Positions 1-64,000 of a stretch of 64,000 nt of DNA are shown piece after piece. The notes under the pieces were generated by a model, which searched no databases, had not been told where the DNA came from, and saw only the letters and a program-made list of their open reading frames with translations. Source of the DNA: Moniliella sp. 'wahieum'. Taxonomy: Eukaryota. Position 1 is the first letter of the stretch; each line of letters opens with the position of its first letter. The translations under genes and the position numbers were made by a program. The DNA is taken from contig RSEE01000036.1 in the NCBI GenBank assembly GCA_003971905.1, positions 62,001 to 126,000 of the forward strand. The letters run 5' to 3'.

Positions 1-115
1 CGGCACTCCTGTCCAAGGCAAGGCCTAGCCCAGGGGGGTAGAGGGACAGAGCAAGGAGAGATAGCATCGCATTCGATGGGACATGCACAAAACACAACAA
101 CCCAAGCAAAAAGAA

Positions 116-204
116 AGGAGTAGGTCGGACTTGAACCAACGACTTCAAGATGATGTCAACACACAAGTTGCAATCACACACGCTAACCGCTGCGTCACTA
201 CTCC
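116..204 (-). tRNA. tRNA-Cys(GCA)-like gene with putative intron; irregular anticodon stem
   Basis: Reverse strand: acceptor stem GGAGTAG/CTACTCC, U73 discriminator, D arm ACGC-AGCGGTTA-GCGT, anticodon loop TT-GCA-A, extra ~13-16 nt, T arm GTTGG-TTCAAGT-CCGAC, followed by TTTCTTTTT (Pol III terminator-like). Confidence 0.75.
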
Positions 205-598
205 CTTGGGACCAGCGTGGAGGGCTGCAACTACTACATCCATCCCTCAGTTCAATTCCCAGTGGAGAGAGAAAGAAAGGGCCCTCCTTCTTCGGTCCTT
301 GTAGCTCCCACAAGAACCCAGTCAAGTGCCACCTGTTTGGGAAGGAGCACGCCATCGAACGTGCGCGCCGACATGACGAGCGGCTGGCGGCGGATGGTGG
401 GCGGGCGCTTGCCGGTGCTCGCGACGGCCATCTGGGCCTGGTTGAACGTTGATCATCGATAATCGATAACCGCCCTTCCGCCCATTCCGCCTGGCGCCCA
501 CGCCGAAATGTTCAGAGGCGGCAGGAGCGGCAGATAGATAACAAGGCCAGCCTCCTCGGCGCTGCCCTCCCGCTCCCCCTCCCCGCCCACCCGCCATC

Positions 599-1458
599 AT
601 GCCGCCGCCCGTCGCGTGCGCCGCCTCCTCCTCCTCGCCATCGCCATCGCCGTTGGCGGTGCGGCCGCGTGCCCCGACGCCGCTGCCGACGCAGCACGGC
701 CTGGCGCCGCGCTCGCAGCGCGGCGCGACCCAGCCGTCGGGCGGCCGCTCCCTTGTCCGCCGCTCACCTGGGCCAGGTCAACGTGCTGCACACGACCGAC
801 ATTCATGGGTGGTACCAGGGCCACCTTGCAGCGACGCAGCCCGAGCCGAACTACTCGGCGGACTGGGGCGACTTTGTGAGTTTCGTGGCGCATCTGCGTC
901 GGCAAGCGGCGCTGCGGGGTGTGGACCTGCTCCTGGTCGACACGGGCGATTTGCAGACGGCACGGGGTTGGCCGATTCGCCTCCCCAGGCCAAGTTGCCA
1001 GCCACACTGCCAACCAGTTCCACCTTATGGTCCACTACGATGTCCTGACGCCCGGCAACCACAACCTGTACAACTACACGCTTGCTCTCGACACGTACAC
1101 GCACTATGTGCCTGCCACCGCTGGCCGCTTCCTGGCGTCCAACATCACCTCACCCTCCCCTCGGGCGAGGAGGTGCGATGGGCAAGCGGTACCGCAAGTT
1201 TACCACCGCGCTCGGCCGCCGCGTCACGGCGTTTCGGTGTGCTGTTCAATTTCATGGCGCCGACAAGGGCATTGCGGTGCAGCGGGTGGAAGCGATGGTG
1301 CAGGAACCTTGGTTCCTCGAGGCCATCCAAGATCCACCCGATTTTCTTGGTCACAGGTACGTGTCGTATGCGCGCTGTTATCTTGCGTCAGGTGGAGAGG
1401 TAGAGTGGGGTGCACGAGTGCTGACTGACACAACCTGCCGTCTCGTTCGTTCGTTCGC

Positions 1459-1537
<79 letters not shown>

Positions 1538-2793
1538 GGGCAGGCCACATGCCCGTCGCGCGAGACAACTTCCCGACGGTGATCCAGGCCATTCGGAAGC
1601 TACATCCCACCACGCCCATCCTCGTTCTTGGTGGCCACACGCACATCCGAGACTGTGTGGTGTACGACGGTATGCGATGGGGCTGGGAGTGGGCGGTACC
1701 TCGAGACGGTAGGCTGGCTACGCCAACGCCTCAAACTTTCACGTTCCATCCTCGGGTGCAATGGCCACGTCGGACGAAATTTCGTTTGCGCGGTCGTACA
1801 TTGATGCGAACCGGCGCAACTATGCGATCCATGCTGGGCTCGCCTCGGAGGGCGGGTTGGACACCCCGCGCGGAGTCAACATTTCCCTTGCGCTGGACCA
1901 GATAGCTACCGAGTGGAACCTGAGCCACGTGCTGGGGCACGCGCCACAAGATTATTCCCTAGACGGGTATGCGGCGACGGACCAACGGTCGCTTCTGCAT
2001 CTGCTCACGCAGCACGTGCTACCGACCATAGTCAGTGCCTCCGACCCCGAGGGGACGTGCCCAGATCGTGCTGGCCAACTCGGGTTCGCAGCGTTTCCAT
2101 CCACCGTGGGAAGTTTACGCGGAACGATCAGTTTATCGTTTCTCCCTTTATCGATACCTTTCTCCACGTGCGCGATGTCGAGTGGCAATACGCGTCGCAG
2201 CTCGTGGACAAACTAACAGTGACTTTGGCGTTTCCTCTACCCGGTCCGCCTGGGCGTCGGCAAAGCGGTACGAGGACGTGTTGCCCACTACGCTCGTGGG
2301 GAGGTGCAGGACATTATAACCACTGGCGACAAGACCAAGCTGCGATGCACCCGACCCCGAAGGGAGTCTGCCCTGCCCACTGAGGAGAGTACGACGACGA
2401 CCCATCCTTCCTGGGGCGGCATGGCACTGCGCCTGCAAGCTGATGCGAGCCGGAGCGGGATCTGCACCGACACGGTCCTACGATGGGGTACGTGACGCAA
2501 GACGGGTGTCCGGGGCAAGGGGACGATACGCGGCACGTTAAGTTGCCCCTATGTGGTTCAACCAGACTATGTGCAATCGGCACCGACCAACACCTCAGTC
2601 CTTGCGCCCGGAGTGTAAAGTGGACGTGATCTTTCTCGACTTTATTGAGCGATCTATTCTGCAGATTCTGAATGGGGTCCAAGCGAAGCGGGTACACCAG
2701 TTCCGATGTCCGGCCCTACGGTCCCAATGTGACCACCCAGCAAATCTATGCGCTGTACGCACAGCACTTTTGGGCCTCGCCGGCGCAAGCTGA
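599..2793 (+). CDS. Secreted calcineurin-like metallophosphoesterase / 5'-nucleotidase family (yeast YHR202W-like); frameshifted in assembly
   Basis: Signal-like [17 protein letters not shown]; motifs [40 protein letters not shown] (across intron 1357-1543), [19 protein letters not shown] spread over several frames. Confidence 0.85.
1458..1536 (+). repeat. (TCTG)n microsatellite inside intron
   Basis: About 20 perfect TCTG units directly visible. Confidence 0.97.
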
Positions 2794-3024
2794 GCCTCCA
2801 CGCGCGTGAGAGGGGACCAGGCCAGCCCGCACTCAATCCACATCACCCAAACCCAATCAAACCAAAGAACAGGAAACCAAATGCATGCATGCCCCCTCGT
2901 CCCGAGCGCTCGAGATTCCCCGTTGAGGAGGGTGAAAGCTGAGCCTCAGCGCTGAGCGGGAGAAAGGAAGGACCATAGGACGCCTGACCATAGCCGGACA
3001 GACTAACGTGAACTAGGAGGTGTC

Positions 3025-4105
3025 CTACGCGTCGCGCACTTCCTCTGCCTCGTCAAACAAGACAAACTTGGTGTGCTGTGCAGTGGTCGGGGCGGGCGAG
3101 GGAACCGACGGGGCCTGTGGAGCCTGAGAGGCCGGGGCGAACATCTCGTGCTGTTCCACGTCCGCATCGGGGGCAGGATCTTCACCGTGCTCAGGGTCGA
3201 ACGACTGGGCAGCCAAGGCGGAGCGTGCGCCCCACTGGCGCGCAGTGAGGCGTGCAGCGCCAAACTCGCTAGCCAGTGTGCAGAGGAGCGTATGCCCCGC
3301 CATGAGGATCCAGTAGCGAGGCGAAGCAGGCAAAGAGCGCGAGTAGGCCCAGACGAGCAACGCATGGACCAACTGCAAGCTCAACAGATGGTCTAGCATA
3401 TGACTCGGTCGTCGCACCACCATCACCAACAAAACCGTATCCCCCACGGCCGCCACTAGCCAGCCAACTAAAATCGCCACGATCCGGATCGGATCCTGCA
3501 TCTGCTCGGCCGTCCAAGCTTGGAGCAACGCGTCCGCAGTGGGGGCTTCGAGCGCAGTTGCAGTTGCAGGTGCAGGTGCATCGGGAGCCGGCGCGCCGTC
3601 CCGTTTCCGTTCCTCGGGCACCACCACGCCAGCGCCAGCGCCCGTGCTGCTCCCGGCCGATCCCGAGCCCGATCCCGAAGGAGAAAAGTTGGTTGGGGGT
3701 CAAGACGACGACCGTTGTGCCCGACGTGCCCGCGGGCGGGTGGGGGGGACGTTGTAGCGGAGGAAGGGCGGTCGAGCCAGACGGAGCCCGGGTGGAACGG
3801 GATGAGGGGCTGTGCGGGCGTCCAGGGCTGCCAGGGCGGATGGGCAGCGAAGTAGCGCCAGTCGAGCAGCGGGTGGAGGCTAGCGCTTCCGCCTGCGAAG
3901 CGGAGGGCGGCGGCGCGTGGCCTGCGCGTCCGAGCGCGGTGGCGGGCGGGTGGAGGGCGGCGCTGGTGGACCAGATGGCAAGGAGGAAGAGGTAGTGCGC
4001 GGCCTGCAGCACGCCCATCTGGTACACGACCCGGCGCGCATCGAACCCGGCCTGCGGGGAGGCGAGGATGGCGCCGGCGCGGCGGAGGAGGGCGGGCGCG
4101 GGCAT
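3025..4105 (-). CDS. SYS1: Golgi integral membrane protein Sys1-like (frameshifted)
   Basis: FDARRVVYQMGVLQAAHYLFL at N-terminus; VMVVRRPSHMLDHLLSLQLVHALLVWAYSRSLPASPRYW and LASEFGAARL match the Sys1 pattern. Confidence 0.75.
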
Positions 4106-4374
4106 GCTGGCGGGCGCTGGGCACGGTCGAGTGGCGTGCCGCCATCTCCCCCTCCGCCCGGCCGTTCGACACGCTGCGCTCGGCCGTCGGTGTGGCCATC
4201 ACGCCCGCGCGGAATGCGCAACTCCGCCGGGCGGCGCGGCAGGAAACATTCATTCGAAAAAAATTGGGCTGCGTCGCAAAACGCAAAACACTTCTACAGA
4301 ACCAACCCTCGGTCCTTGGGCTCCTCTTTCTCCTCTTCCTCCTCTTCTCCTCCTCCTCTCCATCTGTCGTCGCT

Positions 4375-5331
4375 ATGCCGCCCACGCCGCTCCCGCTCTC
4401 CAGCGACGACATTGACGACCTGCTCTTCCCCGCCCGCTACGGGGACGTTGACGAGCTCGCCGCTGCGCTCGACCGCCTCGCCCACGCCCACGGCGACGCC
4501 CCGGACACGCGCTCGCGGGTCCTCCTTGCCGCCCACAACGACAGTGGCAACACCCCGTTGCACTATGCCGCTGCCAACGGCCACAACGGTACGTTTTTTT
4601 TTCCCTCGGGGCATGTACCTTGCCCTTGCCCTTGCCCTTGCCGCTGAGGCTTGGATGGATGGATGGCTTGGGCAGGTTCCTCTGACACATCTCGGTTCCT
4701 TTTTTTTGTTGTTTTTTTCGTCTCCCATACACTGCTACCCTCCCCGTATCCTCCCCGTACCCGTACTGTACCCGCGTGCTATGCTGTCTGCATGTCATCG
4801 CGCGTGCACCCGCCCACAGACGTGGTAACCTACCTCGCCCCGCACTTGCCGGCGGTACAGCTGATTGCGCAAAACGACGCGGGCAACACGCCGCTGCACT
4901 GGGCTGCGCTCAATGGGCACCTGAGCACCGTCAAGCAACTGGTCGACCTCATCGAGTCGGAGGAGAGTGCGGCGCAACTGGCCCAGATGGACGTCAAGCC
5001 TCACCTTGCCCACCGCGAGGAGGAGCACGCTGCGACCGCCAATGCCAATGCGGATGGGGATATCCCTGAGCCACCGGCGTGGGACATTCGGAACGCTGCG
5101 GGCCGAGGACCCATGTCGGAAGCCGAGATGAACGGTAAGGAGGAGGTGGTGCAATTCCTGTTGGAGTGTTCGATTGTTGGGTCCAACCAGCAGGGGGTGA
5201 AGGACGAGGAGGAGGACCAACAACCCGAAGCGAATGGTACCGGTACTGGCACCGGCACCGGCAACGACGACGACGACGACGATGATGTACCAGACCAAGA
5301 TTATGACAAGGTCCTCCCTCCTACCGCGTAG
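4375..5331 (+). CDS. YAR1: Ankyrin-repeat protein Yar1 (Rps3 chaperone); intron 4589-4819
   Basis: DDLLFPARYGD, NDSGNTPLHYAAANGHN|DVV, QNDAGNTPLHWAALNGHLSTVKQL, IRNAAGRGPMSEAE, acidic tail; the intron joins in frame. Confidence 0.85.
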
Positions 5332-5509
5332 CGCAATCGATCTTACTGTACTGATACTCCCTTGTGATCGTGATTGTCTTGTGCAACCCGCTATCCGCTA
5401 CCCGCTATCCGCAATCCGCCCTCTGCAATTCCATTCCCCTTTCGCCTTGTCCCTTGTCCCTTGTCCCTTGTCCCCCGTCCCCCGTCCCTTGCCCCCCCTT
5501 ACCGTGTCG

Positions 5510-6340
5510 CTAGAGCTGCACGGGATGAGCACCACCATCTTGGACCACCGATCCACCACCAGCACCATGTTCAGCGTCTCGCCCTTGCTCCCAAGTCCTC
5601 CCTCTGGTAAGGGACCGAACTGATCCATACTGAAGCTCGACCAAGGCCGGGCTGGTACTTCCAACGGCTACAGTAGACCGTAAGGGCGATGGCGGCGGCT
5701 CTTGGCAGTCTGACACGGCGAGCACGTTCCCACATATAGCGTCGCACATCGAAAGTCATTCCTGGCCAATAGTACCACCGCGCCAACTGATCGTACGTGC
5801 GTTCTCTTCCTTGGTATCCAGCCTCGGGCTTGTCATGGTGGTCATGGAGCAAGGTATACCGCAGCGCTTCAGACTCGGGCACGTAGAGTCTCCCTTGGAA
5901 GTAGAGCAACCCGTCACGCACCTCATACCCCTGCGGCGCACAACCTTCGCAACGCTTGATATCCCACTCCCCAACGTTGCTCGGCGGGCGTAAGCTTCCT
6001 TGACCAATAGGCTATGGGGCGCTGCCGCCCTCGTGAGGCTGAGAGAGGACCGCTGCCACAGCATACCCACTCGCGTCCGACTCGGTTCTCAAAGGCTTGT
6101 TCTGGATCGAAGGCGCCAGTACTGGGCTGGAGTAAACGCAGTTCCTTGAGCCGATCGAAGCAACGCCGGTGCTCAGAGGTCCATTCCCAGCGCTGGCCCG
6201 TGTGAAGCAACTGAGTCAGGGGGCGGGCGGTGTACTGCGAGTAGGAGGGCACATAGATTCTGCAGAAGCTCATAACGCGCAAAGTGCGGAGCAGCTCCTT
6301 CGGCGTCTTGGGTAGGCCATGGCGCGCAGCAAGGGGGTGT
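5510..6340 (-). mobile_element. Degenerate Ty3/gypsy retrotransposon pol fragment (RT connection, partial RNase H, integrase N-terminus)
   Basis: PKTPKEL...FCRIYVPSYSQYTARPLTQLL...WEWTSEHRRCFDRLKE; RPIAYWSRKLTPAEQRW; GRLYVP..LRYTLLHDHHD..GYQGRERTYDQLARWYYWPGM; VPARPWSSFSMD..GPLP..VLVVDRWSKMVVLIP. The RT-RH-INT order is gypsy-type. No LTRs seen. Confidence 0.9.
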
Positions 6341-6792
6341 CGGGCACGCCTAATAACAGCCATGCAGGACCCCCGGGAGCTCAGGGCGCGCAGACTTAGC
6401 CGTCCGCGGCAGACGGCAGGCGCCCGAGGCCTCCTTGAGGACCTTCCACGTGCGGTCTGCCACGGTAGCCGGTGGTCAAGGCGAATGCCCCTGACTCCTG
6501 CTGCGGACGCGGGGGGAAAACAGCGCCCAGACCAACACGAGAAAAGAGCCCACCGTGCGGACAGTGGCGCAGTGCTGTGTGGGCGCGCTCTTCCTCCTCG
6601 GCAAAAAAAGGCACAAGTGCGCGGATGAGACCCTGGGAAGGTGGGTGCACAGGCCACCCGTCCCACACAAGTGACTAGTGACTCCACCACCTTCTTAAGC
6701 CGCCCATCCGGCGTGTCCTTCCCCGCCCCCACCACCCCACCCCTCCTCCTATACCCCTTTCCTCGGCCGCCAGAACCGTTGACCAGCAAGCA

Positions 6793-9700
6793 ATGTCGTA
6801 CCAGCTGTTGCGCACCACTCTCCCCGACGCCCAGCGCGACGAGGTGGCCTCGATTGTCCGCTCCAACCACCATCTCGAGGTGGAGACCTCCTTCCAACGC
6901 AGCCGTGCGACCGCCATCAAGATTGCCGACACGCTCGATTCCAAGTACGGGGGCGAGTGGAGCGGCATTGTCGTCCCCACTATGCCATCTTTGCGCGCGA
7001 AGACGAAGGCCACGTTTTCCGCTGCCAGATTGACCAACAGATCTACACCTTTTGGAAGAACACGCCGTCGGGCAAGGCCGCAGGAGAACAGCTGTCGGCA
7101 GAACATCTCGGTCCCCTCTTTGTCAACAGTTTGAGTTGATGCGAACCACCATGCCCGACTGGCAGAGCGACGAGGTCACACGTTGGTTCAGGAGATGTCA
7201 CACCTGGAGGAGGAGACCAACTTCACGCGCAGCCGTGCGACAGCAATCCAGATTGCCAACAAGCTTGATGGCAAGTACGGCGGCAACTGGAGTGGCTCAT
7301 TGGTCCTCACTATGCCTCTACGCCCGTGAGGACGCCGGTACCTTTTACCGCTGCAAGATTGGACCACAGATCTACACCTTCTGGAAAACAGTGGTTCATG
7401 TGGTGGCGGCAAGGCGACGGCCGCCCAGATCCAGGCACGGATGACGGTGCATGACTTTAAGATGGAAGAGTGGATGAAGAGCCGCTCGCTTGAAGTGATC
7501 GCTACGGGGCTGGCCGAACACGACAGCTCGGTTGATGACTTCACCGTTTGGGTTGCCCACCGTCTTGACGATGTGCTTGGTGTTGGCTGGGGCTGGCGCT
7601 GCTTTGACGAAACGGGTCGGTGGACATGCCACCACCAAAAGGCTGCGCAGTACAACCTCCGCATCAGTACGTTTCTTCTTCCGCTTCACACGTGTGAGGG
7701 GCGTGAGCGCTGACTCGCATGCAGACTACATGACGCACTATGTGACGGTTTGGTTCTACGGTGCGACGGGCACGCAGCAGCAAGTCGGGGAGCAATCCTC
7801 GTTTGGTAACTCGGAGACTACCTACCATACCGCCGCGACATTTACCGCGCACCAAACAGTTGTCTCTGGCACTACCAGTTCATCTCAGACCCAAATCACT
7901 TCGGCTCAAATCCAGTCCCAGATCACGGTGCACGACTTCAAGATGGACGAGTCGATGAAGAGCCAGTCGATCCAAATTATTGCCACTGGCTTGGCGGAGC
8001 ACGATGGTTCGGTCGATGAATTTACTGTGTGGGTTGCTCACCAACTCGACCAAGTGCTCAATGTCGGCACGGGATGGCGCTGCTTTGATGAGACGGGACG
8101 CTGGACGTGCCACCACCAGAAGGCGGCGCAGTACAACCTTCGCATCAGTATGTGCATCTCCTTTCGCATGGGATAAAGCGGCACTAACGTGTTTGTTTAA
8201 AGATTACCTCACGCACTATGTCACCATCTGGTTCTACCCGGAGACCAACACCCAGCAGCAAGTGGGCGAGCACGCTTCCTTTGCCAACTCGGAGACTACC
8301 GTTCACACTCAAGAGACGTTTAGCGCGCACAAGCCCAAGTCGGGCTGGGGTTCCGGGGCGGCGTTGGGTGCAGCGGCGGGCGCGATTGCCGCTGGAGGGA
8401 TTGCAGCGGGTGTGGTTCACCACCAGCACTCTCAAGGGCAGCAGGGGTACGGCCAAGCCCAGGGCACCTTCCAGACGCAACAGCAACAGGGCTCTACATA
8501 TCAACACCAGGGTGCCATTCAGCAAGGCTCGTACCAGCAACCCCAAAACTACCCAACCCAGGGAGAGAAGCATGACCAACATCATGGTCTCGGTTCAGCT
8601 GTGGCGATTGGAGCAGGTGCCTTGGCCGTCGGGGGTATTGTTGGGGGCGTCATGCATCATGAGCACAAGCAAGGGACCCAAGAACACTATGCTGGTGCTA
8701 GCTCCCACCTTGAAAATGGCAAGGTGGCTGAGATCCAGTCCCAAATCACGGTGCACGACTTTAAGATGGACGAGTCGATGAAGACGCAGTCAATCCAAGT
8801 CATTGCCACTGGTCTGGCTATGCATTCCTCGTCGCTTGATGAATTTACGGTGTGGGTTGCGCATCAGCTTGACGTGGTACTGGGTGTGGGTACGGGCTGG
8901 CGCTGCTTTGACGAGGCGGGCCGGTGGACTTGTCATCACCAGAAGGCGGCACAGTACAATCTCCGCATCAGTACGTCTTCTGGCTGGCTTGTTTTTTCTT
9001 GTGGTCGATGCAGTACTGACCTATCTTTTCAGACTACCGCACACACTTTGTCACCATCTGGTTCTACCCGGGGACTAACACCCAGCAACAGGTGGGTGAG
9101 CACGCCTCCTTTGGCAACGCCGAGACGACGTTCCACACTAGTGAATCGTTTTTCTCCCAGACCAATGTGAACTGGAGCTCATCGACCACGAATGCGACGA
9201 CCGTGGGTGGCGAATTCACCGGCACGGGTTCTGGGCAGCAACACAACCAGCAAGGTGAGGCCGGTCAGGACTTTAATGCACAGCAGCAAAGTGTCACGTA
9301 TCAACAGAGCCAGCAGGAGCAGGAGCAGGTCCCCGACAAGAAGCATGGGTTTGGTACGGCGGCGGTGATCGGGCTAGGTGCCGCAACGGTGGGGGGCATC
9401 ATGGGTGCGCTTTCGAGCAAGAAGCACGACCATGCAGAACACGGCGGCTCGTTTTCTTCCCAACACCAACAGGCGCATCAAGACACCAGTTCGCACCAAA
9501 GCAAGTTTTCGGGATTTTGGTCCGGATCAACTGGCCAAGGCGGCGAGAGCACCACTACCACTACCTATAACCGAGTCGCAGGACAAGCCTGGTCTCTTCA
9601 GTTCCCTCAAGTCTGGAGTCCTGGGCGGAGGCACACGCCTTGCCGAGATGAGTGGGATGGTCACGGCGGGGGGCGTGCAACGGTCCAGAGTGTACAGACG

Positions 9701-10144
9701 CGTTTTTCAACTCTGACTGGACAATCTAAGGCCCAGCTGCAGAGTACGACGACTGTCGAAAGTTCGGTTGGAGTGAGTGAGCACCAGGAGACGATCGTTG
9801 GTGTTACCCACGATGTGCTGCAGATGAAGTTGGGCCCGCAGGAGTTCCTCCCTACGCTCGCCTCTCGTCTGACTCAGCAGTTGGGCCCGGGCTGGCATGT
9901 GTTTATGGGGACGGACTTCAACCATGAAGTGACGGGCCAGGCTCAGCGCTACCTGCTCTACACAGTCGGTGGACTCAAGTTCACAGTCGTCCATTCGACA
10001 GAGGACGTTGCGTGGAAGCAGCAGTCAATGACCTCGTACCCGTCCGGCCCTGACGACCACCACGTACACCCAGGGCCCCACTACCACCACCACCACGACC
10101 CAGAAGGTACACCACCTACACGTCCAACTCCCCAGATCAACTAG
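6793..10144 (+). CDS. Uncharacterised repeat protein with six tandem dynein light chain (LC8)-like domains, Q/H/T-rich linkers and glycine-zipper motifs
   Basis: Two type-A repeats (LDSKYGGEWSGIV / LDGKYGGNWSG ... QIYTFWK); three type-B repeats (TVHDFKMDESMK...VAHQLD.VL..GWRCF...HYVTIWFY), each with an intron at the same site (7667-7724, 8148-8202, 8971-9032); one type-C (LASRLTQQLGPGWHVFMGTDF...YLLYTVGGLKFTVVHS). Several indels. Confidence 0.7.
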
Positions 10145-11632
10145 GTATACCACTTTTTCTCACTGTCCTGTTCACATCCACGTACGCACGTACGCGGTTC
10201 ACATTTCCTCCTTCAACATTTTGCCAAGGAGCTTTTTTTCAGTCCATATGACTTGTCCCATATGTCTCTCCCCCCTTTTCGCCATTCATGGCACGGCCAA
10301 GAAGACATCATTTTTTGACCGAGAAATTGACCTGGGACATATGATCGGGAGACGTGCAATGCGCTTTGGGGTATTCAGTGCAGTGTTGGTGGTGTAACAC
10401 GGCCGGATTCTGGGTGTTGGCAAGTTGGACCAGGTTGGACCACAGCTAATAGTTTCGATGCTAACTGACTGTATCAAGGCTCCGCCGTTCAGCGCGTTCA
10501 ACGTGGTTCATCACATGATGCAGATCTGTCACATGTCACAGCGCTATCATTCCGTGATCGAGTGATCGACCACCACAGTTTCTGTGAGCGCTGAGCGTCA
10601 GTGCCCTCGATGGTTTCCCCCTGTTGTGATTACAGCGTTTGAAGCGTTTGGGAGGGAGCAGTAAGCATCAAGCTTTTGCAGCGTCCTACACGTCCTGTTG
10701 GGGATGGTTGAAGAGGGGGGTCGAACGTCGAATCCTGAGTGTTGAACGTGAACGAGTTATCGAGAGTTACTAGTTATCCCTGAGGCGAGGCTCAGCCGTG
10801 AACGCCTGAGACTGAGATCTCAACAGATCTGAGATGAGATCTGAGAGGTGGTGTTGATGCGCAGATGGTTATAGTTAGATCTTATATAGAGCTAAAGGCT
10901 AAAGTTTTTGCCTCAAGAGCTCGAGCTCAAAGACAGTTACCGTGACGCGACGCTTGTGGATCCCTCCCGCATGCAACTCGGGTAGCAACGAAGGCCGATT
11001 TCTCCAGTCTACTCGGCGCCGATCCCCGAAGCGCCGGCATCGTGGTGGATGTCCAAGCTACCCGGGGGCTTAGTGTCAGCTCTCAATCTCAGATCTCATC
11101 GATCATCTGAGATCTGAAGATGAGATCTGAAGAATAAACCAACCGGTGGTGCTGAGTGGAAGGAAACCATAGGCACTTGCCCTGTGCCATGTGCCTGGAC
11201 ACAGTCACGAATGCAAATACAAAATGCACACGGGCCATCAAGGGTGACATGGTGACGCTGTATTTTTCCTCAGCTCTCTCGATCCGTCGGCGAGGCAGAC
11301 TGCTTGCTGCTTGCTGCCTTAGCTGTTCGATCTTCGATGGGCGGCAGATGGGATGACGGTGGGCGCTGAGCCTCAGCGCTGGCCATCGACATCGACGTCG
11401 CCCAGTGGCCTCCCTCCCTGTTGCTCGGGCGCACCGCTCGATGCTCGATGCTGGCCCTGGGTCGTCTGCTTTCTGCGCTGAGCTGTGGGCAAGTCGGTAC
11501 TAGTAGGGTTACTATACTATGATCCATCTGCCTTTTATCCCTCCACCGGGGAGTCTTTCGTGCCGCTCTTGCTTATCCGTTCCCCCTCCCTTGCCAATAC
11601 TCCTACTTCTACTCCAACCCACCCAATCCATC

Positions 11633-12531
11633 ATGGCCACTGAACAACTTCAAGCGCGCATCAACGCTCTCGAGGCGGAGGTAGATTCCCTCCGTGCGAC
11701 CCAGAGCACACTGCATCTCCCATCCCACCCCCCGGTCCCATCGCCGTTGAGCATAAGATGCGCCCGTTCCACTTCCAGGGCCACAGGCCAGTCCTGCGAC
11801 GCCAAGCAAGCCGCCGACCAAGTTCCAGCCCAACTACGATCACAAGGTGAGCTCGTTTGACCAGATGGGACTCAAGCCCGAACTTGTGGGTGCGCTACGG
11901 GAGAATGGGTACCTCAAGCCGACCGCGCTGCAGTCCGTCGCTCTGTCCCGATCGTTCGTGGACGCGATGTGCTCATCCAGGGCCCCATAGAGGCCGGGCG
12001 GATCATTTCGTATGCGCTTGCTGCGTTGCAGCTGGTAGACCCTTTGCGCGTTCATGTCCAAGCCCTCATCTTGGCCGCTAGCAAGGAACGTGCGGTACGC
12101 ATTGCTAAAGCTATCCGTGTGCTTGGTGGGGAAGATGCGGCGCCAGACAGCGAAACAACAGCCAAGGTGTACGCGTGTGTTCCTGGCCCATCCACATCTG
12201 CCGACATTGAAGCACTTTCGCGTCGTCCGCAAATTGTCGTTGGCACGCCCGGTCGGATCTTCCATCTATTGGACCGTGACCATCTCTCCACTTCCCACAT
12301 GAAGGTACTGATCTGCGACGAGGCGGACGACCTCTTGTCCACGTTCAAAACTTGTCGGTGAGATTCGCAGGATCTTGCCTGACAACCCGCTGTTTCAAAC
12401 CGTCTGGGCGGCCCGATAACTTCCCCCCGGGCGCGCTGGCGTTGGCGCTCAAGTATGCCCACTCGCCGACGATGGTCCAGGTGCGCACGCAGGATGGTGT
12501 GTTCCGCGTCGTTCAGGCCGGACACAAGTAA
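11633..12531 (+). CDS. eIF4A-like DEAD-box N-terminal domain only, degenerate motifs
   Basis: PNYDHKVSSFDQMGLKPELV..LKPTALQ (Q motif), RDVLIQ, QALILA, QIVVGTPGRIFHLL, MKVLICDEADDLLS; stop near 12531 with no RecA2 domain before the convergent gene. Confidence 0.75.
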
Positions 12532-12743
12532 GACGGAGGCTAGTCTCAGCTCTCAGCTCTCTGTCTCAGTACATCTGTTGCAAATTGAATTCATCGAACA
12601 CAACACAACACAATACAATACGTCCGTTGCCAATTCATCTCACTTGATTAACGATGAGCATCTGGATATTGTAGTCCTCCTTTTCTCCTCCCAACCGCGC
12701 TTGCTCTTGCTCTCGTACAGCATTACAGTATTAGTATTGCACC

Positions 12744-13850
12744 TTAGTACACCCGACCCGTGCCGCTGCAGCGCGGACAAGTTTCCGAACCAAAGAGGAA
12801 ATTGTCCAGCTGGCCATACCCACCGCAGAGCGGACAGGGTCTTCCGCCCAACCGTGGGTCGCCAGGGTTCACCACCAACGCACCCGGTGGCGGTACCCCC
12901 CAGGGGGGCAACTGCACCACGCCTGCTGGCACCGGGGGGGAGGAGCGTAGCCTCCTGGCGCTCGAGGGGGCAGAGACGGATAAGCACCCGGTGGCCCAGC
13001 CCCATAAGTATAGGTGCGCGGAGGGACTGGTGGTGGGCCCGGAGGCGGCGCATACCGTCCTGAAGGTCGTGCGTCGGTTCGATCGCCTCCGCTGACACCG
13101 GGACGTACGCGGCCTTGGCCGGCACTGGATCCAGAACGAATGTCGGACAGGCGTCGGGGCATAAGCGGGGCCTGGGTGCGTACCACATCTGCATACGCCG
13201 GTGGCAGTTCTTCCTCCGCCGCCGCTGCTGCATCTGCATCTGCATCTGTCTCCAGGCCCATGCTTCCTGCCGCGTGCGAGGGGGAGCCAGGGGCGGGAGA
13301 AGATGCACGAGCTGCGGTAGCCGATACCGACGCGGCGATCGAGTGAGCGGGCTGCGAGGCGGCGAGGAGGGAGACGGATGGGACGGAGGTAGATCCGGCG
13401 GCGACGGCCGAGGAGGCAAAGCGGGCGAGGGGGAGACTGCAGAGGTGCCATTGTGCACGGAGGCGGCGGGAGAGGAGAGATGGGAAGAAGCAGTGGACCC
13501 AGTGGGAGAGTGCTGACCGGTGCGCGCCGGACCAAAGGGTGAGGGGGTACCGGCGGGGGAGCGGCGGGGGGGCTGGGGCGGCAGACACGGGGGAAGGAAG
13601 CGTGGAGGCGAGCGAGGAAGTATCAAATGGGTTTATGCGTGCAGGGAGCGGGGGCACAGGCGGGGCAGACACGCCGGCGGCGGGTGGGGGGGAGGAGCAA
13701 ACGAAGGGAGGGGCGGGGGATGCGGGGCGGGGCGAAGGGCGCGGGGACGGGACTGGCCAGAGGCGGAGGCGGATGCGGCGGGGGCGGATGCGGCGGGGGC
13801 TGGTAGTTGGATGGCGCAAAGGGGTTGTTGCTCCCTGGGGCGGTGGCCAT
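12744..13850 (-). CDS. HUA1: Proline-rich Hua1-like protein with C-terminal Cys4 zinc finger
   Basis: N-terminal NNPF and INPF motifs, PPAY, poly-Pro; C-terminus ALVVNPGDPRLGGRPCPLCGGYG...ETCPRCSGTGRVY is typical of Hua1. Confidence 0.75.
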
Positions 13851-14331
13851 GGCGCGCGTGGCCGGGCAGAAGGCGGGCGAGGAGGGAGAGGGATGGTCGA
13901 TGGATGGTGGCTGCGCAGGCCGCCTGCGCGCGCCTGCTAGAAACAGCATCGATGGTCGATGGGGCTGGACAGCCTGGCCACGTGTGATGTCATGGCACAG
14001 GGCATGTCACATGTCACACATTCCATTCCGCCCGTTCCGGAGCCCATGGGACGACAACATGCGTCACGACAAGTACATAGTATGCACCGCCGGTATGAAT
14101 CCTTCCTCGTCGGCCTCTGGGGCCGCTTGTTGCTGTGGAAACGCAAGTTGCCCCACAGTGGTACGCTTGTGATCCATCCAGCTGCGCCAACCAGCCAGAG
14201 GGGTGCGCTGCTTCCCATTCCTCTTGTTCTACCCGTGTTCTGCATATCCTGTTACCACCTGCTCTCTCATTAGGCCCATTAGGGTGTATACAGGCATGTC
14301 GTATCTTAAAGCATCTCGAGTTGGGGAGTAT

Positions 14332-15466
14332 TTAGACCTTCACGGACCCGGCAATGGGTTGCACGACCGTGTCCGTATCAAGAGCTTTGACACTCGGCGT
14401 GCCCACCACGGTATCGTCCGAATCACTAACCGTGGGCGACTGGGATCCTGCAACGTCTCTCCGGCCAGGTCTTCCGTCTCGGCATGCCATACCGCCTGGG
14501 TGCGCGCGAGGAACAGTGTGTAGTACTCGCGCCTGGTCCATGCAAATGCCGGTCCAACGTACTTTTTTGTAGCCTTGGTAAAGTCTTCATCTCTTGCTTT
14601 AGCTGGTTGAATAGGTCTGTGCGATCGGTGAGCACTGCACTGACCCCCCACCGCGTCGCCTCTACCATTTCGTCTGGCCGATTGACCGTCCAGACCATCA
14701 CGTCCTTTCCAGCCGTCTTGGCATCCTGAGGAACGCCTGTCCAGCAGCCGAAACAAGGGATGGAAGTACATGCTGAATCCATCACACGCATGCCAAAAGT
14801 ACTGTCTAGCCAGGCGTGGGGAGCCTCCAATATGGATCCGCCGAAGAGACGGGACCAGTGCCATAGCTGGTGCGAGAAACTTGGGATGCCATAGACCTAG
14901 GATCAAGCGCGGCGCCAATAGACTCTCGTACTGTTTGTACCGCCTAACCACCTTGTCCATCAGACGGAAGAGACGATACGGGTCGTTGTCTGGCTTCACG
15001 TCAATGTTGGCCTTAAGATGGAGGTACTGGGGCTGCATGAGCAAGTCGCAGAGTTCTTCCAACGTCGGGATCTTCTGTACTGGTTGTTTCAGCGTCCGGA
15101 CCTGGTCAATGCCCCCAATATAGTTTTGCTCCGAATCTTCCCGCTGCCATCGGTCGTCCTGCCGAGAACCGAATCGTGGAAGAGCACAATCACGTCGTCT
15201 CGGGTGACATGGATGTCGGTTTCAATCGCATCCGCACTGTCCTTGGCAGCCATTTGGAAGGAGGCCATGGTGTTTTCAGGAAACGCAGCCGAGGCCTGAA
15301 TTAAAATCGGTCAGCACTGACTAGTGACTGCCATGCGTGTCCTCCTTTGCCCATCGAGAAGGCATTTCACTAGCACAGTACGCATGATGCGTGGCGGGTT
15401 AGACGGAGAGAGACGTACACCGCGATGGCCCCAGCATTCAGGCATCCTAGTAGGGGTGGCTGCCAT
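14332..15466 (-). CDS. Glycerophosphodiester phosphodiesterase, Pgc1-like; intron 15296-15418
   Basis: MPECWGHRG|ASAAFPENTM, AIETDIHVTRDDVIVLFHD, NIDVKPDNDP, RLILGLWHPKFL, VMVWTVN, GVSAVLTD. Confidence 0.85.
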
Positions 15467-16990
15467 GGTGACGGTTGCCAAGTCGTGTGGTGTGGGTGTA
15501 ATGGTGGGATGAAGAGAAAGGAGGATGCATCGCGGACAGCTGTTATTTTCTTCTCAAAAGCGAGACTGGCAATGGTGGTAGGTAGGGGGGGGGAGAGATT
15601 GTGGTGCGCGTGCGCAAAGGATTGCAGTTGCGTGTTTCTTCAGTGGCACATTTGCAGTGCGCTATAATTATCTCTATCTTTACGCGCCTTTTTACGTGGC
15701 ATAAATATCAGTCTTGTCAGCCTATCGTGGATCGATGCACGTGCGGAACTGTCAAGTGGTGGCCTTGGCCTGGGGCGGAGTGGGGATAGATAACTTGACC
15801 CACCCACACCAGCACTCTCGATCGGGCGTCGAGGGGCTGAGGCATCTCAGATCTCACTGCTTTGCCTGTCCGTTCTACGCGGCGACTTGCCGGCAGCATA
15901 AAAGATCTGTTGTGTTGCGCGCTGAGGCGCAGTCGGCCACTAACCCTCCTGGCTTCTGCATGATAAGGCACGTGTGCTGTGATCGTCGGGTGAGAAAAGA
16001 ACGGGATGAATATTGAATCCTCCCGACGGCGGCCAGATATATACACGCGCTGCGTGATATACGCATGGATGGTACGGCCGTGTGAGAAGGCGGAGCGGAG
16101 CATTGGTGCACAGCACTTGGCGCGACTTGGGGCGCGAGCTCCATGCCATGTCGGCTGATCTGGATCGGAGGGGCGAGGCAGCAGGAGGCAATGTGCCTTA
16201 CTTGTTGTTTCGACTGCCCAAATTAAAGCGATGGCGCATTCTCTCTTGTCTTGATTCGGCACGTGGGCCAGCGCTGCCAGTGCCCAAAAAGTCACGCGGG
16301 AGGAATTGAAATGTACACTTTGAAACCAGTTCGACCCAGGGCACGTGACATGTGACACCCGCACGTGATGCGGGACGCGTCGTGTGACCAGGGCCCCCGC
16401 CGGTGCAATGTTCAAGTGGGGACTGCTGCGGATGCGCGGAGGGCAAATTGCCGCGGAGGGCGGGGCGGCTGAAAGCTGTGGGTGTGCACGTGAGCGTGAG
16501 CGCGAGCAGCCCAGCCGGGAGGTGATGTGGCGTGGAAAAAGGGTTATGGCGTTGGTGCATGTGATGCGTGGCGTGTGACATGTGAGTGTGACCGGCGCAA
16601 CTGGTCACCGGTCAGCCGGGCCGGCGCCAGGTGAGTAGTGACTAGTGGCTACTGACTGGTGACCGGTGAGGCCTGAGGCTCAGGCCTGAGGTTATGAAGG
16701 CCGGCATGACGTCAGTGCGCTGCGCCGATCCGGCGAGCAGAAGACAAGGACCAACAGCAGGCTTGCCGCTGGCCCAGGAGCACCCGTGGCTGCGATGTGT
16801 GCGCAGGCACGCAGGCGCTCCGCCTCCGCCGCCCCCCGCAGGACCTCCGGTCTCGTACTCAGCATTCGCCTGTCCGAGCCCATCTCCCTCCCAGCCACCC
16901 AGCCCCACTAGGTGCCCCCCCCCCTGGACGCAGCTCGACGCCTGCGGCTGAACACGCTGAGCACGCAGCATCGCATCCTGCCCCCCTCGG

Positions 16991-19900
16991 ATGCGTCTGC
17001 CGTCGTACTCGGGCCCGTTCCAAGTCGGTTGCATCGACCTCGAGGTGCCTGTCCGCCGCCCCCGCACCTACGGCACCGACATTGTGCCTCCCGAGGTGCT
17101 CAACAAACCGCAGTACCGCCATCCGCTGCGCAGCACGCTCCAGCGCTGGCTGTTCCAGCGGCGCGTGCGCGATGGTGTCCGCCGCAGAAGCAAGGCCTAT
17201 TCCTTGTGGCTCGACATGCACGGTCTGGCCTTCACCGAGGGACCTCCAGGCCGTACCCGAACGCGCCACCACCATGCCAAGCGTCATGCGCATCGCCGTG
17301 CCCCCCCCGCCGCCCGACACGTGCTCCCAGCGCGCCAAGGACAGCAGAACCAAAACCAACCCCATTACTGCCAAACCCTCCGATCGGCCCGAACCGACCG
17401 CAGGAGGAAACGGCAGTACTCGTATTGCGTTGACGACGATCACGATCCAAGCGATTTGAATCCGTTTAGTTACAACTCCAAAACCTCCACTTTGCACTTG
17501 GAAACGGTTCTGTTTACTCTGTACTACCCCTCGTCCTACGTGCCTTGCACCTCCACCGCCTTCCCACCGCACAAGCACCACAAGGACACGTACAGCGCAG
17601 CCACATGGGTCAGTCGGCCGCTGCGCAAATCCCTTGCAGGCCTTCTGGCTACCTGGGCCAGTATGGAGCAGTGGGGATGCTAGCCTCGCCTGCGGTGGTG
17701 TCCTTGTTGAATGCGACGCTTCCTGTGCACGTAGGTGCGCCGCTCGCTTCGCCCGCGGACGAACGGATGGAGGCAATTGCGTTTCCGCGTGCCATGGGCG
17801 AGGGGGAACAGATGCGCACCCAGCGCCAACGAGAGAAGCGAGAGAACAACAAGACCATTCTCCTGACTTTGACCGTGCCAGCCCATCGTTTTCAGGCAAG
17901 TTTGTGCGCTGGCTGCGGCGGGACGACCAAGAACGTTCGCCTCCGATGCAGCCTGGCACGCATGCCGACGCATCGGGAGAATGGTACACCGTTCCTGAAG
18001 GACAACCGGACCCTGTATTTGCCAGTGTGCACAATGGCAAGCACTTGCCCGTGATGATCTTTTCCCATGGCCTAGCGGGGTCGAGGACGAGTTACTCGCA
18101 GTACTGCGGTACGCTCGCTTCGCATGGCGTTCTTGTTGCTGCGCTAGAACATCGTGATGGTTCTGCGCTCCATACTGCTGTCCGCTCCACCCGTCCAGGC
18201 CATCGGGCAGGCATGCGCGCATTTCGTACGGACGATGGTCCGCCTATCCGGGGCGGGGGAAGACGCTCTCGCTCTCCCACCCCGACTGGCGGAGGGGGAG
18301 ATGAAGTGGATCCGTCTCGGCCGGCCGGGAACAGCTGGACAAGTTACCCGAGTCCAGCCCTGACGAGCAAGAACAGCGTATGCGACAAGAGGAAACTGCG
18401 CGGGCGAAGCAAGCCAAGTTCCGGTCGGACGTGCAAGCCTACAAGGAGAAAGGTTCTCGGTATACGCGGCAGTACGGGTCGGGGTTCGGGCGCGGGTACA
18501 TCAAGCGGAAGAGGATGGGGTATCTGCATCCACGTAACGCTGCAGTACCCCAACTACTGTTTGAGAAGTTCAACCTTCGTTCTTTCCCTACCGACCCGAC
18601 CAAGGAAGAAGCTGGGCTGCGTGCGGCTCAAATTAAGATGCGCATCGATGAGATCGAAGAGTGCCGGCACATTCTGCACCGTATCAACCGCGGGGAAGGG
18701 TACGATGTGTATCTCGAGAGCACGCGCGGGCTAGGATCCAAGTTGGCGCGCAACCACGCCACGCCACACCTCCAGCGGAAAGCCTCATAGCCAACCCTTT
18801 GCAATTGAAGGAATGGCAAGGGCAGCTGGACGTTGACAACATTTTCCTTGTGGGCCACTCCTTTGGCGGGTGCACCGTCGCCGAGGCGCAGCGCAACCTC
18901 GCTACCCCCCTTTCCGTCGGGACTAATGCTGGATCCATGGACGGAACCCATGTCGGAGCAAGGCACGATTGACCGTCCCTCTTTGCCATGAACTCGGAGA
19001 CGTTCACAGTCTGGCAAGAGTCGTTTGATAAGCTGAAACGGATCTGTCATGGAGCTCGACAAGAGGCAGAGGGACGAGGATGGATCCTCACGTTGGCCGG
19101 GACGGATCATCTTAGCTTTAGTGACTTGCCTATCATTCTCCCGCACCTCCTTCGGTCTGCAGTCAACCCGCTCAAGTAAGCACGCATCCCTCCCCTCAGG
19201 CCCTCAGGCCGTATTGCTACACCTTCTGTTCTGGATTACCGATTACGATCGAGAGACACTCACTAACCCCCCATTCCTGTCCTCTTCTCCCCTTTGGACG
19301 CACAGATCAGTGGCCATCTTTGCTCTCGCAACCTATACCCAACTAGGTCTGATGCTGCAGACGAAGCATCCCACCATCGCGCTTTCGCACGACCAGCTCA
19401 AAGCCGCCGTGGAAGCAGTCGAGCCGTCGTCTACCTCTTCCTCTCCGAACCGGGCGTACTTTTTCGCCCCCCCCCATGGCGTGGGAGGGGAAGAAGGCGA
19501 GCCGATCCCGGCCGGGGCAGAGGAACTCGGTACCGAACGAACCGAACGAACCGAACGAACCTCCCCAAGCCGACGCAGTGGTGTGGGAGGTGTGATTGCC
19601 CATCGCTCTCCTAGCGGTAACTTGGTCACGGAAGAACGCCAACCTACTGATCCCGTCGACTTTGTCGATAGTGCGCATTTGATCCGCGCGATCGAGCGGG
19701 CGACGGAAGGCGCGGCAGGCGGACGGGACAGCGCGTTGCGGCCTGATACGGATGCGGATGCGGATGCGGATGCGGATGCGGATGCGGATGCGGATGCGGA
19801 TGCGGAGAGTCAGTTGACAGCGGCTCCAGTCCCGGAGCGGAGGGCAACATGGTCGTCTGTCGATTGCTCCCCACCGGAGGGTACGGTCCCAGGTACAGGT

Positions 19901-20179
19901 ACAGGTACAGGTACAGGTACAGGTACAGGTACAGGTACAGGTACAGGTAAAGATCAAGAGGAAGATCAAGAGCAAGAGTGTGGGACTGGGACGATGCGTT
20001 GGAGGTCTTGCGCCGCACGCAGGCCATGTCGGACGCGATTGCCAGTACCAAGAACACTCGATCCTGTCCGTGTTGGGGTGGATGATGTCCTCGCAGGGCT
20101 TGCGACCTGGCGGAATCAGTACCCCAGGAACCATCTTGGCGCACCAGTACTAACCTCGTCCCTAGTCCCTGGTCCCTAG
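16991..20179 (+). CDS. Platelet-activating-factor acetylhydrolase-like alpha/beta hydrolase; intron 19176-19305
   Basis: [70 protein letters not shown], nucleophile [17 protein letters not shown]. Confidence 0.85.
19750..19806 (+). repeat. (GGATGC)n coding microsatellite, (DA)n
   Basis: About 9 perfect hexamer units. Confidence 0.95.
19891..19948 (+). repeat. (AGGTAC)n coding microsatellite, (GT)n
   Basis: About 9-10 perfect hexamer units. Confidence 0.95.
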
Positions 20180-20438
20180 TCCCTGGTCCGCCGCCGGTGC
20201 CGTATCGCTATCGCACGTCGTGCATGTCGTGCATGTCGTGCGTGTCGTGCATATCGTACACCATGCACCAGGGCCGGGAGAATGGGGGCAAACAAACGTA
20301 CATATTACATGGGCGAGAGGTGCCCATGGACGCACAATGCACTCTGTTTTTGTTATTTTGGTTCATGTTACACGCTTTTGTCTTCCGAGGGCCCCATGCT
20401 CCCGAGGGAGGGCGTGCCAGCCACTCCAGACTACAGTC

Positions 20439-20552
20439 GAGGTGGACAAGAGGTGGACAGGAGGTGGGCAAGAGGTGGACCAGAGGTGGGCAAGACGTGG
20501 ACAAGAGGTGGACCAGAGGTGGACAAAAGGAGGTGGACAAAAGGAGGTGGAC
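20439..20552 (+). repeat. Imperfect 11-14 bp minisatellite (GAGGTGGACAA)
   Basis: About 10 variant copies of GAGGTGGAC/GAGGTGGGC plus a short spacer. Confidence 0.9.
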
Positions 20553-21597
20553 TGCTGACTGGCGTTTTCTGGCAACGAAGTTGAAGAAGACACGATGTAA
20601 GGATGCTTACGCGCACCGCCTACTCTACTCGTTGTGGCAGAGCGGGCGGGGGAGGGAAGATAGAAGCTAGTGGAGGCACTGAGTACTGGGCGCGCAGAGG
20701 CTTGCTGAGGATGGGCGTGGTGGGTAGCAGAAGAGGGTGGAAGAGGGTGGAGAGGAGAGCGGGGTGTAGGTCGGTGGAGAGGTGGAGAGGGGGGTGGAGA
20801 AGCCCCTTATTGGGACATGAAACATTGAAATAATCTGATTTGAAATGTGAGCTGGCTTCCCCTTGCAGGTATGTTGCGGGCCGTGTGGAGCGCGTCCAGA
20901 TAGATATCCAGCAGGATATCTATGACGGACGCAATGCACCAGTCCATTCAATCTTCCATCGTTCATCGCCACACCCCGATCCAGGACACATGCGGCGGAG
21001 GCCAGGGCACGTGACGCAGAGGCAGGAGGCAGTAAGGCACGGTACCTCCTCCATCCCAAAAGCCTGCTGGGCCTCAGATCCTGATCTGAGAGCGTCAATG
21101 CCTCAGCTCGTGATGGGCCTGGTGATCGAGAGGATGGATGACGGATGCACGCCGATGCATGATGCGATCGACGATGGGCGATGGCAGGGAGAGCGTGCGG
21201 GAGATACTCGATGGCCGACATTCAATGACATAACGATGTCTTGTTTTGGCAGGACAATAAGCACAACTGAGATCCGGGTGTGGGGGCGCGTACAGAGGGG
21301 AGACTGGCGGTTTCATTGCCTGGTGGCTGCCATTGGGCACCACCATATGCGATGGGGCAGCTTGCCTGGTCTGCGGTGTCGGGTGTGCTGGATGAATGTG
21401 AGATCACCAGTCAGGCTGAGGCGCTGAAGGCTGAAGCACCGTGCAGGGCGGGAGCAGTGGTGGCTTTTCTACGAGAGGTTAGTGCCGGGATGACCTCATC
21501 GATCAGGCTCCCCTAGCGCAGTACTTGCCCCCTCGAATATGGACTGGACTCTATACGCCGGTCCCGACTGGGCTCCCCGCATCGGGGAGGTGGCGTG

Positions 21598-23021
21598 GAT
21601 CGCCTCGATCGATCAAGTGACGAGTCACAGTCATGCATCCTGCGTGCTCCACCAGCAGGCACCAGCAGGCACCCGCCTCCCGTCTTCACATTTCAAAGCG
21701 GCAAGGAGCGCCAGCCAGTACGTCAGTGTTTGGCCGTGGACCCTTGGGGTGCTCCCCCACACTGCGCCTGTGCCGCCTCCGCCATGGGCTACCCTGCGCC
21801 ACCCAGGACTGCACCCTCGCTGGCCATCCGACATGCATCGCCTCCTGCGTCACGCGTTACGCGTCAGGCGTCAGGCGACGCCCGTAGCACACCACTGCCT
21901 GTCAGTCTTCCGCCGTCGCCACAGCACACCCACCTGTCCGCAGCCCTTCTCAGCTGGGTCTCTGGCGTCTCCCTCACCACCCCCCCCACCCCCCACCACC
22001 AACAAAGAAGGCCAAACCATGCGCCCGACGACGCCTCCTTGCGACACGCCTCCGTTGAGCCCCCCCAACGCCCCCCGCTTGCGCTGTACACTGCGGGGTC
22101 ACAATCCTCTCTGGCGCATCCAGCTCCGATGGCCGCTTCTCCTACCGCTCCATGGACTGGGACCGCCGTGGCAGCATCAGCACCGTTGCCACCACTGCCC
22201 TTGGCTCGTTCCATTCCTCATACAAACGCAAATTGAGCGCCGATCCCACATCTGCATCATCCCTCTTCCCTCTGACTGACGCCCCCCCCGGCACCGTGTC
22301 CGAGCAAAATCTGTCCGCCGATCTCTCTGACCCGGCCGACCAAGCTTCTTCCTCGGGCGAGCAACAAGGGGATGTGGTGTCATGGTCCACCTTTGATACA
22401 TGTGAGCGTCCTTCAAAAGGTACCTTTTCGTTTGCAACGCTCTGGGATACGCTGCCATCGATAGAGGAGTCTTCTTCAACCAACAAACCTGGCGAAAAGG
22501 ATGTGTTACTCTCCCCGACCGACGCGAGAACAAAGGATGGTCAACGATCCAACCTGGACTCTGTGGAGAAGGCGCTTCACCATGGCTTGGGCATGCACTT
22601 GAGCCAATACGAGCTACATCTCACCTTTGACATTGCCGGCGCCGAGTACGTGCGTGCGCTATCTTGCACATATGGGTTTTCCAGGGAACCTCCCGGCGGG
22701 CGAGGGGAACAACGTTATTTTGCCATCTGGCCCGAACTGCCGCCAGTCCAGGCGCCCATGACCTCCCCACCATCACCTTCTGGACCTGCATCGGAAGCAG
22801 ATGAAGTAGACTCCTGCGGAGCTGGATCAACCCACCCCCGCTTTCTAGTAGCCCCTCTTCCTTGTCCTCATCGCAACCTTCCCTGTCGGAGCGGAGTGGC
22901 CCTGCCCCCGTGGCGACCGACTGGCGCCATGTCCTCCTTCCTACTGTCACCTCGTTGGAGCCGGCGTGGACTGAGTGGGTTTGGTGTTAGCGCCCAAGCT
23001 ATCACCACCACCATTCTCTGA
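21598..23021 (+). CDS. Hypothetical Ser/Pro-rich protein (possibly frameshifted)
   Basis: Overlapping ORFs 21595-22236 and 22152-23021 with protein-like composition (RRGSISTV, KRKLS); no family recognised. Confidence 0.3.
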
Positions 23022-23543
23022 TTTCGCCTCCTCCTGTTTCCTGCATTGCCCACATGCGTTTTTCTTTTTGATGGTGGCTCTTGCAAACGGTTTGTCTGTC
23101 TATAATCCACGGGTTGTTGCTGATGCTATTGTTGCTATGATGGCCACCGCCGTGCCAAGATTGTTCACCACACGGCTGCCGCATGTGGATGGTACATCGT
23201 GGCATAGTACATAGCACCAAGGTAGTCAAATTTGTTGCTGGTTGAACGTTGAATTGTTTTCCAACAAGGAATTGCGCATTGAAGGATGGCCAGGATGATG
23301 GATGGATTGAAGCTCAAGCCCCAAAAGCAGGGGGATGCGCATCACCTTGACGAAAGCTGGTCCAAGCGCCAGGCCGCTTTCTTGTTGTGATGAGGCCTTT
23401 TTGTGTTGGCCCCAGAGGCACTTTGCCCAGGACAAAGCGGGTGGGGTGGTTAGGTAAGCGGGTGTGCGGCATGCGCCCCCCCGTGGGTGCTATGTTGCTC
23501 GGCCGGGCGGGTGGGCGGCCGACATCAACGCACGCATCGACCG

Positions 23544-26500
23544 ATGGGCGGCTCAATGGCCCAAGCGTCGGCGGCCGACGATGGCGCTGCAGCCGAGGCG
23601 GTGGCCGTCGCGCCCGGCGCCGCCGCCCCAATCGACGCAGCCCCGCCGTCGCACCCCCCACCGCCCGCCGCGATGGCCGCCTCCGCCCCCACGTGGCACC
23701 CCGAGCTGACGTCGTTTGGGCTGCTGCGCGACGCCAACGAGGCAGCGCCCTCGGCGCTCTCGTCGCTGCTCAGCCGCGTCCGCTCGGCCTTTGCGCCGGC
23801 GTCCGACTCGGCTCCCCACACACGCCAGCCCCCCCTCCAGCCCGGCGGACATTCCTTCGCCCTTGGCGGTGGCCACCCGCCCCGCGCTCGCCTCCACATC
23901 CCACCTGCCCGCCTCTACCCCTCCGCCGTCCGACTCCACCCCCCCCGCATCCAGTGTCCCCACGCACACACGCACCCGCACCCCACATCCCCTCCGCCCC
24001 CGCTCACCAGCTCGCCCCGCCGCTCTCTCCTCCGTCCGCACCTCGCGCATCTCGCGCAACGGCTTACTCCCTTTCCCTGCCATGGGTCCCTCTGCCGTGG
24101 CCAGCGCCACCGTCACACCTGCGTTTGCCGCCCCATCCCGCACACGTACCTTCAGTGCCGCTAGCGGGGCACCATGATCACCTTTGATGAGGATGCTGTG
24201 CCCGAGAGCCCACCCGGCGCAGGGTATGGTGATGACGCACGCTGGATATGACCATGGCCGGGGGACATGCCCCCACTCGTCTGTCCCGGGCTTCCCTCTG
24301 AGCCGGGATATCCTGGCTGACGATGCTCGTTCGATGTTCTCGGTGAGCGTATTGAGTGAATCTCCTCTGACCACACTCCCTTCTTCTCCGGCGCCGGCCA
24401 CCCCGACACACGTTACTGCCTCGGCCCCGCTCGCGCCTGGGCCAAGTGCAGCGCTGCATGGCCTGCGCTCCAACCAGGGGTGCGCGTACCCAGCGAAGGG
24501 CTGAGCAGCACCAGTATTGGATGTCGGACGACGCGGTAAAGGAGTGCAGGGAATGCCTTTCCCCCTTCACCGCTTCCGGAGGAAGCATCACTGTCGTCTG
24601 TGTGGGCAGATTTTTTGTGCCCGTTGCGCCTCCCACATTCTCCCCGGTGCACGGTTCAACCGCCCCAAGGTGGCGAGGGTACGGGTGTGCAACCAGTGCA
24701 TGCGCCGATCGGGCGGCGGCCACCACCTGCCCTCGGAGCGACACTCCTCCTCCCCCGAACGGGGGGAGTCTCCGCGCTCTCCCCCTCTCACTCCCCGACC
24801 TTCGCTCGGACGCACAGCCGCCCCCTTATATCGGCTCCTCTTGAAGCTCAAGTAGAGACCCCTCAGTCGCAGTTTGCTGCCAACCATCTATTTGCCCGGA
24901 GTAGCGTTAAGGCTACCCGTGCCGAGGCAGTGGCGTCTCTATTGCGCGACGCTGGGATTGCACCTCTGGCTGCGGCCTCTGCGTCTCTGGAGGACGATTT
25001 GGACCCCCTTCCCGATGTTGACCTGGCTTCTTTGTTGCAGCCTGACCCGGCCGATCCGCGGGTCCGGCTCGTGACAGGCCACATTGCCCGTCCTCTGGGC
25101 ACGCAGGAGGTTCCTACCGATTGGCCCGAGGAGTTGGGGGTGCAAGTGCATGGTGCGCCCGGTGGATCGGAGGCTGCCGCCGCTGCCCAACTTCTCCCGG
25201 CCGACACGGTGGGTGCGGTGGGCATGCGAGCTGCTTCGCTTGTACATCTTCGTTGCTTAGCGGCCCAGATGTTGCAAGAAGCGCGTGTGCCCCAGTGGCA
25301 AGTCTGGCTCGGGGTGTTGCTCCCGCTTGCGTGGCAGGCAGTGGCACGTGTCAAGCCCAATGTGCCCCAGGGGGATAGCATGGATATCCGCAAGTACGTC
25401 AAGTCAAGCGTCTGCCTGGTGGCGTGCCTACCGATACGTCCTACATCTACGGTTTTGTCACCAACAAGCAGTCGCCACCAAGACCATGCAGCGCTCACTC
25501 CCACTTGTCAATGCACGCGTTATGATCGTCTCGTTTCCAATTGCGTATGGCTCGGGTGCTCCGAGGGCGTTGAGTACGTATCGCTCGACCACCTCGTTGC
25601 GCAGGAGCAGAGTACACTCGTGTTCTTGTCCGACGCATATTGGCCCTTAGGCCGCACCTCCTCGTGGCCCAGGATACGGTGTCGCGCTCAGCTATGGACC
25701 TTCTCGAGGCAGCTGGGGTGGTTGTAGTTTTTGACCTCAAGCCAGCGCAGTCCAAGCGATTGCGCGCAGCACCCAAGCAGAAATCATTACCTCCATTGAC
25801 CGATTTGCGCTCCACCCACGACTTGGACGGTAGCCATGTTTGATGTGCGCACCTACACGCTCACTGGTATGCCCGAAGCAACCAAGCCCCTGATGCGCTT
25901 CGAGGGGCCTAATCGCATGACTTCGGCACGGTTCTCTTGCGGGCGAAGGCCCTCGCCCTGCGCAAAATCAAGATTATCTTCCACTTCTGGTCTATGCCGC
26001 GCGCAATCTCTACCTTGAGGAACGGCTTTTAACTGACCAGGGCGCTACTTTCATGGGCCCACTCCACCTGAGAAGGGCGCACCATGCGCTCGCTGCGGTT
26101 CCGGCTACCAAACTGTTACATGCTGCCAAGCGGAGTCACGCCCATCCCACCTCGATCCAAGCCCCAGACCTTAACGGTAGTCGTCCCCATTTTCCCCGCC
26201 ACACCCGCGCCCTGCTCGACATGTACGACCGGATCATTGTGGATGTCAGTGCATGTGTGCGGATCCCCCCTCCCTACCCACTGTTTAAGCTACAAGAGTC
26301 GCTGGCGACACTTGAGCGACTCAAGCAGCTGTTCGATGAAGAGGAGGTCGCGCGCATTCGGGCAGGAGAACAAAGGGACGCGTTGGCAGCCAAGCTTACG
26401 ATCCCCCCACCGGCAGAGGAGGCCAAGGAGGCTGATAAAGGTACATCTAATGCACCGCTCGCCCAGTCCCCCAGCCTTTCACCGTCACCCCGGGGGAACC

Positions 26501-29500
26501 ATGCACCTTGGAGGAAGCAGCAGCAGCTGGCTTATCTGTCCCCCCCGTTCCAGACCCAAGCAAACTGCACCCACCTGTGCCAGGGAAGCTGCAAGCCAGT
26601 TCGTCCGCGCCTACCGTGCCCACGCTTGCCAACAGCGCCGCACCGCTCCCACTCACGCCAACTGTATCCCCACGCAGCGCCAGTGGGGGAAGCATTCCTT
26701 CCGATGGCCAGGCGGGGGTGGCACCTGCGGGGGTGGTCAACCCTGCTCCTACCTCCACCCCCGTGGGGGCGCAGTGGCAGTGGCCAGGCCGAAGCCTCGC
26801 GGGCAGACCTGAGCAAGGTGTTGCAGAACCCGGATGATGTGCTCCGCCAGGCCGAGTTCACCCAGGAACAGTTACACTTTGGCCAGTACCTTGCTTCGTG
26901 GGAAGCCTATCTCCTCCGCTGTCCAGGCAACATTAGTCCCCTCGCACACCAGAACTGACTGTCCTCGCGAGCAAAATGAGTTTGCCCGCCCGCGGCCTTG
27001 CTTGCCTCCTTCCCTGGTGAGGATGACGTACTACGGAGAGGGAGATATGACGCTGGGCCAGTTTTTGGAGAAGGCCTGTGCGCAGGCATCCTCTCCTTGC
27101 CGGTCCCATGGGTGCGGGCAGGATGAGATCTTGCATTACTATGCTTATGCGCATGGAGACGTTCGAGTTCAAGTTGTCCCCGAGAGGTTTGTCTGTCCCG
27201 TACCAGGGCAGGAACAGGTACTGCTTACCTGGACGTACTGCAAGACATGTAGCACGGCGACGCGTGTGGCAAGAGTAGGTGCGTCGTGGGCCTATTCCTG
27301 GGCCAAGTTCCTTGCTCTGCACCTCTACGCAAGGGGGAGAGTGGCGTCCTCAGCCTGTCCCCACGACGAGTTTACAGACCATGTACGGTACTTTGCGTTG
27401 CGCAACTTGGCCATCCGCGTACATGCCGATATCATAACTCCCTTGAAGTGCGTGTGCCGGCACTGCAACTCTTCACTCGTCCCGACACAGCAGCACGAAT
27501 GAAGAACGAGACGGCACTTGCCATTTCGCATCGTGCCACGTCGTTCTGGGACTCGGTCGAGACCCGCATCTCGGCCTTGCACACCGAGTTGATGCTCGAC
27601 TCGCGCACAGAGAAGGAAAAGGAAAAGGAGCGCCGGGATTCGTCTCTAGTACGCTGCCCTGCCACACAATGGTGCTCATACATTACCTCTTGGCACCCCC
27701 AATCCTTACTCGGGACCTACCGCCAACCCCACGCTTGGAATCTGCACCGCTGTTCTTGCTGACTTTGAGGCGTCGGCCAAGAGAGACCGCGCTGAGATTG
27801 CCCGGTTGCTCGTGAGCACATACGAAGAGGTACGTCTGCCTTCCATCCTTTGTGTAGAGCATCCCATTGACACCATTGACACTTTTCTAGACCCCTATGA
27901 CGAGCACGTTACCTCTGAGCAGTGTAATGCGGCAATTGCAAGAGAAGGTGGTGACGTGGGACTCGGCCTTTATCGACTTTGAACGACACTACCTTGGGCC
28001 CGAACGTGAGAAGCGGCCGCCAGTCCAACCGCTGAAACGAATCTTTTCCGAAAAAGATCGGGCTACTCCTTCGCCTACCCCCGCTCCGGCTCCGACACGG
28101 AACGGACAGAGAAAGAGGAGGAGATGGAGACGGAGAAGCCGCGGTTGAAGCCGCTCCCTCCGCCGGGGATTATGGGTCCGCCTCCCCTCCCTACCCCGGC
28201 GTCAGAAGCTCCTTCGGCAGCCTTATCCATCGAAGCGGCCTTAGGCGCGAAAGATCATGCTGGCCGTCGACCTTCTTCGATTGTGGTCTCCCCTCCTTCT
28301 GTTTCAGATGCGGTCGGCTTCCCTCCCGAAGGTACGGACGCCGAGGTTTCGCAGGAAGGTGGGGAAGTACCGCGCAAGGAGCGGGAGGATAAGAAGGCCC
28401 GTAAGAAAGAAGGCAAGGAGGCGAAAGATTCCAAGGAAGGGAAGGAATCGAAGGACGCCAAGGACGCCAAGGACGCAAAAGAGGGCAAGGAGACTAGCAA
28501 GAGTGAGAAGGAGGGTAAAGACGTTCCCGTTCCCCCAAGGGTGGCAAAGACGGGGTGGTCAAGGAGCCAGTCAAGGAGGAGGAACGGGCACAGTGGAGCG
28601 AAAGAAGAAGGACAAAACCTCGGTCGAATCCACACGTAAAGACGTGGCCAGGGGGGCTGAATTCAAAAAGCCCGCTGGCAAGGAGGAGGGCAAGACAGAT
28701 CCCAATCGGTATTGGATTCACGTCGTCGTCCTACCGAGCAGGAGGCTGACGACGTCTCGTCTGGCTTGCCTGAGCGTGGAAGGGGTACTGTCCGTGCTGC
28801 CGTTTCCCACTCTCGGGCGGGGAGCACAGAGCTGGATACTTTTCGGGCGAACGTCGGTTGCGCAGCGTCGTTTCAGCCTCTTCCGTCTTCCGCAGCAGCG
28901 TAGCTCCCACCTCCCTTCGTACGTCAAAAAGCGCCCCGGCCAACTCAACTTGGCTTCCACCGTGCCCTCAGCTGCAGCTTGGCGCCGGTCTCGGGCCGGT
29001 GGCGCATCAGGACCCTCATCTCCTGGTAACGCAAAGGGCTCTCCTCTCCGCCACCGCTTTTCCCAGGTGGAGGACAGCTCGACGGATCCAGAGGGGAAGC
29101 ACGTTCGTGGCCTTGTGAGGCAATTTGACCACCCGGGATCCGATGAGCGACGCACGTCGACAATCAGCATCAAGGAGGGCAGTTCGCGCCGTAATTCCTC
29201 CTCGCGTCGCTTGGCACGCACGTACCGCGCCGACTCGGATTTGACGGATACAACTGAGGGCAGGAGTCGAACGGGTCCGGGTCCGGGTCCGGGTCCGGGT
29301 CCGGGTCCGGGTCCGGGTCCGGGTCCGGGTCCGGGTCCGGGTTCGGGTCCGGGTGCAGCGCCGCCTCGTCGTGTCCCATCCCAGGCGCCTTCGCGCGCGA
29401 CTTCCCCCTCCCATCGCCGACCGACTACGTTGCGGACTTCGAGCTACAGTCGTCCTTGTCCGGACCGGGTTCGGCCGTCGGGGATGAGAGTCGTGTCGGG

Positions 29501-31311
29501 GGTGCAAGATCGGAGACGAGAGTCGGTCACAACAGTCCGTCCAAGGGAGACCATCCGACGTTCGGGCGTGGGAGGCACCAAAGTTTCCACCATGGCTAGG
29601 CATTATAACCGGATGAGCCGGGATGCCGAACGCGAGCAGAATCGACAACGACTTATTCTCGCCGCCCGCATGCGCCGTGTCCAGCCGGTCACGTACGCCA
29701 AGCTAAAGTCAAGGTGTTTGATAACGTGCGCGAAGCCCTGGTGGTCCGTGACGAGGACTCTTCTTCCGAGTCGACCGCCTCGGACGGCCAGGCTAGTCTC
29801 AAGACAGGGGCTGATGCGGATGCGGATAATGAGGACGAGCTCTCTTCCGATGGATCAGAGTCGGACACAACCACAGCACCTGAGGCTACGACCTCCGCAG
29901 GGCCCACTTCTGAAGGGGTGCATCTGCCAGCGAGGGGAGGCCGAGTGTGGACTCGGTGGCCCAGCAAGGTTCCGATGTGCCTTCCACAACCCCCGTTCGA
30001 GATCGAGAAAATGGGGAAGCTGAAGAAACCAAGACGTCTGCCAGTGCGCTTCCGCCTAGCCGAAGAGACTCGGCTTTCTCAGAGGCCGAGACTGCACATC
30101 AAGAGAAGAATTTGCTGCTCAAGGCGCTTAGTGGGTTATGGATGATGCGCAGTGGCGCGCCAGCGCCGCAACTCGAGTACCCCATGGCCCCTACCGAACA
30201 CGTTTTGCCGACAGCCAAGTGATTGTACGGGAAGAGGAAACCGTCAAGTATCATTGCCTTCACCCTCTCTTGTTCGAACTACCAAGAGAAGATGCGTAGC
30301 TTGTCCAACCCCGGAGGCAATGCAGAAGCGCCTTCCGAAGCGGGAGGGAAGAGGGCCCTCTCACCCGTTCCTAATGTGGGAAACGAACCTCGTCTCTTCC
30401 CCCCACCTCCGCCACCCACGCCCGCGCAGCTGGAGGCGACTTTATGCCAGCCCGACGGCACTCATCTCCGATTCGAGTTCGAATCGGTTCGTCGCGCTTA
30501 TGGTGCCGCATATTTTATGCCGAGCAGTTTGAGGCGCTTCGACGAAGTGCTGGGTGCGAAGAGTCAATCAACGAGTCACTCTCTCGTTGCGTTCCTTGGG
30601 AGTCGGCGGGAGGGAAAAGTGGGGCTGCGTTTCTGAAAACACGGGATGACCGGTTGGTGGTCAAGCAGCTGAGTCGATATGAGATGGATGCGTTTTCCAA
30701 GTTTGCCCCTCACTACTTTCAGTACATGTCTGCGTGTTTTTATCATGATCGACCCACGACGTTGGCCAAGATCTTTGGGTGTTTCCGATTTGGATTCAAA
30801 AACCCCCAGACGGGCAAGTCGCTCAAGATGGATTGCCTTGTGCTGGAAAACCTCTTCTACGGTAACAAGATGTCGAATATTTGGGATCTCAAAGGCTCGA
30901 CGCGCAACCGCTATGTCCAGCCCACGGGGCGGGCGAACGAAGTGCTGCAGGACGAGAACTTCCTAGAGATGACGTACCAGAACCGCTGTTTGTGCGGGAA
31001 CATTCCAAGCGCACGCTCCAAGCTGCATTGTGGAACGACTCGCTCTTCCTGGCCGACATGAACGTGATGGACTACTCGCTAGTGGTGGGCTTGGACCAGC
31101 AACGCGGCGAGCTCGGTCGTTGGCATGATTGATATTGTGCGCACGTTCGTGGGCAAGCGCGTGGAAAGTTTTGTCAAGGATGGACTTTTCCACTCGGAAA
31201 GGGGAACCTACTGTGATTACTCCCCGCCAATACCGATCTCGCTTCCTTGCCTTTCTCGGCCGCGCTTTTCTCCTTACTCCAGACCCTTGGCTGCCCCCTT
31301 CGTGGGGGTGA
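23544..31311 (+). CDS. FAB1: 1-phosphatidylinositol-3-phosphate 5-kinase Fab1/PIKfyve (many indels; intron 27830-27890)
   Basis: FYVE (YWMSDDAVKECREC..FRRKHHCRLCGQIFC), CCT-like (GDSMDIRKYVK), Cys-rich (DMTLGQFL, TWTYCKTC, CPHD), kinase (GGKSGAAFLKTRDDRLVVKQLS, DLKGSTRNR, VMDYSLVVG, EPTVITPRQYRSRF). Confidence 0.95.
29273..29354 (+). repeat. (GGGTCC)n coding microsatellite, (GP)n in Fab1 linker
   Basis: About 13 hexamer units, one variant. Confidence 0.95.
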
Positions 31312-31922
31312 CCGGTGACCCTGTTCGCTATTATTTCTTCGCTTGCTATCCTGGCCTGCAGTTTTGTCCTAGCTTTCTAGCGTTGTGCGCCTTACCCTCT
31401 CCCCCACCCCCCCGCGTCTCCCAAAATAGTAGCCGAGCCGAGGGTTATATATGATCGATTCGAGCCCGAGGCAGCCTTGGGCGTCCAAGTGCCGGCAGCA
31501 CGAAACGAGTTGGGCTGTTGCTGGAGCCGATGTATACGTATAGGGCGTAAGAGTGTGGTGGTATAGGAACTGAGTGTGGGTGTGGGTGAACGCAGCTGTG
31601 GCCGGGTGCTGGCACCGACGGCAAGCAAGCTCGTGGATGGGAGATGGGATGCCAAGCTGCCGCGGCCAAGATGGGAGATGGGAGATGGGAGATGGGAGGG
31701 GCAAGCACTTGAAATTTGCAGATCCCCCCTGACTAGTGACATCATGCGTCACGTGGGAGGTGTCGCCCTCACGTAAGGTGCGCCGACGTGGCACTGCCCC
31801 TGTCCCAGGCCCTACATGAGGCTGCTCCTGGGCGCCCCAGCACGCAGCCACCACCGCAGCCCATCGACCATCCCTTTCCCCCCATCTCCCATCTCCCATC
31901 TCCCGCCGTCCCCCGTCCCACC

Positions 31923-33539
31923 ATGGCCGCCCCGTCCCCACTGGGTAACCTAACGACGATCATCAAGCGCCTTGAGGCCGCCACCTCTCGTCTCGAGGAC
32001 CTGGCTGAGGCCCAGCAGGCTGCTGGCGCCCCCACGGCGCCGTTGCCCTCGGTGGCCCCCGCTGTTCCGGCTGTTGCCGCCGGCGCAGTTGCCGGGGCTG
32101 CTGGAGCAGCGGCTGGCTCTGGAGGTGCCCTCGCCCCTCCTCCTCCTCCTCCACCGCCCCCCCTCCTGCGGCTGAACCTGCTGCGCCCGCTCAGCCCGAG
32201 GAGCCCAAGGTGGTGGAAGCGTTTGACGAAGCAGTCAACGAGCCGCTGGCCAAGTTTGTGGAGCTGAGCAACCAGATCGGTGGACTGGTGGCTGATCAAG
32301 CGCGTGACTTTGCCAAGACGTTTGAGGCGCAGCGTGCGCTTATCTGGACTGCTGCAGAGAGCAAGAAGCCAGCGGAGGGATTTGCGACGCCTGGGAGCCA
32401 AGAGTTGCTCAAGCCGTTGCAGGACGCCGTGATGGCCACCACCGAGGTACGCGAGAAGAACCGTGCGGAGCGCAAACTGTTCAACCACCTCTCTGCCGTT
32501 TCGGAAGGCGTGCCCGCTGTGGGTTGGGTAGCGGTCGAGCCCAAGCCTGCTCCGTTTGTAGGCGAAATGAAGGACGCGGCGCAGTTTTACTCCAACCGTG
32601 TGATCAAGGAGTTTAAGGACGTGGACAAGACCCATGTTGAATGGACCCGGGCACTAGCGGCGCTTCTTACCGCACTTCAGGCGTACGTCAAGCAGTACCA
32701 CACTACGGGGTTGGTGTGGAACCCTAAGGGTGGTGATGCGCTCTCGTTTAAAGTGCCCGGGGCTGCTGCCGGGGCGACTGCTGCTCCCCCTGCGCCTCCT
32801 GCGCCCCCTGCCCCGCCTGGTGCCCCTGTGCCTCCTCCTCCTCCTCCCGTTGCCGCATCTGCCCCTGCAGGCAGCATGGATGCTGTCTTTGCGCAGTTGA
32901 ACCAGGGCGAGGGGATCACCAAGGCGCTCAAGAAGGTGGACGAATCGCAGAAGACCCACAAGAACCCCGAGTTGCGCGGCCATACGGACAGTTCGAACCC
33001 GCATGCAACTGCATCTGCGCGGCCCAAGGTGCCGTCGAAGCCGGCCTCGTTGCGGGCTAAGAAGCCACCCGTCTTGGCTCTGGAGGGCAACAAGTGGATC
33101 GTGGAGAACCAAGAGAACGAGCGGAACATTGTCATCAAGGACACCGAGTTGGGCCACACGATCAATATCTTCCATTGCACCTCGACCACCGTCCAGGTCA
33201 AGGGCAAGGTGAACCAAATCAACATTGTGGGGTACTAAGCTCTCGCTCGTATTTGATTCGGTAGTGGCTTCGGTTGACATTACTCGCTCGCCTTCGTTTG
33301 AGGTGCAGGTGACGGGCAAAGTGCCTACCATTCTCCTGGACGGGTGCGACTCGGGCCAGGTTTACCTCTCGGCAGAATCGCTCGACGTGGACATTGTTAC
33401 GGCCAAGTGCTCGGCCATCAACGTCTCGGTCCCCAAGGAAGGATCGGACGAGTTCACAGAGCTTGCCCTGCCGGAACAGATGAAGCACACCTTCCCCGGT
33501 GGCAAGCTCCAGACGGAGATTGTGGCGCATGCTGGCTGA
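31923..33539 (+). CDS. SRV2: Adenylyl cyclase-associated protein CAP/Srv2
   Basis: IIKRLEAATSRLEDLA, FNHLSAVSEG, AAQFYSNRVIKEFK, YVKQYHTTGLVWN, LKKVDESQKTHKNPELR, EGNKWIVEN, EIVAHAG*. Confidence 0.95.
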
Positions 33540-34059
33540 ACTTTAATTTGAAGGTCGAAGGTTGAAGGTTGACGCCTCGTTCCCTGCTTACCACCAATGT
33601 ATGTATCCTGCTATATCACCACAATGCACTCGACCTAGCCCTTCACTTCCCGCCCCCCCGTGTCCCCCAACTTGAGGTAGTAATGGTGGAACGCCTGGCC
33701 TGTGCACTGTCACACAGCCCCAGCCAGGCAGCTGGTGCGTTGCCTCACTTTACATGTACAACCTATGGCAAAACAATGCCTTGACTCTACCACGTTTTGC
33801 TCTCTGGCCTTCTTGATGCATTGCAAAGAGCTGCCAGATCCCTTGGGTGTTTGGATTGGCTCAACTAGTACTGACTATCAAGTTCCCCGGGGGGAAATGT
33901 CTACTTAGCCCGGTTTCCAGGCGTGATACCATGCGCAGTTGGCCTCCGGATGAGGCATGCGATGCAGTCCATCTTTTGCGTGGTAACTTGGCTATCATTC
34001 CCACCAACATCAATATACTAGCATACACCAGGTATAACCCATCAGTCCATGAAACCCCA

Positions 34060-35371
34060 TTAGCTCTTGGCAAGCGGTGGCCTCGAGGGGTCCTTGGACG
34101 CCTCATTGGGCGATGCCGCGGTAGACTGATCGTGTTCGGAAGTAGGCAAGGGCGAACTGGAGCGGGAAGTGGGGGGGGAAGGGCTGCTGGCGTTATTCCT
34201 ATCGGACGCAGAACCAATGTGGAGTCCAGCCAGGCTCTCAAGCAGGCCCTCAGCCTCCACATTTTCCTCGATAGGCAGTGGCAGTGGCACCTCTGAAGTG
34301 CTCTTAGAGAGGTCTTTGTCCGTGGCAGCTTCTACCGCGCCAGCTGCGGTATCTTGGGCCGTTTCCCCAGCCTCGTCCTCCGCTGAGGGCGTTGGCACCA
34401 GAGGGTCCGTAACAAGGCCCACATCTGCCGCAGCCTTCGCTGCGGCCTGTCCTGCCGAGGGTGGGGGGTGGCGGCATCTGCACGGCTCTCGTGCCGATGT
34501 AGGTTGGCAGCATGAATCCTATCCAGGTCTTGTTCCCAGCCAAGCAACTTGGTCAACTGCCGAACCACATCATCGCAGCTTCCCAACAACGCCACGTCGT
34601 TCCCGCGCCCGGTGGAACGGAAACGGAACTTGTTCCCAGCTGGGTATAGGTCTCTGTTAATGAGAACTGAGGTGGCTCCTTTTTTGGCAGAGTAGATCAG
34701 GCTTCCAAACGGGTCGACCACCAGGCTGGTACCCAAAACGAGGATAATATCGGCGCGCTCGACATCGTCCATGTGATCAAAGAATCGGGCGGGCAATCCT
34801 TCTCCGAAAAAGACAATGTCGGGTTTTACCAAGCCTGCCTCGCCGCGCGCTTTGAGGGCGGAGCAGGAGGGGCTTTCGCAGCGCGCAACCGTGCCGCGGA
34901 GAACGTGTGCCTTGACCCGTGCCGCGTCGGCGAGGGAGCGACAGGCAATGCAGCTGGCAGTGGCAAAGGAACCATGCGCCTCGACCAGCTTGTCTTCCGG
35001 CACGCCGGCCGCCCGCTCCAGACCATCGATGTTCTGTGTGAGGAGGGTGAGGAGGCGCTGCTTGTGGTGGAGAAGGGCGTAGAAACTGTGGGTCAGGGTG
35101 GGGGGGTAATTGACGCCGGGCCAGAGGTCGCGGGCCAGAGTGAAGAATGGCTGTGGCCGCTCTTCAAAATACTCGAGATCGAATACAGCCTCTGGATAGG
35201 GAAGGTCGTACGCAGCCAAATTGGCATAGAGCCCAGTCCCGGGGCTGCGGAAGTCGGGAATGCCGGCCGAGGTAGAGGTGCCGGCGCCGGCAAGGACAAC
35301 GACGCGCTTCTTGGGGTCGCGGAGGAGGGCGGCGACGTGCTCCAAGTCGGCAGGAGAGGTGATGGCGGCAT
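34060..35371 (-). CDS. HST2: NAD-dependent deacetylase, class I sirtuin (Hst2/SIRT2-like)
   Basis: GAGTSTSAGIPDFRSPGTGLYANL, TQNIDGLE, VEAHGSF, CxxC..CxxxxC, VKPDIVFFGE, GTSLVVDPF; ends approximate because of indels. Confidence 0.9.
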
Positions 35372-36203
35372 GGGGCGGAGCAGGCGCTGGACCCGCCGGG
35401 CGAAGGGGATGTGGGGGCGAGGAAGGGATGGTGGCGGTGTGGCGGTGTGGCGGTGTGGTGGTTCTGAAGCGGGGGGGGGGGGGATGGAGGTGGTGGAGGT
35501 GGGAGGGGTGAAAAAAAAATGACGGTGCGGTGGCGGAATGGGACGGGCGGAATAGGGTGTGACGTGCGCTTATCGGGTGGAGCCAAGACTGTGCTGGGGA
35601 TGAAGCGACGGGTGGAATAGCGAAATTAATGGGAATGCCGGTGCTGGTTCGGCGGCGGGAGGCTGCTGCTGAGGCGCTGACGTACCTGCGCTGAGTCAGT
35701 CATAAGATCCGGGCCTGTCCGATGCCTCGTGGCACGGGCGCCCGAGCATCTAAGTGTGCTTACGTGGGACACAGCCTCGCTGCTGGGTGGTGCTGTGATG
35801 CATGATGCATGCGTGCAATGATCAGGTCGATTGCCGGATCGAGTAGGTCTTTTGAATGGCAGGTCTTAGGCCTGCCTTGGGCCGTGGGCCTTAGGCCCGA
35901 TTAGATCGGGTAGCCGGCTTGCTCGCACTATACTGCCGAACCATGCCGACTCTCGCCGTGCCCCCCACTAGCCACTAGCCACTAGCCGCTATCCACTCAG
36001 CACCGGCGCCCGCAGCCGGGATGCGGCAGGAGGGCTCAGTCAATAACCCCACGTGCTCAGCTTGCTCGTCTTGCACTCAGCCTCTCAGCGCAACGTTCGT
36101 ATCCTTCTCAGCAGGCTTCGCTTGCCTCGCCGCCTATTTCGAGCCCATCCCCCCCCCCGCTCCTTCGCCTCTCCCCCTCACCTGCCCTCGCACCCCCCCC
36201 GCC

Positions 36204-37382
36204 ATGGCCTTCATCGCTCGCGACGATCCCCTGCCCCGCGGTGCTTGGGGTGACATCACATGGTGAGCTTCATCCCCCTCCCCACTCCACCCGCTGCCGG
36301 CCACTGCTGACTGTGTAGCACGCTGTACTGGTGCGAGGAGAAGTACCAATGGTCCCGCTGGATCGCCGAGCCAGCCAACACTCTGAGTAGTATGATCTTC
36401 ATCTACCTAGCGTTGTACGGGGCGCGCCAGGTACTCAGAAACCAGATGCAATCGCGCTTCCTCGTGTGTTCCATAGGTACGTCCCCCTCCCCCCCCCTCC
36501 TTTTCTTTGCCGGTGTATTTGTGTTCTGACCACTCCCAGCGCTCGGGATCGTCGGTCTGGGCTCGGTTGCATTCCATGGTTCACTCAAGTACAGTGCCCA
36601 GCTTATGGATGTACGCATCATTCCTCCATGTGTACTTGGCGCGATATCGACTGACGACCATCTTAGGAAATCCCAATGATCTGGGCTGCGAGCGGGTTTG
36701 CCTATTCGGCATACGAAACCAGCCCCACCAAACCCTACCATCCCATCCTGTTGCCTGCCATCTTTATCGGGACCTCGGTTGTCATCCCATTGGCATACGT
36801 GGTTCTCAACAACCCCGTCTTCCACCAAACTGGTACGTCCCAATTCCATCTCCCCGTCTATCATTTCGCTGGTATCACAGTATGGTTCGTGCGCGCACTA
36901 ACCAGGGGCGTCATGCAGCGTATGCGGCTTTACTCCTTTCGGCGGCGGGGCGGGTTCTGTGGCTGCTGTACAGCTCCCGCTCCCCCATGGACCGACACAA
37001 GGTGATTGGAGCGCACCATGTACGCATTGCGCGCAAACTGCTCTTTCTCGGCACGACCGTCTTTCTTCTTGGGTTCCTCATTTGGAACCTAGAGAATGTT
37101 TTTTGTCAACGGCTGCGTGATGCGCGTAACCATCTGCGTGCTCACCATCTTTCCTACCTTGCTCTGTTCCTGCAGGGACACGCCGTCTGGCACTTTTGCA
37201 CTGCCGTCGGTGCATGGCTCCTGGTGCTCAGCCTCGCCCTCGTGGTCGAATCCATCAAACAGGGACCCGAGATCTGGCGCATCGGTCCCTCGGTCTACGG
37301 TGGTGGTTGGATCTTCCCTTGCCTGTATCGCGTTCCCAAAAAGAAGGATACCGAGATCGCATCTGCCAAAAGCACGCAGTGA
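36204..37382 (+). CDS. Alkaline (phyto)ceramidase, multi-intron
   Basis: GAWGDIT, WCEEKYQWSRWIAEPANTLS, VGLGSVAFH, QLMD|EIPMIW, FLIWNLENVFC, LQGHAVWHFCTAVG (CREST family His/Ser residues). Confidence 0.9.
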
Positions 37383-37972
37383 CACAGACATGACCGTTGG
37401 TTGGCTTGCTAATCGAATCTCATCTGTTTTTTTTACACATCGAACGTACCATGATGTCGGTCACTTTTTCGTGTACAGTCGGGGAAAGAACACGGACACA
37501 CTTGATGGATCTTTGATCAACAAGGTGTACGTCATGTGAACTATGCGCGATGGCCGTGGGTACTGTGCGAGTGGGGTATAACCGGCAATACCATGAACAT
37601 CTTTATCCACTTCTGCAGTGAGGCTCAGTAGAGAATAGCAAAGCAAAGATTAGATCTTACATACTTAGTACGCCTCAATGTACTGATGCCAAACTATCAT
37701 GACCAGAGTAATGCGTCCTTGGGATGTGCCGAACGAGGCAATTTTATTCAATGGCGCAGAATGATGGCCAATGAGATCGATGAGGTGATGATGGCTTCAG
37801 CTCATTGAACCTGGTCCCCGACACCCGGCTTCATCCAACCCTGAGCGTCAACGATACTGCTAGGGCCGACGAGAAAGATCGGAAGACCGGACACCGATTA
37901 TGGGCTCAAGTGACGATCGGCTCACCGGCTGCCAGGATCAAGACAACAGCAAGGTCCCCGCTTTCTTTCACG

Positions 37973-38599
37973 TCACGCCGCAGGATAACGCACCCTGTCA
38001 ATGGCAACGAGAAAGTCTTGTCTTGGGGGGCGCTGATGCTTCTCTGTGGATGGAAGTGCCGCATTCGAGTGGGCATCAATGGTTTGGCTCACACTGTGGG
38101 CGAGCCCACCAGCACGCATCTCATGTGGGAGGAGGACATATCCCAACGGCCCGCATTCGCACGCCCCGCAAATCAGGTACTTGGCCTCCTCCGACCCGTA
38201 CGGAACATCCTTGCTGAACCCCACGTTGTCAAATGCTAATGGCGACGACAGACTCCAAAACGCTGAATCCGAGGCGGAGGGCAAAGGCGTTGTTGCGCCT
38301 GGCAGAGCGGCAGCAGGAAGGGCAAGCGGCCCAGGTGGGCGCAGGGCGTACTGCGCCGCTGATCTGCGGAACACCTTCACCCCACAGCCCTCACGGGGAC
38401 AGTAAATGTCATGCTTGTTGTTGCCTGCCTCGTCCGAAAGGTACGCACGCAGTACCTCCTGCTCTACCTCGGTGGCAGACGCCGTCGGTGGGCCGTCAGA
38501 ACGGGAGGAAAGCGCCCGGTCCCGCACTTGGCCCCAGGAGAGCGTCTCCACTTTGGCGCCCGAGTTTTGGAGCAGACTCAATAGGTCGGGCATGGACAT
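37973..38599 (-). CDS. DSS4: Mss4/Dss4 Rab guanine-nucleotide-release chaperone
   Basis: DIYCPREGCGVKV, FDNVGFSK, KYLICGACECGPLGY; intact ORF. Confidence 0.85.
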   Translation of the reverse strand: MSMPDLLSLLQNSGAKVETLSWGQVRDRALSSRSDGPPTASATEVEQEVLRAYLSDEAGNNKHDIYCPREGCGVKVFRRSAAQYALRPPGPLALPAAALPGATTPLPSASDSAFWSLSSPLAFDNVGFSKDVPYGSEEAKYLICGACECGPLGYVLLPHEMRAGGLAHSVSQTIDAHSNAALPSTEKHQRPPRQDFLVAIDRVRYPAA

Positions 38600-38982
38600 G
38601 GTGGCGGACGACCGTGGAAGGGTGGGGGCCGGTGTGGAGCGCTTGTTGGTTGGTACGCGTCGGCCGGCGATGCACGATGCGCTGTGCCGGTTTAAGAGCT
38701 TCAGCTGCCCTACGCTGTGCTCCCGCTTGCACGCTCTAGCAGTGTGGCGGAATGGAGCATACTTCCGCCCGGGGTAAATCAGCTGCCTTTGATCGGTAGC
38801 TTGGCACTATCTGCAGGAGAGTGTATGAAAATTGGGGAAATGGAGGGGACGTAGGATTTCGGGGCCCAGCACCCAGCGCCCAGTTGGTGACGCCGATGAC
38901 GACCATAGAGACAGGCTTCAAGCAAGTCGAGAACAGGTGAAAAGGGCAGACATCCCCAGAGACTGGGGGCAACGTATGCGCT

Positions 38983-39041
38983 GAGGTATATTGAGGTCGA
39001 GCGGGACTGAGAGAGGTATATTGAGGTCGAGCGGCACTGAG
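38983..39041 (+). repeat. Two-copy 30-bp tandem duplication
   Basis: GAGGTATATTGAGGTCGAGCGG(G/C)ACTGAG twice with period 30. Confidence 0.9.
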
Positions 39042-40492
39042 GGGCCTAGTGAAAACTAAGATGAGCATGGGACGGGAGGATATTGGGTATCCATCCAACA
39101 CAGGCAACGGACCAGAGCACTGATGCATCCCTTCACAAGCCCCGTTGAGCAAAGATAGAGAAAGAAAGGGATATCCGGGCAGCAGCGCTGGTGGAAGAAG
39201 ATGATGCCGAGGCGGGGGGCGCGGTAGCGGGACGTGCTTCTTCCGACCTCCAAAAACAGCATGAGACACGGTGCCGTTCTCCAGTGGCGCCTGACGGACG
39301 ACGGGGCGCCCCTGAACGGTCCGGTGAAGCGTTCTGTTGTGTATTTTTGACCAGCACCTTCCACTGCCGTTGGAGACGTTGGCTCACTCCCTCCCGATCG
39401 TACGGATGGGGTGGGCCAGCGATCACTCGCTCTTCCCACGAAGGGACGAAAGTGACATCCTGGTCAAAGGCATGCGGGGGGCGAGGTGTGGCCAAGGGTG
39501 TCAATTATATGCCACTCGACTCGGGATGATGAGATGAGTATAGGCGTGCATCATATCAGTTTTTGTTTTTACCGAGCCGCGAAGATTATATGATCTTCAA
39601 CCTATATCAGCGCTAGCAGCCCGTAGCACCTATCAGTACCAGTAGCCAAAGGATGCGGGTGCACGCGTATATGATGCACATCGTGCCAAGGCGGGCTGGG
39701 ACCAAGCTTAGTGCCCGCCGGTGCCTTCTGCTTCAGGAGTTGGGCAAGAACCCCATTCGTCGGGAGCTTGCTGCGCTTGTCGTGGCCAGAGGCAGAAGGT
39801 GGGAGAGCGGAGGCCAGTGTAGTGGCAAAGCGCAAAGCCGCCAGGCTATCGATTACCACGAGGGGCAGGTGCCAGTGGGGCCAGCACTCGAGTACTCAGT
39901 GGGGGTCTCCTCAGCCTCATGGATCATCATGCATCACGCGTCATGCATCACGTGCGCTGGGCGGAAGGGGCGTTGCGTGGAGGTCCGTGCACAGCTCCAC
40001 ATGCCCCGCGGCGCACAAGGGCGTAGAAGCAGGCCGAAGCGATGGAGCCAAGGCGGGGGGAAGTGTGTGCGCCATCCCCCCAATTGTCACCCGTCATAGG
40101 CTGCCGTCCATGCAGCAGCCATCCTTCCTCGCACGGGGGGAGTGTGCGTGGCGCTCAGACCAACTGACGCACGAGCGCGCCTCCCGAGTGTTCGATCATC
40201 GATCATCGATCATCAATCGGCGTGAGGCCGTCGGTCGCGTCAGTCAGTACGTCAGTACGTCAGTACGACGCCCGACTTCGTGCCCGCCTTGTTGGGGCGT
40301 TTTCTTCTCATAGGGTTGCGCACGGCCTTCTGCACCGCCTCCAAGGCCAGGGCTTAAATAGCCCCGCTGCTTCGTACTTTCCAACATTTTTACCCCCATC
40401 CGAGTCTACTCCACTCCACTCTGCTCGTACGTGATCCCTCAGGCATCCCTCCCACAACGAAGCGCGAATGTGCTGACTCTGCTTCACAGACC

Positions 40493-40981
40493 ATGTCCAA
40501 GGTCTTTTTCGACATCTCCCGCAATGGTTCGCCCCTCGGCCGTGTTGTCTTCCAGCTGTACGATGCTGACGTGCCCAAGACGGCCAAGAACTTCCTCGAG
40601 CTGAGCACGGGGTCCAACGGCTACGGTTACGCTGGCTCGACCTTCCACCGTGTCATTCCCCAGTTCATGCTGCAGGGTGGTGACTTCACTGCTGGCAACG
40701 GCACGGGCGGCAAGTCGATCTACGGCTCCAAGTTCCCCGACGAGAACTTCAAGTTCAAGCACACCAAGCCTGGCCTCCTCTCGATGGCCAACGCTGGCCC
40801 CAACACGAACGGCTCCCAGTTCTTCATCACCACTGTTCCTACCCCCTGGCTCGATGGCAAGCACGTCGTGTTCGGTGAGGTGATTGAGGGCTTTGATGTT
40901 GTCAAGAAGGTTGAGTCGTACGGCTCGGGCTCGGGCAAGACCAACGGCACCATCAAGATTGACCAGTCGGGTGCTCTCTAA
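40493..40981 (+). CDS. CPR1: Cyclophilin A peptidyl-prolyl isomerase; likely 5'UTR intron 40427-40489
   Basis: Intact 162 aa: [47 protein letters not shown]; upstream GTACGT...GCTGAC...CAG just before the ATG. Confidence 0.98.
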
Positions 40982-42851
40982 GCATTACACGCCCAATCCA
41001 TTGATGTTTCCCCGTTGACCATGTCCCCTATGAGAAGCAGGTTGAGATAGCAGTATAGTGAGGGTCTACGCTACGTTTTATTGTCTTGCCCTCTGTGTAA
41101 AGCCCCTGCATCCATCCGGTTTATATTTGTCCGATCTTTTCAGTACAAAGCAGTCCTGTGTAAGGCTTTGGCCAGCGGCAGCCGTTATGCATTATGGATC
41201 ATCCTGTCTCTACTATCGACCAACCGCTTAGCCACACGCGGGTCGGTCTACACCTTTGACACCCTTGTATCTTATTCCTTCAAGCTTCACCCTCGACTTC
41301 TCTGTCCTTACGTTACGTTTACAAATGTACCACTTTGTTTTTTGGTTACGCTGCAAGCCGTGGTTGTCTCAGGTAACGCTTGCTATTTAGTTAGGTCTTA
41401 GGCCTTAGGGGTCTCCGTCTCTATGTGCCTGACATGGCATTGATCATGGTAACGGTAAAGCAGCAAATTATTAACCTGTGTAGAGTATCTTGGACCCCTT
41501 CAACGTTGACAACCTATCAACCCACTCTGCTCTGTCTCCTGAGAACCTAAGCTACAGAGTCCGCTCCCAGGTAGCCACCCCACCTACTAGGGGAGATTGG
41601 GTGCTTGTTACTCCAGCGGATATTGGTGGAGTCCTCCCATCCGCGGCCATGCTGAGACTTCTGATACCCCACCCTTTTCTATTGGCCTGATCGAATACAT
41701 TGCCGCCCAACGATCCAACATGGCTGCTGTGCACCCCGCGGGGCCAACGCCGGGCCGACTCGCGACGGAGCGTTAGAAGTAGTGAGGACTGGATCCAACC
41801 ATGTGTGGTCCCTGTAATTTGGGTCAAGGTCGCGTTAGATCGCATCATGCCTACCGACTCGGCCTCCGGCATGCGGGGACTGGAGCTACCGTTCCCCTCG
41901 GCCCTTACCGACGTGCTGCGTACATTACTGCTTCGCATATCCACACCTTCTTTGGCCCACTCAACGTCCAGCACAGTTGCGTGAACGTCAAGTACCGAGT
42001 TGTCCCCAACAGCATTTCGGATGCAGCCACTGTCTTGATCTACATTGGGGTCCTGCACAACAATAACTTGGCTGGGACGTCGGCCGTGCTGGGCTACATG
42101 CTTAACCACTTTGTCAACTCTGTCTCTCCCCACACCGATATCCTGCGACTTGCTGACTCGGCCTTTGCCCAGGACGGGGCGGTCGAGGGCGATAATGTCC
42201 TATCGGCGGACGACATTTTACGGCCAGTACAATCACAGCAATGAACGTGTAGACGGTTCCAGATGGGCTACGAATGATGTTATGATAAGTTGTACCCAGC
42301 ACTGATGTATACTCTTCACCACTAGTCTACAAATGTTTTTGACGACTATTCATGTGAAAACGGACACACGAATATTAGGTCAATGACCTTGGACGCACTC
42401 AAGGGCCGCTCTTCCCTCAAAGAGGGTGGGGTATATGACGGCACGGGTATGTAAATTTAGAACTGAATCCTGGCTCAGTATACCTGTCACTGCCCTTTTG
42501 TTCGGTATTCGCGCTCACAATTTCTCCATCCTTGCCCTAGTCATGCCTACCCTCTTCTACCAACAAATGGTCTCCTTGAGTACTTTTGGTTACTCTCTAC
42601 CTCCCCCCCCAACTCGTACGGTAGCAAGCTGTAAACCAGTTCACGTGACATGGATTATTGGCTTTGTGAGATGGATGAGAATGATGCGTGATGATCGGTG
42701 AGACCTGAGAGTGTGATGCTGATAGCGTAATCCACTGTGGGCTTTTAGCGCCCTCGCTGCTTTGGGTTGCTCAGTTTCGGGATAAAAAAATTTGTTGCGC
42801 CTCTGCCTTGCCTCGCCACACGTCTGCCTTGCCTCTTACCCTACTCCACCT

Positions 42852-43753
42852 ATGGCGCTCCACCTGGCCAAGCGGCGCCGCCTCGAGTTTGAGGGCGAAG
42901 ACGTATCCGACAGCGGGTCATCCATCAGTGCCATCGCTGCGCGCGGAGTGCACTCCACCCGCTTCAACCCTACTCAATACCTCCAGGGGCACGGATGGCA
43001 GGGACATGGGGTTGCCCTTGATGGGCATGCAGGCAAGGGCCTTCGAAAACCCCTTTCCATCCCTCAAAAGAGGGATAACAAAGGGCTGGGGCAGAACCGC
43101 GACAGGGCGGTGGAGTGGTGGGATTGTCTTTTTGAGGTACGTTGCTTGTATCCATATCCCGAGTTGCCAATAGAGTCCTGACGCACGCATAGGCTCGCGC
43201 CAAAGCACTGGCAAGTGGTTCATCATCCGCCTCTACATCCTTAGCTCCTTCCGGATCAAACACGCCGACCGGGAGTACTCTCTCGCTCCAGGGAATGGCC
43301 AAACGGGAACAAGTTCGACGTCAACTCATGAGCAGCTTCCTTCGTGGCGGGACAATTCAGATGGGCCCTACGCCTCAACAGTTAGCCAAGGAGAAGGAGG
43401 AAGAGAAGGCACGGGCAGCAGCTGCATCTACCGCTTCAAAGGAAACGACATCGAAGGGCGACAAGTCTAAGTCTGACAAGAAGGCCAAGAAAGCGGCCAA
43501 GGCTGCGAAGAAGGAGAAGAAAGAGCGCAAGCGCGCACACAAGGCGGAGAAGAAGAAAAGGAGAGCTGAGAAGGAGGCACGCCGGGCAGCCAAACAAGAA
43601 AAGAAAGCTGCCAAAGAGGCCAAGAAACGAGCGAAAGAAGCAAAACGAGCAGAGAAGGCCGTCAAAGCTTCTAAAAGAGGAGTCAAGGTCCATGAGACCT
43701 CGCTGCTGCTATCAGATGAGATGCATGGAAGACAAGATTGGTACATTGCTTGA
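42852..43753 (+). CDS. TMA23: G-patch-like nucleolar protein Tma23; intron 43137-43192
   Basis: YLQGHGWQG, GLRKPLSIPQKRDNKGLG, EWWDCLFE, LMSSFLRGGTI, Lys/Ala/Glu-rich tail. Confidence 0.75.
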
Positions 43754-43831
43754 AAGCGATACAAGACCCACGCGTGATATTTCGCGTAGAATTTAGCGAA
43801 GCTGCAATTGAGTTTGAGGTTCTCATCAGCC

Positions 43832-44376
43832 TCAGTCGGTCTTGGCAGCCTTGGTCTCACCCTCGGCCTCAGCCTCCGTGTCCGCTTTCCGCTTAGAACT
43901 GCAAGGCAACAATGTCAGTCGAGTGGTTATGAGCAGTAAAAGGGGGACGTACCCTGTGGTAGGTCCTCCTCCTCCTCCTCTTCCTCTTCATCTCCTCTTC
44001 ATCATCCTCGTCATCGTCTTCGCTGCTGTGGGGAGTCAGAATGTACTTCACAACGCGCAGCAAGGATACGTACTTGTACTCAATGTCCTGCTCATCCTCG
44101 TTCTCAACGAAATCACCGTCCTCCTCCTGTTGTGTGTTAGAATTGCGTAGATGGAGAGCATGGAAGCGGGCGTACCTCGTCCTCATCCTCATCTTCGCCC
44201 TCGTCATCCTCGGGCTGTTCCTCCGCAGCAGGCGCTTCCTTCTCATCCGGCTTCTCCTCTGCCTTTGCGGCCTCCGGCTCCGCCGGGGACGGCCTTCGCG
44301 GCGGGGATGGCCTTCTCGGGCGTCTCAGCGGGGCCTCGACGGGCTCAGCGGTCTTGGTAGGCTCAGTGGATGACAT
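43832..44376 (-). CDS. Small, highly acidic, disordered protein with C-terminal NLS-like motif; three introns
   Basis: MSSTEPTKTAEPVE..., EDDEGEDEDE|EEDGDFVENEDEQDIEY|SEDDDEDDEEE..|SKRKADTEAEAEGETKAAKTD*; GTACG donors present; needs indel correction. Confidence 0.65.
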
Positions 44377-44904
44377 GAGGGTGAGGGATATGGTGGTGGA
44401 AGAACAAAGGAGAGCGTGTTTGGGTTGGGGCGTGCACGGCCCCGCCTCTGCCCGTCGACGAACACGCTCAGGCTGAGCTAAGAAGGCGCGGGGGTGCACT
44501 GCACGTCGCGTACCACGTAACGCCCTTGTGGACGGGGGGCAGTCTGGCCGAAGAGGATAGAAGATCTAACATGGCGATGGGTGATGCATGATGTCCAGGT
44601 GATTTCTGACGATATCACGTCCCGCTAGGGTTGGATCGGGCCTCGCTACGTCGATGGCGTAAGCAGTAGGGTTGGAATGATCTTCTACCCACACTCAGCG
44701 ATCGGGCCATTATGCATTACGTACGACTGCCGGGTTGGTTACCGGTTACCTAACCCTACCTCGGTCTCCTCCCCGGTCAGGTGACCTGGCTTTCCACTGT
44801 ATGAAATTGCAATGGGCCACCGGCGTTGCTGGGCGTCGCCTCTTTTTTTTTCCTGGCTGCCACCACAGCGGATCCCTGGTTGCGCTCCTCCTCGTTCGGC
44901 CGGC

Positions 44905-46361
44905 ATGTTCTACGACCTCAACGTGCCCTGGCCTGCAGATGTGTTCGCAGCCTCTGGCGCACGCAATGCCTCGCCCGAGTACGCCGGCTACATCCGCCAG
45001 CTGGCCCTGTACACTGCCGGCTCGGAGCCTCCTCCCCTTGCGGCGCCCGCCAAGAAGAAGAAGGGGAAAAAGGCGCAGGACCCCCCCGCCCAAGTGCAGC
45101 CGGTCGCTGGTCCCCCCACCAAACCGCCCCCATTGACCCCCTTTGATGCTCTTTCTGGCCTTACTCCCGCTCAGAAGTCGAGGATCGAAGCGTTAAGTCT
45201 GGACCTGTACGAGTGTGCGTCTCTTCCCCCCTCTTCGTAACAACGACACGCCGGACTGACTATTGGACTGCAGTGGGTTACCGACACATTGCATACAATC
45301 ATACCATTTCTACTCGGTTCAATCCATCTCAGCACCAAAATCCATTCTATGACCCACGCACCAAACTCACTCAACCCCCTTCCCCGCCCTCGATCCTCGA
45401 ACCCAAGTGGCCTGGCGCCGACAGCATCCCTCTCTGGAACCAAGCGAAATGGCCCTGGAGCAGCTCAGCAGGCTTACTCTAATTCTCGATGCACAGAGCT
45501 TTGACAAGGCTGGCCATGGACTAGGATCATCTTCGGCCACGGCCTTGCTGACTTACGATCTGCTGGCTGTCTGTCCCACGACTGAGGCGGCCTTCAGCAT
45601 GGCTTGTACGAACCTCACCGAACTTAAACCCAACAGCATCGACTTGATCAGCCTTGACTTTGCCGCCGCCCCCGACTACCTTTTCTTCTCCGTCGAAGCA
45701 GCGTGTTGGCAGCGGTGCAGAACGGGGCGGTTTTCGAGGTGTGTTATGGTGCCCTCACAGGAGTTGAGGACATTTACGCCCTGCGTCGAGACGACGACTC
45801 TTTTTCTCCTGAAAGGAGGAGCAAGGCGCGCCGCAACCTAATTGGAGGCGTAAAAGATTTGCTACGCATTACCAAAGGCAAAAACGTTGTGTTCTCCTCC
45901 GGAGTAGCAGATGCCTTGGGACTGCGTGGACCAGCGGATATAATGAATCTGGCTTCCCTTTTTGGCTTGGCCCCGTCCGAAGCCAAGAGGATGGTGGCTT
46001 CCACCTCGTACTCTTTACTCCAGCGTGCTCGGACACGCAAGACGTGGCGCGGAATCGTCGGTGCTCCCCGCTTGCGTCTCCTCCCCATCCGGCCCATGGT
46101 CTCAATTCCCAACCCCGCCGAGGACATGAAGGATATCATCGTGGCTCCGGCGGACGTGGAGATGACAGAGGCGGAGAAGGGAGCTCCTACGGAAAGCGTT
46201 TCCGATTCGCCAGGGTCGGTAAGGCCAAGCCGCGAGCCTCCGTTCCGGTCAAACGTCCAAGAGAGGCATCTCCCTCAACCGTTGCACCTACTTCCACTAC
46301 CATGGACACGAGTAAGCCAACGGTGAAAAAAACCAAGAGAAACAAGAAGCCTTCCAAATAA
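44905..46361 (+). CDS. RPP1: RNase P/MRP subunit p30
   Basis: MFYDLNVPW, GYRHIAYNH, QLSRLTLIL, YDLLAVCPTTE, IDLISLDF, GAVFEVCYG, LLRITKGKNVVFSSG, LRGPADIMNL. Confidence 0.9.
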
Positions 46362-47019
46362 GACGTTTGATTTATCCCCTGTGTCCCTTCCTTCATCAGC
46401 TAGATTCTTTCTCTAGTATTGAATCGAACCTTGCCGCCCCATGCTGTTTCCCATGGGTCACGAGGATGTTACTCTTCGGCGGAGTGACTTGAGGCATACT
46501 GGGCGAACATGCAGGGTGTGGGGGATGGAACTTGGCCGTCGCTCACTGGTACCACTCTAGTCACTTCACGTGGGGAAGAGCCTTGTCGTTTGTCTTTCCT
46601 GGTCACGGTGATGAAGAGTACGTCAATATCGATGGGGCGGACGCAAGTCTCGGGTTGAGATACACGTCAGGGTGTAATGTAGATGTGTTTAATTCACTTT
46701 CACCCTGCGCTGCGCCGATTCACTGTATACACCGCAATGAGGACGAAGAGACTGAACAGAGTGTACAATCGGAACGGCACACTCAGATATGGTGCTGGGG
46801 GTGCCTCCAGTGGTGAAGGCCGGTCCAAATCGCTGGCTTCTCTTGCTATCGCAATGCTAAAAGTACGGAACCGCGTTGAAGAACATCTTACAGTCCACAA
46901 AATTGCGCTAGGAAATCTACCGTGGTTACAGCAGGTGCCCTCCTTTAGCCACTAAACGCTGCTGTTCGTGAACAAGAGGATATAGCAAGACGTATCGTAT
47001 ACAAAGAGGACACTACTCA

Positions 47020-48489
47020 TCAAGGCAAGCTGCTTCCCGCTGAGGGTTCAGGCTCATGTGTGTAGGCGGAGAAAGGGTGAGCTCGTGGGGCCGGCCCAGG
47101 AGGCAAGGTAGCAGGGTATTCAACCAATTTGCTCAAATTTGGTACGGGTGGCCCGCTCCATTCCCTCTCAGAAGGCTGCAATGTGCCTTTCTCCAGATCC
47201 GCCTCCTGGGGGACCGAGATGTGCTGAACTTCGATGTCGACAGGGATGGTACGTCCGCCTTGGAGGGAGTACATATCATTTACGTTGCTCGAAAATCCCG
47301 TCGTGTCCATTGGTTTTTGCCCTGCCTTACGCAGGTTGACCACGCAGCGTGGCGCGACCGCCAGGCTGACCAGGGCATGGAGTGGCAAGCCTAGTCCACT
47401 CAGTGCGTTGTTGGCAGGATGAGTGCGGTGAAGGTAGGTCCAGCTCAACGCCAGCCCCACACTTTCTACTGCCACAGCGAAGCTAAAGTACCGGAGTGCA
47501 TCGAAGAGGAACTGGCCGCCAACAGGGCTAATGTGAGTGATTCGCCGTGCGCGCGCCCTGAAGTTGCTGGGGATCGACTCTTGACTGTCCTTCTTTAAAT
47601 AGAAGTTCCACATCATCGCGCACGTCGTCAGCACCATGACAGCGTCGCCGATAAAGGAGAACAGATACACCACAACGGGCCACCAAATGCCAGAATAAAG
47701 CGAGCCGCAACGCATACCGACACGGAAGTTGAGAGGCACCGTCACCCCATTTGGCCAACTGAGAACAAGGGTTAGAACCAAAAGGGCACAGAGACGGACA
47801 GAGGACACCACAGGACAGGGTTGGATAGGGGGTAAGACAAGACATACGTGTGAACACGAACTGAGCCCCCCTCCGAGCCAGCTCGCAGCTGTTCCAGCTA
47901 CCAAGATCCAGAGGACGACGGATAGCATCTTAGTATAGGGAAGCGTCCTGGTGATTGCGTACGTGCGCAGCGTAAATATGACCTGGGCGTTAATGTTGCT
48001 GAGAGCCAAGAGAGCAATGTAGGCAGAAAGGTCTACGGTGGATAATGGACAACCAGTCAGGGAGCGTGTGTGCGTTGAATGCGTGAGACGGGTACATACC
48101 TCCTTGACAACTTGTTGGGCGGCGGTAGTATGCAAACGCCAGACCAAACATGGGGAAGGTCAAGAGGCGAGCAAAGATATGACAGAACGCGGCTGGTGTA
48201 GGGAAAAAAGCCCTCATCTTTTCCATCGAGAACAGCATTGCCGTTCCTGTACGGTCTGCTTGATCCGTTGCCACTCGGCGTAGTACACATACTTCCAGTC
48301 GGAGGGGAAGCTAACCAGAACATCCCAAAACACACAGCCACCAATGAAAAGGCACATCCACCAAGTGACCGCCCCGTCGTACGAGCGCTCCTCCTGGAAT
48401 GCAACGACTGGCTGCAGCTCAGGGGGCAGGTCGGCAATTGTTGGAAACAGGATGGAAAACTTGGGGTGATGATGTGGGTCGACGGCCAT
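47020..48489 (-). CDS. Multi-pass (about 7 TM) basidiomycete membrane protein, possibly DUF6533/GPCR-like
   Basis: TM1 followed by WDVLVSFPSDWKYVY, FTLRTYAI, further hydrophobic helices, PRCVVNLRKA after the last helix, hydrophilic tail; introns present. Confidence 0.55.
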
Positions 48490-51400
48490 TCTGAGAACCA
48501 ATGCCAGCCCCGGGTATATGGTGGTAGCGCAGGGGGGAGGGACGGAGGAGAACAAGCGAAAGAGATTGGCGAGACAGGGCGAAGCACCCCCGGGAGGGGG
48601 CGTTTGGTGCCCCGCGGTTTTATGTGGTGGCGAGTGAACACATGCGGACCTAGCAAGGAGAGCAGACCATATGGCCCACTTGGACCCGGGTGGCGCAGCC
48701 CCGAGGCGATCCGCAGCCGCTGGCCCTGCTGGCCTGCCCTGGCTGCCGCACTGCAGCGGCCCTCGAGACGGTCATTTAATTTCAAACACCCAATGCGCCT
48801 ATCTGCCTGCGCCTTGGTTGGACGTACCGAACGTTGTTCGAGTTGATCGCGGATGATCGATGAACGTATGAACGATGAACTCGATGAACTAAGTATATCG
48901 GCATGTCGACGTTATCCAGATATCGATATCGATTCTCGACGATCGGCTATCGGCCATCGGACATCAGTAAGTCTTCCTTGAAGCTTGAAGCTTGAAGCTA
49001 ATTGAAGCTTGATCCGCTATACAACAGCATGTTGAAACCGCACCTGTGGGATACTGAGAAGCCTTTGAGGCCCTTACCGTCCCTGTGTGGCTGGGATGGC
49101 ACGTGGATATTGGATTAATGGAGGCCATGTTTTGAACCCATTTTGCTAAAGGGATATATTGTACGGCATATGGATCTAGAGCTCGCCATAATGCATGCGT
49201 AAACCCCTTTTAGCAACTGCCCAAACGCCACCCCCAGGCCCGCAACGCCGCAGGCTATGCACTCTCCCGCGCCCGCCACGCACTGCACTTACCCCCCGTC
49301 CCACCCATTCTGCCCCCCTCGGCCCCGTCGCGCATGTGGCGCCCCACATCAAAACGTGTGGTTCGCACGCGGATACGCGTGACGATGCAAGATCCAAATA
49401 CGCAGCTTTGTTCCTGAGGCTGTGTGACACACGTGATACACGACTTGTGACATGTGATGTATGTCACATGTCATGCATCATGCATGCTATCTGTCACATG
49501 TCACATGTCATCGATCATCGATCATCGAACACTCATGTATTAGGGCCACACTCACATACATGTGCTGCAAGCGCACAAGCCTCCTGTGCACGACGATGCT
49601 TCAACTCACATGTATACATCCGCCACTTGGACATCATCGACATGTTGGCATCTTCGGCAAGCGTGAAGGATCCATGGACATGGGAACATGACATGTGACA
49701 GAGCCTGTAGATGAAACGGTTCCCCTGCGCATCATCATGCACATGATGCTTTTGCCCAAGTGTGGCAAAAATGATATATGGGGCACTACTACAGCATACA
49801 AATACTATTACTACTATACCATAGGCACTATACGCGGAGACGAGCGCGAGATGCATCATAAACGGATCACTCGATATCACGAATCGATTTCGTAAGAATA
49901 AGGGAGATATCGCCGGAAGAGCACATCGTCCACAGAGGGGGCGCTGGCATATATAGAGAGCAAGCCCATATAAAAACGCGATTGCGAAGAGCCAGCATGA
50001 TAATCAACGTTGAGTACCATGATTTTGTATCGCAATAAGTGGCAGTTGTGCCTCTCTGGCCACGATCACACAACGTATGAGGCATCCCCTTATTCTCAAA
50101 TACTTTTCTCTCATCTCTCTTCTCTCTGTGAGTCCGAACACCATATTTGCATAACTTCATGATCGTGGTTAGCTATAGTTGATTCCAGTGGTAAAACAAC
50201 TTCTCATATTGCTTCCCAGCTTTCGTTGCATGCATAGTACGCTCGCGTCCTCGTCATGCAACATGGCCAGGAAAAAGAACGAGAGCCTTTTTGGGTGCGT
50301 CCCTTCTGGACTTTTGATGGGATTCTTCGGGCATTCCGGCTATTCGAGTATAGCCGAGATGCAGCTCTATTAGGCCACTGTGATCTTGCAGCTGTTTCAC
50401 TGGTATCATCCTCCCCGGTACCCCTTTAAGCTTTACTCAACCTCTTCCTCGGAGGGTCATTCTGAGAAGTGTGTCTCGATAGGCTTGCGGCGCTTTTGGC
50501 AGCACAGGTATAGAAGGCAAACACACATGTGACAGAGTTTCCGTGAGGCTGTCCCGTGTTCCATGATGCATGAGGTCGTATATCACGCCATACGTCACAG
50601 GTCGTTACATGTCATGTGCATGTGCCCCGCGCCATCCGGCAACAAGGTCTTCTCGGAAATTAAGCATCAGCACAAGGAAGGGCATCTAGATACGTTCGAT
50701 ATACGTAAGTATCAACCACAGCCATTTTTTCGGACGCACCTCGTGAATTGAACCACTTGATGGTTTGGTTATTGAAGAGAGAGGGTCGTGCAGTTGGGGT
50801 TAGCGAAAGTCCATATGGGGGTGACGTTCACCATGGGGATCAGTCCCCTAAAGAGTCGGGTCCACGGCGAAGTGTTCAACGTTGAACGTTTACCGGGTAC
50901 CGCTCTTCCTGTACGCGCACAGTCATGCATGGATCGTCGTACTTGGAATACCCCCCCTCTCTTTTCAACTTTTCTCCTCTTCACAACAGAGAAACCGCAC
51001 AGTGATTTTGCAAAGACGCATGGTTCGCCCTTTTTGAGACTTTTGTGAATACTCCGGCGTGTTGTGTTCCGTTCCTCCGGCTCCTATAACATGTAAACGG
51101 AATCTATCCTAGTTATTTTTGTGAGATGATCATGAGTCGATGATACCTCGATAAGATCAAACCCCTTTGGATGATGAAAAAGCTTAGATCTCGATCATAC
51201 AGCCGCACATGTACAGCATCTCCAGTGTTGGTATTAGTACTAACACTCGAAGCTTTTGAAAGTTGATACTATGAACTGTAATATGTCCGTAACAATCGGG
51301 GGTAAACGCGGGATCAGAGAAACTGTTTTCGAGGAAGTGCAAGTTGTCCTTCGCTGAAAAGAGTAGCGAAAGAGAGATCTTTTGGAGAGGAAACTTGGTC

Positions 51401-52600
51401 ATGTACGGAAAAGTGGACGAAGATGCATGGCAGTTAGATTTGGCACCGCTATACTACATCCATATCATTGACAAAGCTTAAGCTTGGGACAGGGAAACGC
51501 TGCGTCTAAACCGAACCGTTCATGTTGCGAGAGTTACTTGGTAGCGCCATCAATGTCAAGGAACCAGGCGACGCCTGTTTCTCATGTTCTCTTCGCATAT
51601 TCGCGGGGAACATAGGTGGGTGTGTCCGGGGCGGACTGCCGAGAACCTCATGTCTTGTATTAGGCTCCTCTCTGTACGGGCATAGCCTGTGCATGTAATA
51701 CCCAAGATGAGAGAAACGTGGGTTAAGAGCGTGATGTAGTACAGGAGACATTTCCCTCCCGCGGTTGCGAAACTTCGGGGGCTGGGTAGGCATGCACATG
51801 TGATGTGGTCATCGAGATCATCGACATCTCTACTGTGAGCATATTCTCTAAAGGACCTACTCTACGCGCGAAATCTCGAAGAGAGGCCATCAACGTCTCC
51901 GCCTTGCATGTACACACAAAGCAACTTTTCACCACAGGTTCATTTCCACTCTTGAACTCCGGATGAACCGATCAAAGCAGCGCAGGTCAGGATCCTCCGC
52001 AGATATTCATCAGGCCCACATCCGCTTTTTGCTGAGTTAACCATGTTACTCCACCAGCACTGGTTCTTATTTTGTCATGCCCACGCGTCCCGCTAGACCC
52101 TGTTTGCCAGTGTAAGACCAAACCGATATGAGAGACCGCGATTGATTCCAACAACCGACGAAGATGAGTACCAACCCAAGCTGGCTGTCCCTCCTCCCAG
52201 GAGCATCGAAGTAAGTGCATCCCCTTCGGCATGCATTAGGAGCGAGATGGCCGCAGACTCTCGTTGAGTGGCTAAGTGCTACAGCTCTCTTCGTTCCGTT
52301 CCTAAGCCATGGTATCCTTACCCCCGTTCGACTGGTGGGACCATCGTACCAAAAAAAGTACATTCTTCTGCGTTCCACCTGCATCACCGCGCTCTCACCC
52401 TCAAGCACATCGCCCGAATGACATTGCTTGTATTGCTTGCCCTCTTGGCCATCAAAATGTTGAAAGAGCTAGGATTCCAAGTCGACTTGAGATGCCCGGT
52501 GCAAGGTAAATAGCTCCTGTGTATTTCAACAGGGCGGCTTGCTGAGGCTGTAAGGATATTGCAGATTCCAGTGCAGGGCGTTGCGGTAGATTACGACCCA

Positions 52601-53033
52601 TCATGAAGCTTGGGAAGCCGAGGGAAACAGACTCTATGCATGGCGTTAATTTATACCCAATACAAGTGGAAAGGAGAGACGTACCTCATATTGCTATCCG
52701 ACGAGCGCCCAATGAGTAGGTAGAGCAGTAGTCAGCACATCCAACAGAAGAGGAATCGGTACACATGCAGGAAGGAAAGGATTAGACGAAGGAGGCACGT
52801 ACAGCCGGTGTATAGGTCTTCTGAGAAAAGGCGTGCATGGAAGCGATCTCATCCTTGAGCTTCTCATTGACCAGCCGGTGCCGCTTGAGCGTTGTCAAGC
52901 CCTGGAAGGCCGAGGAGACAATGATCACATCAAATGCCTGCCCACACCCGCCACTCACATCCGACACCACCACATTCTGCACTCCCTCGACGCGAGCACG
53001 GATCGCAGCACTGAGTTCGTCTGATGAAACCAT
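52601..53033 (-). CDS. BOL2: BolA-family protein (Bol2/Fra2-like); exons 53033-52803, 52693-52685, 52633-52601
   Basis: SDVSGGCGQAFDVIIVS, TLKRHRLVNEKLKDEIASMHAFSQKTYTPA|QYE|SLFPSASQAS*; canonical splice signals. Confidence 0.88.
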
Positions 53034-53670
53034 CTCAGCTGTTGTGGAAGTTACTGGGACGGGAGAGGTGGTGTCGATGGTGGCCAAGACGATCGATGGC
53101 GACGTGGCTGATCGCGCTTCTGTCAGCACTCAGCGAGCGTGCTGTGTTTTGTGGGCAAGCAAATTTCATACGTTCATTCTGGGCCTTCCAATCCAACTAT
53201 GATATCGGGGCTATCGCACGAGCTACTCGACACTTCTCGCCCCCGTTCACTCTTGCACATCCACCAACCCCTGGCTCGAGCCGGGGTAGCGTGGCCGGTG
53301 AAGCCGCGCTTGCATGCTGACTACACCCTTTACCAGAATACGTCGGTCCTCCAGCTCGGAGATAGGTTGCTTTCGGAGGGGAAGGCGGGGATACTGTTTT
53401 GCCACGTGCTCTGAGAATCTCAATGTTCGCGTCATTCTGCGTCGCTCCATCTTTCATTTCGAGTGGGGATCGCTATCCTCCTCCATGCAATTGTCCACTG
53501 CCAGCACACTAACAGTGCATATCCAAACAACATTGTATCGTCAAAATCATGTTGCTCCTCGGACATGGTGCCAACCCGTTTGCCAAGATGGGAGCCCGGG
53601 TTGCGCCGCCGTTTTTCGAATCTCCGAGTAGTACTATCATGCATCACTGCTGATGGAGATACAGGTTCGA

Positions 53671-54206
53671 TCACGTGCTCTTCTCGGGCTCCTCCAAGAG
53701 CGCACGAGCATTGGCGAAGAGGTCAGGTCCGCGATGGTTGAACCGGGCAAACGAAGGGCGAGTCTCGGCCATGTCAATCGTGCTAGACCACACAGGACAT
53801 TAGTATAACCAACCCAAAGCTCCGAGGGAGACCAACATACCGCGTCCGCATTTCGCTGCTCCAAGTGATTCTCTTGAGGGGCTTGGTGGAGAGGGTGATT
53901 CCAACAACGAGGACGAAAAAGGAGATAAGAGTCTCAATCTTGATCTGCACTACCAGTTAGCTTCAGGGAGGGGGAGGGAAAGGGGTAAAGGGAAACGTAT
54001 GTGGTGAGAATATACGCACGTCAAGAGGGATCGGCTCTGGTGGCAGCCCAAAAGACTTGCGAATAGTAAGAACTGCAGTAAGGTGTTAGTGCATCAATGT
54101 GGGGTAGGAACAGAGAGTACGAACACTCGTACGCCGAGAAGGCGGCGTGAAGGAAGGCGAGCACGCCGAGGGCAATGACTCCGCGTCCAATGGCTTGGCA
54201 CGACAT
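53671..54206 (-). CDS. EMC5: ER membrane complex subunit 5 / MMgT family, multi-intron
   Basis: GVLAFLHAAFSAYE, IKIETLISF, LKRITWSSEM, TRPSFARFNHRG. Confidence 0.85.
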
Positions 54207-55116
54207 CTCGTTAGCCCAGACTGACGTTGATGAGGTGGTGGTGACGGGTGGAGACGTCGTGGAGCAACACCGGCTAGGCGCGGGCGGAATTTTGCGTTCC
54301 GGGTTAGTAAGTCTAATACGAAACGAATTTGGGGACGTGACCGATGACCGTCATCGATGCCGGTATAATCGATGACCGGGTCGATGACCTTTCCTGCCAT
54401 CTCTTTGGGTGTGGTCTGCAGGTCATGCCGGTCATGGAAGACTATTGACTATCCAACTTGGCCTCACAGCATCGATTCTTTGGGCACTGCCTTCTCAAAC
54501 ACCTTCCGGAAGGGTTAACAGAGCCTTGGGTCTCGTTGGATCGCTAGAGGGAAAGAGCGGGTCGACATCGCCTTCAATCTGTATAATAATAGCAAGGCCA
54601 AAAAAGGCGGCTTGGGAAGCTGCAGTATGGTTTGCCTTGAGCCCCAAAGCACCTATGAATCCAGAGATGGGATGTTTCCTGGTTTTTTGACCCTCAGAAC
54701 CTTGGCGGTAGGACCATTATTCGTCGTGCTTTGCCCATCGCCAGTTACTCGACTGGATCGAAGGCTACTGAAATGAATGCACCCTCTGCACATACCGAGT
54801 CATGAACCCACGGGGGCCAATTGCAGCCTGGGCGCTGCCTATTCGACCATCCCATCTTGAAAATGAAGAGCGTGTAATGGGTTAATGAAGCCTGACGCCT
54901 CCTAAGCCTCCTCGGCCTGACTAGCGGTGGGGGACAAGGTGCGAGGGAACGGGGAATTCTGACATCTGACTCGAGCCATGGCACAGGGCCTGTGTGCGCC
55001 TATCGCCATCTACCCGGCGTTCAGGCTTATTAAACCAAGTTTTTTAAAGTAAGTCCGTCTTCGTGTCGTGCTCGGCCCCATTTTTCCCCGTTGCACCACC
55101 ACCTCTTGTGTTTACG

Positions 55117-56718
55117 ATGTGGCGCTGCGTCTCCCTTTGCGCGTGCTCCCTGCGCGCCTTGCTGCTCGTGCTCATCACACGGCCGCCGCCCCTCCACGCG
55201 TTACCTAGCCGCCACGCACGTTGAGCCGGACGCGGCCAAGCCGGGCGCACCCGGGGTGGCCGGTCTGGTGGCCGAGTACGACACAGCCGTGCTGGCGACC
55301 TATGCGCGCCCCCCCTTGATCTTTACGCATGGGTCTGGCATGTCGGTGTTTGCCTCCACTGACGCTGGTGGCGAACAGCAGTATCTCGATTTTAGTTCGG
55401 GCATTGCCGTCAATTCGTTGGGCCACGCCGATTCCGAGGTAGCCAAGATCGCAGCCGCCCAGTCGGCGCGCCTGGTGCATGCCAGCAACTTGTTCCACAA
55501 CGAATGGTCCGGTCCATTGGCTCTCAAGCTCTCCAAGCTCACGGGGGAGCACGGCGGTCTCGGGTTGACTAAGGGTGAGGACCCCACCAACCGCCTCAAG
55601 GCTTTCTTTGCCAATTCAGGCACGGAAGCCAACGAAGGTATGTCTCTTTTTTCCATTCTTTCCCTTGGCAAGGCAAGCGACTGACACGGGCAATAGCGGC
55701 ACTTAAGTTTGTGCGCAAGGTAGCCAAGACCCGTTTCCCCGGCAAGGACAAGACCGGGCTGGTCTGCTTCCAAAACGGCTTCCACGGCCGCACGATGGGC
55801 GCACTCAGCGTCACGCCCAACCCCAAATACCAAGCGCCGTTTGCCCCGTTGGTAGGCAACGTTCACGTGGGCACGTACAACGATGTGTCGACGCTCGATC
55901 TGATTGACGATTCGACGGCTGGGGTGATTGTGGAGCCCATTCAAGGCGAGGGCGGGGTGACGCCAGCCACGCTGGAGTTCCTTACCGCTCTGCGGGCCAA
56001 ATGTGATGCCCATGGTGCGCTCTTGATCTACGACGAGATCCAATGTGGTCTGTTCCGTTCGGGCCCACTCTGGGCTCACAGTGAACTTCCCCTCTCGGCC
56101 CACCCGGACATTGTTACCATGGCCAAGCCGCTGGCGAACGGGTTCCCGATTGGTGCGACGCTGATGCGCTCCGACGTTGCCGATGCCATCGTCGTGGGCG
56201 ATCATGGGACGACGTTTGGTGGTGGTCCGCTCGTCTGCCGTATTGCGCACCATGTTTTGGACCGGCTGGCGGAGCCCGGGTTCGTTGCGACTCGCGAGGA
56301 GACGGCCACTTACTTCAAGGACAAGGTTGCTCACCTCGTTCAATTTTTCCCCGACTTGTTGGACCAAGAGAACAGCCCCCGTGGCCGCGGATTCCTGCTT
56401 GGCTTCAGCCTTAAGGACCCGGCGCACGTCGCGCGGCTGCTCAAGATTGCCAGGCTGCGTGGGCTGATTGTCCTGTCGGCTGGCAAGGATACGGTGCGCC
56501 TGGCACCTTCGCTCATTGTCACCAAGCAGGACATTGACACTGCGACAGAGATCCTGGAGTCTTCGCTTTTGGTCCTGAGGGAAGACCCAGACCAGCGCTT
56601 AACACTTGATCCCCAACTACAATCTACAATCATCTCACTTCCCCCCCAGCCCCTTGGAGTACATAAGTGTGCATGCAGAAATGGCGCAGAACATGTCACA
56701 GGAAGCCGGCAAGCTTGA
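55117..56718 (+). CDS. ARG8: Acetylornithine aminotransferase, mitochondrial; intron 55638-55696
   Basis: YLDFSSGIAVNSLGH, NSGTEANE|AALKF, FHGRTMGALSVT, IVEPIQGEGG, IYDEIQCGL, MAKPLANGFPIG, HGTTFGGGPL. Confidence 0.95.
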
Positions 56719-56919
56719 CGACTATTTTGGGTTGGCGTGTGAGAGTGCGGATTTCTCAAGATAGAGGGACTAATACAGCATGTCACTTTGCCTCTGGGAT
56801 CAATTGGATGAAGTGGGGTGCTTGTGCGTTGAGAGACTACCTTCGAGAACCATTGCTATATTCTGGCCTGAGCTATTGAATGATAAAGTAGCTAGGGAGC
56901 CGAGTATCGGGATTTACAA

Positions 56920-59900
56920 CTAGGATGCGTTTCGACTGCTGCGTCTGGATGCGGCAGGTGCACTGAGCCCAGCCAAGACGGCGAGGGCGGGACCATTGTC
57001 GTCTTGGAACACCAAGTGCTCAGTGTTGGTACGGCTGGACCACGCACGCTGGGTACGAAGCACCATAGCCTGTTGGGCAGCAAACTTGCGTCCTTCCTGT
57101 CTAAACCGCTCCCCTCCCGAGACGACGTGACCATCAACCCGGCTTCCCTCAAGCACTCCTAGCAGTGTCTCGAGGTCCTCCAAGATTCCCATCAGCGAGT
57201 GGATTGTCGCTTCGTGTTCTTCCTGAATGGGGGCGGATGAGGAAGGAGGGGAACCATTCGGAGAGAGAGGGGACGCTTGAACCCGTGCTGCGTAGGCCGT
57301 CTGGCTGGGCAAGGGACCAACAAAGCCCGGGGTGGAGATGAGTACCGCCTCAATCATTTGCCGCGACTGGAGCAAGACGGTAACAGCTTGCTGTGCGTTG
57401 TGGGGGGCAACTAGGACGGTGTTGGTGATCAAACTTGCCGTAAGCAACTCCATGGTACGTCGAGTGACCGGTGCGCGGGCATAGGCAGCTGTCTGGGCCG
57501 GAGGCATTCCTGCGTATGGGTCAATGCCGGGGAGAGATCGACGCTGAATTCCACAGGGCTAGGGAGACGGCTAGCTTGCTGTTGCGTACGGGGGTCGCGG
57601 TAAGAGGCATCGGCAAGGAAGAGATGCCTCCTCTACTTCAGGAGTGGACAGCAAGGCTGGATCCAAGCCAAACTGAACAAGGTACTCGTCCATCGCCCCT
57701 TCCTCTTGAGGACGAGCCACGCTGCGGTAAAGCGCATCAAAGTCCATCTCAAGTTCGAGAAGAATGTCCCGCTTGCTCCCATAAAGAAGTGGACCAAGAG
57801 GGACCTCCACGCTTTTCCCATCTTTCGAAACAAAGTAGTGACTAGTGGTCTTGGGTTTGCGAGCCATCACAGCTCGTTGGGGATCGATCGCGATACGCAG
57901 CGTCACCTCCGTCAAGGCAGTGGAGAGGAGCGAGCCGACGCAACCGGAAGTACGACTCGTAGTTCGGACGCCCGACGAAGGTAGGTATAGCTCCCCTTGG
58001 TTTGAGATGCAATCAACCAAAGCGATGTGGGATCGTGCTTCGCTCCCAGACCGAAAGTATGTACTCTGGCTCCTGTTGCCTCTGCTCGGCGAGAAAGAAG
58101 GTCCATCTCCTCTTTGTTGGGCCCGGTGGGGGAATCATCCAATACCAGCAGAGCCGAGACGGGGTTTTTGCTCCCGCGTTGGAGGAGGACATCAACCCCG
58201 ACGTTCCCACCACTGGACAGGTCAACATACTCGCTCATTCCCGGAAACTGGGAGAGATCCTCGGCAAAGGGCCCCATCGAAGCTCCATCGTGGGCCTGTG
58301 CAAGCAAGTCCAAGAACTCCACAATAGTATCGCGCGAGGTGGGAAAAGAGGGACGTAGGAGTCGTGTCTTGGCCACAAAGCCGCCATCTTGCTTGTGCGC
58401 AACACGGTAGGCGACAATACTGATTCTTCCTTTGTCCCCCATAGCGTCTAGCAGGAAGAGAAGGCTGGAACGAAGGAGGGTGAGCTTGATCGCATCGGAA
58501 GTGGGCATGCCTTCCCTTGCCATGGGTGGGATGGGGACGACGAGAACCAAATCGATCGCCACGGGGGGTAGAGTTTGGGAGTGGGGTCTCCTGGAAGGGC
58601 CTCGGAACCATCAAAGCTAAACCGGTCCAGAGCTTCGACTTTACATGGAACCAGGGAGGGTGCACCTTGCGGGGTGGGAATCGGGGGAGGAGCGCCTTGC
58701 GGACTCGGGATGGGGGAGGGTCGTGCAGTCGAGACCGAGCGAGGCGAGACTTGTCGGGTCTTGGTCCAATCAGGTGACGCAACCTCATCCTGGGGTGCGA
58801 TGCTCTGATGCATTGAGGGCGTGGAAATGTCCGACCGGGAAGACAGCAGCGGAGGCCCCTCCTCCATGCGTCCACTCAAATTCGTATCAAGCGGAAGAGG
58901 GATTTTGGCGTCAGGATGAAGGAGGTTATGAATCAGCCCTTCGATTCGATCTTTCCACACTTCGGCCTGTCCCTCCGAATGGAAGACCAAGATAAAGTCG
59001 GGGAGTTTTTATCGAGCATCTTGATGCTCAGCGCAGCCTCAGCCGAGGAGGAGGCCACCACCGCTTTGATATGGCGGAGGTAAATCCTTCCCTTGAGCTT
59101 GAGTGCGGAGGGGGCACTTCTGATCGTCTTGCTTCCGGTGCCTTCGTCCGAGGAGTTGGAGTAGGGACACTCAGGTACCGGCTCACATGTTTCTCTTATC
59201 CTCAAGTGTACAGAGCAGAGCCTCCTCCAGCAGATAGACACCAAATTGGCGCACCGTCTTGCCTTGAACAACACACACGAATCAAAGTACTGCAGCCGAC
59301 CAAAATGCTCCAGTTGATGGCCTTTCCAGTCAAGGATACGTTCGCTCAAGTCGGCTGTGACCTCAGCGCGATGGGACTCGTCGGATTGCGAGGGCGACAC
59401 GGGCTCCTCCTCGGGGAGGTCATACAGCCGTTTCCCATCGACGGGTGCTTCGCCAACTGAAGCCATGGACGAGAGCCGGTTCGCTGGCCGACGAGGGCCA
59501 CTTGGAATACCCACACGGCTCTTGCGGCGGAGGAGTATCCTTCCCCCGGTCCCGTACTCACGTGGGGATCGTCGTCCTGGGATGGACACGGTAACCAAGA
59601 CATTGAGCCGCTGCATGCTCCCGGGACTTGTCTCCTTGCGGTACACTGGGGAGACATCGCTGATTGCCTCGATGTAAGGTTGAACCATCGGTCCGACGGT
59701 CCGACCCGGTTCAGCCTTATCGTCCCCGTTTGCGTCAGACTGAGGGTTGCTGTCTGAGATAGAGGGCCGAGTCATGCCCCAGCCTGAACCCATCACAGCC
59801 GCTGTCTTGCCTCCCGGCCGGTCAGTGGTAAGCAAAAGCTGTTTCCGACAAACTTGGCAGACCAGCTCCTCGTGCGGAGTGCGGCGCAACTGGCCCACCC

Positions 59901-60550
59901 GCTCCTCCCTCTCTTGGGCGGCGAGGACGGCCTTGGGATCACCGTACATGGCGCTGAAGCATTCGTGGTGCATGGCGTGGGAGCACATCGGAACCACGTG
60001 GGGGCGTTCCCCACTCAATCGGAGCGACAAGGGCTCGAGGCAGATGGGACACTCGGGCTCGTCGCTGACGTCGAGCACGCTCTGGGTGGGGGCAGGCGGG
60101 GACACGACATGGCGGATCAAAGAGGCCAGGGAGGGAGGGGTGGAGTGTTCTTCCGGATGCGGGTCAGAGCTTATGCTGCCCGGGGAGAAGGGGGGGACAG
60201 AGCGGGGGGTTGATAGCGGCGCCACCACCGTCGCTGTGCCCTTGTCTTTCCTCGAGAGCAGGCCCGAGAAACGGCCGGGGCGTCTGGGCGGGGGGCGGAG
60301 GGGGAAGGGGGCAGGCCCACGCGCGGGCCCGATGCGGACGAGGGCCCAGCGGCGTGGGCGGAAGAAGGATGGTAGATGCCTGGGGTGGGGTTAGCATTCG
60401 CAGCCACGCCGCAAGAGAAGCGCGGGGCGCCAACGTACCGCCCTGCTCAAACTCCCACGGAGTGACTTCGGCGGCGAGGGCGGGGGGCGTGGCGTCGGCG
60501 GATGGGTGGGGCGGAGACGGGCCCGAGGAGCGCTGCCTGCGGCCGAGCAT
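56920..60550 (-). CDS. RING-H2 / PH / vWA domain protein (Far1/Ste5-like scaffold)
   Basis: CPICLEPL...PHVVPMCSHAMHHECF...CQVCR; LSERILDWKGHQLEHFGRLQ and LKLKGRIYLRHI (PH); IDLVLVV, VHTFGLGAKHDPTSLWLIA (vWA); FAAQQAMVLRTQRAW. Confidence 0.75.
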
Positions 60551-61187
60551 GCCGAAGGAGAGATGGTAGTGGCGGGGCCAGCACAGCGCGGCGTAGGAGG
60601 CCTGAGGCTTGCCTGCCGCCAGGCACGCTGCGTTGAGGCTGCGGATGGAGGGGCCGTCGACACGCGTTGGAATAGGACGTGCTCGGCAGGGCGGCGCCGA
60701 GCCAGCGCCGAAGAAGCGTCGCATGCCACATGCCACCACCAGCGCCTGCGCCACGCGCCAGTCGCCGCCCGCGCCCAGCCGCACCCAGCCGCAGCCCAGC
60801 CTCACGCCTCCGGCTGCGCACTGGCCGGCACTGGCCCAGCCCCTGCCTTGTCTCGCGCCTGCAGCGCCGTCTGCCGCCTGCGGGTCAAACGACACAAAGG
60901 CCAGCAGAACGGCCCCCTCGTCGTTAGCTTCACGCTGCCTCCACATCATCATGCACCAATCCAGGAGCGATGGACGCGTAGCCTGCCCATACCTCTGACC
61001 ACACGCACGCGACACCTTTCTGGGAGGAGCACCATCTATACAATCTGCCAACAAAGCGACGAGGGACGAACATATTTTTGCATGGCAACCAGCTGGCCAC
61101 ATGGGCACCCCCGCAGCGGGCAAGGCAAGCAAGAAAATCTCGCACAGGTTACTGAGATAAGACAAGCGTGACGCAAGAGCACGCAGC

Positions 61188-62562
<1,375 letters not shown>

Positions 62563-63679
62563 TCAGGGCCGCACGGGGGCAGTGCTGCCCATCCGGCTTA
62601 GCTAACACAAAGCGGTGGTTGAACGTTCAGTACGTTCAGTGGAACTGAACGCCCAGTATCAGTTGGCCTTTCGCCAGCCGGGGGATTCCGGGCTGCAGTG
62701 GCTGAGCTCAGCCGTCGCGCCGCGCGCCTGGACAAGCCAGGTGTGGAGCAGGCCGGCGGCCAGCTGGGACGCTTCGGACGTCGAGCTGACGAGAGCCCCC
62801 CCATCAACCGTTCCCCAGCCCCACTTCTGTCATACTCGTCGTTCCGGCGCACCACATTGCCCTTGCCCGCATCCTCTCCATCGCCACAGCCATCCAAGGG
62901 ACACACTGCGACGCAGCCGCTCCTCGAACGAGATGTGTGCGAGGGGGATGGAGTGAACGCGGGGCAATAATTAGGACCACTGCAAAAATGACACATCGGA
63001 TTGATGGTGCGTCTACAGCTCGGAACACAATACCAGACTCATGACGCATGACCACAGCAAGGGTGTCACCGGTCACCACGGGTCTTGCGTATGCTGTTTC
63101 GTTGGGCTACTCGTCGACCTCACTTGGCACCCTGCGGCATGCGGCATGCGAAAAACATGAAGAGATTCCACCGTTGTATATAAAAGTGAAGAGGTTCTTC
63201 CATGGTTAATTATGGCAAGTGTTCGCGGGCCCCTTTCTTCCGCCGTATACTAGGCAACAGTACTGCGTATACCTCCAACCACAGCATCCATTCCGATTAC
63301 ACACCAGACTAACTATATTCAAAGTAACCTGCTTCTTAACCCATCACATGTCACTGACTCTTGCGGCCACAAACCCCACTGGGAAACGGAAGTTTTCATC
63401 CCGTTCTGTGGCCCAGGCGCAAAGGGCTGTGATTATCCCTCACGTCTCGGTCCCCTCTCTTTCTTCTCTCCCTGCTGCACTCAAAGCTGGACTCGCATCA
63501 GGAGCATACAGAAGCTAGCTCAGACTGTTTCCCATCCTCCTTTTGCACAGTGCAATTGTCCCCTTAGCTTGGAAAGCAATAGCTATCCTCTCAGTTAACG
63601 GGCAGCCGCGTTCAGAGCCCTCATTGGCGTGACCGACTCCTTGCTCTCTCACCCATTGATCGCTTGGTCAAGTGCCTTG

Positions 63680-64000
63680 CCCGGCTAGCCCCGTTCTTTC
63701 AGACTATTGTGGGATGTTTGGCCACCGGGTCGCTTGTGCTTTGGCCAGCGTCCCTTGAGTTCCTTCTCATCAGGCCTAGGAGTTCTGTTGTCTTCTCTCT
63801 CATGTTTGTCCTTGTTCCGCAGCTTAGCCCTGGTGGCGACTCGCTGCTCGATGTTCCTCTGTTAGTAGCCGTGGCTGATTGGCTTAGACCCACCACCACC
63901 AGTGCGATTGCATCACCATCGAGGACCATCCGGACTCCAGGTCTCATCATGGAAGGCCGGCAACAAGGGAGGGGGGGAGGAGGAGGAATGGTGTGATGCA
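63680..64000 (-). CDS. Possible 3' end of a gene running off the window
   Basis: Pro-rich then charged minus-strand peptide fragments in alternating frames; no family recognised. Confidence 0.25.

Follow-up and report, generated by a model that had tools for sequence, protein, structure and literature searches.

The locus at positions 6,793 to 10,144 raises the question whether a fungal gene encodes six dynein-light-chain (LC8)-like domains in one chain or whether several small genes lie side by side. The window, which here means the whole stretch of 64,000 nucleotides that was analysed, belongs to Moniliella sp. 'wahieum' (assembly GCA_003971905.1, contig RSEE01000036.1, positions 62,001 to 126,000 of the forward strand). 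A first-pass annotation had proposed two A, three B and one C domain, to be read after removal of three introns and with indels allowed for, and each of these elements was found in its place (Table 1), as were all the peptides it had quoted (LDSKYGGEWSGIV, IYTFWK, DFKMDESMK, GTGWRCF, VTIWFY, LTQQLGPGWHVFMGTDF and FTVVHS). The term polyprotein, in the sense of a cleaved precursor, had to be dropped as the chain bears no sign of cleavage. We consider it likely that the interval is one plus-strand protein-coding gene of a high-GC fungus, with four exons and a predicted product of ~1,060 aa in which diverged LC8-fold (Dynein_light) domains follow each other in the order A1, A2, B1, B2, B3 and C. 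The array would have arisen by internal tandem duplication, with the copies under purifying selection and with six gaps in the A region that are most likely errors of sequencing or assembly.

Table 1. Features of the predicted gene in the order in which they lie along the window
Feature	Position	Strand	Basis and remarks
A1, LC8-like (Dynein_light) domain, from the ATG	6793..7062	+	Frameshift-aware alignment to P0006; one base missing at ~6973
A2, second A-type LC8-like domain	7121..7390	+	Frameshift-aware alignment to P0006; bases missing at ~7178, 7297 and 7317
B1, B-type LC8-fold domain (putative)	7441..7759 (7441-7666 + 7725-7759)	+	Splicing; 84% identity to B1 of P0006
Intron 1	7667-7724	+	58 nt; splits B1
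B2, B-type domain	7922..8237 (7922-8147 + 8203-8237)	+	Splicing; modelled copy
Intron 2	8148-8202	+	55 nt; splits B2
Gly/Ala-rich hydrophobic segment 1 (SGAALGAAAGAIAAGGIAAGVVH), followed by His residues	8352..8420	+	Kyte-Doolittle 19-residue peak 1.86; conserved in P0005
Gly/Ala-rich hydrophobic segment 2 (HGLGSAVAIGAGALAVGGIVGGVMH), with His and Lys on its flanks	8583..8657	+	Kyte-Doolittle peak 2.01; conserved in P0005
B3, B-type domain	8745..9067 (8745-8970 + 9033-9067)	+	Splicing; direct repeats
Intron 3	8971-9032	+	62 nt; splits B3
Gly/Ala-rich hydrophobic segment 3 (GFGTAAVIGLGAATVGGIMGALSS)	9347..9418	+	Kyte-Doolittle peak 1.71
Part of the B3-C linker in which another reading frame is more protein-like	9540..9720	+	Third-position GC; alternative frame ..ITESQDKPGLFSSLKSGVLGGGTRLAEMSG..
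C, C-terminal LC8-like domain	9743..10000	+	PF01221 score and Dyn2 alignment
His-rich C-terminal tail (..DDHHVHPGPHYHHHHDPEG..) and TAG stop	10060..10144; TAG 10142-10144	+	Sequence reading

Joining of the segments 7441-7666, 7725-8147, 8203-8970 and 9033-10144 yields 2,529 nt with a clean open reading frame of 842 aa. The three introns all read GTAYGT...AG with a CTRAC branch box in each, and their short length, donors and branch boxes point to a fungal gene. They lie in phase 1 within the identical codon of the B repeat (..NLRI|N Y.TH.VT.WFY), and in each spliced B domain of 87 aa the last strand is encoded after the intron and strands 1-4 before it. As every intron cuts a B domain before the last strand, the exons cannot stand as separate small genes and must be joined. 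That the locus is a single gene, as had been claimed, is thus borne out by the split B domains and also by a relative, P0006, a protein of 322 aa in which A1, A2 and B1 are read without a break in one open reading frame. Gln, Gly, Ser, Thr and His abound in the linkers of the protein, in which the three conserved Gly/Ala-zipper hydrophobic segments also lie. Between ~9460 and ~9760 the maximum of third-position GC departs from the frame of the gene, and the frame switch at 9540..9720 may reflect a compensating pair of indels.

The repeat structure of the locus follows its domains. A direct repeat of 250 nt, with three copies at 7423, 7904 and 8727 (76-78% identity), corresponds to the first exon part of B, and another of 126 nt, with three copies at 7718, 8196 and 9026 (71-81% identity), to the last B strand together with a conserved extension. 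A1 and A2 share three direct-repeat families of 76-78% identity, and as their start-to-start spacing changes (331, 330 and 329), single-base register shifts must separate the two domains. Across the three B copies 19-24% of the bases differ, with a dS of 1.2-1.6, a dN of 0.09-0.15 and a dN/dS of 0.06-0.09; the copies are under strong purifying selection and their likeness is not a chance resemblance. The array probably grew by internal tandem duplication, in which the B unit was duplicated together with its phase-1 intron, and all the domain copies would since have been retained under purifying selection.

The A domains were recognised as LC8 relatives through P0006, which scored 75.6 bits against PF01221 (Dynein_light; E 4.1e-21, in three stretches), above the gathering score of 29.1 bits, and for which the 15 matches listed from the PDB were all dynein light chains. 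The A pieces of the window itself, cut by frameshifts, reached 15.3 and 12.1 bits, with the N-terminal piece of A1 at E 0.027 and one A2 piece at E 0.26. Domain C scored 27.4 bits (E 4.4e-6, profile positions 11-82 of 86), which is 1.7 bits below the cut-off. In a phmmer search of the PDB it aligned with yeast Dyn2 over the full length, gap-free across residues 2-84 (E 9e-5), and 33 of its 34 PDB matches were dynein light chains.

AlphaFold and Foldseek, which the first-pass annotation had named as a check on the repeats, place LC8-type structures closest to B. The AlphaFold2 model of B2, built from six B-family sequences only, comprises a strand, a helix, a second helix and three strands at a pLDDT of 64-80 and does not include the last strand. 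Foldseek matched it to LC8-type structures in all 33 of the matches listed, at weak E values of 0.02-0.4 and an rmsd of 7-10 Å. When the model was compared with 48,161 chains by VIA-align, the best seven were all LC8 or DLC-like (rmsd 1.6-2.5 over 65-74 residues) with Z of 6.6-7.7, Z 7-8 being a range that the tool terms 'middling', and the next chain stood at Z 5.1. A profile made from B sequences, covering strands 1-4 only, found a single match in the PDB, an LC8 chain in the correct register at E 0.13, and the two Atlas clusters nearest to B carry PF01221. The same strands 1-4 searched against Pfam gave no significant match: one of the seven B sequences hit PF01221, at E 0.11, and the other six hit nothing. 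Comparison of the subtypes by hhalign with shallow alignments gave nothing significant for B against A (E 0.35), B against C (E 0.019) or A against C. In length, order of secondary structure and the 'G.GW.C' motif of strand 2, B lines up with LC8, and it has an invariant block of its own, GRWTCHHQK. From the model and these matches, we hold with moderate confidence that the B domain has the LC8 fold. The claim of six LC8-like domains in three subtypes thereby stands for A, by Pfam via P0006, and for C, by its Dyn2 match and a Pfam score just under the cut-off (27.4 against 29.1 bits), and for B it holds at the level of the fold, with weak sequence hints only. The B subtype would widen the known sequence range of the LC8 fold, and profile searches miss it.

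As the A region is broken in the window, we aligned the intact P0006 with positions 6780-7680 in a frameshift-aware manner and obtained exactly six events, each of them one base absent from the window (6973, 7119, 7178, 7297, 7317 and 7391), of which those at 7119 and 7391 fall in the linkers that flank A2. The corrected frames of the A region contain no stop codons. A1 is identical to P0006 in 62 of 89 codons and A2 to its counterpart in 71 of 85 (84%), and the unbroken B1 is likewise 84% identical to that of P0006. The six events lie within ~650 nt (6793-7440) and none was found in the following ~2,100 nt (7441-9540), which is uneven for random error, and A1 and A2 are each one base short within the same homologous stretch of 12 nt. 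Programmed frameshifting was considered for the six gaps and rejected, as a gene with six such sites would be implausible and P0006 can be read through the region without a shift.

The frame is likewise broken in another gene of the window, the conserved CAP gene: positions 1-55 and 59-157 of the CAP_C profile are matched in two frames, with 8 nt between them, at a GGGG run, and the N-terminal part of the gene changes frame at a run of Cs. As P0006 reads A1-A2-B1 unbroken and the CAP gene has a homopolymer frameshift, we read the six gaps of the A region as most likely sequencing or assembly errors and not as decay, judging from the sequences compared. The assembly contains single-base indels within coding sequence; an automatic annotation would fail at this locus or call it a pseudogene.

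Relatives of the gene are few. Among 1.84 billion representatives only four related protein clusters were found, all of them exon-sized fragments, and the 'near' and 'shorter' searches for relatives of P0006 returned only P0006, P0005 and P0004. The longest contig given for both P0004 and P0006 is of 3,925 nt. P0004 and P0005 match those exons of the window that run from the last strand of one B through the linker to the next B, at 73% and 64% identity respectively, and the exon structure is conserved in the relatives. For the C-terminal exon (P0003, 202-646 aa) no homolog was found, the Atlas search with the B2-B3 linker gave no usable match, and the protein collections hold no annotated full-length homolog. 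P0008-P0011 (765-2,646 aa) were matched over stretches of 26-47 residues only; P0008 was rejected as a relative, being a leucine-rich-repeat protein whose match is confined to one B helix. As the family is very narrow, its general biological weight is possibly small.

The crowding of the six frameshifts into 6793-7440 could also mean that A1-A2 is a decaying remnant in this strain and that the working gene starts from Met 7441, with the four domains B1-B2-B3-C in 842 aa. An ATG stands exactly at the start of the B1 domain, the base missing from A1 and from A2 is lost at nearly the same homologous spot, and the neighbourhood appears rearranged, as a truncated Ty3/gypsy fragment lies just upstream (5571-6183, minus strand). 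However, all six events are single missing bases and the corrected frames carry no stop codons, whereas neutral decay should add substitutions and stops, and A2 is as close to the relative as the intact B1. The same assembly breaks the conserved CAP gene at homopolymers, and the residues ..AAQIQAR before Met 7441 continue a conserved pre-B linker motif that is also found before B2 and B3. We therefore regard a four-domain gene with a decayed front as unlikely and retain the six-domain chain with errors in its A region.

The status of B could be questioned in another way, if A1, A2 and C were the only LC8 relatives and B were a lineage-specific alpha/beta domain of separate origin, whose likeness to LC8 comes from a low-confidence model. 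Such an origin would agree with the lack of a significant sequence link from B to A, C or PF01221, with Foldseek E values above 0.01 and VIA Z below 8, and with a stretch of 23-26 residues that resembles an RNI-type leucine-rich-repeat helix in P0008 (found in the library search at E 1.3e-9, with 38% of 26 residues identical). Yet this last match covers one helix and misses the invariant GRWTCHHQK, while four independent weak lines, namely the structure ranking, the in-register profile match, the Atlas features and one of the seven Pfam scans, point to LC8 and to nothing else. With length, order of secondary structure and strand-2 motif fitting LC8, and with genuine LC8-like domains flanking B in one chain, an unrelated B seems distinctly improbable. 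The chance is slighter still that the locus is no expressed gene and consists of a dead array of duplicates or of several small genes independent of each other. The absence of an annotated full-length homolog from protein collections would suit this, but the B copies evolve at a dN/dS of 0.06-0.09, the 842-aa open frame spans three precisely conserved introns, and the relatives share the exon structure; moreover the introns split domains, so that small independent genes would encode incomplete folds. The reading preferred here thus remains that of one gene for six LC8-fold domains.

If the six domains are covalently linked in this way, they would form a pre-assembled multivalent pairing and scaffolding module. 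This idea comes from the LC8 fold itself, as it pairs via a swapped beta-strand, strand 3, and grips extended peptide strands at the interface of the pair. Domains of one chain could pair with each other, as A1 might with A2, or two chains could pair their domains in register. An AlphaFold2 model of A1-A2-B1 (P0006) from a 6-row alignment had a mean pLDDT of 42.7 and a pTM of 0.34 and was too poor to interpret. The Gly/Ala segments might serve the protein as a membrane anchor or promote its self-association. A more far-reaching and rather doubtful version is a membrane-embedded LC8-fold chain, in which the three Gly/Ala-zipper segments would be true transmembrane or re-entrant helices that anchor paired modules, either on an organelle or at the plasma membrane, as a dynein-independent tethered scaffold. 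Assembly might then also depend on metal, through the invariant Cys-His-His block of B and the His-rich flanks.

Among known proteins the nearest are LC8, DYNLL1-2 and yeast Dyn2 (PF01221), with which the domains share a size of ~85-90 aa and the succession of a strand, two helices and then four strands. A and C keep the strand-2 motif ('KYGG.W(H/S)' / 'GPGWH') and align with Dyn2 over their full length, and the B model superposes on LC8 chains. LC8 is normally a free-standing homodimer, whereas the predicted protein of the window carries six domains of three diverged subtypes in one chain of ~1,060 aa, in which the linkers are long and of low complexity and Gly/Ala segments of hydrophobic character occur. 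In the region from strand 3 to strand 5, the FVYFY of Dyn2 is changed to FFRCK in A and to YLLYT in C, so that several aromatic positions are replaced; we take these Dyn2 aromatics to be the groove for TQT peptides. As several canonical groove aromatics are replaced in A and C, classical TQT peptides are probably not what the protein binds, and a role with dynein appears unlikely from the residues present. No TQT motif was found in the linkers of the protein itself.

The only described case of an LC8-like domain inside a larger protein that we met in the literature listings and abstracts searched is that of the flatworm proteins SmTAL, FhCaBP and CsTAL, which join EF-hands to a DLC-like domain. 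This fusion is reported as confined to trematodes (PMC12347358). Structurally, the B model finds some of its best matches in the DLC-like domains of these flatworm proteins (5fwz, Z 7.3; 5x2d, Z 7.1; 9voa, Z 6.6). The flatworm proteins differ in fusing one DLC domain to EF-hands where the window has six LC8-like domains, and no EF-hand family was detected in the window gene by Pfam in all gene frames at E up to 10. No natural tandem-LC8 protein came to light in the same listings and abstracts, in which the flatworm fusions were the sole ones involving LC8. This agrees with the earlier statement that no described fungal protein with six such copies is known, and the six-LC8-domain layout appears to be undescribed.

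Studies of LC8 have treated it as a small hub, a dimer by which disordered partners with many binding motifs are zipped together. The geometry predicted here is the reverse of this usual arrangement, as it is the hub domains that a disordered chain would link. Provided that these have kept the ability to pair and to bind strands, the protein would represent a multivalent LC8 array pre-linked by nature; it would then offer a useful test case for the effects of valency and linker length in hub assemblies, and would signify that fungi can put the LC8 fold to use in settings other than dynein.

The six LC8-like domains, in the order A1, A2, B1, B2, B3 and C along a predicted protein of ~1,060 aa, are encoded on the forward strand (6793-10144) in a region of 57-63% GC, and the repeats claimed in the first-pass annotation were recovered by direct-repeat analysis. 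The three introns interrupt the B domains at an identical codon and phase (..NLRI, intron, N-Y-x-T-H-x-V-T-x-W-F-Y); their small size, their donors (GTACGT or GTATGT) and their branch boxes (CTGAC or CTAAC) make them appear to be of fungal type. Joining 7441-7666, 7725-8147, 8203-8970 and 9033-10144 gives a clean frame of 842 aa closed by a TAG at 10142-10144. About 600 nt upstream of the start codon lies a truncated Ty3/gypsy-type fragment, whose two domains are in different frames and upstream of which no RT domain was found; the Sir2, PAF acetylhydrolase and ankyrin-repeat ORFs represent standard eukaryotic genes and show no obvious connection with the six-domain gene.

Coordinates of the LC8 gene's features and of neighbouring features in the window
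Feature	Position	Strand	Remarks
Direct repeat, 250 nt, three copies	7423, 7904, 8727	+	76-78% identity
Direct repeat, 126 nt, three copies	7718, 8196, 9026	+	71-81% identity
A1/A2 direct repeats, three families		+	76-78% identity; spacing drifts 331, 330, 329 nt
Intron 1	7667-7724	+	inside B1
Intron 2	8148-8202	+	inside B2
Intron 3	8971-9032	+	inside B3
Extension of ~35 aa after every B domain	7760-7870, 8238-8348, 9068-9178	+	..T.TQQQVGE.ASFGN.ETT.HT.E.F..
Gly/Ala-zipper segments (three)	8352-8420, 8583-8657, 9347-9418	+	Kyte-Doolittle 19-residue means 1.7-2.0
Single missing bases, A region	6973, 7119, 7178, 7297, 7317, 7391	+	alignment to P0006
Ankyrin-repeat ORF	4648-5328	+	E 1e-9
Truncated Ty3/gypsy-type retroelement fragment	5571-6183	-	RT_RNaseH_2 E 2e-6, Integrase_H2C2 E 1e-12
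PAF acetylhydrolase ORF	17460-18731	+	E 7e-19
CAP/Srv2 gene	31923-33539	+	conserved
Sir2-family ORF	34335-35699	-	E 5e-53

The LC8 gene is genuine and under selection, and it presents a known fold in a new architecture. As every intron falls after strand 4 of a B domain and ahead of the last strand, which runs on directly into a conserved 35-aa extension, then a linker and the domain that follows, the exons would be meaningful only if spliced into one chain. The extension, also found in the related protein clusters P0004 and P0005, is disordered in the predicted model; it might add a strand to the domain or serve as a ligand in cis. Between the B copies, dS was 1.2-1.6, with synonymous sites near saturation, and dN was 0.09-0.15 (dN/dS 0.06-0.09); the duplications are old and all copies are under constraint. 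Nothing pointed to proteolytic processing, and the term polyprotein, under which the gene was proposed, is therefore the wrong word.

An exhaustive phmmer search of 1.84 billion representative proteins with P0001, a query comprising the last strand of B1, the linker and B2, gave eight matches at E <=0.001, four of which were real relatives (P0004-P0007, E 1e-61 to 6e-24). All four are exon-sized ORFs with ends formed by intron read-through, and the exon units of the LC8 gene are kept in them. P0006 (322 aa) carries A1-linker-A2-linker-B1 in a single unbroken ORF, and its longest contig, like that of P0004, is given as 3,925 nt. The distribution of the six-domain gene is very narrow.

Against the Pfam family Dynein_light (PF01221, cut-off 29.1 bits), P0006 scored 75.6 bits (E 4e-21) in three stretches, and all 15 PDB matches listed for it were dynein light chains; the window's own truncated A pieces reached only E 0.027 and 0.26. 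Domain C scored 27.4 bits (E 4.4e-6, profile positions 11-82 of 86), 1.7 bits below the cut-off, aligned without gaps to yeast Dyn2 over 83 residues (E 9e-5) and matched dynein light chains in 33 of 34 PDB hits.

For B, the sequence evidence is weak. Only one of seven B sequences matched PF01221 (E 0.11), comparison with A and with C by hhalign gave nothing significant, and a B-only profile had one match in PDB, an LC8-type chain that aligned as expected, placing 'FKMEESM' on 'DMSEEM' and 'GtGWkCf' on 'GpsWHCv', but at only E 0.13. The two Atlas clusters nearest to B by language-model features (score 0.80, a lead only) bear PF01221. The first B helix (MKSQSIQIIATGLAEHDGSVDEF) also resembles the repeat helix of P0008, an RNI-type leucine-rich-repeat protein, which aligned many times over with B residues 76-102 of P0001 at 35-38% identity; extending over 23-26 residues, this was judged a short motif resemblance and homology was rejected. 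The structural evidence is better. An AlphaFold2 model built from six B-family sequences only, with neither an LC8 sequence nor a template, showed a short first strand (one DSSP residue), two helices and three strands (domain pLDDT 64-80); the last strand is absent as the unspliced sequence was modelled and this strand is encoded beyond the intron. In VIA-align, the best seven of 48,161 PDB representatives were without exception either light chains of the LC8 type or DLC-like domains from flatworms, with Z of 6.6-7.7 and an rmsd of 1.6-2.5 A across 65-74 residues; the chain ranked next had Z 5.1. The Foldseek matches listed were LC8-type entries throughout, albeit at E 0.02-0.4. Taken with its place between genuine LC8-like domains, the sequence and the model make B very probably an LC8 derivative; it is a newly recognisable subtype of the fold.

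Frameshift-aware alignment of P0006 to 6780-7680 revealed six events, each a single base absent from the window, and the corrected A-region frames contained no stop codon. Codon identity to P0006 was 62/89 (70%) in A1, 71/85 (84%) in A2, which holds three of the six gaps, and 64/76 (84%) in the unbroken B1. Assembly error does not readily explain the uneven spread of the gaps, six in 650 nt and then none in 2,100 nt, or the loss of one base from both A1 and A2 within one homologous stretch of 12 nt; this last point suggests an error tied to sequence context, or else a real feature. However, the conserved CAP/Srv2 gene is also broken in this assembly, at least once: at 'gtggggtac' a mere 8 nt separates CAP_C profile positions 1-55 from positions 59-157, and the two parts are read in different frames, with the frameshift at the GGGG run (33226-33234). 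Its N-terminal motif and CAP_N domain differ in frame around a run of Cs (~32153-32162), probably a second frameshift. This gene shows that homopolymer indels are present in coding regions of the assembly, and together with the comparison to P0006 it leads us to attribute the gaps in the A region to assembly error. In the B3-C linker, the third-position GC plot departs from the gene's frame (~9460-9760) and an alternative frame, ..ITESQDKPGLFSSLKSGVLGGGTRLAEMSG.., is more protein-like at 9540-9720 (+), where two indels may compensate for each other; the search for homologs gave none that covers this stretch.

Gly, Gln, Ala, His, Ser and Thr abound in the B2-B3 (188 aa) and B3-C (226 aa) linkers; no Pfam family matched the linkers and an Atlas search with the B2-B3 linker gave no usable match. 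Their Gly/Ala-zipper segments, bracketed by His and Lys and two of the three kept in P0005, could be putative transmembrane or re-entrant helices, or self-association motifs. The C-terminus is His-rich.

LC8 domains pair through a swapped strand and bind extended peptides at the pair interface. Six covalently linked copies could provide a pre-assembled multivalent module, with LC8-like pairs forming within one chain or in register between chains. As several aromatic positions of strands 3-5 of Dyn2, which we take to be groove residues, are replaced in A and C, and the protein's own linkers contain no TQT motif, classical LC8 ligands and a role in dynein seem unlikely.

The novelty claimed in the first-pass annotation is consistent with the searches: no natural tandem-LC8 protein was found in the portions of the literature searched and no annotated or full-length homolog in the protein searches. 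InterPro may well contain undescribed proteins from other eukaryotes with several PF01221 domains, and in those same portions of the literature the only described LC8-type fusion is the flatworm family that joins an EF-hand to a dynein light chain.
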